Of a stretch of 64,000 nucleotides of DNA, positions 1-64,000 are shown in pieces. The position numbers and the translations under genes are program-made. Under the pieces are notes generated by a model. That model saw only the letters and a program-made list of their open reading frames with translations, had not been told where the DNA came from and ran no database searches. Position 1 is the first letter of the stretch, and each line of letters begins with the position of its first letter. The DNA comes from Perna viridis (lineage: Eukaryota): contig CM074524.1 of assembly GCA_037379345.1 (NCBI GenBank), forward strand, positions 11,524,885 to 11,588,884. Reading direction: 5' to 3'.

Positions 1-202
1 TTAACCATGAGCTTTATAGTATTTTAACTACTAAATAGATTTTGATGAAGTAGATATGTACGAAGGAGGAATATTATTGGCTAATGCCTGCTGAGGTGAT
101 TATCCATCTTCAGAGATTTAAGCCCACTTGATGCAGTAGTCTTTTTTAAATGAGCTTAATTAAAAATTTCACATATCTTCATTTTTTTGTATAATTAAAC
201 AG

Positions 203-289
203 GTTGATTGTACTGTAAGCAGTACCCTTTGCAGTACTCTTGAGGTCAGAGGTTATCCAACATTGCTCTTCTTTAAAGATGGACAAAAG
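203..289 (+). CDS. TXNDC5: TXNDC5-like PDI, internal exon A (gene starts upstream of the window)
   Basis: AG at 201-202, GT at 290, 87 nt. Encodes VDCTVSSTLCSTLEVRGYPTLLFFKDGQK, the VDCT..C..VRGYPTL part of a thioredoxin domain. Confidence 0.92.
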
Positions 290-669
290 GTTAGTACGAT
301 AGTCAGTCTCCTGTATAGAGGTAACAAAGCATTTACGCAACTGCCATATTAAATACTAAACCCCACCTCTTTATGTAAATTGGTACAGGATTAAGGGAGG
401 AGCATTTCCAAGCATTGTTTTATATTTTTTTCTCTTAAACCGGTATATATAGTACTGTCCATACAGTTTTGTTACAATGTACTACACATTCATTTAAAAA
501 ATGTATTATTCAAGAATACAAGTTAGAACTTTTCTATTTCTACTTTACTAATATCAGATGAAAGTTATCGACACTTGTATTAATGCACTTAGAAATTTCA
601 TAATTAGAAAACAAAGAAAAATACTTGATTGGTTGTGTAATTAGTGCCAGTAGATTTTTTGTCAATGTA

Positions 670-876
670 CTGTGAAGCGAGAAATTTTCCCAGCATTTTT
701 TTCTCATGATTTTGGTAATCTATCTACAATTGAGCAGTTTTAAATGCATGATCTTTTTTATAATTATTTTATAATGTTCTTTAAAAAAAATTAACTACAG
801 CTTTATTTTCACATTACAGCTCTTACTGCAAAAATAGTGAAGATGAAAACTGCAGCAAAAAATTCACAGTTTACAG
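670..876. mobile_element. TA-flanked MITE with tactgt...acagta termini (similar element at ~34360-34565)
   Basis: ta|ctgtgaagcgagaaatttt ... aaaattcacagtttacag|ta. Confidence 0.55.
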
Positions 877-910
877 TATAAGAAATTGTTCAATACCTTT
901 TTCACTCTAG

Positions 911-1039
911 GTGGACAAGTATGCTGGAGCTAGAGATCTAGAAGTTTTCAAGACATATGTCAACAAGATGATCAATAGAGAGGATAAGAACGAAGATGAG
1001 GAAGGAAAAGTTCCAGAGAAAGCTGCTTCAGAGATCAAG
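911..1039 (+). CDS. TXNDC5: TXNDC5-like exon B (end of Trx domain plus acidic linker)
   Basis: ctctag|GTG...AAG|gtcagg, 129 nt, in frame with exon A. Encodes VDKYAGARDLEVFKTYVNKMINREDKNEDEEGKVPEKAASEIK. Confidence 0.9.
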
Positions 1040-1348
1040 GTCAGGATACACAAATTTAGATAATCCTGTCAAAATTAAACTGTATAATTATAAATTGATG
1101 GAAAGTCAAAATCAGGCTAGATTTTGTGAAAAGTCTCAGGTTTCTTCCAGTCATTCCTTAGATTGCTTGAAATTGATAGTTTAAGGGCAAAATCTAGGGT
1201 TTGATTTTTATGGAACTAAGGCCTGAACAGCATTAGGAGGAAGATGGATAAAACAAGATCGTTTGTAACCAAGTTGGGATTTTCTATGTAAAAGTTCTCA
1301 AAATTCACAATTGTTATTATACAGTTTGTTGAATGACATGTGATTTAA

Positions 1349-1730
1349 GTACTTCTCTGTCTAAGAATCAGGCAAAAATGTGTATAAGGTGTGGCATATG
1401 AAGGAAAAGCACACAGAGATTTTATTGCATTAACCAAGTATTTATACCTGATAAACTCCAGAAATGTGTTTATAAAATTTGCCATTTTAAGATATTTATA
1501 GGTCAAATTTAGTTGAAAATGAAATGCACTGTGGAAATATGGCGGAAACATTTTCTCACATTTTTTCCTTATATAAGCAGTCAAAAATATCTACGTCACA
1601 GATGCTTCAGGATAAATTTTAAAAGCGTTTCAGTTGTTTTCTAGATGTAGTGAATATATTTATGGCAAAAAAGACCAAATTGGGAATTTTGATGTGCTAC
1701 CCATTGCCTGATTCTTACACAGAGTGGTAC
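1349..1730. mobile_element. TTAA-flanked MITE, taagaatcaggca family (inverted relative at ~62115-62480)
   Basis: ttaa|gtacttctctgtctaagaatcaggcaa ... ttgcctgattcttacacagagtggtac|ttaa. Confidence 0.85.
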
Positions 1731-1757
1731 TTAACAGATCCTTTTTTTAACATTTAG

Positions 1758-1840
1758 GGAGAGCCTCTTGTACTTAATGATGCTACTTTCAAGGATGCCA
1801 TTGCTAAAGGAGTAACATTTGTCAAGTTCTATGCTCCATG
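1758..1840 (+). CDS. TXNDC5: TXNDC5-like exon C (83-nt class)
   Basis: tttag|GGA...CCATG|gtaag. Encodes GEPLVLNDATFKDAIAKGVTFVKFYAP(W); a phase-2 intron splits the active-site Trp. Confidence 0.93.
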
Positions 1841-2051
1841 GTAAGATACTAAAGGTCATATCATAGTTACTTTACCTTTATTTGAGAAAAGTCACTATAT
1901 ACATACATAAAATTAAAACATGCAATCTAGACACTACAATAAAAAAAAACAAAAACAAAAACATCAAATCTTGGGACCTCAGGACTACATGCACCGATAG
2001 GGAGATGATCTATTGTAGAGTCTAGATTGCATGTTTTAATTTAGACTTCTA

Positions 2052-2480
2052 AATCTATGAAATTTTGTAGTAGGGTTTGGTATCATATGTAGATGTGCTT
2101 GAAGGAATATAACAACTGTCACATTGGACTCCAAAGGGCGATAATTAGACACCTGAATGGCTTAAGGGATTTCTATGAAATTTTGTAGAAAGATTTGCTA
2201 TCATATGTAGATGTGCATGAAGGAATGTAGTTACTGTCACATAGGACTCCAAAGGGATATAGTCACACTTCTTAAAGGCTGGAGGGATTTCTATGAAATT
2301 TTGTAGAAATGTATGGTATCATATATAGATGTGCATGAAGGAATATAATAACTGTGATACAGGACTCCAAAGGGAAATAATAAAACTTCAAAACGGCTTA
2401 ATGGGATTTCTATGAAATTTTGTAGAAAGGTTAAGTATCATATGTAGATGTGCATGATGGAATATAATTACTGTCACAAA
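2052..2480. repeat. ~118-bp tandem repeat, about 4 units
   Basis: tctatgaaattttgtag...tatcatatgtagatgtgc recurs at about 2054, 2172, 2290 and 2409. Confidence 0.9.
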
Positions 2481-2697
2481 AAAAAACAAAAAAACAACTC
2501 CAATGGAGATGATCCACCTTGAAGCTTTTACATGTTTAAAATCGCCTGAATATAGCTGAAATATTGCTGCTCGGGCGTTAAACCCCAACAAACAAACAAT
2601 CTAAACTGTTCAAGGGTTTTTATTAAAATTGTATAGAAACGTTGGTCATCACATGTATATATGCATAACGGAATGTAAATAATAAATAAAATTCTAG

Positions 2698-2824
2698 GTG
2701 TGGACATTGCAAAAGATTGGCGCCAACATGGGATGATTTAGCCAAGAAGTACAGTGATGAGAAAGATGTAAAAATAGCTAAAGTTGATTGTACAGAACAG
2801 AAAGAAATTTGCTCAGAGAACAAG
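2698..2824 (+). CDS. TXNDC5: TXNDC5-like exon D (127-nt class, WCGHC active site)
   Basis: ttctag|G TGT GGA CAT TGC...AAG|gtaaa. Encodes (W)[42 protein letters not shown]. Confidence 0.95.
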
Positions 2825-2884
2825 GTAAAAATGAAAATTTATAATATTCCTTTGCCTTTTTGAATGAATTTTGTTGACTTGCAG

Positions 2885-3057
2885 AATTTGACTGGACTGG
2901 ACTTTTTATGAGCAACTCAGCAGTTATTTCTAGAAAAGTGGAGGATGCTTACCCTACCTTTACACCTGGTCCATGCTCTTAGTTTTTAGTGAAGTCCAAA
3001 TTGCTCATTTACTTTTGTTTCTTTGTATGTGTTATTTTTGGTTATTTTATGTTCTTT
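2885..3057 (+). mobile_element. Penelope-like 3' repeat copy
   Basis: atgagcaactc...tttctagaaaag...gcttaccctacc...ttgctcatttacttttg, homologous to 51744-52285. Confidence 0.85.
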
Positions 3058-3419
3058 TCCTGATAAAATAATTTAATTTTGATAATTATGATAGCAGTGA
3101 TTTGTGGAATGTTCCATGTAAAAAAAATAAAGAGTCACATAATTTTGATTTAGTTCATCCTCAGGAACCACCAAAAAATGTACATCAGGAAAAAATTCTT
3201 TCCCAACTATAACTTTTGTGAATAAACTGTCGGTACTTTTTGTAAGCTATACTATTGAAAGGTATGAAGACCAAATCTTCATCCTGCCTTTTCATTTCAA
3301 CAAATGTCAACAATATAAAACATTCACTATTGTCAAAGAAACAGGTCGCAATAACAACTTTTTGATTGATAAAAATATCACAAATATTATGATTAAAGGA
3401 TGTACTGTAAACATATGAA

Positions 3420-3752
3420 GGATGTAGACCTGAGGTAAGAGACACAACTCTTTCAAATCATTGGAACGTTTGTATTTAATATTTTACATCAATCTCATGT
3501 AAGCATCAAAGTAACTTGGATTGATTTCATTCTGTTCCAAATGAAAGCTTGATACGCTTTGATGAAATTGAATATGATACAAACACAACCCTGATTTCAA
3601 GATTTTACATCAATCTCATGTAAACATCAAAGTAACTTGGATTGATTTCATTCTGTTTTAAATGAAAGCTTGATAGGCTTTGATGAAATTGAGTATGATA
3701 CAAACGCATCCCTGATTTCAAGAGTAATGTCCCTTACACTAGGTCTACCTCC
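3420..3752. mobile_element. MITE family A copy with internal ~120-bp tandem duplication
   Basis: Same TIRs; 3481-3601 is repeated at 3602-3721. Confidence 0.88.
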
Positions 3753-4120
3753 TTATTTTGGCAAATTTTGTCGATGGAACATATTCATGGGTATTAATTT
3801 TTGAAGTTTCAAAAAAATGTTAGTGCTATCTAATGATACAAATCAATTTCATGTGACTAATTTTTATGCTTTTCCATCCACCATGAAATAATTAAAATTA
3901 GTACCTTGCGAAAATTAGTATGTTTACAGTATTCACTTTGTCAACAGTTGGTGGATTTTAATAAAACTTGGAATACAGTTATTACAGATTTAATCAGATA
4001 TGTCTGCATATTAGTTCTCTATTATACTTACACCATTGGTGAGACATTTGTGCATTTGAGACATATAAGGACATTGACCTATAATCAATAAATCTATATG
4101 ACTCATCACTTTTTTGATAG

Positions 4121-4267
4121 GTTAGAGGTTATCCAACCTTGTTCATCTTTAAAGATGGTGAGAAGAAAGACGAGTATAATGGTGGAAGAGATATTGGAAG
4201 TCTCAGCATGTATGTCGATAAATTTACTGGTGGTAGTAGTGAGTCTGGAGATAGTGCCGATACTAAG
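4121..4267 (+). CDS. TXNDC5: TXNDC5-like exon E (VRGYPT class plus linker)
   Basis: gatag|GTT...AAG|gtatgt, 147 nt. Encodes [49 protein letters not shown]. Confidence 0.93.
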
Positions 4268-4380
4268 GTATGTATAATATTAACCCTTACTTCATGCATG
4301 TAAAACAATCTGATTTCTTTCAGAGAAGAATCCATGGAGCTGCTACAGATAGCAAAATTTTTCCACGCCTATCAATAACT

Positions 4381-4725
4381 CCCATTTAAGCCACTCATTG
4401 TTTCTTCTCCATCTCCAATTTAAGCCCCCCCCCCTTGTTTCTTATCCATCACCAATTTAAGCCCCTCTTTGTTTCTTATCTTTCTCCAATTTAAGCCCCT
4501 TCTTGTTTCTTATCCATCTCCAATTTAAGCCCTCCTTGTTTCTTATCCATCTCCAATTTAAGCCCCTCCTTGTTTCTTATCCATCTCCAATTTAAGCCTC
4601 TCCTTGATTTTATCCATCTCCCGTTTAAGCCTCTCCTTGTTTCTTATTCACCTCCAATTTAAGCCCCTCCTTGTCTCTTATCCATTGCCAATTTAAGCCT
4701 CTCCTTGTTTTTATCCAACTCCCAT
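4381..4725. repeat. ~35-bp minisatellite, about 10 units
   Basis: Unit ccaatttaagcccctccttgtttcttatccatct. Confidence 0.93.
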
Positions 4726-5090
4726 TATCTGTTTTACTATTAGTTCTTTTTCATATTAACGGAATGCAAGCTATTTTGGCATGTCTTTCTAAGGGACATT
4801 ACCCACCAATGTATGACAACCTGGTTGGAGGTCTCATTGGGGAAAGGAAGATCTGTAAACACTATTCTTTGATTCTAAAACTATTTGCACTAGGTCAGTA
4901 CCTCAATGGTTTGAAGTAATTTATTTTAAAGTATCCCAATGCTTACTGCAGTCCAAATGAATGAAATTTTTGAGTTTGAAGTCTACTGCTGTCCAGTGCT
5001 CCAATCAGACAGTAAACCACTGTGTCAGGTTGGAGAGTTACTTCTCTTTGCTAAAAATTTTTGAAAAAGAAGTCTAAGTCAGGATTATGA

Positions 5091-5418
5091 AAGAGCAATC
5101 AAGGGAACCAAGGTAATAGCAGTAATCAGAAGAATGTAATCCAGGGACAAAGACCAGACATGGAAAACACACACACACAACAAAGAATATAAAGTAACTA
5201 AAATAAAACATACAAAGTAGCAAAAGTAAATGAGCAACGCGAAATCCACTAAAAACTGGGAGCGTGGACCATGTGCACAGTAGAGTAAGCGTCCTATGTC
5301 AAGTCAACAGTCAAGTCTGGGGTAGACAAAAGAGGAAAGGAAAACTATGACACATTGAACAAATAAGTTTTTATGGCGCAGAGGGATACACCATAATGAT
5401 ACACAAGTTCATGATGAA
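5091..5418 (-). mobile_element. Penelope-like 3' repeat copy including the end of the coding tail
   Basis: aagggaaccaagg...ccagggacaaagaccagacatggaaaac...gatacaccataatgatacacaagttcatgatga, collinear with 51744-52090. Confidence 0.88.
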
Positions 5419-5707
5419 AAAGGACTATTGATTTCATGTAACAACTACAGTCAAGCCTGCCTAAACAACCACATGTATTCAGCAATTACCTAATGATTTA
5501 GAATACCCCTATGAAGTTCATTTTATGCAAATGAACCCACCTGTCTAATGTGACCATGATTTTACTCTCTGTTGAAAGGTCATATAAGACAGCTGTAGTT
5601 TTTTGTCCTGATATATAATACTTGAAATACTTGCAGCTTGATATTTTGTGATGCTTTATTTGGTAAAATATCAATATAAAAATATAACAACCATTCATCT
5701 TTTTCAG

Positions 5708-5790
5708 GATCTTGTAGTAGATTTAAATGCAGAGAACTTTGAAGGAGCCATTGAAACTGGAGTCACTTTTGTCAAGTTTTTTGCTCCATG
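5708..5790 (+). CDS. TXNDC5: TXNDC5-like exon F (83-nt class)
   Basis: tttcag|GAT...CCATG|gtaagt. Encodes DLVVDLNAENFEGAIETGVTFVKFFAP(W). Confidence 0.93.
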
Positions 5791-6739
5791 GTAAGTTATA
5801 GATTTATGAAATATTTAGGGCCTGCTACGAAGTAGAATGGAGGAACTGTCAGTCCTACGAAAGTTTACATTTTGTATTTTGTATAATGTAAGAAAAAGGC
5901 TTCCATCACACTACTTTTTCTTCTGAAACAATACTATACACCTCATGCATGTCATTGTTTTTAGAACAAACAGTCTATAAATGTAATGACAATTATTGGA
6001 GGCAGGTGTAACCTGTGAGAGGGCAGTTATTAACTTGCATGGCCTTAATAGACAAGTCATGCACTAACAATGAGGTGTTGTCCTAAGTTCTGAGAGACTT
6101 GAATGACAGGTCTGTTGACCAAAACATAATGTAAACATATTAATTTTCACCTGAACATTTTTGCATTTTCAAAAAAAAATGATAAGCCTTATACAGTGTT
6201 CAAGACCCATTTTCATGAGTACTATTTTTTTGTGATTTTCTGTCCATAGCAAAAAATAGTACAACTCGAAAATGAATACATTTACAGTATTTTAAACTTA
6301 CATGTATGCACAGTTCATGTGAGACTAAAATAAACCTTCAGTGGTTGGTTCTGAGGTCATAGATCAAATTTGTTTAATAGAGGTTTGGTCTTTTTTTTCA
6401 AATAGAAATTGTGATTTTATTAAATTTTGCCGCAGGACCATGAAGTTTTATTTTACCTTTGTTGCCATTACAGCAAAATAATTGGAGATCACATTAAAAG
6501 TAAAATGTTTATAGAAATTATGCTGTCTATCTATTCATCTGTCCATCCACATTTCCTGTCTGCAACTCCTCTCAAATTTTTTATCATATGTCATATGATG
6601 CTATTGTGCATCTCTTTTTTTCCCCATCTGTATGACTTTGAGGATTTCCTGTATAGTGTCTTTTGGGTGGTAGTGGGGTACAAATATATCACTGATTTTT
6701 CAGTTTTAAAAATATGTATTACCTGTTCGTATATTTTAG

Positions 6740-6866
6740 GTGTGGTCACTGTAAAAGATTAGCCCCCACTTGGCAAGATCTTGCCAAGCAGTATGAAGAT
6801 ATTCAAAGTGTAAAAATAGCCAAGGTAGATTGTACTCAGCATAAAGAATTGTGCCAACAATACAAG
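6740..6866 (+). CDS. TXNDC5: TXNDC5-like exon G (127-nt class, WCGHC active site)
   Basis: ttttag|G TGT GGT CAC TGT...AAG|gtaaga. Encodes (W)[42 protein letters not shown]; overlaps ORF 6714..6917. Confidence 0.95.
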
Positions 6867-7193
6867 GTAAGACTGACTAGGGTTACTTTAATTTTCTTTT
6901 GTTTTCTGTGGGTTTGATATGCTAAACACCGAACGGTACCCTTGTTTGAGATTTGTTCTGTTTTGTTGATTTTTTTATGGAGTTATGCCCCTTTATCTTG
7001 CAAAAAATTCTGTAACCAATATTAAAACTTTGAGATATTGAACTGATGTTTGGTATGCAGGGTTATATCAATGTGTTTCATACTTAGATTGAGTTCTGTT
7101 CCAATTCATTAACTTTGGAGTGATGCCCCTGATGACTTTAGAAAAATTATACTGCAGGTATGGGCATTCAGTGAACTTTATTTTTGTTTGCAG

Positions 7194-7331
7194 GTAAGAG
7201 GCTATCCAACGCTAATGCTGTTTAAAAATGGTGAGCAGAAATCAGATTATAATGGAGGAAGAGATCTTACTGGCCTCAGTTCATTCTTAGATACATTTGT
7301 TTTCACTGGAGATATGAAAGATGAACTTTGA
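7194..7331 (+). CDS. TXNDC5: TXNDC5-like terminal exon H ending in KDEL
   Basis: tttgcag|GTA AGA...CTT TGA. Encodes VRGYPTLMLFKNGEQKSDYNGGRDLTGLSSFLDTFVFTGDMKDEL*, with an ER-retention signal. Confidence 0.95.
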   Translation, partial: VRGYPTLMLFKNGEQKSDYNGGRDLTGLSSFLDTFVFTGDMKDEL

Positions 7332-8263
7332 TAAGGAACATAATCTAGATAAATATTAATCAATTTTTTTAAACTTTATATGTGAAAAATACTCCTTGAA
7401 AAAGGGAGATAATCTTAATAATACACCTGAGATATAAAAAGCTCATCTGTGAACTTAAAAACAGGGAGAATTCAGAGAAATACAAATTTATTGTTAGCAA
7501 GAAAGATAAACAGCAATCAGGGGAGACAATCTAATAAATGACTACTTATGCAACTTAGTTTCAGAGGATGTCTTGAAACCTTTTTTTTTAAATGTGAGAA
7601 TTTTTTTTTTTTTTTTTGGGGGGGGGGGGTGTTGGGGGACATATTGCTTATCTTATTTTTGGACTTTCTTTGTTTCTCTGTTCCCTGGGTCATGAGGCTG
7701 CTTGTCCTTTTTTCCCTAATTTTCAAACTTCTTTTGAAAGATGGATAATTTAATGGTTTTATTATATCTTTAGGTACATGTAATAGAAGTAGTTTGACTT
7801 ATCATGTAGTTACTTATGTTGGAAACCTATTTTTGATCTTGTGTTGTTTTTTTTTTTTTTGTGGGAATTCCATTTTTAAGATCTCTTTTTTCATTGTGGG
7901 ATATATATACTTACGAGTTAAGGGGCTTTTTTTTATTTTTCAATTTGCAGGTTTATTTTCATTTTGTTTTGCATTTGCATGGGGATTTTTGTACATTGAT
8001 CGTAAATTCCAATGTTATCAAATGACCAGTCTTAAGAATCAGGCAGTTTGACCAACTGTCAACAAATGTTAAAAAAAGCATGGAGTGTTTTATATTGAAA
8101 CTGGTACAAACGGATATACATAAATTCTACTTAAGCTTCATCAGTTACATCATGTTAACAAACCACTCAAAACAGACATATAGGAATTTGTTCTTAAAGG
8201 TGCTGCACAGTGGAAAGCATCTACAGCAACAGCTGTGAACTATTATTTATAAAAAAAAATTAA

Positions 8264-8474
8264 GGAGGTAGACCTATGGTTAGGGACACAACTCTTACAA
8301 ATCATTGGAACCTTTATATTCAGCATTTTACATCAAACTTGTGTAGGCATTAAAGTAACTTGGACTGATTTCATTCTATTTCAAATGAAAGCTTGAAAGG
8401 CTTAGGTGAAATTGAATGATCCAAACATATCACTGATTTTACTGAGTTATATCCCTTACCTAAGGGGGTCCTCC
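8264..8474. mobile_element. MITE family A copy
   Basis: ttaa|ggaggtagacctatgg...ggtcctcc|ttaa; internal sequence is the reverse complement of 13189-13400. Confidence 0.88.
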
Positions 8475-8862
8475 TTAAACACCAATCAGTAAGAAAATCA
8501 ATCCTATGCCTGATTCTTGAAAAGACTTGTGTGAAGATGATTTTTTTTTTAAATCATTGCTTAATACTCTTTATACTTGTCTTGTTGATGAGAGTCTTCG
8601 TTTCTTTTTGTTGTAGGAAAAATAATGTGTTATTTAAATTTTTTTTTATATATTATGCCCATCATATGAAGTTTCGTTTAATTTTTTGAATTATTTATAT
8701 TTTATCTGTTTTTTCTTACTGATGTATGATTAAGAATCTAATATTATGACATTGATGATGACTTTGCAATGCAATATACATGCAAATTATGTTAATATAG
8801 ATCATGTATTACATTTGATGACCAAAATTGGTTATTTTTGAAAATTTACTCTCAAGATTTGC

Positions 8863-8960
8863 CATGCTACATGACTATTTTTCACATACCGGGTATACAT
8901 GCTACATGACTATTTTCCACATACCGGGTATACATGCTACATGACTATTTTCCACATACA
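8863..8960. repeat. 35-bp tandem repeat, about 2.7 units
   Basis: Unit catgctacatgactattttccacataccgggtata. Confidence 0.9.
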
Positions 8961-10222
8961 TTCATATATATTGGCCCTGGTTCATTCTTCACATTTGGCC
9001 ATTTAACATATATGAAAACGCCCATTTTACACTGTTATCTGAAATTTGACCATGTATAAATTAATATTACCTATTTACATATCAGGCAATATTGCTATAT
9101 TACACATGTACTGTATGATTTATATGTTTAATGTATGTTAGATATTATAGGCCATACTACATGAACTATATTAAAATTAAGTATTTATTGAAGGGTTTAT
9201 CCCTACTTAATTCACCATTTCATTCATTTCTTTTTATTGTGTGTGCTGGAGTGATTGTTTTTAAGTTATTATGAAAAAGCACTATGTATTATTTGTTTGG
9301 AAGAAGTCAATCAAAGTACTTAGGTACTGCTAACTCGGAAACCAATTCAGAGTTAGGGAATCAAACATACTAGTAATCAAGTAAAATAGACGAACATTTA
9401 GATGAAAAAGCATATACTGGTAGAAATAAGATATCATGATGTTCATGACAGAATTTTTTGTCACTAAAATTTTATTTCTCTATGGAAGAAAAGTGCAAGT
9501 CAGTGGTCCAAATTTACTTCCAAATGTGGAAAGTCCAGAAATTTTTACAAGTATCAAATGAATAGTCCATTTGAAGTAAAACTTAAGTCCTCAATCAATT
9601 ATCAGTAAATACAGTCAAAGGTCCGAGACCTTTGTATGTGAAACTTCAGATGAATGGTGTCAGAAATTTAGGGTCACGGACCTGAGACCTCCACTACTTT
9701 GAACCCATATGTAAATATGATATTTTAGACCACAGTTAACAAAATCTTCTGGGTATTTGATATTTTTTAAAAGAATTTTTTTGACTGGAGAATATGAAAT
9801 ATGTAGGGACAAAACATTTTCATGAGAATTGCATCTTTACTAGTAAAAATTTAAGGAGAATGGTTGTTAATTTATATTTATTTACCAAATTATTTTTTAA
9901 AATTTTCTTTGTGTATGGTTTTGTCAGATTAAATTTGAACAATGTAAGTTAGTTGTACATGAATATCCCAAAATACCAATTAATAAATATTGTAAATTTG
10001 GGTATGCTGTACAAGTGTTTCAAGGAGTAACCTTTCATCGGCAGTTCTGAGCTTCCAGAAGAAAAGTTTATAGCCTTAGCATAGTTGAATCAGAGGGATG
10101 CCCATAGCCTATAGCATTTAAAGTGTATGTTATATAAAATAATAAATATTGAGTGTGTGTATTTGTATTTAGCCTCAGATAGCTATGGTCAGTACATCTC
10201 TTTTTCCTGTAATGCTTTTAAA

Positions 10223-10606
10223 GTGTAAGTCTTTGTAAGAATCAGACAAAAAGGGGCATAAAAGAAATTTGTTTGCCTTAAATCCACAGATCTGACAAAA
10301 TTTCGCTCAAGGATGATTTCTCTTTTTTAAAGCACCACTATTTGATTTCTGCACCACTGCAATTGTTTAGAAATTTTTTAATAGACTGTTAGAAAAAGGG
10401 AGGTTTTTGTCAGAGTTACCTGCCCTTAAAACGCTCATTGTCAGTGCATTTCAATGAAATCATAACTCAATTTACCAAAATGATATGGAAAATCTTGTCC
10501 TTTTCCTTAATTATGATGGTGCAAGAAGTCAAATTACACTTTCAAAATAGTGTTTTTTTTTCATACCATGTTTCAGCCACTGCCTGATTCTTACAGAGAC
10601 TGACAC
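10223..10606. mobile_element. MITE, taagaatcaggca family
   Basis: gtgtaagtctttgtaagaatcagaca ... tgcctgattcttacagagactgacac|ttaa. Confidence 0.8.
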
Positions 10607-10638
10607 TTAATCAACCCAATCACTAACTGTTTTTTCTA

Positions 10639-11172
10639 CAGTGAAACCTGTTAAAACCAAACTCTTTTTGCCTGTACAGAATATAGTAGGTTAAGACAGG
10701 TGTTCAGTTTACACAAGCAAATATTTTTCATGTGAAATTCATGTTAATTGAGCTTCACATGAAATTCATGTGAAATTCGTGTTAATCGAGCTTCACATGA
10801 AATTCATGTGAAATTCATATGAAGTTAACATGATTTTCATGTGAAATTCATATGAAATTAACATTATTTTCATGTGAAATTCACTAAATACTAATTTCAT
10901 GTGAAATTCACTAAACACTAATTTCATGTGAACATTTTGTGTGAATTTCACATGAAGGCTCCATTCACCCGAACTTCACGTGAACTCTGTCACTTAGTTT
11001 ATTTGCTTAATTCAGGTGAAATCATGTGAAATTCGTGTGAAAATCATGTGAAATAACTTCGCCTGTGTACCAAGTTTTAAAATATAAGCTAATATGTAGG
11101 ATATTCAAAAAGCAGCTGGTTCAGACAGGTTGTTTTTGTTAAATCGGGGTTCAGTTTATGCAGGTTTCATTG
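10639..11172. mobile_element. Tc1/mariner-like MITE containing a nested TA-flanked MITE (10712-11067)
   Basis: Outer element ta|cagtgaaacctg...caggtttcattg. Inner element ta|cacaagcaaa...ttcgcctgtg|ta is filled with ttcatgtgaa/ttcacatgaa units. A short copy of the inner element lies at 12617-12737. Confidence 0.75.
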
Positions 11173-11224
11173 TTCAAAATCTGTCTATAGTGTCTTCTTT
11201 TTCTTTGAAAATACATAATTTTAA

Positions 11225-11953
11225 AGCTGCATTAGCCGTCATTTTCGTAAAAAAAATTCTGTTGAAATATTCCTTTGTTCTTCTAAATTGCACTTTTCCT
11301 ATGTAATTTCATTCGATATCCACAAATAAAATGTGTTAAATACATGAAATAGGTGCCTATATATTTATTGTCTTGCAAGACAAAAACTGACGTAGATAAA
11401 TTCGTATGCATGTGACTTCTGGTGACCTTAATCCACGCATGTGCTGTAAGGGTCGCTTTTTTAAAAACAAATCTGATAAGCGAAAGTGATTCAAATCAAA
11501 GGCAAGGAAGACCGATGGACCCGAGCCATAAAAGAAAAAAAAAGTTCGAATATAATGCAAGAATCCTTTTGAAATTTACGTATTGTGATATATTGAGGCA
11601 CATATACGGTCAGTAACTGTCATTATTTATTTGAAAACTAATCAAGAAGTAGATGAAACGAAATGTAAACAAGACATGTGCTTACCTGTGTATCCGTTAT
11701 TGTAATTTTTTTCAAGGTTAAAGTATTTTTAACCCGGGTTAATGTCCTGTCGGCAATCTTCGGAAGTAATGGCGAAAAATAATAAGATCTTAGCTATCGA
11801 TCTTCTTTGATTGAAAAAAGAAAAACGTTTTTCCAATATTCTGTAGGTGTTATTGACATTTATTGCTTCTATTGCAGTATTACAAACTTATTTCATTTTA
11901 TCAGCATAATTCAGTAGAATCAAAACTGAACAAATTTGGCAGCTAATGCAGCT
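11225..11953. mobile_element. Non-autonomous TTAA-flanked DNA transposon (Kolobok-like)
   Basis: ttaa|agctgcattagc ... gctaatgcagct|ttaa: perfect 12-bp TIR plus TSD, 729 bp, no ORF. Confidence 0.8.
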
Positions 11954-13188
11954 TTAAAGGAATTTTGCAGTTGTGCTATAATCTGATTTAACATATACTG
12001 GTGTAGTTAAGCATTGCATTCAAATTACTTTAATAATTTTCAAGGCTGCTAATTTTCACTAATATTGTCAAATGAAATACAGTATATATCATGGGTATTA
12101 TTTTTACAGTTTTTTTTTAAGTTGGTGTTTCTTAAGGAAAAAAATCAATTCTAATATGACGCTATTCAAAACCTTCAAAACCACAGCCATGGTAAATAAG
12201 TGATAACACATGATAAACATTTGGTGCATTATATTGGTTGCATGTACTAAAAACGTGAAAAAATAAGTCATATTAGAATCAAAATAAATTACGAAAACTC
12301 CATTTTATCATTGTTTTAACTTGGACTGGCCATTAATGTCATTATTTAACCTCTTGCTATCATTTGGGATAAAACAATGGGACATAAATGGTCAGTTCAT
12401 GGTAAAACAATGATAAAGTGAAGTTTCCATGAGTTACTTCTGAATTTCACTTGTTCTATTTTCCATACTTAATTGTCAATTGCTAAAATAGCAAAAAATA
12501 ATTCATCATAAAAATCCATCTGTTTACAGGGCAACTTTTTGTGGCATAAATCTATAATATAACTTCTATTTGAAATCCAGGTCATCTTTATTGCTGTAAT
12601 GTGAAATCTAGATGTACACAGGCAAATGATGTTTGTGTGAAATTAATGTGAACCTAGCTTCATGTGAATTTCATGGGACTTTATAACATCATGTGCAAAT
12701 TTCACAGGAAAATCATGTGGAAATAATTTTGCCTGTGTATGGAACAAATTTATTTAAAATGTTCGTTGGTTCCAATAATATCATATTTTTTGTTAATTCA
12801 TTTATGGTCCGGGTTAAAAAGCTGTATAAGATTTAATTTGATTCTTTATTTTTTTCTTTAAATAAATTTAGTAATAAAATCTAGTTTTTGTTTGTAATGG
12901 AACTTTAATGTTTGTTCTTGTTTTTAAAGAATTTTTTATAATCTTTGTAAGAATTTAGAAAATTCAGGTAGTCTGAAATTTACCTGTACATTTAAAAAAA
13001 AACATTGGTCTGCATGTATGTTTTCTCTTCAAGACGTCTTCTCCGTTCTGAATGACATCATCATCAATAGAGACTTTGAGACTTACCCTGGTAGGCAAAC
13101 AGAATATATATATATATATAATCTGAATTTACAAACTAGGGGACCTGAAACATTTGTTGTTGTTTTACTGTTTACTAGGTAATTTTAA

Positions 13189-13400
13189 GGAGATAGACCT
13201 AGGGTAAGGGACATAACTCTTGAAATCTGTGATGTGTTTGTATCATATTAAATTTCATTAAAGCCTTTCAAGCATTTTTTTGAAACCGAATGAAATTAGT
13301 ACAAGTTACTTTAATGCTTTCATGAAATTGATGTAAAATGGTGAATTCAAATGTTCCAATGATTTGTTAGAGTTGTGTCCCTTACCCTAGGTCTACCTCC
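13189..13400. mobile_element. MITE family A, TTAA-flanked (Kolobok-like termini)
   Basis: ttaa|ggagatagacctagggtaagggacataactctt ... agagttgtgtcccttaccctaggtctacctcc|ttaa; TIR about 33 bp. Confidence 0.9.
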
Positions 13401-14388
13401 TTAAAGTTTTGATAGAACATCCTGTTTTTGTCTCGTCAAATTTTGAAATAAATGAGAAACCTAAAATACTGAAACATTCAGAAACAGAAGTAGAAATACT
13501 GTTAGCATACCCATAAAATGCTATCTAATTATACATCTTAAATTCTTAAGTTTGAATTTCTCCTCTGACAATTATCTTCCCTATGCATATCTACGAATAT
13601 CAAAGACTGTGTCGAAATTTGGGATACCAGCAGTGCTGTATACCTAGTCTCAAGTAAAAGACAAAGATGAGCCAAGAGATGTTTTAGTTTATAGGTATCT
13701 TAATCTTTGCAAGCAGAGACCAAAAGAGGGGGGGTCCAGAGATTTTGAAAAGAAGGGCTTTAGACTATTATTTGCCTATTTTTGCAAAAACATATTTTGC
13801 ACTAAATCAACACAAATATTTCACAGAAGTGGGAAACTCCGACCCATGGACTCCCTCCGCCACGTTGGCTCCACTATCGGAGATAGATATTTATTTTATC
13901 TTAGAACTTTTCTACAAAGACTGTGTACTCTTTATAGCCACTTTCTAAGTCCATTGGTTGAATAATATCTTTTTTTTTGTATAACAATAATTAAAAATTA
14001 TTATATTTGTCTTTAATCAATGATTATGGCACTTCACAATGTTCGATTGTGATTAACAGCAGTTACATGTACATGTAGCTTCTAGGTATAAGCCAACGTA
14101 ATAAGCTTGATTACTGCAAGCAAACTAAGCTGAATTCATGTCTTGTCTCTTATTAAAAACCATATACATAGAGTAGAAATAATTTAAATTCGGGCTATGA
14201 AAGAGGCAGAATTTAATAAGCTTGATTTTGACTGTACGGTCAATATTAATTCAACTTCATCATCATGTGTAGGGTAAGATACACTGACTACATGGGAGAT
14301 CTATTTTAATGGCGGTATTTTTTTTTTTGCATGGTGTGGTCAAACGGTCAGCAAACACGATACTTTGTCTTTCCTATCCGAAACTTTA

Positions 14389-14775
14389 AGTAGCACTCCA
14401 GCTAAGAATCATGCAAAATGTGATACATGGTTGGAAAGCCTACATATTTTTATTTTTGATATTTTGTTTAAAATGCTTTAGTAAACAAAAAATAGCATTT
14501 GGTTTTTCATATAACCCGTGTTCATAGGAGATAAAAATTGTATAGAATGCACTGTAGAATTCAAAATTAAGGGAGATAACTCTGTAAATGACACTCAAAT
14601 ACAATAGAATCTATTGGATTTTCAATGTTGATTATCTCCTAAGCGCAGGCAGATTTGAATGAATAATTGCACATTTCATAGTTTAGACCCATAAAACAAC
14701 TTAATTACAAAAATAAAAATATGTAGCCTTTTTGGGGTGTATCACATTTTTCAGATTTAGCATGATTCTTACTTA
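14389..14775. mobile_element. MITE-like repeat with taagaatc subterminal motif (inverted copy at ~58500-58745)
   Basis: actccagctaagaatcatgcaaaatgtgatac...gtatcacatttt...gcatgattctta. The sequence ggttggaaagcctacata recurs inverted at ~58690-58706. Confidence 0.65.
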
Positions 14776-16075
14776 AAATCGGTTCCTAAAATTTTGAATT
14801 CTGTACCGTACATTATAGGGTTGGAACCACAAATTTTGAAAGATTAGTCCAAGCTATTATCTGCTCACATTTTGCCCCAATTTTTAACGAAATTATCAAA
14901 CTTTTTCAACAAAGATCAACCCAAAATGATTTGCCACTGGGTCGCCTGGTCCCTGGTTGAACAAGTATAAAATAGAGACAATTTTTTTCTTTTACGAATT
15001 AGACTACCATAAATCAGAGTAAGGAGGTTTGAGGAAAATTCTTCATTATTATCGATTTGATGTCAGATATGGAACTTTACCAAGTTTACTATACATTAGA
15101 TTCTGGTAGTTTGACAGGTCTTGAAAACAAACTCCTGTGTTACAGTTAAAATAGCCAAATAAATACACGATGTCACGATTTGCCCAGAAGAATGCCTTGA
15201 GAGAAGGTAAGAAATAAAATATTTGCTGTGCATGCAATGCTTTGCTTTGCATGATGTTGGACTTATTGAATCGATTTATGAAGTACCAAGTAAAAGTGTA
15301 ATGTGTGTATCTATTCACACTCATATATGGAAGCCCGTCCGAGATATTATTTCATATGACATTCATCCTTGATTCCATCTAATAGCACGCACTGTTTTCG
15401 GTCAAACATATATGATATATTTGAACAATTTCAGGGCCTATGTTTGCATAAACTTGATATACCCCATCAAACAATTACTTAATAAGTCAGTTTGTAAAGT
15501 CCTTTTCAGAACAGCAGGTATACTTTGTCAAGTAAATTACCTTTGCTCGAACTATACTATCTTTTAGATGAGGCGTCCATGCTGTTACTTAAATCGTGCG
15601 ATTATATGGCAGTAAATATATGCCATGGAATTATTACCCCGCAAACCTAATTTTGTAAGAGTTCCATACTAAAGAAATGATAATTTATGATGTCATTTTG
15701 ACACCTAAATATTGGAACAGCTCGAAAATCTTCTTTATCTGGGTTTAGTTGTCGTTATAACACAAAAATATGCCAATAAGTCTTTTAAGTGAGTAGGCTA
15801 TAATTTTCACTCAAAAAACAGGGCCACACACTGGTTTAAACGAATATCCCTTTAGCACATGTCCATGTAAAAGAACGTATCCTTTGATACCACAGACAAT
15901 AAATTTAAAGGACACGAATATTTTTCACTCGTGCACATCAACTGCAGTTAACACGAAAGGGTATCCCTCTTTCCTCTGAACAACACCTAGTTGTAAATGC
16001 AAAGCTCGTGTGGAATTAAGAAAAGTATTTTTGGCTATAGATGTCCTTTTAGATATTTTGTGATTTATTTTTTAG

Positions 16076-16243
16076 GTCAACGGATATCCATCCTTTATGT
16101 TAATCAAAGATGGAGAAGTTCGGGAAGGTTTCTATGGAAACCGAGAGTTGAAAGATTTTACCAGATTTATCCAGAAATTTTACAAATTTGAATACGTTGA
16201 AAATGCAAAGAAGGCTTTAATAATGGAAGAAACAGACAGTCAG
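16076..16243 (+). CDS. Thioredoxin exon I (VRGYPT class plus linker); alternative 3' end of TXNDC5 or part of a paralog
   Basis: ttttag|GTC...CAG|gtaaat, 168 nt, phase 0/0. Encodes VNGYPSFMLIKDGEVREGFYGNRELKDFTRFIQKFYKFEYVENAKKALIMEETDSQ. Confidence 0.85.
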
Positions 16244-16808
16244 GTAAATATAAATGTCCTGATTTCAAACTGGTCTCAAAAGAATTCGAATCTTTATAAG
16301 AAAAAAAACCAAAACAATAGACTCGTTCTATATGCGAGGCGGAAAGCCCAAAATGAGATAAATTCAATCCAAAACACCATAGGGTACGTGGTCTTGGATC
16401 CGTATATAGATTAAAAGTTTTTTTTTTTGTTTTACTTTTGTGTTCTTCTATCGTTTTCGTTTTCGTTTTTTTTTCAAATGATCATGCGAGTTAAAATTTT
16501 GGCGGAAATCCTGTGCTCTTAAATGAAACAGCTAAAACAGGGCTTACCGACAACAAGAGCCACATAGTTTCATCGGTAATCGTATCATTTTAGTTTTCTT
16601 ATTTCTTCGCTACTATCGCAGTTGAAAAGTAATCTGTTTTACCCAAATAATCAAGAACCTCTCCGTATTCATATCGATTCTACTATCGAGGAGTATTTCT
16701 TACCTTTTCAAGCTTGAACCCTTCAAACTTTTTTTTGTTTTGTGTGATGAAGGTCACGATCGATCTTAAATGACTCAGTATTCAAATACTTTGATTATCT
16801 TATTGCAG

Positions 16809-16891
16809 TCGAAAGTAATAAAACTGACTGAAGACAATTTCAAGTCCACAGTCGCTGAAGACTTTACGTTTGTGAAATTCTTCTGGCCTAC
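16809..16891 (+). CDS. Thioredoxin exon J (83-nt class)
   Basis: ttgcag|TCG...CCTAC|gtaagt, exactly 83 nt like exons C and F. Encodes SKVIKLTEDNFKSTVAEDFTFVKFFWP(T). Confidence 0.9.
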
Positions 16892-17361
16892 GTAAGTAAA
16901 TTCAATAACAGATGGACTTAATATGGACTGTAATAAAATTCGACTTTAGAAGTAACACGCTTTCTCATTGGATAAAACATTTCGACTATCAAATAGACAA
17001 ACTTAACGGACGTACATTCTGGGCATAATATGTGATCTGCCCCAAACGGTGACCTTCCGCGACCATTGGGACTATTTCGTTTGACGATTTGGAAAATAAC
17101 ATCGGAAATGACATTATCATCGTTTTTATATAATTAGTTATCATTTTGTACTAAATCAAATTAAAATAGCCGCGAAATTATTTTGTCGTTCTTCATCGAC
17201 TAAAATATAACCAGTCATTTCTTTTTTCAATTCAGAAATTTGCTTCTTTCTGGTTGTACTGTTTGCCAGGTTGAAGAAATACACTTTATGTATATCTTTG
17301 AATTTTTATTTTACTTAAAGGGTTTCAATGAAATTTGATTTATATTAAATGAAGGTACATA

Positions 17362-17676
17362 CACTCCATGAAACGTTCACGTTTCCCATTTTAGTGTTCA
17401 TGCATCGTTTATCGTGCGTTTACACATCGGTTTGCGTTCGTTTATTCAACTGTTATTTTTATATTATTTGCTTTTATTAATTTATATATGTTCATTTATT
17501 AAATTTTCTATTTTTTCTTTCGTCATTATTTGCTAATAATATTATTAGTCATCGTTCGTCTATCGTGCGTTTAAACGCACGCTGTGAGCGTTCATTTCGT
17601 TTATCGTGCGTTTGGTGAGCGTTTAGCGAGTGTTAAGATATCGTGCGTGCGGGAAACCTTGACTTCTCAAGGAGTG
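17362..17676. mobile_element. TA-flanked MITE in the intron between exons J and K
   Basis: ta|cactccatgaaacgttcacgtttccc ... gggaaaccttgacttctcaaggagtg|ta; internal cgtttatcgtgcgttt repeats. Confidence 0.75.
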
Positions 17677-17827
17677 TATAATGAGGAAAAATAGTATGCA
17701 TGCTGCAGATTGTTTTGCCTAATAAAAGTTGCAACTGATCCCCAAAGTTGTTGCAATGTGAGGTCACATTGTAATGCTTTCTATCAAAATAAATTCATAT
17801 ATATCTTCTTTGTTTAAAAAAAAACAG

Positions 17828-17954
17828 ATGCGGGCCATGCAAATCGTTTGCCCCAACCTGGCAAGAAATGGCAAAGAAAAATTCCTATGAAAAAGTACTG
17901 AAATTTGCTGACGTGAATTGTCACATCAGTGAAGATCTATGCGATGAACACAAG
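17828..17954 (+). CDS. Thioredoxin exon K (127-nt class, TCGPC active site)
   Basis: aacag|A TGC GGG CCA TGC...AAG|gtaagg, exactly 127 nt like exons D and G. Encodes (T)CGPCKSFAPTWQEMAKKNSYEKVLKFADVNCHISEDLCDEHK. Confidence 0.9.
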
Positions 17955-18537
17955 GTAAGGGACGAGCTTAACATCTTTTATAAGTACTTGTTGAGATGAG
18001 GTCCACAAGGAAGATAATTCGTCCCTTCGAAAGAAAGAATGTGGTACACTGCGGACCTATCATTGTCCTTCTAATTCATGTATGGCAGAATGTGCCCCTA
18101 AAAGTCGGCTTAATGTATAAAAACACGTTCATGACGATGGACCGGGCCAGAGCACATATACTAAATGTGATATGTACCAAAGCTGTACCTTTTATTGAGG
18201 AGTGTTTCTTCAATTTTCATTGAACGAAATATTTTTTTAATATCAACAACTGCACCTGGTACCTCACAACTCACGGTCGTGGTTGCACAAAGCTTAATTT
18301 AATCTAAATGGACGATGTTACAGTAAACTCATATAGAATTCAACAAGGTGTTAGTCTTTATACTTAAAGACTTGTGGGCATTTAAAAGAAACACCGTATT
18401 ATGGAACTTTCAACATTATTGATGGGGAATTGACCTCAAATTCGCAATAGTTTTCAATTGTACAGTATTACACTTTACTCTGCACAATTTCATTATTATG
18501 TTAATTATAAAACAAATGTAACAATTATTGCTTACAG

Positions 18538-18672
18538 ATAGACGGATACCCAACGATTAGAATGTTTAAGAAAGGAAAAATCATTGTAGACTTTAATGGA
18601 AAGCGAACAATTGAAGCCTTGAATGCATTTATCGAGAAGTACATACCTGGAACTAAACACGAGGAACTGTAG
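18538..18672 (+). CDS. Thioredoxin terminal exon L ending in HEEL
   Basis: ttacag|ATA...CTG TAG. Encodes IDGYPTIRMFKKGKIIVDFNGKRTIEALNAFIEKYIPGTKHEEL*, a KDEL-type retention variant. Confidence 0.9.
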   Translation: MDGYPTIRMFKKGKIIVDFNGKRTIEALNAFIEKYIPGTKHEEL

Positions 18673-18673
18673 A

Positions 18674-18679
18674 AATAAA
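18674..18679 (+). terminator. Candidate polyadenylation signal after the HEEL exon
   Basis: AATAAA directly after the stop codon. The hexamer is common by chance in AT-rich DNA. Confidence 0.4.
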
Positions 18680-20306
18680 AGAAATGTACATGTATATCTG
18701 GTTATCCTTATATGATGCCTTTAAATGAACTCGTTCTGTAGGACGTAACTGAATCGTGCTCGATTTTAAGTGGCAGATCTTATCAAAATCAGGCGAGAGG
18801 TGGTTTATGAATACCAAAAACCCCTAAAAGTAATTTTTTTTCTTATTCAGAAATACTAACAGATCACATACATACACATGTATAGTCAATCTAAGTTTGT
18901 CATTTGGTTACTTCTAAAACAATATTTAGACTGTGTATGAAATAGGCAATTCGCAAGAGTTATTGCTCTTGCTTTGGTTGATTTTAGTGGGAGATGAATG
19001 CGTGATTTTCTCCAAATACAAATTTGATTATAGAAAGTTTAATGTTTAAATACATAAAATAGAGCATAAGTAGATAAAAAAAAGTAATTTTTATTCGGTG
19101 GGTTTTTTCTACACTATAAGTCACCTATACCAAAGACAGTGTCTGAACTTTATATGGACTGGTACTTAAAGGCGTCAATCGTTGAATTAACGGCCGTCCA
19201 TGTATACGAGTTGAGATCGGATTTGTCCCTTCAAATCAAGACTAACAGACATATTCTCAAATATAATGGCGTTATCTTCATTCTAACGCTTCTGCGAAAA
19301 TCGGAAAATAGTAACGCATTGATAATTGATATGGGGAGCCTGAAAACTCTACAATTGTATATTGCTGAAACGTAATACACCTTCGGAATTTTGAAATTCA
19401 GAAAATTTTAATTTCGGCTTTTATATGTCCAAAAAATGCTTCTGTACAAACCAGACTAAACGTATTGAGAAATAGCAATGTAGTTGAATAAGTATAGAAC
19501 ACTGAATATATCCTTGAACAACGGGGCCGGAACAGATTACAACTTCAGCCGGACGTTTTAGTGTATAATAATAAATAAATAACAAAAAGTTAATAAATTA
19601 TTGTCAAATCAATACCGGACATATTTGTGAATGAAGTGAACCCGTAACTGTAGAAATATCGTCGCATCAACAACCGAGAGATACACACATGCGTAAGTGT
19701 TATAATTAACATTTCAAACTAACTAACAGAACACGAATCCGAGTGAATATTGTAGGGATGCTAATCACAAAGCAGTACGTATGTCGATGCAACTCGACGC
19801 CAAAAAAAAAAACAAACAAACAAAAAACACGATGATTGACGTTGGAGAGCTTGGAGAAACTTGTCATAACGAGTTTATAAATAAACTAAATGGGACGGGT
19901 TCAATCATTGAAGAATCATATAATCAAGTCTTTATAGTTCAACCGTGGTAAAATCAACGTTAACAATATTGATACTTAACGATGATATCCGATGATTTAT
20001 TTTACGCAATTTTGAGTGATTTCTAATGTGGTATGTTACCTCTTTATTTGTATCATATTTTCTTTGTATATATATCAAATTGTGTGGTTTATTGAGGTTT
20101 GATAGCTAGTCCAGTGAGTAGTACTATTTAAAAAAAAACAAAAAACAAAAAAAAAAACAAAAAAAAAAAAAACGATAAGCTCTTTAAAATACCAGACAAT
20201 TTTTGTTCCATTTAGAGCACTGACCACGTGTTCATACATGATTTTCTATAATGTCATGCACAACAAATATGTTCCGACTCAGTCAATATATTATTTCAGG
20301 CTTGAA

Positions 20307-20396
20307 ATGAGAAGAATTTGCAGGCTATTCACAATCGTCCTTTTGGCTGGTTTGGTATTTTGTGGTCTCATGGTCGTAAGAGGACCCCCAGATGAG
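20307..20396 (+). CDS. Orphan gene, first coding exon (signal peptide or type II membrane anchor)
   Basis: Acceptor tttcag ends at 20299, ATG at 20307, donor GAG|gtgcgt. Encodes MRRICRLFTIVLLAGLVFCGLMVVRGPPDE: basic N-terminus followed by a hydrophobic core. Confidence 0.7.
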
Positions 20397-21462
20397 GTGC
20401 GTTTATCATGTTTTATGATGTTTTTTTTTAACAAAATAAAATACCTCATTTGAATCGGCCGAGTGCCTTTAAAATTGAATAGCAATATGTCACAATTAGT
20501 TAAAAAGAAATCTTTTGCATTTCTAAATGTGTGTTATATTTTGTATTTCATTCTTCAATTTATGTTAGTCCTTTCGATTATTAACGAAATAATTTTGTTT
20601 ACATAAAAAAATAAGGAAACATATTTTCTAACAGACAATCAAACAAACAAATAAATATACTGAAACACAGAAACACACAATATAAAAAAAAAACGTCAAA
20701 TATAAAAGTGTTATTTAAGTATTCTATTATATATAAGGTTTACCTAAGAATCAGGCAGGGGGTAATGAAGAAATATTTTTTTTTGCTATTTTCCTTAAGA
20801 GCGTAAATTCGTATAGCACACTTTTTATTCAAAAATTGCGAATTTCTGATATATTTGAGGTTGTTAAGGCAGTTAGGATAATATTTCGACCTATCATTTT
20901 TTTCATTTGCATGAAGAATCTGTGAACTTGTATTTAAAATATATTTAAAAATACCCACATAAACGATGGTGGCGTAGTTAGTTTATGACACTGCTTAATG
21001 TAGTAAATGTAATTCCTCGCTAACCATACCATATAGTAAGGACGCAATACACTCTGCACAACTCTTATGTGGACCTGTATTTTAAAGGGTAAATACTATG
21101 TTAAATATACTATGACCACCCAGATTATTGCAGTACATGTAATCATATAATTATACAATATTTTGACTCACAAAGTAGATTATTGCAATGAGATTAAGTT
21201 GTTTCAATTGTACTTTTAAACAGTGGCGAATCCAAGGGACATTTTTGTGGACATTACTTTAGGCAAACACGAGCAAGCATTTGCTAGATATTCCTCTTTT
21301 CCAAAATTTTTGGTATGTAATGTACCTTTATGACTGATACCCAAAAATAATTTGAGATTGGAATATTGTCGCTCACCATTCGATCATGAAATAACATTCT
21401 AATTCTTTTGAGGTAAATTTAATCTAATCTCTCTTAAAATCACCGCCATCGTCTCCACCATC

Positions 21463-21494
<32 letters not shown>

Positions 21495-21518
21495 TATTTG
21501 TATTATTATTATTAACAG

Positions 21519-22799
21519 ATTTATATCCTTTCATCCATACAGCCAATGGTTAATAAAGTAAAAAGTGAATTAGGAATCGCCGTGGACACATCTACGGTGA
21601 CACCGGAAGTGTGGTGGCCATTTTTTAAAAAGCAAAAACCAAACCACGCTACGAATTCGAACTTACATCAAATAAGACCCATACCTTACGAAGAATTCGC
21701 TTTTGCTCAACCAACTAATATTGAAACAAGAAATAGTAATTTTGACAAACATAAAATGATTTCAAAAGAATTGGATATGGCTGGATTTAACCATGAAATA
21801 AGTGATCGCAATGGTGGCAGTATGGCTGTTCAGATACCAGCGGAAAATAATTATGACAAAAATGAACTGGAATCTTTTGACGAAAAACAGAACGGCATTG
21901 CAGAATTTAAAAACAACGCTCAACCAGAAGATTTCCCAGATCAATACGATAAAGTAGTTGAACAGGAAGAATATAATTTCAATGGGATTGACAAAGAACA
22001 CGAACTAAATGGACAGAACCAAGTATACCCAGAAACAAACCAAGGTCATGAAAACCCAGAAAGCAACACGAAACAAGAGAATCTGCAGTTTCAGGGACAA
22101 CAAAAGCAAGAAAATAGCTATGCAAACATACAAACTTACCAGGACTTAAATAATTCAGATAATGGACAGAACTTAAGGAGCCAAAATAATAGACAAGATT
22201 CAATAAACCCAAATGATAGACATGATTTAGAGAACCCAGCCAATGGACAGGACTTAAGGAGCCAAAATAATAGACAAGATTCAATAAACCCAAATGATAG
22301 ACATGATTTAGAGAACCCAGCCAATGGACAGGACTTAAGGAGCCAAAATAATGGACAAGATTCAATAAATCCAAATAATAGACAGGATTTAGAGAACCCA
22401 GCCAATGAACAGAGCCTAAGGAACCCAGACAAAGGACATGACCTAAGGAACGCTAATAATGTACTGGACTTAAAATACCCAGATAATGAAAATGACCTAA
22501 GGAACCCAGATGAAAATGACACAGATGTATATTTCAGTATAGAACAAGATGATCCCGACACTAATACCTTTAATGAAACTGAACTTTTAAATGTAGCAGA
22601 TGTTGAAAACACATATGTGAGCCAAGAAAAAGAGAACAATTCACAAAACTTATTGAAGGATGATGACGTATCGACTGTGAATAATCAACCGATAGATATT
22701 TTAATTGATCGTATCGCAGTGAATAAGAATGATAAAACCGCAGTGAATGGAAACGACAGACCCGTAGTGAATGGTCATGATAGAACTGCGTCGAAATAA
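21519..22799 (+). CDS. Orphan gene, large exon: acidic Asn/Asp/Gln/Glu-rich repeat protein (may extend to 22909 via a 1-nt frameshift)
   Basis: Acceptor taacag|ATT is in frame with the 417-aa ORF 21546..22799 and phase-0 compatible with exon 20307-20396. A long open frame in very AT-rich DNA. Confidence 0.8.
   Translation: MYILSSIQPMVNKVKSELGIAVDTSTVTPEVWWPFFKKQKPNHATNSNLHQIRPIPYEEFAFAQPTNIETRNSNFDKHKMISKELDMAGFNHEISDRNGGSMAVQIPAENNYDKNELESFDEKQNGIAEFKNNAQPEDFPDQYDKVVEQEEYNFNGIDKEHELNGQNQVYPETNQGHENPESNTKQENLQFQGQQKQENSYANIQTYQDLNNSDNGQNLRSQNNRQDSINPNDRHDLENPANGQDLRSQNNRQDSINPNDRHDLENPANGQDLRSQNNGQDSINPNNRQDLENPANEQSLRNPDKGHDLRNANNVLDLKYPDNENDLRNPDENDTDVYFSIEQDDPDTNTFNETELLNVADVENTYVSQEKENNSQNLLKDDDVSTVNNQPIDILIDRIAVNKNDKTAVNGNDRPVVNGHDRTASK
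22134..22511 (+). repeat. Coding tandem repeat: 14 x 27 nt (9 aa) with an 81-nt higher-order period
   Basis: TYQDLNNSD/NGQNLRSQN/NRQDSINPN/DRHDLENPA/NGQDLRSQN/NRQDSINPN/DRHDLENPA/.../NENDLRNPD. AATGGACAG occurs at 22161, 22242 and 22323. Confidence 0.92.
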
Positions 22800-23970
22800 A
22801 AGAAACATCAATAGAGAATACACATGACACAATGAATGATAAAGACATATCCAAGATGAATATTAATGGAAAAAGAGAGAAGAAAAGAAGATGCAAATTT
22901 GACTTATAGTTTGACAAAAGAAGAACTGATCCACTTATAGATGATAATAAAAAAAAATTAATGTGTTTGGGCGGGGTAGTCTCTCAACGGCAGCTAGATG
23001 ATGCTGAAATTGGTCATCCATATCATGCATTAAATCTATATGGAGGTTGTAAAGAAATTAAAATAATTAATGTAACGTCAAAAACATGTGTTATGTGCTG
23101 TTGGAACGATTGGTTAAGCAATCCTGTTTATAAACAATTCGGAGTTTTATCACACTTTGAAATAATAGGCAAAGCTGTTTATTTTACCAAAAAAGTCTAA
23201 TCTCCTTGAATACTGACATGTGTGTTTTTTTTTCCGGAAGTTTAGTAGTCATGTACCGTCATCTAAAACTTGTAGCCAAAATTGCGAATTTGGACCTGCC
23301 TCCAAATATTCCGTATTTGAAATCATTTAACCATTTAATCTCTGTGACTACATTTTCAAAAGAATATTGAACATGTAACTTAGTTGATAGAGTTACCTGC
23401 CTTTTACTTGAACATTTTAGGGCAGTTAATTGACTATTTGTACAACGAATATATTACATTTTTCTTATGATATAAAAAGAATCAAATCACACTTGAAAAG
23501 TATGTTTTATCACATTTTACCCTCTTATTGATTTAACAAAGATTTGTAAAAATCAAAAGTCATCTTCAAATGTTTACGTCATATGTAATTTTTCTTTCTT
23601 GACAGTCACTTCTATTTTTTGTCTTGTTCATTGGAAAGATCCTTAAGGCAACAAAAACACCTTAGATAAACACAAAGAAAACTGTTTCATGTGCGCGAGT
23701 TTCACATGAAACTCCCATAAACTTAACATAACATTTACATGCACTCATAATGAATTTGGCATGTGAGGTAAAAATGGAGTTCGTCATACAAAACAACAGT
23801 TCTAAGGGCTGCCATAAATCATAAGAATTATAACTGTGTAAAACCATTGTATTCACTATAACATCAATTATCTCATGTTGGGTGTTAAACCGTTAATTTT
23901 GCACTGTCTTCTGCAGTTAAACATGACATAAAAAAAGTAATACTAATAAAGACGGTTTCTTAGTGGCGGT

Positions 23971-24017
<47 letters not shown>

Positions 24018-25012
24018 TTGGGGAGGGAGAATTGTGATTTTGTAGAAAATAAACTGGCCCTCATAAAAAAAATGTCTAAGGGAAAAGTAAATACACAAAA
24101 TAACTTTTCTTATATTATATTTATTACGTGGTAAATTTAACATGGCCCACGAAACTAGCAAAATATTGTTTTGTACTGTATGAAGATTTTAGTGCCATGT
24201 AAAGTTTTTAATCTTCAGCGATTCTACCATTCATTTTGGTACTACACAAATTTAAAATTTGAAAACGCAAATACTTTCTTTTAGTTTAAACAATTTGAAA
24301 GTTATAAATATCACACTTTCAAGTCGATTACTACGCTCCCTTATCTGAAAGGATGAATGTAAATAATATGTAGTAATTAAAATGAAATACTAGCATTATG
24401 TAACATTGATAAATTAAAATAATTGCTTTTGTTACATGTAGGCTAAAAACCACTAATTCCACTTTCCACAGGCTTCTATGCTAATTTCACAATATTCAAT
24501 GGCTTCTCTGGACTTTACCTTAACTTTAACCTGCAGAAGACTATATATCAGCATGATTCTACATATGTCAGCTCACAATCCTCAGAATGGCATGTGGGGT
24601 TAGCAGACTTGCAGTGCAGTACTGGTCACCGGAAGTGAAGGGTCTATAAATAGCATGGGAAATCCCAGTGTTTTCACAAGATAGGGGTATATTTAAAAAT
24701 CATTATGGAGATTAAGCTTCACATCACAAGAAGCAAAATGCACCTATAAAATGTACAGAAATGTTTTTCCTTTCAGAAACTGTTTAAATTTTTAAAATAA
24801 GATGAGAACTTTTTTCACAGCACTATGAGGAACAGGGGTAATTTCTGCGTAGGACTATTTTTGCGTACGTTCCAAATGCTCATTGGTTGAATTGGTGGTC
24901 TGTAACCTAAATGTACTAAGTAATTACAAAATGAGAAGTATCTCACAGACACAGATTGATATTTTGCAAGAACAGTACATAACATACACAGAAAACATCT
25001 AAGTTTCTACTT

Positions 25013-25234
25013 ATTTCTAGAAAAGCAGAGGACGCTTACCCTATCGGTGCACCTGGTCCATGCTCCCAGTTTTTAGTGGAGTCCGAGTTGCTCATTTACT
25101 TTTGTTACTTTGTATGTATGATTTTAGTTACTTTATGTTCTTTGTTGTGAATGTCTGTTTTCCATGTCTGGTCTTTGTCCCTGGTTTACACTCTTTTGAT
25201 TACCGCTATAACCTTGGTTCCTTTGATTACCCTT
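25013..25234 (+). mobile_element. Penelope-like 3' repeat copy
   Basis: Near-consensus copy; source of spurious ORF 25060..25248. Confidence 0.9.
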
Positions 25235-26239
25235 TCACACACTATTGAAGAAAATTCATTTTTGATATGTCATTACCACCAATTTTTTATAAATCACATT
25301 AAAATTTGAGTGGAAGTACCATTAGAAATTGTCATTTATGAGATGAAAATATGTTTTATCGATCACTTTTCACTTTAATCAATCAAATGGCTATAGTACA
25401 ACACTTCTTGAGCAGTTTAAGTAGAATAAAAGTGAAAATGCAAAAAAAAAATATTTCAGTTTTTATATGTCATGTGTAACAAGTGCAATTCAACCATTTT
25501 CAAGTCAAGTCTCTAATCCAAGTATTAAACATGTAAAGAAAAATCCAAAACTGTTTATATTTCAGCAATTTAAGTCACCCTATTTATTTCTTATATAGTT
25601 GTATTTAGAAAACTTTTGATAATAGCAATTGCAATCCATTGGTCATCTTTTAATCCATAAAAACATTGCTAATTTCCAAATTTAGTAAAAATATGCCATA
25701 AAAGTAAAAAATGAGGCCTTGAATCACTTTATTCCATTTAAGGTTGGTCCATTTAGTATAAAATATGATATATTGTTGTTTGAAAGCTTTTAGGATAATT
25801 GAAACTCACTTACTAAAAATCTCACTTTCCACTGAAACTGTGGTTATCAGGTCTCAGTCTTGTATTCTTTGCATCACAGGCTTCTATAATATACCTTAAA
25901 TTTTCATAATTTAAAAAAAAAAATATACAAGGAGTTTCAACTTTTGACCATGTTTTTCAATTAAAGAAATGTCAAAAATAATTTTAGGTCCATTTTAGAA
26001 AAAAAGCACAAACTTTGGTACACCAGGACTGGTCAAACTAAAAATAGACCTTTTCTACTTTCACTTTTATTTTGAGTTCATAAAATAAACACCTTTTCTG
26101 AAGCATTATTTTTCATGAAAATACTGGTTTTCCTCAAAAACAAGTTTTTGGTGTCATAGCTTGATATTTACCCTGTACTTTTGATGAAAAATGATAATCA
26201 TTTGCGTACACCCGTTCAGGAATATGTAATATAAGACTG

Positions 26240-28420
26240 ATAACAAAATGGACGCCGAAGTAGAGTTCAAGAAATTTTGAAAATTTTGTTAACAATTAAC
26301 CAATTGAATTGAACGAATTACCTAGTGGTCCAATCACTGAGGACGAAATAGTTAAAATTAAAAATATTAGAAATCTAAAAAATGGCAAAGCATTTGATGA
26401 TATCGTTAATGAATATTTAAAAAAAAACACTGTTTTGGAGCTAATACCTGTATACTTAAAGATTTTTAATTTAGTACTCGATACAGGTATTGTACCAGAA
26501 CTTTGGTCACAAGAAATTATTGTACCTATTTATAAGAACAATATAAGAATAAAGGTTTGGTATCGGACCCAAATAACAATAGAGGAATTACACTAAATTC
26601 ATGCTTAGGGAAAACCTTCTCATCCATTTTGAATGAAAGACTTACTAAGTCTTCTGATGAGATTGAGCTCTTACACGAATCACAGACTGGATTTCGAAAG
26701 GGTTATTCTACTGTTGACAACATTTTTGTACTACACTCCCTTTAAGCTTTAAGGTATAACTATATTGCACATTTGTTGATTTTAAAAAAAGCATTTGACA
26801 CAGTTTGGAGAGATGGTCTGTGGCTTAAACTTCAAGAATCCAATGTAACAGGGAAAATATTTTCAGTTATTTTCAATATGGATCAGAATATTAAGTGTTG
26901 TATTAGGCATCAAGGTAATTTCTCTGCATTTTTTTAACTGTAGAGTTGGTGTAAGACAAGGAGGAACCTTGTCGCCTTTTTGTTCTCAATTTTATTTAAT
27001 GATCTAGAAATCTTAATGCAAGACAATAAAGTACAAATCTAGATTTGATAGAAAGTTCATGCTCAGAAATGTTTGATGTATATGTCAAAATATTTGTGAT
27101 GCTTTATGTAGATGATACCATTATAATGTCAGAAACAAAGGAAGCTATGCAAAAAGCATTGGATGTGTTTGCTAATTACTGTAAAGAATGGAAGTTACAA
27201 GTTAATACTGAAAAGACAAAAAGTTATTGTCTTCAGTAAAATAAAGCGTAAACAACATTTTCAATTCCAAATATATAACAAAAATATAGAAATAGTAGAG
27301 TCGTATACATATCTAGGCACGGTTTTCAATTACAACGGCAGTTTCACTATTACAAGAAAGCGTCTAATAGATCAAGCCCAAAAAGCTCTTTTTGCTCTCT
27401 ATAGGAAACTAAGAAACATTCACCTGCCAATAGATTTACAGTTGAAATTATTTGATACTTTTGATATCACCGATACTTTTATATTCCTCTGAGGTCTGGG
27501 GTTTTGAAAATAAGCAAAACATTGAAAAGGTGCATCTTAAATTTATATCTTAATCTTAAAAATATCCTTAAGCAGAGAAGCAGCACTCCGAATTTTATGG
27601 TTTATGGCGAGTTGGGTAGACTTCCACTTGTTAAAGTAAGAATTATTAGCCTTTGAGCAAGAACTGTGGAAGAAGAAGAAAAACTGTCCAATAAAATGCT
27701 TCGGCTTATGTTAAAATTGCATGACAATAATCCAATCAAATTTAGGTGGAATAGCTATCATGTTAAATATATCTTGGATGATACGGACACGTTAAAGTAA
27801 ATATTAACTGGCTTAAGGTCGCAGTTAAACAGACATTATATGATCAATTCTATCAATCTTGGTTTTTACAAATTGACAACATATCTAGTGGTGAATTCTA
27901 TTCCGATTTTAAACATGAATTCAGAATTGAACTATATCAGATAGTCCCCAGCAGAACGTATTCATTTGACAAAATTAAGATGTCCTAACTTAAAACTACC
28001 AATAGAAACTGGAAGGTAGTCTGGAGTCCCACGGAGTCAAAGAATATGTAATCTTTGTAAACAAGTGGTGGGAGATGAAGTTCACATATTCTTCCAGTAA
28101 AATAATCCAACGGTTATGTATTTACGATCTCGTTACATCCCAGATGACTACTCAAAGCAACCGAATATGAGTAACTTTGGGAGGTTATTGTCTATCTGTA
28201 ATGTTCAATTATTCAAAAGAGTGTGTGCTTTATTACGAAAAATTGCTAATATCATATGGAAGTGAATAGGTCAAAATATAAATGTTAATCTGTATGTATT
28301 CACATATTTAATGATATTGTCTGTGTATTTGTCTTATTTATATGTATGTGCATTTGTTTTTTTTTGTTGTCCTCGTGTACACCTAATGTGTCTGAGACTA
28401 TCAATAAATCTTGTCTTAAA
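26240..28420 (+). mobile_element. 5'-truncated decayed non-LTR retrotransposon, CR1/L2 group (RT plus C-terminal Cys/His region)
   Basis: Fragmented frames give PNNNRGITLNSCLGK, QTGFRKGYSTVDNIF, FVDFKKAFDTVWRDGLWLKL, GVRQGG.LSP, LYVDD and KLPIETGR*...RICNLC...GDEVH. There are many stops and frameshifts. The 3' end is AATAAA plus tcttgtctt at about 28404-28418. Confidence 0.92.
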
Positions 28421-28454
28421 TGGTCATGATGACGGATAATATAGCTACACAGAG

Positions 28455-29400
28455 AGAGAGAGAGAGAGAATCGGATTGTTTTACTCATTATCGCGTATAA
28501 GGAAATCTAAGAAATGTCTCTCATTGTTCAATATCATATTCATTTGTTTATTTATTACTTATGGATTAGCCTCTGTTCCGTTGGTACTTCTTTTAAGCAT
28601 AGTCCTTTTTGATCATGAGCTAAATCGGGAACTAAATACAAAAGCAAGTACCGAGATAAAGAGGAAAAATATATCAAGTTATACTCTGTTCTAGACTTCC
28701 CAATAAAAACTGAAATTTTCTACTACATAATTGCTGGCGTTGAACTTAATCCTGGGCTCTCGTCTACATCCAATTGTAGCACAGAACCATTAAATACAAA
28801 CTCCACCGGCTGAAACCTAAGTTATTCGCAAATCCTGAAGAACTCAGTATTTTTTCTTCACTTGAACGCGCAAAGCATAAAACCAAAACTTAAGCAAATA
28901 TCAATTGAATAGAACGTCTTCAATATCCTCTCATTTACTGAAAGCTGATTAAAACAGATTGTACCTGATAATGAAATATCGATAACAGGATACCAACAAT
29001 TCGAAGAAGTCTCCGAGCCTTTAGAATTAGCCCTAAATATTGATAAAGACATTACTGTAAGAGATAATTTTATTTATTAATCAACTATCTAATTCTCCAA
29101 ACAATAAAATTAAAGATTTTAGCCTTCAGCAGTTAATTAGTGAACCTACCCATTTTACTGAACAGTCATCATCCCTTATTGACCTTATCATGGTAAATAA
29201 TCCAATCAACCTGTTGATCACTGATGTAGGTCCGCATCTCTTAGATCAAGTTCGCTTCCATTTACCCATTCTTGGAATATTAAATCTCCTAAAATGTAAC
29301 CCACAAAAACCCTTTAAAAGAAAAATCTATCTATATGAACAAGCAGATTATAACCTACTGAGAGATCGTTTCTCTAGAGTAGACTAGGACTCCCTATTTG
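28455..29400 (+). mobile_element. 5' part of a second CR1/L2-group LINE: hydrophobic leader, 2A-like motif and AP-endonuclease remnant
   Basis: AG-VELNPG at 28733-28756. Endonuclease motifs follow: HLNAQSIKPK...ILSFTES*L...ISITGY and LQQLISEPTHFTEQSSSLIDLIMVN...RKIYLYEQADY. Internally deleted, with stops. Confidence 0.8.
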
Positions 29401-31264
29401 TAAATATAAGTATTTTCAATAATGAGGAGAAACAGGCCTATGGAGAGTGTTGAAATTAGTTCTAAATTTAACATTTTATCGAATTAAACTTATTTTCCTG
29501 GGTAATATTGATTACTCATGCCTAAAAGTATTGGAAAGATAGTTAAATAAAAATTCTTGCAATGACCAGTGAAATAAAATTTCAATGAATCATGATAATT
29601 TTTATCCCATTTTCAAACATTATCAAAGAAAAAATGAATTTAAAAATGGTAAAAAATCAGGTAAAAATTTTAGTTTGTATCTAATTGTCTTCTTAGCAAT
29701 ACTTGATATTATAATGATAGGGTTCATACTTGGCTCCTAGTTCAATCACAGAAATAAATACTTAATAATTATCTTATTCCTTATTTTCCACTGATCTTGT
29801 TAGGGTTCATACAAACCGTTTTCTTATTTTGTGGTCTTGCCATAAGTGAAGTTATATTGTGCATAATCATATATGTGATGTTTGAATTGAATAATGCAGA
29901 AGTAAAAAAAATTAAAATATACTTTTATTATTCTATAAAGGTTATTGTAGTGTTGTAGAATTTATAAATAGAAATATGATGGTCTTGAATTAATGATAAA
30001 ATCAAATAAATATATGATTAAATCTAAACTTCTTGTTGTTTTGTTAAAAGATAAAATTTGCATTTTCAAACTCATTTTGCAAAGCTCAAGTTTGAGATCA
30101 AATAGAGAACGTTGTGTTTATTTATTTATTTATTTATTTATTTATTTTTGTTTTTTTGCTATTTAGTACGTAATGTTTAGATACACATTGTAATATTTAC
30201 GGTGTCTCATTATATCCATAGACCTGTGATTAAAATTTTTTGATGAAAATAAACTAAAATACTGCCGTTTTAGGGACAATTTTGTTCTGTGATTAAATAG
30301 TGAACTATTGTAAGAAAAAGTTCGTTATAATATTTTTTAAATTCTATCAATGTGATCTGTTTTTAGATACCTACAACGCACGATTTCACTTAAATAACTT
30401 ACAACTAGGTATTAGGGTATAGATTGATCATTGACCACCCTTTAATTACTGCAAAATAGAAGAAAAAAATTACAATATTTCAGTTAGAAAAAAATGATAT
30501 TCAAAAAAATAAATTTATCTTTCCACTGACATATAATATATACTGAATATCGTCAAAATCGGTATCACATGCTGTACTATCCCGAGATTCCTATATCAGG
30601 TCGAGGGTTGACAGCGTGTGATACAGATTATAAATTTTCATGTTCATTATATCATATATTTTAACCATACTTACAAGTATGGTCTGTGAAGGGGTGCGAT
30701 ATAGGTCTGGAGGTGTGATATAGGGTATGCAATAAAAGGTAGATGGTATAGTGGTAAAACAAAGCCGTATACCATATGGGCCCTTTAAGTTCTAAAAGTC
30801 CATTGCACTAATATATATGTAAACATCCCATATGTACGAAGACCAGACAATAATACAATCCACCTGTGCGAAAGTATACATTATAAGTAAGTATATTCAA
30901 TAAAGGATCACACGGTAATATCACGGTGGGAGAACAGTTAAGGAAGTTAGTCCATTAGTTCAGTTTATCGATCCATGCGGTGAAAATCTCTACACCTGTC
31001 CAGGAAACGCGAAGCTGAAACATTAACTTAAAAAATAAATGAAATAGAAAAAGACTGGTTGGGACGAAAAAAGGTGGGTTTACTAACATAAGTAATGAAC
31101 TTCAAAATGTTATTATAGTATCACTTGTCGGGCAAGCCTAAAATAAAATTTAAAATTAAATTATTAAAGAAATAAATTCAAATAGAAATATTTCTATAGC
31201 AGCAAAATTAAACAATATAAAATAAAATGTATAGTATTAATGTAGTGTATAATAAAATAGTAAT

Positions 31265-31425
31265 TTAAGGAGCCAAAATTGTAGCGGAATAAAAACAATG
31301 TAATCAAGGGACAAAGACCGGACATTCAAAATAGATGAACACAAAAAAGAACACATATATACGTATATATATGTATAATAAAAATAAATAAAATAATACA
31401 TAAAAAGTAACATAAGTAAATGAAA
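31265..31425 (-). mobile_element. Degenerate Penelope-like 3' repeat copy
   Basis: aatgtaatcaagggacaaagaccggacat...aagtaacataagtaaatga. Confidence 0.65.
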
Positions 31426-31914
31426 GAATATATAGAAGGTGGTATACCCGTTAAAGTTAGAAAGTTCAGCTGATTACTAAGTGTAAAACGAAAAATCACT
31501 GAATTGTAAAGTTTTTGGGTTGATCTATAGCAATTTATTAATTAATAATGAAAAAAGGTGATGTAAGAGCTTATTTAGCGTGTTCCCTTACAAATCTCGA
31601 AATATGCACTGAAAAATCTAAGAAACGAGATTGTCCCATTCCGGAATCGGACGACCTGAATCGAAATATCATGGAATCTCGCGTAATTCTGATTCAGTAC
31701 GCATCCCATTACGGAATGGGCCATATTCCAATTTCGGGTGAAACACTTTCATGAGGAGTAATTTTTGAAAAAAATCTAACTATTTTCAAACAAATATATT
31801 TCAGTTAAAATCAATAAAAACGTTTTATAACCTATTAATGTAAACATTACGAAATCGTTCTACTTTTATCAACGAGGAAGTTGAGATGTAGAAAACACCT
31901 TTATAACAACAATA

Positions 31915-33842
31915 ATGGCATCGAGGGCGGATCAAGGTGATAGTTTTGAGGATTTATTAACTTGTACCATTTGTTTGAGACGTACAAAGACCCTAAATAT
32001 CTGCCATGTCTTCATACTTTCTGTAAGACGTGTATTCACACATTTATAGTGTCTTCGGTAGAGAAGGAAGGAGGATTAGGATTATCATGCCCTGTTTGCC
32101 GGAAGCAGGTGTCGGATGTAGATTCGATGGGAAATAAAGATACCTGGGCCGAACTTTTACCTGGTAATCATTTCATTGTAACGATGTTGGACAAACTAGC
32201 AATACAAAAATCTGAAAAGCTATGTAACGTTTGCGAAGTTAATAGTGAAAAGGTCAAAGCTTTGTTCTGGTGTATGGTTTGTGAGGAGGCGTTGTGCAAC
32301 CAGTGTGAGAAGTACCACCGTTCTTTTAAAGTATCTGCAAAACATAGGATAGTATCCCTTATTGAGATGCAGAGGAACGACTGCTTGAAAACATCTGAGA
32401 ACATTGTTTGTGAAGAGCACCCGAGTAAGGCAGTAGAAATTTATTGCGTTGATCATTCTAAACCCTGCTGTGCACTTTGTGCCACTTTGTCGCACAGAAA
32501 ATGTGACAGTGTCATATCGATCGAGGCTGCAGCAGCTGGTATCAGAGATAAAACAGATACATATGAGCTTTTAGAACTAATTGAAGAAGATGAAAATATT
32601 CTTCAAAAAATTGTAAAAAACCGAAATGAAAATTTGGCTAACATTGAGACCGAGATCGACGAAATATCGACAAACATTTCGACGATTAAGAAAAATATCA
32701 TACAACACTTTGGCATTATCGAAAGTAGAATACAGACTGAACTCATGGCCGCTAAGAAACAGTCATCATTAAAGTTGACTGATGACGTCAATACATTTAC
32801 AACGGAACGAAACGCCTTACTGAAGTGGAAATCCATGGTAACGGGAGTACTGAAACATGGATCTGATCAGCAATGTCTGATTACTGTAAATACGATCAAA
32901 GAAAAGGTAAGCAATCTAAATACAGAAATTAGGGATAAGATGAAGGATGTGCACCATATCTGTATAAAGTACAATGCAGAGTCAATTTTGACTCAGTTCA
33001 CCAACAATGTAAAATCTTTTGGGACGGTTAAAGTTGAAGAGAACAACATTCATATTCAAAAGGGAGAATTGCGAATGTGTGATACTGATTTTCATTCTGG
33101 TGACATCAGAATACTGCGTACTATCAATGTTGCGCAAAGTGGATCGTCCAGTGGGGTATTTCTTGGTGATGAAATGATGTTTGCTGTTAACAACACGATG
33201 GAAATTGCAAAGTACTCGGATGATGGTGCAGTCGTATCAAAATTACATGTCACAAAAAAACCGTTGGACATTGCAACTATCGAGGAGAAAAATACCGCCG
33301 TATTGTCATGCAAAAATGAGATATACATAATTGACGGTATCCACATGACTTTACTCAAAACATTATTACTACCTAATATACCTGTCTATGGAGTCTGTTA
33401 CTATGTAAACAATCAATTAATTGCTGGTAGTAGTTCAACGTTGACTTGGGTTGAAATGAATTCTGGAGCTAAAATAATATCTGTCACCACATTCCGGCAA
33501 TCATTCTACGTTTCAACATCAGGCAAAAATGATTACATCTATGGTGATGGAGAAAATTCTGTTTCTTGTGTTGTCGATGGAACCAAGAAATTTACCTACA
33601 CAAACAATGAGCTCAGCCGCCCCCGAGGTATCGGCATTGACTATCGTGGTAATATTTATATTGCTGGATATGACTCAAAAAACATTCATCAAATTACCTG
33701 TGACGGGAAATTGATACGCATCATTCCGGCTACAACTGTAGGTGTTACAAGACCTTGGACCATCAAGTTTAAATTAAACAGTAATATGTTTGTTGTCACA
33801 TGTCTTGATACTTGAAAGGCTTCAATTTGTGAAATAGTATGA
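31915..33842 (+). CDS. Intronless TRIM E3 ligase (RING, B-box1, B-box2, coiled coil, NHL-like beta-propeller), disrupted by a frameshift at ~31976 and TGA at 33813
   Basis: ATG 31915 gives MASRADQGDSFEDLLTCTICL. A second frame (ORF 31962..33815) continues ETYKDPKYLPCLHTFC..C...CPVC. B-boxes are CNVC..CMVC..C..C..H..H and CEEH..CVDH..C..C..H. The NHL-type blade reads PRGIGIDYRGNIYIAGYDSKNIHQI. The ancestral stop is at 33840-33842. Confidence 0.9.
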
Positions 33843-33950
33843 AGGTCGAAATTCTTCATACGACATTTTTAAAATGATGACTATCTGTTTACTTTAAGTC
33901 GGTTTGTTCTAATCGACGACAAATTTGTTTTTTCTTTGATGTACTACGAT

Positions 33951-34268
33951 AATGATTACATCTATGGTGATGGAGAAAATTCTGTTTCTTGTGTTGCCGA
34001 TGGTACCAAGAAATTTACCTACACAAACAATGAGCTCAGCCACCCCAGAGGTATTGGCATTGACTATCGTGGTAATATTTATATTGCTGGATATGGCTCT
34101 CGAAACATTCATCAAATAACACATGATGGAAAACTGGCGCGCATCATTCCGTTTACAGCACAGATAGGTATTATACGACCGTGGACAATCAGGTTTAAAC
34201 GAAACAGTAATAGGTTTGTTATCACATGTTCGGAGAGTGGAAAAGATTCAATTTGTGAAATAGTATGA
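33951..34268 (+). pseudogene. TRIM 3'-end copy 2 (last propeller blades, open frame)
   Basis: NDYIYGDGENSVSCVADGTKKFTYTNNELSHPRGIGID...ICEIV* aligns to 33528-33842. No upstream TRIM sequence is attached. Confidence 0.9.
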
Positions 34269-37200
34269 AAGTAGGAATTTTTGACACATTTCCATAGTGG
34301 TTACTATCTTTTTGCTTTGAATCGGTTTTTTACGAAATTGTATAAGAATTGAAATCATATACTGTGAAAGTACTTTTATTCATTGAAACCAATTTTCCTG
34401 ACTAAAGGGAAAATGATCATTCCGTCGATTTTTTAATTCGTGAAATAACAATTCTATCATACAAACGAACAGGAAATTGCCTTTTCGTTTTGAACTTAAT
34501 TTTGTGATTTACAATACCAACGAAAACCACGTAAATTGGTACCCCACATGCAATTATACTTTCATGAAAAAAATATTTTCTGAATGACTTTGTTCATTTT
34601 ATCCTTGGACCTCTCATAAATGACGACAATTTTAAATTATATGATCATAATAATGTAAAGATCATTATGACTTATGTATGAAACAATCATTGTTATCAAA
34701 GGGCGAATTTAATTGACCGAAATAATTCATTCTGATAATACTGTTATTTACACACACTAGTCAACTGATGTAATCAAAATTGTCTATAATAATAGCATTT
34801 AAAACCACTTCAATTAGAAATTAAATATAAAGAAATCCACACAAAGTTTATGTAACTGCAACTTTTTTGGTATCATTTGAAAGATGAGACATTGGGGTAC
34901 ATGATTATCCTAATTATAATAAGAAAAACTTGATTTCCCAGGAATACCAAGTCTTGCTATCAAATTAATCACAAAAATCTTGGTTTTATGACCCAGTAAG
35001 GTAAAAATACAAGGTTGTACTAAACAAGAATACAAGAATATTCTTTGGCGACAAATAGATTCGGTAATTGGAGTAAAAAAGGTACCGAAAGATCATCATG
35101 AAATTGATGAGTGGGGATGCAAGATTGGACTTCCCAGGTTTATAACCGTGTAAATTTCATTTCTATTTCATTATAGTAGAATGACGCCACATTTCTACTA
35201 ATAAATTGATTCGTAATATTCTTGTGCAATAGGCAGTTTTTACAGATTATTTTACTCAAATGAAATAAGCCCTTAACTGAAATCAAAGTGTCAATTATTA
35301 CTCTTAGTAACGGTATGGAATCAAGATAAAGATGGTTTAGTATAAAACTTAAAACACATATACCCAAGTCTAGTACTTGATAGCAACGGGTGTCCTTGTC
35401 ATCCAATGCATTAGGTAATTAAGTACCAGTCCACATAAAATTCAGACACTGCCAATGGTAAAATGATTCATGGTTAAGAAAAGCCCACCAAACAAACGAT
35501 GTTTTTCCAGTCTTTATATGCAATATTTTCATATAACGATAATTATTTCTACAATTTTTAGAAAATTATTCATTTATCTCCCACTGAAATCAACCGAATG
35601 AAACCAAATCAAGAACGATAACTCTTGCAAAGTGCAAATTTCATGTACAGTCTATATAATTGTTTAACTCAAAGCGCAACATCCAAATGAAAAACTAAAA
35701 CCGAACAGGAGATCGGTTACTGTTAAGAAATAAAACTGAATTCGGTGGGGTTTTTTTTACATGCATGAATCACCTTCTGTCTGATTTTTATGAAGACTTA
35801 TTCTTAAATACAAGTAATGGGACCCAATAAAAGAAAATGTTTTGTTTTAAAAGGCAAGAAAATCTTCAGAAAATAATATATAATATAAAAAATATATTGT
35901 GGACCTTTGTAATGACACAACACATGTTGCAGTGCATGCATGTGCCACAATCTATATATACACTATAAGTATCCAAATACAACAAAAAGCTGCAAATACG
36001 TGTCAAAAAATTTAAACATTCAAGAACGATAACTCTTTAAACATTTTCCCAGTCCACTGATGCTTTTTACGATGAAAATCTAAGTTGAGCAGCAATAAAT
36101 ATTTTTTTTAAATCATAAGTCATAACGCGTTACCCACAGATATGGTCAAAGTACTTTTTTGTTTGTTACCATAGTAATATGTTTTATTATTTATATTCTT
36201 CCTTCTTGAAAATATTGCTATGATGAAAATATCAAAGTTTATTCGTTGTGTAATAATCGTAAGGTTTTCTTCAAACAAAGTGGCAAATCGATGGATGAAA
36301 ACACGATATAAACGTAGCTACTTAATTTATAAAAAAAAATAGAGTATACACATATTTGGTTCGTTGTGCCTGTAATAATGCATAAATGGAAAACAAGAAA
36401 TAGCAATTCTTGTAAAAAGATATGTCAAACACACTCCGAAAGTATTCTCGTAGGAACACGAAGGATTAAAAGAAACACATTAACCATTAAATGAGATTTA
36501 TAGGTAAGATTGATAGCTCTATTACAGATGTACTACTAGACAATTCAGGCAAGCTGACTACCACTGCTGACTGTGGGGTACGACACGACAAAATATGGGG
36601 ATCGTCTCATGATACGTAAATCAATTTGACTTTGACATGAAGTATGGAAATTTGCAATGAGATTATAAAGGATTAATTAGTTCTTCTAGTTCCTAGCAAT
36701 TGTGTGAAGGGCTTCGCAATTCTTAGTGAAGGATTTTACCTACTGAGATGCACTTGTGAAAAGAAGAAGGTTTTCAAAGAACTATTTCGCACCGTAGGTA
36801 CCAGTAGGTCCAATAGCTCTTCTCTATGTTAGATAAAAAAGAAGTACATATATAGCTTCCAATCTTGCCTAAATTTTGTTTCGTTATATTTTGCATTGAT
36901 GCATTGATTACTTTGTCAGTCGTTTGTTCTTAGCCATCACGGCATGTTCCGTCAACACAAGTAGACGGTGACATTATAGCTATCCGACGGTGCGAGATCC
37001 AAAAGTGTCTTTTTTGAAACCCCAATTTTGTAAGATTTCGTCCACAATATATATTTGAAGTCATTATTATCCCCAACTCCAAGGCACCTCCAGTTCAGTA
37101 CCGTTGACGTTCCTCCACTAATTCTGGAATGGCAAACGTAGTGCAGGCATGGAAGAGACCAATGCTCCGGAGTTTGTTATTATCCCTGAATACAATTTGC

Positions 37201-37589
37201 AAAAGGCAGAAAAAATCCGGATAAAAATATTACGAGATATTTGATTCCTATAAAACGTGCAGTTTTAAGATAACTCATCACAATCCTAACTGTCCTAACT
37301 GTCTTGTTTATTTAGTCCATGTACTCCACGAACACGCAAAAGTAGTGTTGTATGAACATGCATTTTTTTTTATTAAAAAAGTTATTCTGACATCTTTGTT
37401 GTCACAGTAATGCTCCTTCTGTGATATATTCTGCTTACAACTAGTGTAGAGGTTCCATGGACTAGACGACGACAAATAAAAAGCCTGTCCATTCTTTGTA
37501 AGTGCAACGATGACGTTTAGTTGTATGAGAAACTTTGAATTTGTGAAGTATTTTCATTTAATGCCATGAAAATTAAAAAAAAAAACACT

Positions 37590-37888
37590 AATGGCTACAT
37601 CTACGGTAATGAAACCAATCCAGTTTATTGAATTGTAATGGGCCCAAACAATGACCTCAGGTATCCCTGAGGTATCGGTATTGACTCAATACAATTGAGT
37701 ACAATTTATATCACTGGAAATTCGTGTAGCAATATTCATCAAATAACACTTGACGGGAAATCGCATCATTCTTGCTAAAATTGTAGGTGTTACCAGTCCT
37801 TGGACAGTAAAGTTTAAACCAGACAATAATAGGCTTGTTGCCACGTGTAGTAAAAGCCAGAAAAGCTTCAACTTGTGAAATAGTATGA
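37590..37888 (+). pseudogene. TRIM 3'-end copy 3 (degenerate)
   Basis: aatggctacatctacggt...gaggtatcggtattgact...ccttggacagtaaagtttaaa...tgtgaaatagtatga aligns to 33528-33842 with indels. Confidence 0.85.
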
Positions 37889-39133
37889 GAATCAAAATTA
37901 AAAATAGTTCACATAATTTCTGCATGACTATATATATGTTATTGTTGAACATCTCGTAAGTGACGATATATTTTATGTTCTAAGAGATTATAGATGTTAT
38001 TATAAAAAAAAACAACACAACAACAAACGCAACCGTCAATTGAAATTCCTTATTCTCTTAAAAAATCCGTTTATCTTATTCAAATTCAGTCCTAACTACA
38101 AATCAGTTTGGGAACTAAGTTAAATACATGTTCACTTCGCTTACCATAGCATTCTTCTACTCTATGCACACATCGCAAGGAAACTGACTTTGTACGAAAT
38201 ATAGCATCGGAAGCTTCGAACAACATTTAACATATGAAACTCAGACAATTTACAGCAGCAACAGATGTGACACGTGTTGGAGAATAGCAGCTTAAATCTG
38301 TATTTGATTATGTTCTACTACAGAAAAAGTGCAGGAAAACTTCCCGCCAGAATTTCTACACTATAATCAGTCAAATAAATTTTTCACGATAAGTAGCAGA
38401 ACATGAACATAGGAAGAGCTGTTTTAGGACCTAACAAATGTATTTATATACTTGCAATGGTTTTCTGAAGATATGATGAATCACCACCTGCCTAGTAGTT
38501 AGGCAGAACCATACTTAATTGCACATAAAAATTTCTTTAAAAAGTGTGTTTTAAATTGTCTTCAACCTTTTTAAATAATATAAACAATGATGACCCAAAA
38601 CAAATCATATAAGTCAAATGTGTCTACACTAATTTACAACACTAAGCTGAATATGCGATAAGTGTTGGCCTGATACATGTCAAAACATTTCTTAGGCTTT
38701 TCCTATACGTGCCGGAGCTATTTTTTCTCAATTAGACTTTGTCGATGGTGCTTTGTTTATATTTCGCTGATGTTACCAAAAACATAAACATGCGAGACCA
38801 TACGTTAAACTACTGGGCTAAAAGGTCAAATAATCTTCCTAAGTGTATACGTCATTTCAGAAATTAATCACTTCAGACGGAACAATTTTTAGATATAATG
38901 CCTGCATATTTTATCAGGTTCAGAAACATTTAAAACAGATGCTAAAAGAGAAAATCGGAAACTTACTACCGATAAGAATATTTGAACAGCTCTCAAAGAA
39001 AACATGAACTTTTAGGTTGAAATGTGTACATAAATAAATAAAAAGAGGGAAAAATGTAATGTATATTTTCTAAATGACCGAGAAATGACTAGGTAATTTT
39101 GACTTCATAGCTCTCTCTCTTTCTCTTTCCTCC

Positions 39134-39136
<3 letters not shown>

Positions 39137-39186
<50 letters not shown>
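39137..39186. repeat. (TG)25 microsatellite
   Basis: Directly visible. Confidence 0.97.
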
Positions 39187-39187
<1 letters not shown>

Positions 39188-39430
39188 AAACAATTAGCTT
39201 AGATCTCTGCTGGATGTCAGTATTGACTATCGTGGTAATATTTGTATTGATGGATGGTACTCTATAAATATTCATCATATTACGCATGACGGGAAATTGA
39301 TACGCATTATTCCTGTTGAAACTTTAGGTGTTACACTACCGTGGAGAATCGGGTTTAAACCAGACAGAAATGGGTTTGCTGTCATATGTCTGCATACTGG
39401 AAAGGCTTCAATTTGTGAAATAGTCTTAAA
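39187..39430 (+). pseudogene. TRIM 3'-end copy 4
   Basis: attgactatcgtggtaatattt...LIRIIPVETLGVTLPWRIGFKPDRNGFAVICLHTGKASICEIV. Begins directly after a (TG)n tract; the stop codon is lost. Confidence 0.88.
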
Positions 39431-39807
39431 GACGAAATTCTTGTTACAAAATTTCTGTAGTGATGACAATCTGTTTGTTTGAAATCTGTGTGTTCCTGGT
39501 GTCGACAAATTTGAAATATGTAATTTTTAATAAGGATTAAAAAATGTACTCATTCACGATATGAAAAGGGTATATGTAGCAAGTAATTTTAGTGTAATTA
39601 GTTCAATTCATATAATAAATAAAATATAAATCTAACAAAACATTAGTTCAATTAATCTGTTAGAGAAAATACAAATCTAACAAAACTGCTGGGCTTGTTT
39701 TATGACTTCAATATTAAATTGACATTGCTGTGGCGTTGGCATATACTTTAAAGGTCCCCCTAACCAACTTATTATAATAAAACGCCTTGAAAACAGCAAC
39801 ACAGTTT

Positions 39808-40010
39808 AAGAGTAATCAAGGGAACCAAGGTTATAGCGGTAATCAAAAGAATGTAATCCAGGGACAAAGACCAGACATGGAAAAAAGACATACACAACAA
39901 AGAACATAAAGTAACTAAAATCATACATACAAAGTAACAAAAGTAAATGAGCAACTCGAACTCCACTAAAAACTGGGAGCTTGGACCAGGTGCATCGGTA
40001 GGGTAAGCGT
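39808..40010 (-). mobile_element. Penelope-like 3' repeat copy, between TRIM copies 4 and 5
   Basis: aagagtaatcaagggaaccaagg...ggaccaggtgcatcggtagggtaagcgt. Confidence 0.9.
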
Positions 40011-40036
40011 AATCAAAATGACAAGAGCAAAGTATC

Positions 40037-40341
40037 AATGACTTATTTTTTTTATGTTGGAAACAATTCGTTTTCTGTTCTGTCTGTGAACTAAGAAATT
40101 TTCATACACGAACAATGAATTCAGCTATCCCTTAAGAGATGGCCTTGACTATCGTGGTAATATTTATATTGCTGGATGTAGCCTTAAAACATTCATCAAA
40201 TTACGCATGATTCAAAACTAGTGCGCATCATTCCTGTCGCGACTGTACACGTTACAAAACTATGGACAATTATGTTTAAACCAAACAATAATTCTTACAA
40301 GTCTTAATACTGGAAAGGATTCAACTTATGAAATAGTATAA
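40037..40341 (+). pseudogene. TRIM 3'-end copy 5 (degenerate; small re-duplicated piece at ~40713-40750)
   Basis: aagaaattttcatacacgaacaatgaa...ttgactatcgtggtaatatttatattgctgga...tggacaatt...gaaatagtataa. Confidence 0.85.
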
Positions 40342-41039
40342 AACTGAAAAAAATGATTATAAAACATGTAGTGTAGATGACTATTTGTTTATCATGAATG
40401 GACTTTTCATAAATGAATACATATTTTATATTCTATGAGATAATAGATGTAATGAACATAATTAGTTAATGATATTTGACAAATGATTCGTGCAACTATT
40501 ATTTTCATCAAATGACAAATAAAATTGACCACATTGTTTAATCCAATTGAAAGGCATCTTTATTTATACATTGTAAAGTCAACTGATGCCTAAAAATTAT
40601 TATTGTATAGACAAAATGTAGCTGAGCTCCATATAAATGTATTTTTTGGGGGGATGTCGAATGAGAATATAACCAAAACATGGATAGTCGTGTCAAGAAG
40701 ACATTTCAATTTAACTAGTGCGCATCATTAGTGTCGCAGCTGTAGGTTTTATGATATTTAACAACTAAGTCATGCGACAATTATTTTTATCAGTGGGCAC
40801 ATACAATTGGCCGAATTATAATATAATAAGAGCTTTAGTTATACATTGTACAGTTAACTGATAAATCAAAATTGCCTTTGGCAATAACATGAGACTGCAG
40901 CTTTAATTAGTATCAAACACCAAGAAAAAAACGCACAGTTAATAGAAACCATGATGAGCCTCAACGGATGAAGGTAACAAAAAAGTTACGATTCATAATC
41001 AAGTCAATTCCAAAACAAATCTAGCAAAATATATATTAC

Positions 41040-41485
41040 ACTACCGGAGCAGCTGGTATCGCAATGGCCTTACCTGGTACAGACTTTTAAAACGAAAGGT
41101 GGGTTAAATATAGGTTTTACGGCGTGCTAAAGCTTCTTCTTCTATTGCAGGGTGAAGATACCGATGGTGATTAAATAGCATTTGCGTGCTATTGCGCCAT
41201 AAACGGTCAATCAGCGGTCACATTAGTACAAAGAACAAGTTACAAAAATACCATTATTACTCATATCTTAGACGAAACAGAATATTTTTTCAAGCAAGGA
41301 CTGATATCTAAAAAGAATTTGGTAAGAGACTTTGAGACGTGTTCCCTTATACCCGTGATTCAGGAGTCTGTTAAGTAGATATTTATGGCATTCAAGGTAA
41401 TCAGAGTAGTCAATACTTGCTGTAACATAGAGATACAAAAGTAAAATATAAACACCATATGCAGGAGATTATGGTATATTGCTTC
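41040..41485 (-). mobile_element. Decayed Penelope-like element tail, second family
   Basis: Minus strand SNIP*SPAYGVYI...DYSDYLECHKYLLNRLLNHGYKGTRLK, the same domain as at 52016-52270 but divergent. Confidence 0.65.
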
Positions 41486-42349
41486 AAAGGTAAGGAAAAT
41501 TTATAATATTAAAATTAAAGTCGACTCTTTAATCATGAATCAATGTTGATAATATTTAGTGGAGTGGAAAAGGGGGCGCAACTGACCAGCCCATATATAT
41601 TTAACCCTCATATTCAGGAACTGTTTGCTGTATTATACTTTTTAAAAGTAATTTACTCTAGATTATTCGCGTGGAAGAATAGATATAAACATACACATCT
41701 TTTTAAATCATGATGTCACGTTCCTAATTGAAAGTGAGGTCGTCCACGTAATTTTTGGAATAATTGAAATACGACACACACACACAAACTACGAAGATGC
41801 AGCCTAAAACGAAACACCTTTTCCGTCTCTGCCGCTTTTCTTATTGATAATTTAAGTTGAGAAATTAAATATTTTTTAACATGGGGTCTTCTCCGTATCT
41901 ATTATAAAAGACGGCAAAGAAGTACTTTGTTGTTAGTAACCATAGAAATAGTTCTCACTATATGTGTCCTCCCTTCTTGAAAATATAAGAATGATGGTAA
42001 GTCAAAGTTCTTTTGTTTTGGGTTCATGTAATTGTATTCTTATTTTTTTTTCAACCAAAGTAGGAATTTGATGGTTGAAGCCCCGTTATTTTACCTAGGA
42101 GATAAATGTATTATTCAAATATAAAAGCATGATATACATTTTCATTGTATTTTTATTAACTTGTATTACCGCATAAATAATAGACTTGAACAAATAAGCA
42201 AATATTGTAAGAATGTGTGTCAATTAAATGAAAAAGCAAGAAGAATAAGACGAAGGTACATTCGTAGAAACAGGAAAGATTATATCATAAGGAAGACCTA
42301 GCAACGAAATAGAAAGTACAGTTTCATATCAGAAAATGAGACACACCTA

Positions 42350-43760
42350 CAAAGTAACAAAACAATCAAGCATGACAACTCCGCGAGAACAAGAGGAGGC
42401 GGAAGACATTTTCAAGAAACTTTCACACAAAGATAATAATGCGCTTAAACGTGTTCAGTTTTCGGAAGCACATATTTCTGGAAAAAAGTAAATAAAGATC
42501 TATCTTCAATGCAAGACATCCAGAGATCCATGTGAACATTTTAAAAAAAAACATTTTGACAATCTAAATGCGAACGTTTTAAGACAGCAGATGGTTTCAA
42601 CTCCGTATTAGGATTTATATTATTAATTATGCTAAGCGGCAGATCTGATGGTGCAATGGATCAGAACCCTAGGACACTTTTACCACTTGTAACAACTGGG
42701 AAAAAAGAGTTACAGTGCAGTCCCGAAAAGGAACAGAGTGCATAGACTTCGTAGGTTTTTTTTTTTGAAACTTGATAGTCTTTAGATATAAAAAGTTTAT
42801 TGAAAATTCTCAGAAACTATATGATACGCAATAAAATTGTGCAACTCATCAAGTTGTTCTACAACAGTATAAAACGTACCATTAGGCTGATCCTAAACAC
42901 TAAACTTTAGTTATTATCTCTGGCAAGACTAGAATATGAATCAGGTGCTTTATAAAATTGCAATCGGGAATGGAAATTCGGACCAACCGAACATGAAATA
43001 ACACTGGAATTGAATTAATATTATGATGAGGTCATTGATTACTCTGACGATATAGTGCTTTCACACTTTAAAGAACATATGCAAGAAAAAAACATTAAAG
43101 ACCAATGTTTAGAAGATAAGTTAATGTTCCTACACAACGACAAAAAACTGGCCTTACTTGAAGATTGAAGACACACAAAAACGAATATTTGGTTAACTAC
43201 TTAAAATATGTTCTTACAACACAAAGTAGAGTTGTCATTTAGGTCTGAATTTCTAAGAACAGCGCAGCATTTAAATAAGGCAATATCTTGAAAATGAGAT
43301 ATCTTGAGAAATCTAAGCCGAAAATCTACATTTGCTTGTGTACTTTTTGTGCTCCAATATGGCTCTGAGTGCTTGCAAACGACAGAAAAAGACATCACTT
43401 ACATGCTGTCATTCAGAACAACTGCCTTAAAAAGATAATGAAAAATATTAAAGTCTGATAAAACAATCTCTACCGTAGATCTGAACTGATAAAAACAGAC
43501 ACCAAGGACATACCGACTTTATTGATGCAAAACATATGGAAGTAGTTTGGTCATGTTCTTTGCAGAACAGAAATGAATAAGGTGGATGTACGAAGGAAAA
43601 ATAAAGAAAGAATAAAAGACTAAAGACACTATAAGCCACGAACGGTTGACACGCTATGAAAGAAAAATAGGAACGTAACCAAAGTGTTCTTTTTATAAAG
43701 ATAGTCTGAAGCATGAATGACACAAAATCTTGCTATCAGAAGTGACGTATTTCGAATATC
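42350..43760 (+). mobile_element. Highly decayed RTE-clade LINE remnant
   Basis: Residual motifs KILRNY...KIVQLIKLFY (~42803-42862), IDYSDDIVLSH..EHMQEK (~43035-43090) and YGSEC..TEKD...N.CLKKI (~43355-43440). Boundaries are approximate. Confidence 0.72.
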
Positions 43761-44607
43761 GAGTATCCAGTTAGGAAGTGATTTTTCAACTTGCAATACA
43801 GACACCCAATGCACGTTCTAGGAAGTCCCACAGATTCCTTATAGTAGGTGCACATCGGTGCCAAATTAACAAATCAAATTCTGTATGGATACAATTACCT
43901 GTATTCGTCGTAGTCAAATCCTAAAATCCTATTAAATAGATTATGCATAAATATACAATTTTTTTTTCTGAAAACCTTTAATGTACGTCTTTATCAAGAG
44001 GTTGATAGACATCAATCATAGCCCAAAATGACAACACCAATGCCTGCAATCGATTATATAGATATTTTTTAATGTAAAAAGAATGGAGAAAATAAAAACA
44101 ATTTTTTTCGGTGAAATTCTTCCAATTTCTGTCAACCACGGGCCATGAAAAGTTTCTTGGTCAAAATGGTGGAATAACTGGAACTTTGTTTCGATGGTCA
44201 AAAAACGCATAATGGCGTTGAAGTAAGACTATATTGAGTCGCAGGTTGTCTTATTGCATCTTCTTCGCAATATTCTTAAAGCCGAGCAATGCGATAATAT
44301 GTTTACGGTCCTTGAAGTTGGTTGAAACGTCAAATACGTCTCGTGCATATAAGGTTTACCGAACAATATTTATAAATACACACCACTTATCGTATAGCGG
44401 GTAATTGTCGCGTGGTTAATTGTTGGCATTTTCAGCTGTCTATCTGAAAACGCCAAAATGGATTCCGCAAAATATTTACGCTGGTCTTAAGTACTTATTG
44501 CTTCACTTAATCAAAATAAGAATCGCCACATTTTTCGTATACCTTTTTGCCTGATCTGTACAATTGGAGCTACATGTACAAATATAAAACAATATTACAG
44601 GTTGAAA

Positions 44608-44876
44608 AAAAAACCATGCGAGTGACTCAGCATTAAGCTACTGGAGATAACGGTCTCTTTCTATTCCCTCATATTTGTTTTTTTTTTTATATTATCATTG
44701 GACAGTAGTGTAACCGTAGTATAAATATAGCATTTTGCTCTTTTCGTAATAGCACTACACAGTGATCGTTGTCGCGAGGTGATCACTCGCATTATGCAAG
44801 TAAAAAACCCATGTGAGTGACTTAGCATTAGACTTCTGGGAATAACGGTCTTCTTTCTATACCCTCATATTTGTTT
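44608..44876. repeat. ~80-bp direct repeat pair
   Basis: ccatg(c/t)gagtgact(c/t)agcatta...taacggtct...ccctcatatttgttt at about 44614-44680 and 44809-44876. Confidence 0.8.
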
Positions 44877-46398
44877 ATAATATCAGTAGAAATTTACCAA
44901 CTGTTACTCTTCTTCTGTAAAAAATATAATGTCATCATAATAAAATATATTGTACTGCTGTAATAACGTCAAGCACAGGATAATCTTCAGTGCACCTTTT
45001 AAAATTGTGTATTAGTATTTATAGTTTGTTGGACAACATGACGTAGAGGGAGTAGAAATATTGTTTATAAATTTCCCTTTCTCACAATTTTAATATAACT
45101 TAACTGACACTTCATTCTTGCATTTTGAAGTAAATCGGTGACAGATTATTTTTACATTCCAATCTTTGAGACTTTCAAACTAGCATATAATGAACCAATT
45201 TACTTCAGCAAAGATTATCAAATTAAAGGTACTGTTATATCATAAAAAACATTTATCTTTTATATTTATGGTCATACTCAATAATCGACAAAATGGCAAC
45301 AGATCTGAAAGTTACTGGTGCACCTGGTTAATGCTCCAAGGTCTCAGTGGAGTTCGAGTTGCTCATTTACTTTTTAAAAAAATTATATTGTATATTTATT
45401 TATTTATTTATTTTGTGTTTATTTTAAATTTGTTTTTGTTTGTGTTATTTCCGCTTGAATCGTGGTTATTACTCTTTGTATATACAGAGAGTTGGAACAT
45501 TTTTTTTTAAATGTGAAACAAATGCTATAAAATGTGGTATTATAAACACTATTTTTTCATAAACAGCTTAAAGAAAACAAATATTTTATATGCATGAAAC
45601 ATATCACATTTTGCCTACCAAATAAATAATCCTCCTCCATGAATAACAAATGGTCTCAGCCTCATATGAGAAAAATAATGCTATAAAAATGTGGTATTAT
45701 AATTCTTATTATTTTTTTGAAACACATTAAAGAAAATATAAATAGTTTATATGCATTAAACATATCAAATTTGGCTTACACTTTTTCCATCGGCAAATAT
45801 AAATTTCTAAGAAACTCCCGTGCATTAATTATATGCAAAAGAAAGTAGACCAAACCATTTCTGGCTTAGCATCATAATCCTCCTTCTAGAATATCAAGTG
45901 GTCTGAGCCTCGTATAGTTTGATTTGAATATCGGTTTGTCTAATACGTATACAATAATATCATTTGATACTCAAATATATTTTCTGTAATTTTCTAAATA
46001 ATTAAACTTCAGAGTTGATAAACATACCTCATTCAGAATTTCTACGAGAAGATTACAACGGTCCCTAATCTTAATAATTTTTTGGATAATATTTGATAAT
46101 TAAATTGTTATGTAATTGTATTCTGTATCATTGATAAACAAAACCACTAATAACTTTGTTTTAAATAAACTATGATAAAACAAAGTTGCACAACAATATT
46201 AAATGTTCCAGTATTTAAACTTTGTGATTAAACGTCAACATTACGATACAGTACAAAATGTCTACCCTGATTTGATAAAATTAACCATTTTGTGAAAGAA
46301 ACTATTTGGATCAAATTTTGTCTTTCGAAAAAAAAGTTGGCAATGGTAACATTTAGACAACTTTTCTATATATATAACAAAGATATATAACAAATTAT

Positions 46399-46623
46399 AA
46401 AGGAACCAAGGTAATAGCAGTAATCAAAATAATGTAATCCAGGGACGAAGACCAGACAAGGTAAAAAGACATACACAATAAAGAACATAAAGTAACTAAA
46501 ATCATACATACAAAGTAACAAAAGTAAACGAGCAACTCGGACTCCACTAAAAACTGAGAGCACGGACAGGGTGAACCGGTAGGATAAGCGTCCTCTGCTT
46601 TTCTAGAAACAACCGCCGAGTGC
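46399..46623 (-). mobile_element. Penelope-like 3' repeat copy just upstream of the TRIM pseudogene
   Basis: aaggaaccaagg...taagcgtcctctgcttttctagaaacaaccgccgagt. Confidence 0.9.
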
Positions 46624-46735
46624 AACTTCACCTGTATTTAAACCACCTAACTCATCGTCAATATAACAATTATTCGAATGATTGATTGTTCTATTTTAAT
46701 CAACAAGGAAGATAAATGTTGATAATATTACATTT

Positions 46736-48593
46736 ATGACGACGGAGGCGAATCAAGGTGGTAGTTTTGAGGATTTTATAACTTGTACCATTTGTTTAGA
46801 AACGTTTAAAGAACCTAAATATCTTGCATGTCTTCACACTTTCTGCCAGGCATTCAAGTGTCATTGGTAGAGAAGGCAAGGGATTCCGATGCCCCGTCTG
46901 TCGAAAGCAATTATCGGACTTTGATTTCATTGGAAAAAAATACCTGGGCCGACCAGTGACCAGATAATTATTTTATGGTTTCAATGTTGGACAAACGAGC
47001 GATTCCAAAAATCAGAAAAAGCTCTGTAATGCTTGCAATTTTAATGACGACAATGTCAAAGCCATATCCTGGTGCAGTATTTGTGAGGAGGCGTTGTGTG
47101 ATCATTGTGAGAAGTACCATCGTTCTTTTAAAATGACATCAAAACATAGTATTATATCTTTCACGGACATTAGAGAAAATGATAGTTCAAAACATCTGAA
47201 AACGTTGTGAAGAGCACCGTAATATAGCAGTAGAAGTATATTGCGTTGATCGTTCTAAACTCTACTGTACACTATGTGCCACATTGTGGCACAGAAAATG
47301 TGACAGCGTCATATCGATCGAGGCTGCAGCAGCCGGTATCAGAGATAAAACAGACACAAACGAGCTTTTGGAAATAATTGAAGAAGATGAAAATGTTCTT
47401 AGAAATATATACAAAATCGAAGTGAAAATTTGGCTAGCATTGAGACCGATTTCGACGAAATATCGACAAACATACACATAAAATATCTTGACACTATCGA
47501 AAATAGAATACAGAAAGAACTCATGAAGAAACTTTATCTGTAAAGTTGACTGATGACTTGAACACACTTACAACTGAACAAAACGCATTGGTGAAGTGGA
47601 AGTCCATGGGAGTATTTGAACACGGATCGGATCAGCAATGTCTAATCGCTGTAAATAAAATGAAAGAAGAGGTCAACTATCTGAATAAAGAAATCAGGAA
47701 TAATATGAAGGATGTGCGACATGTCAGTATAAAATTCACCGCAGAGGCAATTCTGACTCAGTTCACCAGCAAAGTAAAACTTTTGCGATCCTTGAAATTG
47801 TAGAGAACAAAATTAAAATTAAAATTAAAAGGGGAGAATTGCGCATGTGTGATACTGATTTTCATTCAGGTGAAATCAGATTACTACGTACTATCAATGT
47901 TTCCGAAAGGGAAAGAATCAGTGGGATATTTCTTTGTGATCAAATTATGTTTGCTGTATATAATACGAAGGAAATTGCGAAGTACTCCGATGGTGGTTAA
48001 CTCGTAACAAAATTAAATGTTACAAAAACGCCGTATGACATTGCAACAATCGAGGAGGCAAATGCTGCCGTATCGTCATACGGAATAGAGGTATACATAA
48101 TCGACGGTATTTATATGACTTTACTTAAGACATTACCACTACCTATTATACATTTCTATGGTGTCTACTACTATGGAAACAGTTAATTATTGGTTGTAAT
48201 TCAACAATGACTTGTGTTGATATGAATTCCCGAGCTAAAATAAAAATCCGTCACCACGGGAAAATTTTCTTTGTATCAACATCCGGCAAAAATGATTACA
48301 TCCACAGTGATGGTGCAAATTCTGTTTCTTGTGTTGTTGATGAAAGTAAGAAATTTACCTACACAAACCATGAGCTCAAGTACTCCGGGGTATCGACATT
48401 GATTATCGTGATAATATATATATTACTGGATATCAATCTGAAAACATTCATCAAATTACGTGTAAAGGGATATTGAGACGCACTATTCCTGTTGCAACTG
48501 TAGGTGTTACACAAACAAAACAAACGTTATAGTTATAGGTTTGTTGTCACATGTCTGAATACTGGAAAGGCTTCAATTTGTGAAATAGCATGA
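46736..48593 (+). pseudogene. Full-length TRIM pseudogene, paralog of 31915-33842
   Basis: MTTEANQGGSFEDFITCTICLETFKEPKYLACLHTFC... HRKCDSVISIEAAAAGIRDKTD... TGKASICEIA*. Collinear with the main gene but with many deletions, frameshifts and stops. Confidence 0.93.
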
Positions 48594-50249
48594 AGGTCGA
48601 AATTCTTGATACAACATTTCTGTAGTGATAACAATCTGTTTGCTTTAAATCCGTGTGTTCTAATCGGTGACAAATTTGATTTTTGGTGATTTTGAATGAC
48701 ATATATTTTGTTAAGCAATGATTGAAATCAACGATGAATAAAAGGTATATGTAGCAAGTCATTTTAATGGAATCTTGTCATCTTGTTTACAAATTATGAA
48801 TCAAACAATAACTGCCGGTCTTGTTTCAATTTCAATTGAATTGACATTGCTTAGAGTGGCAGCATGAAATTCAGAGGGCCCGCAAAGCAAAACTTGATTA
48901 TAACTTTGAGCTTGGTTTATGATTATAATCGATAGCATAAAATCAAGAGAGACCCCCTGACCACAATAATAAAAGAGAACGTTTTGAAAAATCGCAACTC
49001 AGTTTAATAAATACATGTAACATTCAAGCACGTTGTTCCTCCTGCCTTTATCTGTGAGGGACGAAAATGAATTATCCATTAATCCATTATTTAGGATTGT
49101 AGAAAATAAATGTGTGATGGAGAAGTAGGTTTATCAATGCTATAAGAAATTATATTTCAAATGACTACAAATTGTAACACAGTTTGCAAGTATAGACATA
49201 CATTATCTTTTATCCATACTGTATAAGTTCACAAATAAAATAAAAAAACAACCGAACTATCATAAACATAAACAAACATGCATCACAAAAAACTTTCTTT
49301 TTAGTCTTCCAATGGTTTATACAACCATGCCCTGTACTTTTAGCAGCTACATTTGTTTATTATTATTGTCAACGCGTTACCCACAGTAACTGCAAAGCAG
49401 CAAAAGAAATAAATTTGAAACACAATAAATACACCATCGTAAAAACTTTACATAACAGTAAATATTTACAGTGATCACCATAAAGTCTTCCATAAGTGTT
49501 AATACATTTTAATCAGCACTGAAATACCCCGACAAGAGCGAAGTAATACATATACATGGTAATAAAACGATGACATTTCTTCAAAGTAAACTAAAAAATC
49601 AGCAAAAGACACAGTAATAACCTATTTCTCCTGACTGTGGACATGTGCATGTCTGTGGTAGGGTTAAACTAGTTTTGTAAGGCCTTAACGTTTTACCCCC
49701 CCCCTTTCCTTTTAATGTAGTGTAAAAATAAACTGAAACAACAGATAAACACACAATATAAGATTCACTCAGTAATACATTAATTTTTTTCTTAACATAA
49801 TGCCTCAACATACAACACATAGACAAAATGAGATTTTTCCCAGTTACTGAAAGACAGCAAAAAATACCAAAGAAGGATAATACCATAAGTATTACCACCA
49901 TTACATATATTATCGGTCACTTCAATTCCAGTGGACTGGATAGTAGTAACGTCACGTACTAAAAAGGTAATATCACTAAAATACGACTTAGTTCTTACGT
50001 GGGATTGAAAATAGGTGTAGAATGTCTGTATTTGTGAAAACAAGATTCACCGAAAAACAATGATTTAAAAATCATATCCTTTACGAATAAATCTATCAAG
50101 GGCAGTTGATAAATCCATCGGATTTTGTTTTGAAAGTATGTGCTTTATAGACTTTATTTCAATAAAAATTGGGTGAGCAACACCATTTGAATTAAGAACC
50201 TGCTATACTATTGTATTTGTGTATTAAACTTTTGTTGCAATAGTGACAA

Positions 50250-50480
50250 AAACTTAGTAATTTTTTTTTATAAATTTGTGAAATCGGTTCCCTTTGTGCA
50301 AATGTTTTCGCCATGACTCTGTTGCGTTCATTAAAATCTGTAAATTTATGACAAATACGATAATACGGCACAATTGTGAACTGTAAATACGGTAGAAGGC
50401 TGTTTCGGGTATATCATAATCTATGAATGGAAAATTAACAATACGGAAATCAAAACCGTCTCTTTTTATAAATATTTGTA
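50250..50480 (-). mobile_element. Decayed Penelope-like element fragment, third family
   Basis: ORF 50254..50493 contains KRDGFDFRIVNFPFIDYDIP...IYSSQLCR, matching the KRDDF.F.IVNFP...IP...Y.SQL pattern. Confidence 0.65.
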
Positions 50481-51743
50481 TGAATGCTGCCATTTTCTAG
50501 TATCATATTTAAAACAAGGAAAGGCGTACGAGTACTGTTTATGTAAAACTTGGTCAACTTTACTTCTTGTGGGTAGATATCTTGAGCATAGTTTTGGACG
50601 TTACGATTATTTACGGCCAAAATATCATCATGATATTAAATTCCCGCAAAAATATCATGTTTGAAGGACAGAGGATAACCAGTTACCATGAGCATGGAAA
50701 TGTGTTTTCTATTTGTGGTCTCCTTTCATGATAAACAATTTTTTACGGTAATGTCGATTTTTTTTTATCTTTGTGTAAAAGTCCTTTGAGTTTAAGCCAA
50801 TTTACAAATATAATTGAAAACATAGAATTAAAATTAATAACATTAATTTCAATACTTAACAGAATGTCATGTGGCATTTTTCTTGGTGAATTTCTTTTAT
50901 TTAATATCCATACTATGAAATAAATTGAAAAGTATTCCATTGCTGTCAATCTCCTGTAAAAAAAAATCCCAAAAAAAATCGCAACAATCGAAAATCAATA
51001 TATCATCGTATCATCCAGTGATGCATAATCAAAGGTATAAACCTGCCGTTATTGCAAACATTTCCTCTCCTGTCTAAGATGTCTGCTACCATGGCAACAA
51101 CAAGTTATAGTTTGTGGCAGTTCCACATTGACGTGTGTTGGCATAAGTTCTAAATCTAAAAAGAAATGTCAATACATCAGGTCCGGACAATCATTTTTAC
51201 GTATCAACACCCAGAAACAAAGACTACATCAGTAGTAATGGTCGCAATTCACTTTCATAATGTTTTCAAGGGAACAAAAAATAATTACTTCACAATCAAT
51301 GAGATAAGATGTCCGAGATGTGTCTTCTCATTTAAATGGTACCAAGAAGCTTGTGATAACACTTACGTTATTGAGTTGTATGTAATATATGTGCCTCTAA
51401 CCCACCGAAAAATCGCTTAAATTGCATATTTTCCATATCAAAACCCCAAATGGCTTTTTGGTACGTGGATCACAATTGATATATTTTATTTACTTGAGGC
51501 GGTTTTTATAGTCAAAATTTAACAGAAAAACTATAAAAAAAAACTCAATTTATTTTAAGAATATACCTAACAAAATAAACATATTACATCAATCCCTAGA
51601 AAACAGATCTTAGTGCGATACAAAATACTCATATATAAATGACCCACACTCTCATTTTTGGCATTAATAATTAAAAAAAAAACGCTGTATCCAACATATC
51701 CGCTCCGGTTTTCGTTTTTGGGTAACATGTAATATCTCTTTGA

Positions 51744-52285
51744 AAGAGTAATCAAGGAAACCAAGGTTATAGTGGTAATCAAAAGTATGTAATCCAGGGA
51801 CAAAGACCAGACATGGAAAACAGATATACACAACAAAGAACATAAAGTAACTAAAATCATACCAGCAAAGTAACAAAAGCAAACGAGCAACTCGTATTCC
51901 ACTAAAAACTGGAAGCATGGACCAGGTGCACCGGTAGGGTAAGCGTCCTCTGCTTTTCTAGAAACACCCGCCCATAAAAAGTCAAGTCCAGGGTAGACAA
52001 ACGAGGAAAGGAAAACTATGAATCGTTGAATAAATCAGTTTTCATGGTGCAGATAGATACACCATAACGATCCACGAGTTCATGATGACGACCATAAACC
52101 GTCTGTAGTGATGACTTCAATTTTATAGCAACATAACCCTGTTCCAGAAGCTTATTGATTAGAGTTCTAGCGCGATACATAACGTCTGCGTAGTTTCGGC
52201 AAGCTCTGGCATAATGTATGAGTTGTGATATGAACACTCCATACGCAGGTGCTGAAGGGATGTTGCCACAGATGAAGAAGGGGGA
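51744..52285 (-). mobile_element. 3' end of a Penelope-like retroelement (post-RT coding tail plus 3' repeat); longest copy of the window's main repeat
   Basis: The minus strand encodes NIPSAPAYGVFISQLIHYARAC...KLLEQGY...GRHHELVDRY, which runs directly into the ~230-nt repeat gacgcttaccctaccggtgcacctggtcc...ttgattactctt. The clade call rests on recalled similarity, not a search. Confidence 0.75.
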
Positions 52286-54359
52286 ATTTTAAGAATTTAA
52301 TCGTTTTGGTTATTTTAGTTAAGTTACCGTTCTTCAATCAAGATTCTACTTAATACAATAAATATAATTCCTTTTCTTTCAAATGAGCCCAACCCTACCG
52401 GTACATTTTAGTTACTTTATGTTCTTTGTTGTGATTGTCTGTTTTCCATGTCTGGTACTTGTCACTGTATAACATTCTTTTGATTTCCACCTGAATCTTG
52501 GTTCCCTTGATTGCTCTTAAATTTGTTCAATGCCATAAAGGTGAAAGAACGATTATCCCTAGCCCGCTAAAATGTGTCTCAACATGAACAATATTTATCG
52601 TTTATAGCACATGTAAAACTTAATATCTTTCTGGCTAAATGATGAAGATGTGTATGAAAAAATCATATTGTCCGGTATGCATGCTTTATTTCACTACCTA
52701 AAAGACGACAAAAGTTTAGGAAAACTCAGATGTACAGATTATCAGTCATTTTACGAATGAATTGTACTTGTGTTTCAACAATCACAGCTCTAACGTGATA
52801 ACATATGCTTTCATTATTTGATAAACTTTAGGGTTTCTTGGAAGCAACTATTGCGAATGATTTACATACCTATACCCCATACAGGTCAACAAATGATTAC
52901 CTACCACGAAAGAGCTATTAGTTTTCAACGCAAGTTTTTTTTCATTCAATCAATTAAAATGCAGCCATAAGTCGTTTTAGTTAATTGGGATTTTTTTGTC
53001 AATATTTGCATAATCAAACTTTTTAGCAATTGTTTTTGAATGTAACCGTGCTCCTTGGAATGCCTTCATTTACATCGTAATACCAGAAGATACCGTCCTA
53101 TCTACTCAATTCTTAATAAATTGAAAATTAGTGTATTTATAACTTGAGTACATATTTCGCCAAAACATGTTTCTCTATTAGTATGGAGCGTGCCGCATAA
53201 CATTCACCATCTGCAATGACGACAATCCTGTCGATCGTCTTTTCAGGTGCAATCGAAAAGCAAATTCAATAAAATGGCGACGCCAATTTGCAGTAAGTCG
53301 CCATGCAAAATAGAAATAAAGATATCTAAAGTTCAAGATTTTGAAACACATATTTTTCATACAGTGAAGGGTCAATATATTTTTGAACTACAGTGTATTT
53401 TTTTAAATGCAGTTCTGTCAGCTTATTTCAAATTTTGATTTTGACAGGGGAGGCAACTGTGTTTGGAAGTGTAAATTCAATTTGGAAGCAATATATCTCT
53501 ATTGTCTTTTGACGCCTTACCTCTTGATATGACACAATAGTATAAGTACTATAAGCGTAATTTTAAACACATGCAGAAAAAGTGTAAGAACGCATTTTTT
53601 TTTCCAAATTCACGGCCAGTTTGTCTGGAATCAATTAATGTAAAAGAGATATCACATTAAACCATGCTACCAAAAATATCGAGTAAATCTCAATTACTCA
53701 CTTAAAATACATGAACTATTCAAGATGTTGCAGACGTCAAACATAAATGAGAGGTTAAGAGCAATAATAAATTTTTAATTGGTCTGAAAGGCTGAAATAA
53801 GCTGTTTTCATGCTTCACCTCATCATGAATAAAGATTATGCAAAAAACTTATTTGTAATACCTGGATTGGAAAAGATTGTGGATTTTATAGCGTATTTTA
53901 TTTTCTATAAAATAAAAATCCCTGGTTAAAGAGAAAAAAAACAGTTGTAATTTTTATACATATGATCTAGATTTAAATGTTAAATAATTCATTAATTGTA
54001 CATTAAAACAATGTATGTAAACTCCTGACAATTCTGAATAGTTTACGTTATCTTCCCTGTATCAATTTGATCCGATGGAGCAGTTTTGCGAATAGAGTCG
54101 TCACATTCTGAGACGTGGTATAATATTGATTTGCATATACACCCCCAACAGTAGAATATGACAGTTTAACTGATAGTAATTTCAAATTTTTGTAGAATAC
54201 AAATATTCAAATTGTAAAATATTGAATGATGTTAGCACCTCTTATCACCAGTATGTCACCAAATTTTATTTTATATCCAGCTTAAAATGTAGCTTTAACT
54301 TTAAATTTGGTAAAGAAAACACAGTGACGTGTGGTTGACATGGATTCAGAATATTGTCA

Positions 54360-55195
54360 GGTTGCATCCGTACCGTTGGGGTAGTGTCCAAGTGGGCTTA
54401 CATTCCTATTCATGAACTGATGTCCGAGTTTTGTTCATCCCTACCAATGGGTTGGTGTCCGAATTTGGTTACATCCCTACCGATGGGCTGTTACCCAAGT
54501 TTGATTAGATCCATACCAATTGCTTAGTGTCCAAGTGGGGGTGCCTTTCAATCTCTTGATTGGTATCAAAGTTTGGTAACATCAATACCAAAGGGCTTTT
54601 TGAGAGGGTTACATACCTACCAAGGGACTGGTGTCCGAGTTTTGTTAGTTATATCGCTATATCTTGGTTGATATCAAAATTTGGTTACATGGCTACAGAT
54701 GGACTGGTGTCTGAATTAGATTACATTAAGTTACATTCCTACCGATAGGTTTGTAACGGAGTTTGGTTACTACTTGGTGTCCATGTGGGGTTACATCCCT
54801 ATCTTTTGTCTGGTATCACAGTTTGGTTACATACCGACCAATGGACTGACGTCCAAGTTTTGCTATATCCATATCTATAGATTGATATCCAAGTTTGGTT
54901 ACATCCTAACCTATTTGATTAGTGTCTGAATAAGGTTACATTCCTACCGATAGACCGGTGTCCGAACGGAGTTTAGTCCAAGTTTGGTTACATCCATAAT
55001 GATGGGCTTGTGTCCGATTGGAGCTCCATTCCTACCGATGGACTAGTGTCCAAGTTTGGTTACATCCCTCCCGATGAGCTTGTGTCCGAGTAGGGTATAT
55101 TCCTACCAATTGGCTGATGTCTTAGAGAGATTACCTTCCTACCGATTGGCTGGCGTACGAATTTGATTACGTCCCTGCCGATGGGCTAATGTTTC
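54360..55195. repeat. Degenerate 36-bp minisatellite, roughly 22-23 units
   Basis: Consensus tggtgtccaagtttggttacatccctaccgatgggc, head-to-tail with no unique spacers. Confidence 0.9.
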
Positions 55196-58100
55196 GGTAA
55201 ACAAGCACATTGAAAATATGCTTCAAGGTCTTTGACATGTACAAGCTTTGCTATCCTAGTGAAAGGCTTGCGATATCTAGAATGGAACATAAAATCACAA
55301 TCAATCAATCAATTATGTAGAATGAAGTGATTCTTGCTATTCTGGTTAAATAAATTTCATATTTTAAATAAAAAGAACGTAGGAAATTGCTCAAAAGTAA
55401 ATTTACTGGTTGCAAACTGAGTATCAGTTTCAATTCATAATTCATTAACTTTATAAAATACATTATACTAACAAGCCATTAAGATGCTTACACAGCAGGA
55501 CTATAATTCGGTACAACCCACGACCAATGATAAATAATAAAGTACATAAATAAACGTACTTCAAATACATTTTATGATAAATGATTACCATTAGCTTTCT
55601 TTGCTTGTTATTCAGTGTTCATAAAGTTTGTCAATTACGAAAACAGTTGATCAGATTTTTAACCCTATCGGCACAAATTGGATACCACCCTTCTTCAATA
55701 AAACGTAATTTCACTAAGAAGTTGGTAAGTGCTGAAATGAACAAGATTGTCTCTTTTATATTCGTCAATTATCTACTTTTTCGTATATTAACACTAACAA
55801 CGTAAAGTATAAATAAAATTGATGCCTTGCTTTTTTCACTTTGAGAGCAATTAGTGACACTCTCGATGATAACGTTTACATTTTTAAACCTTTCAAACGA
55901 TCTTCTGAATAATTCTTACTTTGTAGAGAAAATCAAGCAGCGACTGGATTTCATTCCATGTCCCTTGGGGATTACGTGATCAAGCTAGCAATTTCAATTT
56001 GCGTTTATCGTGTTGTTTTTATCATTATATTTTATAAATAAACATGTCGTCTTTCATGTTATTTTTTTTTATTTTATGTTGTAGATATATATTTAGTTGT
56101 AGCAACATAATCAATGTTAGTGCACTGTTTAAATTTGAGTTATTTCCCTTCGTACCATTGTGAATTACGTATTTCAATTTTTCTGAATTTATCTTTATGT
56201 TCGTTATATGAATGTGGCCTTCAGCTTTTTCTCGTCTAATATGCTCATAATATTAAGCTCCGCACCAATTTCCGTGTTAATGACAGCTAAAAATATGACA
56301 AATGAAATATCCTACAAATAGTTCCAAATGTTATCATAGAAAATATGGTAATATTTACTGAAAAAAAGACAAATCCAAAAAGGCGACCTCGTAAAAAATG
56401 GCGACCGGATACAAAATTGCGGCCGAATAAAAAATGACGGTCGGATAAAGCTGAAATTCCTGTTGCATGAGCACAAATTCATTCGATCTATTATTGGAAA
56501 AAGATTATTGATAATATAAAAGCATAAAAAGATCCACATTTCCTTAAATAGTGCCCAACCTTGCTTTTGAAGAATCTTGTGTTATATGCATGTATATATG
56601 ACACTACATTGAATTGTAATTGAATAATACCTTAATATAAAAAGAACTTTCAAGGGTGTAACAGTGGCGAACCTAGGGGGTTGTTCCGGGGGTCGAAACC
56701 CACCTTGTTTTTGTCAAAACTATTGTGAATTTAGCGAAAATCTTTTAGAAAAATAAGTAAATTACATTTTATATATTGAAAATATAAATAATGTGTTTTA
56801 TTTTTTTTTCTGTTTTGAATTTCTGATTGATCATTTTCCATTAATTGAATGAAATGTTGCATGTTGCTCATACAAGTACTGTGGAATTTATTGTTGTTGG
56901 GTATGTAAGCCTCGTCATATGACTCCGTGATTTCACGAGGATGAGTCTAAATCTACCATTCAAATACATAGATACTTTATTATCATTTACAGAGTGTTAA
57001 TTTCAGTATTTCTCTTTTAGGTGTTTAATACATCTTATCCAATTTAAATTATGAAACCGTAGTATGGTTTGTTTAATTTCATAACGTTTAAAAAGGATAC
57101 ATTATTAATCATTTCATCTTTAAATATTCATTTTGTTTCTACCTATATACATCAATAGAAATATTGATTGAGTGACATTTTTTCATTGTCGGAAAAGGAT
57201 AAAACATTAATTAATTCAATTTGTAACACATTTTGTTTATTCATTTACCGCGAAAAGAATTAAAATGAAAAAAAGGAATTCAAAGCAATTCATTTTACAT
57301 TCGAATATATTTTTTTATGATTACTTACAGCGTTTGAAAGGTTTTTCAGTTACCAAAATGATTACATTAATTCATTTCACCATGTACTACTTAATTTGAA
57401 CCGTGTGTTTCAGGTGAAGAAAAGTAGTCTTTACGACCCGTTGTTGTCATTAGCACAACCAAGATTACTCTGCTACTATGCCTGCTATGTAAGTAATTCC
57501 TTTTTTTCTCGTGGAAGGTTACATTTGGCGATAATATGTATTATACTTTTCATAACATTATGGAAACTACAACTCATTGGATTGGGAGCTATGACAAAAT
57601 CGTATTGATTTTACTTGTGGGAATCTGTAAATCTTTTATTTTTTTACTCTGATAAAAAAAGAAAAAGATGCAAGGCGTAACTTTATAACTAAATCAGTCA
57701 AATAATCAATGTGAACATAGAAATATCCTGACTCCAAATAAAATGAAAATTCTGGCTATGGTAGATGTGATTCATGGTGTAGAAAAAACTTCCGATCATA
57801 CCATACTTTTCCGATATACATATACTATATTTTTATGTAACGGTAGTTCGTTATGTATTAAGATCTTTTTTCTTTTCCTTTTTTTTTCTTTTGAGAAACC
57901 TATACATTTACTCCCCTCAAATCAACCAAATATACATTTTTTTTTGCAAAATGCTTATTGCATTCATCTATATGATCCTTTATTCTTAAGAACATCAACT
58001 GAATCACAAACTAAGACAGACAATGTCTTGAATAAAAACTTAAAATGAATTCTGTGGGTTTTGGACATTCGTGAATCACTTCCTGTCCGAAGACAGCTAC

Positions 58101-61100
58101 TTAAAAATGAATTGCTACTTCTTTCACCGAGTTTACCCGAAGAAGGAAATTACTGGATTGAGAATCAAGACCATGCCTAAAACATATATATCCAAAAAGC
58201 AAATAATGCAATCGCGCTTAGATATATGCACAGAAACAAGCAACAAGTATTTGTCTTGCAGTGAATAATGGTTCGATTCAAATTATAGAAGGATTCTTAA
58301 TAAAGAGGACATGATTATACAGAATTTTATTTTGAAATTATTCATGTTCAAATTACTCGCCCATGCTGAGTACATACTGGTCTTATTAAGAAGTAGTCTT
58401 TGTAAACATCATGCTAATTCTATGTGATACACCCCGTGAAAGGCTTCATATTTATATTTTTTGTTATTACGTTGCGTTAAAGGTCTACATTATGAAGTAC
58501 GTAATTATTTATTCCAATCTGTCTGCTCTTAGGAGATAATCTACATCGAAAATTAATTCAGTTTCTATTGTATTTTAGTGTCATTTACAGACTTATCTCC
58601 CTTATTTTTGAATTATATAGTTCTATAACAAGCAACATGTCAATATCTGTTTACCATAACATTTTAAACAAAATATCAAAAATAAAAGTATGTAGGCTTT
58701 CCAACCATCAACCCCATTTTATAATTCTTAGCTGGAGTACTAGTTAATACCATGGACGTAAGTTACCAAACAGAGTATTTGCAATGTAAGTTTAGCCTAA
58801 ATAGAAACTCGAAGTTTCCTTTATTAAATGTGTTAAAAATCGACATTATTTTCACTGTTAACTGTATTGATCATAATTGCCCTTACTTATGTTGTTCTGA
58901 ATGTGGTTTACGTGAATGTGTTACATAAAGAATAGTCCCTTAATGCCTTTGAGCTCCTACTTAGCAGCTAACGCAATATTACGTATATAGATAATGCATT
59001 TGGTAAATGAATTTTTTGTACTATTTATTTTCTCCAGATATTTTCTGTATCATTCAAGGTTACCATGTCATTTGCATCATACTTGCCATTATTTGAACCA
59101 TTCATGTCTAATGTCGTCTGCGGCAGCACGTGCATTCAATCGCCATGGAATCTGTGACATTTTCGTTGACGTCATCAAGGTAACATAAAGATCATGATCA
59201 TTAATAATTTTGCCTGACGTATATTCGTCATTGCATCAAATTAAGAGATTTTGTAACACAGAATAGATGTATTTTATCCTCCTACACCAGAGCATAATGG
59301 GAAATCCTTTCTTTGTACTTTACTACATAAATGAGGGTAACAATAGATGAAACGGTCTCAATGATGTTTTCCGTTTTAAAGATCAAAACGAGAAAAACAG
59401 AGAGCTAATTTGTTCAATCTGTAACTTGTCGTAAAATCTACTGACGACCTATTGTTAATTGCTAGAACAAACTCGTTGAAAAAAGTTCGATGATAATACT
59501 TTGACATTAGTGTGTGTAAAATCTTATTTACGTTAAAAGCTCTCTCAATAAAACACCATAAAACTAAGCTCAGGATTTCGAACGACAGCAAAAACTACAC
59601 ATACCAGATAAAAGATCCCAAAAATATGCATGGGAACATCAGCTGACGGCAAACGTTAGACAATGAACAAGCGACAACCTAAGATTGGTTTGAATTGACT
59701 TTGGATTAATTGACCTAATCTTTAAAACTACCAAATGCCACAAAAAACTATTAATATGCAAATATGAAATAAAACACCATTTGGGATATTCTCTCCTTGA
59801 CTATTGCGAAACTCATACACCATAGTAAAAGACATCAATCTGAAGGTGATAAATAAATCATTTCCTATCTGGAGGTGGAAAAGGTGGTAATATATTTATG
59901 ATGTGTATCCCATATGGTTGTCGTAAAATAAGTAGATATCAATTTAATATTGTTTAGCCATGCATCATACTAGTATTTATACAATGCATGTTCTATCATT
60001 CTTACTGTATTATGAATGTCAAAAATAGAGGCAAATAATGACCTCTGTGACTTCAATACATGTGTTATGTAACTGAACCATGTTTAAGATAATGCCAGGT
60101 TATTACAATGCAACACAGACACTTAAAATATCCAGATGTATGTAGTCATTAGGCCAAAAACTAAATAGTCTTGTTTCGTGTAACCAGCGAAAAAGGAAAC
60201 AAGTTAGATAAGGAAATTATTTTACTTTTCAAAAATCATTTTACATGGAGACGATAGGGAAACAATCTACATTTTAACGGTTCTTGGGTCAAATTACCAT
60301 AAAATGTTTCAGGTAGGCAAAGAATAATAGAAGAGGTAACAGGAAACAGACATATTATTTGTTGGCTTTACCCGACAACTAACGCGTGTCTGTTACAAGC
60401 AGACGTCATCGATGAACTTTTGCTTTTAAATATTTATCTAAAATATGTGCAACAAAATTTGTAACTGTATTTCATTGCACTGTATACTTTTTCGAGCAAT
60501 TAAAGAATTTTTGGAAGAATTTCTGTATTCAAGTACCTCTACATTTTTTTTTTCATTCATCGCTGACGTCACAAATGAACTTTTCATTTAAGGTACTTTG
60601 TTATGGCTAATATCAATACGGTAATCAATTTGTCCACATAATGATTACCAATTTATAGAACTAATTAACAAAAATACACTCATTCGGTGTCTGTGAAACT
60701 TGAAATAACAGTGAGAATTTCAATTGTCTTGAATTTAAAATAGAAATCAGGGGTGTATTCAACCATATGGCTTATGATTACAAGTAACGAGGAAGTTCGT
60801 TTCAATTATAATGAAGTATTATCACTAATTAGCGTAGTACAAATTTAATTCTGATTTCACCTCAGCACTATACTATTCTTGTGTTGTTTATATTTTGTCT
60901 AAAAGCCACTTAGAATTACTTAAATGGCCAACAAACAAATGCAACATTAAATAAAAAAATAATCCATTAATTAGGTCTTGGACACATTATATGGTTCAGA
61001 ACACATTTTAATTATCACTTTTGTGTTCTCTTCATATTGATGGAATTCTGGTAAATGTAAAAAAAAAAGGTTGACCGTAAAAATTAAGATAATGACATAA

Positions 61101-61281
61101 TAACGATACATCCTTCGTTTAAAAAAAAATATAAGGATAAGTTACTTTAAGTCAATGTAATAAAATAATGCATATGTTTCAACCCTGGATTAAAGGATAA
61201 TCTGTGAAAACCAGACATCTGAAGTCTTTCATATCATTTCCAATATTTATTCAACCTGTATAAATAAAACACCTGTCTTCA

Positions 61282-61477
61282 GGAGGTAGACCTAGGGTGA
61301 GGGACATAACTCTTACCTATCATTGGAAAGTTTACATCAATCTCTTCTCAGCATCATAGGAACTTGGATTGATTTCATTCTATTTCAAATGAAAGCTTGA
61401 TAGGCTTTGGTGAAATTTAATATAATGCAAACATCACTGATTTCAAGAGTTATGTCCCTTGCACCAGGTCTACCTCC
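61282..61477. mobile_element. MITE family A copy
   Basis: ggaggtagacctagggtgagggacataactctt...aagagttatgtcccttgcaccaggtctacctcc. Confidence 0.88.
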
Positions 61478-61679
61478 TTATCCGAACAAATCTCTCCGTC
61501 AACAGAGTTCGATTTAGACTGTTTTTACTGTCAAACAATGTATCCCTGGGGTCTGTCTATCATTTTGTGGTATGAAGTTTTAAGTTAAGATAAATAAACC
61601 ATTTAAATGAAAAAAATTTTGAATATTCAAGGAAACAAAAATTGAGGTCGAATCTTCACCTGATGGGTATTTGACTGAC

Positions 61680-61772
61680 AAAGGGAGGATGTACATAACG
61701 TATTTGAGGTAAAAATATTTGTATAAAGGGAGGATATACATAACGTATTTGAGGTAAAAATATTTGTATAAA
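61680..61772. repeat. ~45-bp tandem duplication
   Basis: aaagggaggat(g/a)tacataacgtatttgaggtaaaaatatttgtata, two copies. Confidence 0.88.
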
Positions 61773-63351
61773 ATATATAGCTTAAACAACGTCAACAGAT
61801 AATACTTTTGAACATCGTATATAAAAGGAGCAATACATTATTACAAATGCAAAAAACGGGATTCATTTGCATATACCTGTTCCAGGTCTTACTTTTAAGT
61901 GAGAGTTTTAATTTGACCACTAAAAGTCGTTCTAAACACATCTTAAGGATATCTTAATGTTAAAAATGACTGAAACTAGGGATATACATACTCAATACAT
62001 TATTAGCATGTCAAAATCCTTCTTTTTTAATTTGCAAAGACATTGAGGAGTAAACATGTGTTTTATAGATTCAGGGAAAACCTATCACATAAATTTACTT
62101 AGAATGGTAGATATTAAGTACTATTTTATGTAAGAATCAAGCAATGGTTGACATACCAAAATACTCAATTTGGTTTTTTTTTTTTTTTTTTGCATCAAAT
62201 ATATTCAAAACATCTAGAAAACAACTGGAGAGCTTTTTAATGTTATTCTGAAGCATCTGTGACGTAGATCACTGCTTATAAATAGAAAAATACCGGAATA
62301 AATTTTCAGTAGTGCATTTTGACTAACTTTCAAGTCTACATCTTAAAAAGGCAACCTTTACTAACACTTAGTTCTTATTTCTGGAGTTAATGAGGAACAA
62401 ATACTTGGATAAAGCAACAAAAACTCTGCATTTTTTTCTTTATGTGCCACACCTTATACACATTTTGCCTACCTTTTAGACGGGGAAATACTTAATTTGT
62501 CAACAAACATTTCCAATTCATTCAAAATCAGTAATGTTTACTAGTTTTGTCGCAATTACTTTCGGATTCATTGTACTTTGTGAGTGTTTAAGCATGCTTG
62601 ATTTTAATTGATTTTAAAATTCCTTGTTTGATATAATTAAAAACAAACGCACCGCTTAAAAGACAAAAGTAATATTGAAAAAATTGAATATTAATCACTG
62701 CAACAGAAATAAAAAGGGACGGACGGACGGACGGACGGACACCCAGTCACTGTATTGCCCCACTTTGCAAGTAGAATAACGTATAAGTCAACAACACGAT
62801 GCGCCAAAAAGGAAAAGATGACACAATGTTTGAGTATCCGTTAAGTATTACAAAAGTGATTTTTTGCTACATTGTGCCAATAATCGTCTTATTGTTCCTG
62901 TTTTCATCGAGAGCGCCCACCTATTCCCTCGCAAAATAATATCACCTTTAAGACCCTGGTAAATACACTGTTATACTCCATCATATCAACGTGATTAATG
63001 ATGATATCATGATATCAATGATGACGACGCAGACAAAAGAATACATCATTATTACATATTGATGACAAGTTCAACTATCGTATATTATCAAGAATATTAT
63101 GCAGTATGACAGTTAAGGACATTTTATACTATTAATTAGTGTGGTCTAGATGAAAATATAAATTCAGCAATGCATGATGGGAGTGTGATAAACTAAACAT
63201 TTATTATACCCAACAGTTGCATCACACGTAAGATCAAAGTACGCATGTACTGTGTCAATGATCGATGAATAATTAACTGTTTTCCGAACTAAAAGCGATT
63301 GAGCAAAACGCTAACAGAGCACAAAATACAACTTGCATGAGGTGTTAAACA

Positions 63352-63585
63352 GTAATCAAGGGAACCAAGATTCTAGCGGTAATCAAGGGACAAAGACCAG
63401 ACATGAAAAACAGACATACACAACAAAGAACATAAAGTACCTAAAATAAAACATAAAAAGTAACAAAGCAAATGAGCAACTCGGACTAAAAACTGGAAGC
63501 ATGGACCAGGTGCACCGGTAGGGTAAGCGTCATCAGCTTTTCCAGAAACACCAGCCGAGCTGCTCATAAACAGTCAAGTCAAGGA
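63352..63585 (-). mobile_element. Penelope-like 3' repeat copy (partial copies also at ~45315-45375, 52405-52519 and 63950-64000)
   Basis: Same consensus as the other copies; contains both arms of the 13-bp stem (63472-63484 and 63555-63567). Confidence 0.9.
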
Positions 63586-64000
63586 TAGTCTACAAAAATA
63601 TGAAGTCTGCATACAAAAAAAATCTACATATATTTTATTTAAAACATATAATACAATAAATTGTTTGAATTTGGAATAATTTTGAGAATCTTATACAAAA
63701 CATTACTAAGAAGGTTGATCTTACAAATTATTTCATTCTTATTTCCCTAACTAAGAAAAAAAACGCTCCAAAAATTCAGGTAAAAGTTTAAATGACATTT
63801 TTATACGAACTGGATGACTGCAAAAACACCAGAATTGTTTCAGGTACGCACCGGTACCTTTAACATCTTTGTAATATGTGCTAAGCAAAACACATGTATT
63901 ACATTTTTATACCAAATATATAGCCGCAAATATTCTTGCTCCTTGTATTAAGTAGAGTCCGAGTTGTTCGTTTACTTTTGTTGCTTTGTATGTGTTATTT

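What the first reader, a model, noticed from the sequence alone, without database searches (positions are those of the whole stretch)
16076..18672. Headless four-exon thioredoxin module 8.7 kb behind the KDEL exon: candidate alternative 3' end that adds a domain and swaps KDEL for HEEL
Seen: exons I-L are stop-free, have canonical splice sites and match the upstream exon classes exactly (83 and 127 nt, same phases). The module begins mid-domain with a VRGYPT-class exon (VNGYPSF...). I found no start, signal-peptide or intact 83/127-nt exon between 7331 and 16076. Exon I is phase 0, so exon G (6866) or exon D (2824) can splice to it in frame instead of H or E. Inference: one locus makes two ER PDIs, a KDEL form and a longer HEEL form. 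The longer form would have a chimeric CGHC domain with a different cis-Pro loop half (GYPS vs GYPT) plus an extra divergent Trx domain. Strong divergence with open frames argues for purifying selection rather than decay.
Basis: partly seen in the sequence, partly recalled or inferred. Interest (0 to 1): 0.8.

Follow-up and report, generated by a model that had tools for sequence, protein, structure and literature searches.

The report
Expressed extra thioredoxin module behind PDI gene
Four exons lying 8.7 kb behind a mussel-like TXNDC5/ERp46 protein-folding gene are real, transcribed and correctly spliced. They most likely give that gene an optional second tail (one more thioredoxin domain, HEEL instead of KDEL), but the splice that would join them to the gene was not seen.

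Summary
Exons I (16076-16243), J (16809-16891), K (17828-17954) and L (18538-18672) are open and have AG/GT borders. They repeat the 83/127-nt exon classes and phases of the upstream four-domain CGHC PDI gene. Contigs of four RNA-like runs from four studies join I-J-K-L exactly at those borders.

Codon-position identity (2nd > 1st > 3rd) shows long coding constraint, exon I included. No other N-terminal half of a thioredoxin domain lies between 7332 and 16075 or nearby on the chromosome.

The acceptor of exon I is used. One contig carries 177 more letters 5' of it, and these do not lie in 12901-16073. Another contig carries exactly 28 letters. That is the length expected at a 31-mer fork if the upstream exon also joins an exon starting with GT, as E and H do. 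I could not see the letters, so the donor (G, D or an unknown exon) is not shown.

In Mytilus the orthologous KEEL exon is internal and a further domain follows it, so C-terminal domain accretion has happened in this gene family.

Best reading: a distal alternative last-exon block of the PDI gene (about 0.55). Main rival: a separate transcript with its own 5' exon (about 0.3).

The parts
16076..16243 (+). Exon I. It encodes the C-terminal third of a thioredoxin fold (VNGYPSF.., cis-Pro loop, conserved Arg) plus a 21-residue linker. Phase 0 at both ends.
   Evidence: Sequence and translation. PF00085 positions 70-103. Acceptor used and donor joined to J in four runs. Codon-position identity to E/H is 0.54-0.57, 0.66-0.69 and 0.37-0.40.
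16809..16891 (+). Exon J, 83-nt class. It encodes beta1-alpha1-beta2 up to FVKFFWPT.
17828..17954 (+). Exon K, 127-nt class. It carries the CGPC active site and the conserved VNC..x6..C cysteine pair.
   Evidence: Second codon positions are 81% identical to D/G, third positions 35-40%.
18538..18672 (+). Exon L, the terminal exon: IDGYPT cis-Pro loop, conserved Arg, KHEEL and the stop codon.
18674..18679 (+). AATAAA poly(A) signal just after the stop. Contigs end at 18666-18778.
7332..16075 (+). 8.7 kb between the KDEL exon and exon I. It holds no thioredoxin exon and no ORF above 91 aa. It contains high-copy repeats at about 13100-13500 and 14300-14900. Patchy low-depth RNA contigs lie at 15672-16035.
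6740..6866 (+). Exon G (127 nt, CGHC), the favoured candidate donor. It ends ..TACAAG|gtaaga in phase 0.
   Evidence: The donor role is inferred, not seen.
2698..2824 (+). Exon D (127 nt, CGHC), the second candidate donor. It ends ..AACAAG|gtaaaa in phase 0.
   Evidence: The donor role is inferred, not seen.
7194..7331 (+). Exon H, the proximal terminal exon (VRGYPT..FVFTGDMKDEL and stop). Its AATAAA is at 7533. It begins GTAAGA, so the G-H junction re-forms AAG|GTAAGA.

Best explanation
Exons I-L are a distal alternative last-exon block of the upstream four-domain TXNDC5/ERp46-like PDI gene. When the proximal KDEL exon H and its poly(A) site are skipped, a 127-nt-class exon splices in phase 0 to exon I. 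Exon G at 6866 is the likeliest donor and D at 2824 is possible. Exon I completes that CGHC domain with a different cis-Pro half (GYPS) and supplies a linker. J-K-L then add a fast-evolved thioredoxin domain with a CGPC site and an HEEL retrieval signal. Shown: the exons, their splicing to each other, their expression and their coding constraint. Also shown: the acceptor of exon I is used, with exon sequence from more than 3.1 kb upstream. Inferred: the identity of the donor, ER location, and function as a more thioredoxin-like (reducing) extra domain.
For: (1) Contigs of four runs from four studies join I-J-K-L at the predicted borders. They align only from 16074 (AG) and then run on unlike the genome, so exon I is an internal exon. 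(2) The X2 contig has 177 further letters 5' of 16074 that lie nowhere in 12901-16073. (3) The X3 contig, the deepest at 13.6, has exactly 28 letters before 16076. At a 31-mer fork a branch keeps 30 letters minus the letters shared by the two branches. I starts GTC, E starts GTT and H starts GTA, so two letters are shared and 28 is expected if the upstream exon also joins E or H. Three of four contigs end within 28 letters of the junction. (4) Exon I kept the codon-position pattern 2nd > 1st > 3rd against E/H, as strongly as exon L, while third positions are near random (random identity is 0.28) and introns share nothing. A third of a domain kept as coding needs the other two thirds. The only such exons within megabases are those of the upstream gene, on the same strand and in the same phase. 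(5) HEEL fits the ER retrieval pattern, and the VxC-x6-C cysteine pair of TXNDC5 domains is kept in K. This suggests a lumenal protein that needs the upstream signal peptide. No credible signal-peptide exon turned up in 7332-16070; the one candidate (8080-8199) is weakly hydrophobic. (6) In Mytilus galloprovincialis the orthologous H-type exon is internal (..FVFTGDMKEEL then PSEIVEEFN|gt) and is followed by a further 83/127/135 domain in the same protein. A tree with JKL sister to that Mytilus domain is not rejected (lnL +0.95, p-AU 0.53).
Against: No read or contig was seen to join G or D to I, because the loose-end letters at 16074 were not among the rows shown. The X2 contig passes 179 letters upstream at the same low depth (6.6). 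A de Bruijn contig should break 28 letters in if the upstream exon were shared with an expressed KDEL form. So in X2 either the KDEL form is absent or rarer, or the upstream exon is unique. RNA contigs in the presumed intron cluster in the last 400 nt before exon I (15672-16035) rather than along it. That could mark a nearby start site. No protein containing exon I joined to upstream domains is in the protein collections, though these seem not to hold this species' transcripts. The fork argument rests on one contig and on my understanding of how Logan contigs end.
Confidence: 0.55

Rival explanations
1. Separate transcription unit. A partial tandem duplicate of the gene's 3' end acquired its own promoter and one or more 5' exons (at least 179 nt, ending ..AG), lying in 7332-12900 or further away. 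The product would be one of two things. It could be a secreted or ER protein with an orphan third of a domain before a full CGPC domain. Or, if translation starts at the well-placed ATG near the end of exon I (ataATGg, 'MEETDSQ..'), it could be a roughly 121-residue single-domain CGPC thioredoxin without a signal peptide.
For: The X2 contig extends 179 letters 5' of exon I without the break expected at a shared exon, and at the same low depth as the rest. Contigs of the other three runs stop 3, 9 and 28 letters in, as they might near a short transcript's 5' end. Low-depth RNA contigs lie just upstream of exon I (15672-16035) but hardly further up. CGPC is the classical thioredoxin site.
Against: Exon I's Trx-frame coding constraint is unexplained if its first 49 codons are untranslated or form an orphan fragment. 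There is no N-terminal half-domain exon and no credible signal-peptide exon in 7332-16075. Retention of HEEL and of the cysteine pair points to the ER. The exact 28-letter overhang in X3 would be coincidence.
Confidence: 0.3
2. Transcribed relic. I-L is a decaying partial duplicate that is spliced at low level as noise (read-through or cryptic splicing) and makes no functional protein.
For: Depth is low (4-14) in all runs laid. The branch of JKL is very long (1.52 against a median of 0.3), and no close relative of exon I exists in 1.84 billion representatives. No such module lies within 10 kb downstream of the Mytilus gene.
Against: 513 nt stay open across four exons with all eight splice sites intact, although synonymous sites are saturated. 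The codon-position pattern is 2nd > 1st > 3rd in every exon. The catalytic CxxC, both cis-Pro loops, both conserved Arg residues and an ER-retrieval-type end are all kept. There are zero differences in about 2200 exon letters across four runs, against 3 in about 1235 flanking or intron letters. Seventeen RNA-like runs of seven studies hold it.
Confidence: 0.08

Closest known systems
TXNDC5 / ERp46 (PDI family; human gene with 10 exons, three CXXC Trx domains and KDEL; PMC4284777)
   Same: Repeated a-type thioredoxin domains and an ER-retrieval tetrapeptide at the end. The upstream gene has the CGHC sites. The JKL domain falls in the clade of TXNDC5 last domains (94/90 support). The module uses the same exon classes and phases as its neighbour.
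   Different: The human isoforms described differ at the N-terminus, not the C-terminus (PMC4284777). Here the gene has four CGHC domains. The module's site is FFWPTCGPC instead of F[YF]APWCGHC, and its end is HEEL. JKL is only 37-44% identical to any TXNDC5 domain, whereas the other mytilid last domains compared with d4 are 60-85% identical to it.
Mytilus galloprovincialis TXNDC5-like protein (P0031, 517 aa; locus L006)
   Same: It is the ortholog of the upstream gene (70-79% identity per exon). It also carries an extra last-type domain 3' of the FVFTGDMK[DE]EL exon.
   Different: In Mytilus the old KEEL exon lost its stop and splices on constitutively, with the next exon 570 nt away. Here the KDEL exon keeps its stop and poly(A) signal. 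A second H/E-type exon (I) with a linker stands 8.7 kb downstream before the extra domain.
Alternative last exons (skipped terminal exon type) and recursive splicing
   Same: There is a proximal terminal exon with its own poly(A) signal (H, AATAAA at 7533) and a distal block with its own (L, AATAAA at 18674). Both are entered through strong acceptors in the same phase. The G-H junction re-forms AAG|GTAAGA.
   Different: Use of a common donor is not shown here, and recursive use of the re-formed site is untested. GTA AGA is simply one way to encode Val-Arg.

Membership tests
Thioredoxin fold (Pfam PF00085) | Match to the profile over the curated cut-off (23.5 bits) | tested here: met
   K scores 31.6 bits (positions 30-68) and L 24.0 bits (70-103). 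I scores 17 bits (70-103), a fragment below the cut-off on its own. The search was exon by exon.
Thioredoxin fold (Pfam PF00085) | CxxC active site, cis-Pro loop and conserved Arg | tested here: met
   CGPC in K; GYPT and GKR in L; GYPS and GNR in I. The Trp before the first Cys is replaced (WPTCGPC).
TXNDC5/ERp46-type PDI | Several a-type domains with CGHC in one polypeptide | tested here: inconclusive
   This is true of the upstream gene (four CGHC sites). Whether I-L is part of that polypeptide depends on the unseen junction. The module's own site is CGPC.
TXNDC5/ERp46-type PDI | N-terminal signal peptide | tested here: not met
   The module has none of its own, and no credible candidate exon was found in 7332-16070. 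It would have to come from the upstream gene.
TXNDC5/ERp46-type PDI | C-terminal ER retrieval signal ([KRHQSA]-[DENQ]-E-L; pattern recalled from PROSITE, not checked here) | tested here: met
   The module ends HEEL and then stop.
Alternative last-exon gene | Two terminal exon blocks, each with its own poly(A) signal | tested here: met
   AATAAA at 7533 after H and at 18674 after L. Contigs end at 18666-18778.
Alternative last-exon gene | Transcripts joining one shared upstream exon to either block | tested here: inconclusive
   The acceptor of I is used and at least 177 nt lie upstream. The 28-letter overhang fits a fork with E or H, but the letters were not seen and X2 does not break.
Recursive splicing | A 5' splice site regenerated at the exon-exon junction | tested here: met
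   G+H gives TACAAG|GTAAGAGG; D+E gives only GTTAGA.
Recursive splicing | Use of the regenerated site (lariat or junction intermediates) | not testable with these tools
   This needs raw reads or lariat sequencing over 6866-16076.

The most novel reading that the evidence does not exclude
The locus shows a multi-domain PDI in the middle of gaining a domain. An old partial duplicate of its own 3' end is used as an optional distal last-exon block. One gene would then make a KDEL form with four CGHC domains and a HEEL form with a chimeric CGHC domain plus a thioredoxin-like CGPC domain. Mytilus would show the fixed end state, with its former KEEL terminus fossilised inside a linker. The choice might run through the 5' splice site that the G-H junction re-creates.
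Probability: 0.35. Interest if true: 0.6.

Novelty: new variant of a known kind. Interest (0 to 1): 0.4.

Why it matters
TXNDC5-type PDIs vary from 3 to 9 thioredoxin domains among invertebrates, but how domains are added is rarely seen. Here an expressed, selectively kept 1.3-domain module sits behind the stop codon of such a gene, and a sister genus has already built an extra last domain into the protein. If the junction is confirmed, this is a natural example of domain accretion through an alternative last-exon stage. It would also be a PDI whose isoforms differ in the chemistry of the last active site (CGHC against CGPC) and in the retrieval signal. If instead the module has its own promoter, it shows how a gene fragment becomes a new small thioredoxin gene. 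Either way the effect is local to mussel ER biology, and there is no wider open question that it settles.

Tried and rejected
- **Exon I peptide against 1.84 billion representatives.** The only close hit is P0001, a 105-aa prokaryote-style ORF that reads from the internal ATG of exon I into the intron. It sits on three Logan DNA contigs. No ortholog and no full-length protein turned up.
- **Word search with the 112-codon genomic ORF, region 1-56.** It found only P0001, so no transcript-derived fragment of 62-196 aa is held.
- **Word search with an alignment of P0005 plus exons I, J, K and L as separate rows, 282-896 aa.** It returned many TXNDC5 proteins but none from this species and none with an I-L-like tail. 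The collections seem to lack this species' RNA contigs.
- **Own-genome searches with I, K, PF00085 and P0021.** There is no second copy of the module, no stray half-domain exon and no P0021-type gene.
- **Nucleotide comparison of the module region with the upstream gene.** There is no intron similarity, so the duplication is not recent.
- **Spliced-leader trans-splicing as the source of the short 5' overhangs.** I considered and dropped this, because the X2 overhang of 179 letters is too long.
- **P0014/P0021 (PDIA5-like by motif order, from memory).** They give the best match to the whole of exon I including its linker (22/50). No ortholog is in this genome, so I treat this as distant similarity.
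- The joined spliced model (G or D + I + J + K + L) was not sent to any search or fold tool. Searches were exon by exon by reference, and structure prediction of the chimeric domain was therefore not done.

Full report
**What is there**

The window is AT-rich (32% G+C) eukaryotic DNA. By its best protein matches it comes from a mytilid-like bivalve. A Logan transcript protein, P0030, is 80-88% identical per exon. Mytilus galloprovincialis P0031 is 70-79% identical.

The first 7.3 kb hold the 3' part of a TXNDC5/ERp46-like PDI gene:
- A 203-289
- B 911-1039
- C 1758-1840 (83 nt)
- D 2698-2824 (127 nt, CGHC)
- E 4121-4267
- F 5708-5790 (83 nt)
- G 6740-6866 (127 nt, CGHC)
- H 7194-7331 (..FVFTGDMKDEL, then stop)

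Two more CGHC domains lie in the 10 kb before the window (L005), so the gene encodes four catalytic domains.

**The observation**

- I 16076-16243 (168 nt)
- J 16809-16891 (83 nt)
- K 17828-17954 (127 nt)
- L 18538-18672

All are open with AG/GT borders and the same phases as C/D and F/G. I is an E/H-class exon (VNGYPSF.., then a 21-residue linker). J, K and L make a complete thioredoxin domain with FFWPTCGPC in place of F[YF]APWCGHC, and it ends KHEEL. Pfam PF00085 matches K, L and, as a fragment, I.

Three searches find no other 83- or 127-class exon between 7332 and 16075 or near the locus. They are tblastn with every exon peptide, a profile of 73 TXNDC5-type domains against all six-frame fragments, and a whole-genome PF00085 scan. 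The 8.7 kb hold only two ORFs of 70 aa or more (85 and 91 aa). They hold no plausible ATG-plus-signal-peptide exon ending ..AG|GT in phase 0.

**Expression**

Seventeen RNA-like runs of one organism, from seven studies, hold 12-22% of the sampled words of 16076-18900. That is about what the four exons plus a short 3' UTR amount to.

Contigs of four of these runs (four studies) were laid on 12901-18900. They join 16243^16809, 16891^17828 and 17954^18538 with GT..AG ends and no other letters in the exons. Contigs end at 18666-18778, behind an AATAAA at 18674. The module is therefore transcribed, spliced as read and polyadenylated.

**What lies 5' of exon I**

All four contigs align only from 16074 (the AG) and then run on unlike the genome. 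So the acceptor is used, and the upstream exon ends in AG preceded by a letter other than T. Counted from 16076, the contigs carry these numbers of upstream letters:

| Run | Upstream letters |
|---|---|
| X1 | 3 |
| X6 | 9 |
| X3 | 28 |
| X2 | 179 |

None of these letters lie in 12901-16073, and no joint from that stretch to exon I was reported. The table of loose ends was cut before these rows, so I never saw the letters.

Two inferences pull in opposite directions.
- **For a shared upstream exon.** With 31-letter words, a branch at a fork keeps 30 letters minus those shared by the two branches. Exon I starts GTC, E starts GTT and H starts GTA. A contig of the I branch should therefore keep exactly 28 letters of an exon that also joins E or H. 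X3, the deepest contig, has exactly 28. Three of the four contigs stop within those 28 letters.
- **Against it.** X2 runs 179 letters on at an unchanged low depth of 6.6. It should not do so if the upstream exon were shared with an expressed KDEL form in that sample. Either that sample has little KDEL form, or the upstream exon is unique to this transcript.

Low-depth unspliced contigs lie at 15672-16035 and in the three introns. They fit pre-mRNA, but their clustering just before exon I could also mean a nearby start site.

**Selection**

The module shares no intron similarity with the upstream gene. Identity by codon position:

| Comparison | 1st | 2nd | 3rd |
|---|---|---|---|
| K vs D/G | 0.50-0.60 | 0.81 | 0.35-0.40 |
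| J vs C/F | 0.54-0.57 | 0.61-0.64 | 0.19-0.33 |
| L vs E/H | 0.57-0.63 | 0.60-0.63 | 0.26-0.40 |
| I vs E/H | 0.54-0.57 | 0.66-0.69 | 0.37-0.40 |

Random identity is 0.28. So the duplication is old and all four exons, exon I included, have been kept as coding sequence in this frame. Four runs show no difference in about 2200 exon letters, against three in about 1235 intron or flank letters. That is a weak hint in the same direction.

Exon I encodes only the last third of a thioredoxin fold. It has still kept the cis-Pro loop, the turn Gly and the conserved Arg. That makes sense only if it is translated behind the first two thirds of a domain. The sole source of those is the upstream gene. K also keeps the VxC-x6-C cysteine pair of TXNDC5 domains, and L keeps an ER-retrieval-type end. 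Both point to a lumenal protein, which needs the upstream signal peptide.

**Relatives**

No protein in the representative library or the word-indexed collection contains exon I. The one exception is P0001, a genomic ORF that reads into the intron. The collections seem to lack this species' transcripts.

The Mytilus galloprovincialis locus (L006) is informative. There the H-type exon (26605-26766) reads ..FVFTGDMKEEL, continues with PSEIVEEFN and splices on to a further 83/127/135 domain that ends RKEEL. A former KEEL terminus is thus fossilised in a linker. Three-domain mytilid-like proteins (P0047, P0051) still end at that exon. C-terminal domain accretion has therefore happened in this gene family. 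No I-L-like module lies within 10 kb behind the Mytilus gene.

In a tree of 52 domains, JKL sits in the clade of last domains (94/90 support) on a branch five times the median length. An AU test does not reject JKL as sister of the extra Mytilus domain (lnL +0.95, p 0.53) or of FGH (p 0.21). JKL is 37-44% identical to every such domain.

**Reading**

The best-supported account is a distal alternative last-exon block: G (or D) to I-J-K-L, skipping H and its poly(A) signal at 7533. G is favoured for two reasons. Skipping one terminal exon is the usual form of such a switch. And the Mytilus arrangement places the extra domain behind the FGH-type domain.

That could let H act as a recursive step, but it is untested, and GTA AGA is only one way to write Val-Arg.

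I put this reading at about 0.55. A separate transcript with its own 5' exon gets about 0.3; its product might be a small CGPC thioredoxin starting at the ATG near the end of exon I. A transcribed relic gets under 0.1.

**Limits**

- The joined spliced model was not sent to any search or fold tool. Searches were exon by exon by reference.
- Structure prediction of the chimeric domain was left out for that reason.
- Domain translations were joined only inside scripts for the local tree.
- The fork argument depends on one contig and on how Logan contigs end.

**Comparison with what is known**

Human TXNDC5 has 10 exons, three CXXC domains and KDEL, and its described isoforms differ at the N-terminus (PMC4284777). 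I found no description of a C-terminal switch that adds a domain and changes the retrieval signal in this family, but I ran only one literature search.

Noticed in passing
L006:26605-26766 (Mytilus galloprovincialis, GCA_965363235.1 OZ263156.1): The ortholog of the KDEL exon is internal in Mytilus. It reads ..FVFTGDMKEEL and continues PSEIVEEFN|gt into a fourth domain, so a former ER-retrieval terminus is fossilised in a linker. Three-domain relatives (P0047, P0051) end ..MKEE[LI]RDEL at that exon.
   Followed up: partly
L005:5039-9851 and window 203-1039: The upstream PDI gene starts before the window and has four CGHC domains. The first two have a different exon layout: one exon fuses the 83-nt class with the start of the CGHC exon, and exon A joins VDCT..C to VRGYPT.
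   Followed up: partly
window 13100-13500, 14300-14900 and 17300-17700: High-copy repeats with contig depths of 10^3-10^4 in all four RNA-like runs and many loose ends. Joints such as 13404>17481 link the copy before exon I to one inside intron J-K.
   Followed up: no
window 16097-16414: The frame of exon I stays open for 56 more codons into the intron. This 105-aa read-through ORF is in the public protein collection as P0001, called on three Logan DNA contigs (SRR26215654-56). It is a prokaryote-style gene-call artefact.
   Followed up: yes
window 4379-4726: A 34-nt minisatellite with 10 copies (CTCCAATTTAAGCCCCTCCTTGTTTCTTATCCAT) in intron E-F. Further tandem arrays lie at 2054-2478 (118 nt, 3.6 copies) and 3474-3723 (121 nt, 2.1 copies).
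   Followed up: no
window 10727-10932 and 12600-12720: Clusters of short 'CATGTGAAATTCA'-type repeats (periods 11-38 nt) occur at two places in the H-I interval.
   Followed up: no
P0014 residues 29-78 and P0021 residues 389-434: The best database match to the whole of exon I, linker included (22/50 identical, F..F..FE.VE tail), is in a different PDI-like protein. Its next domain also lacks the Trp before its CxxC (FVKFFTSGCPHC) and has VNC..C. There is no ortholog in this genome.
   Followed up: partly
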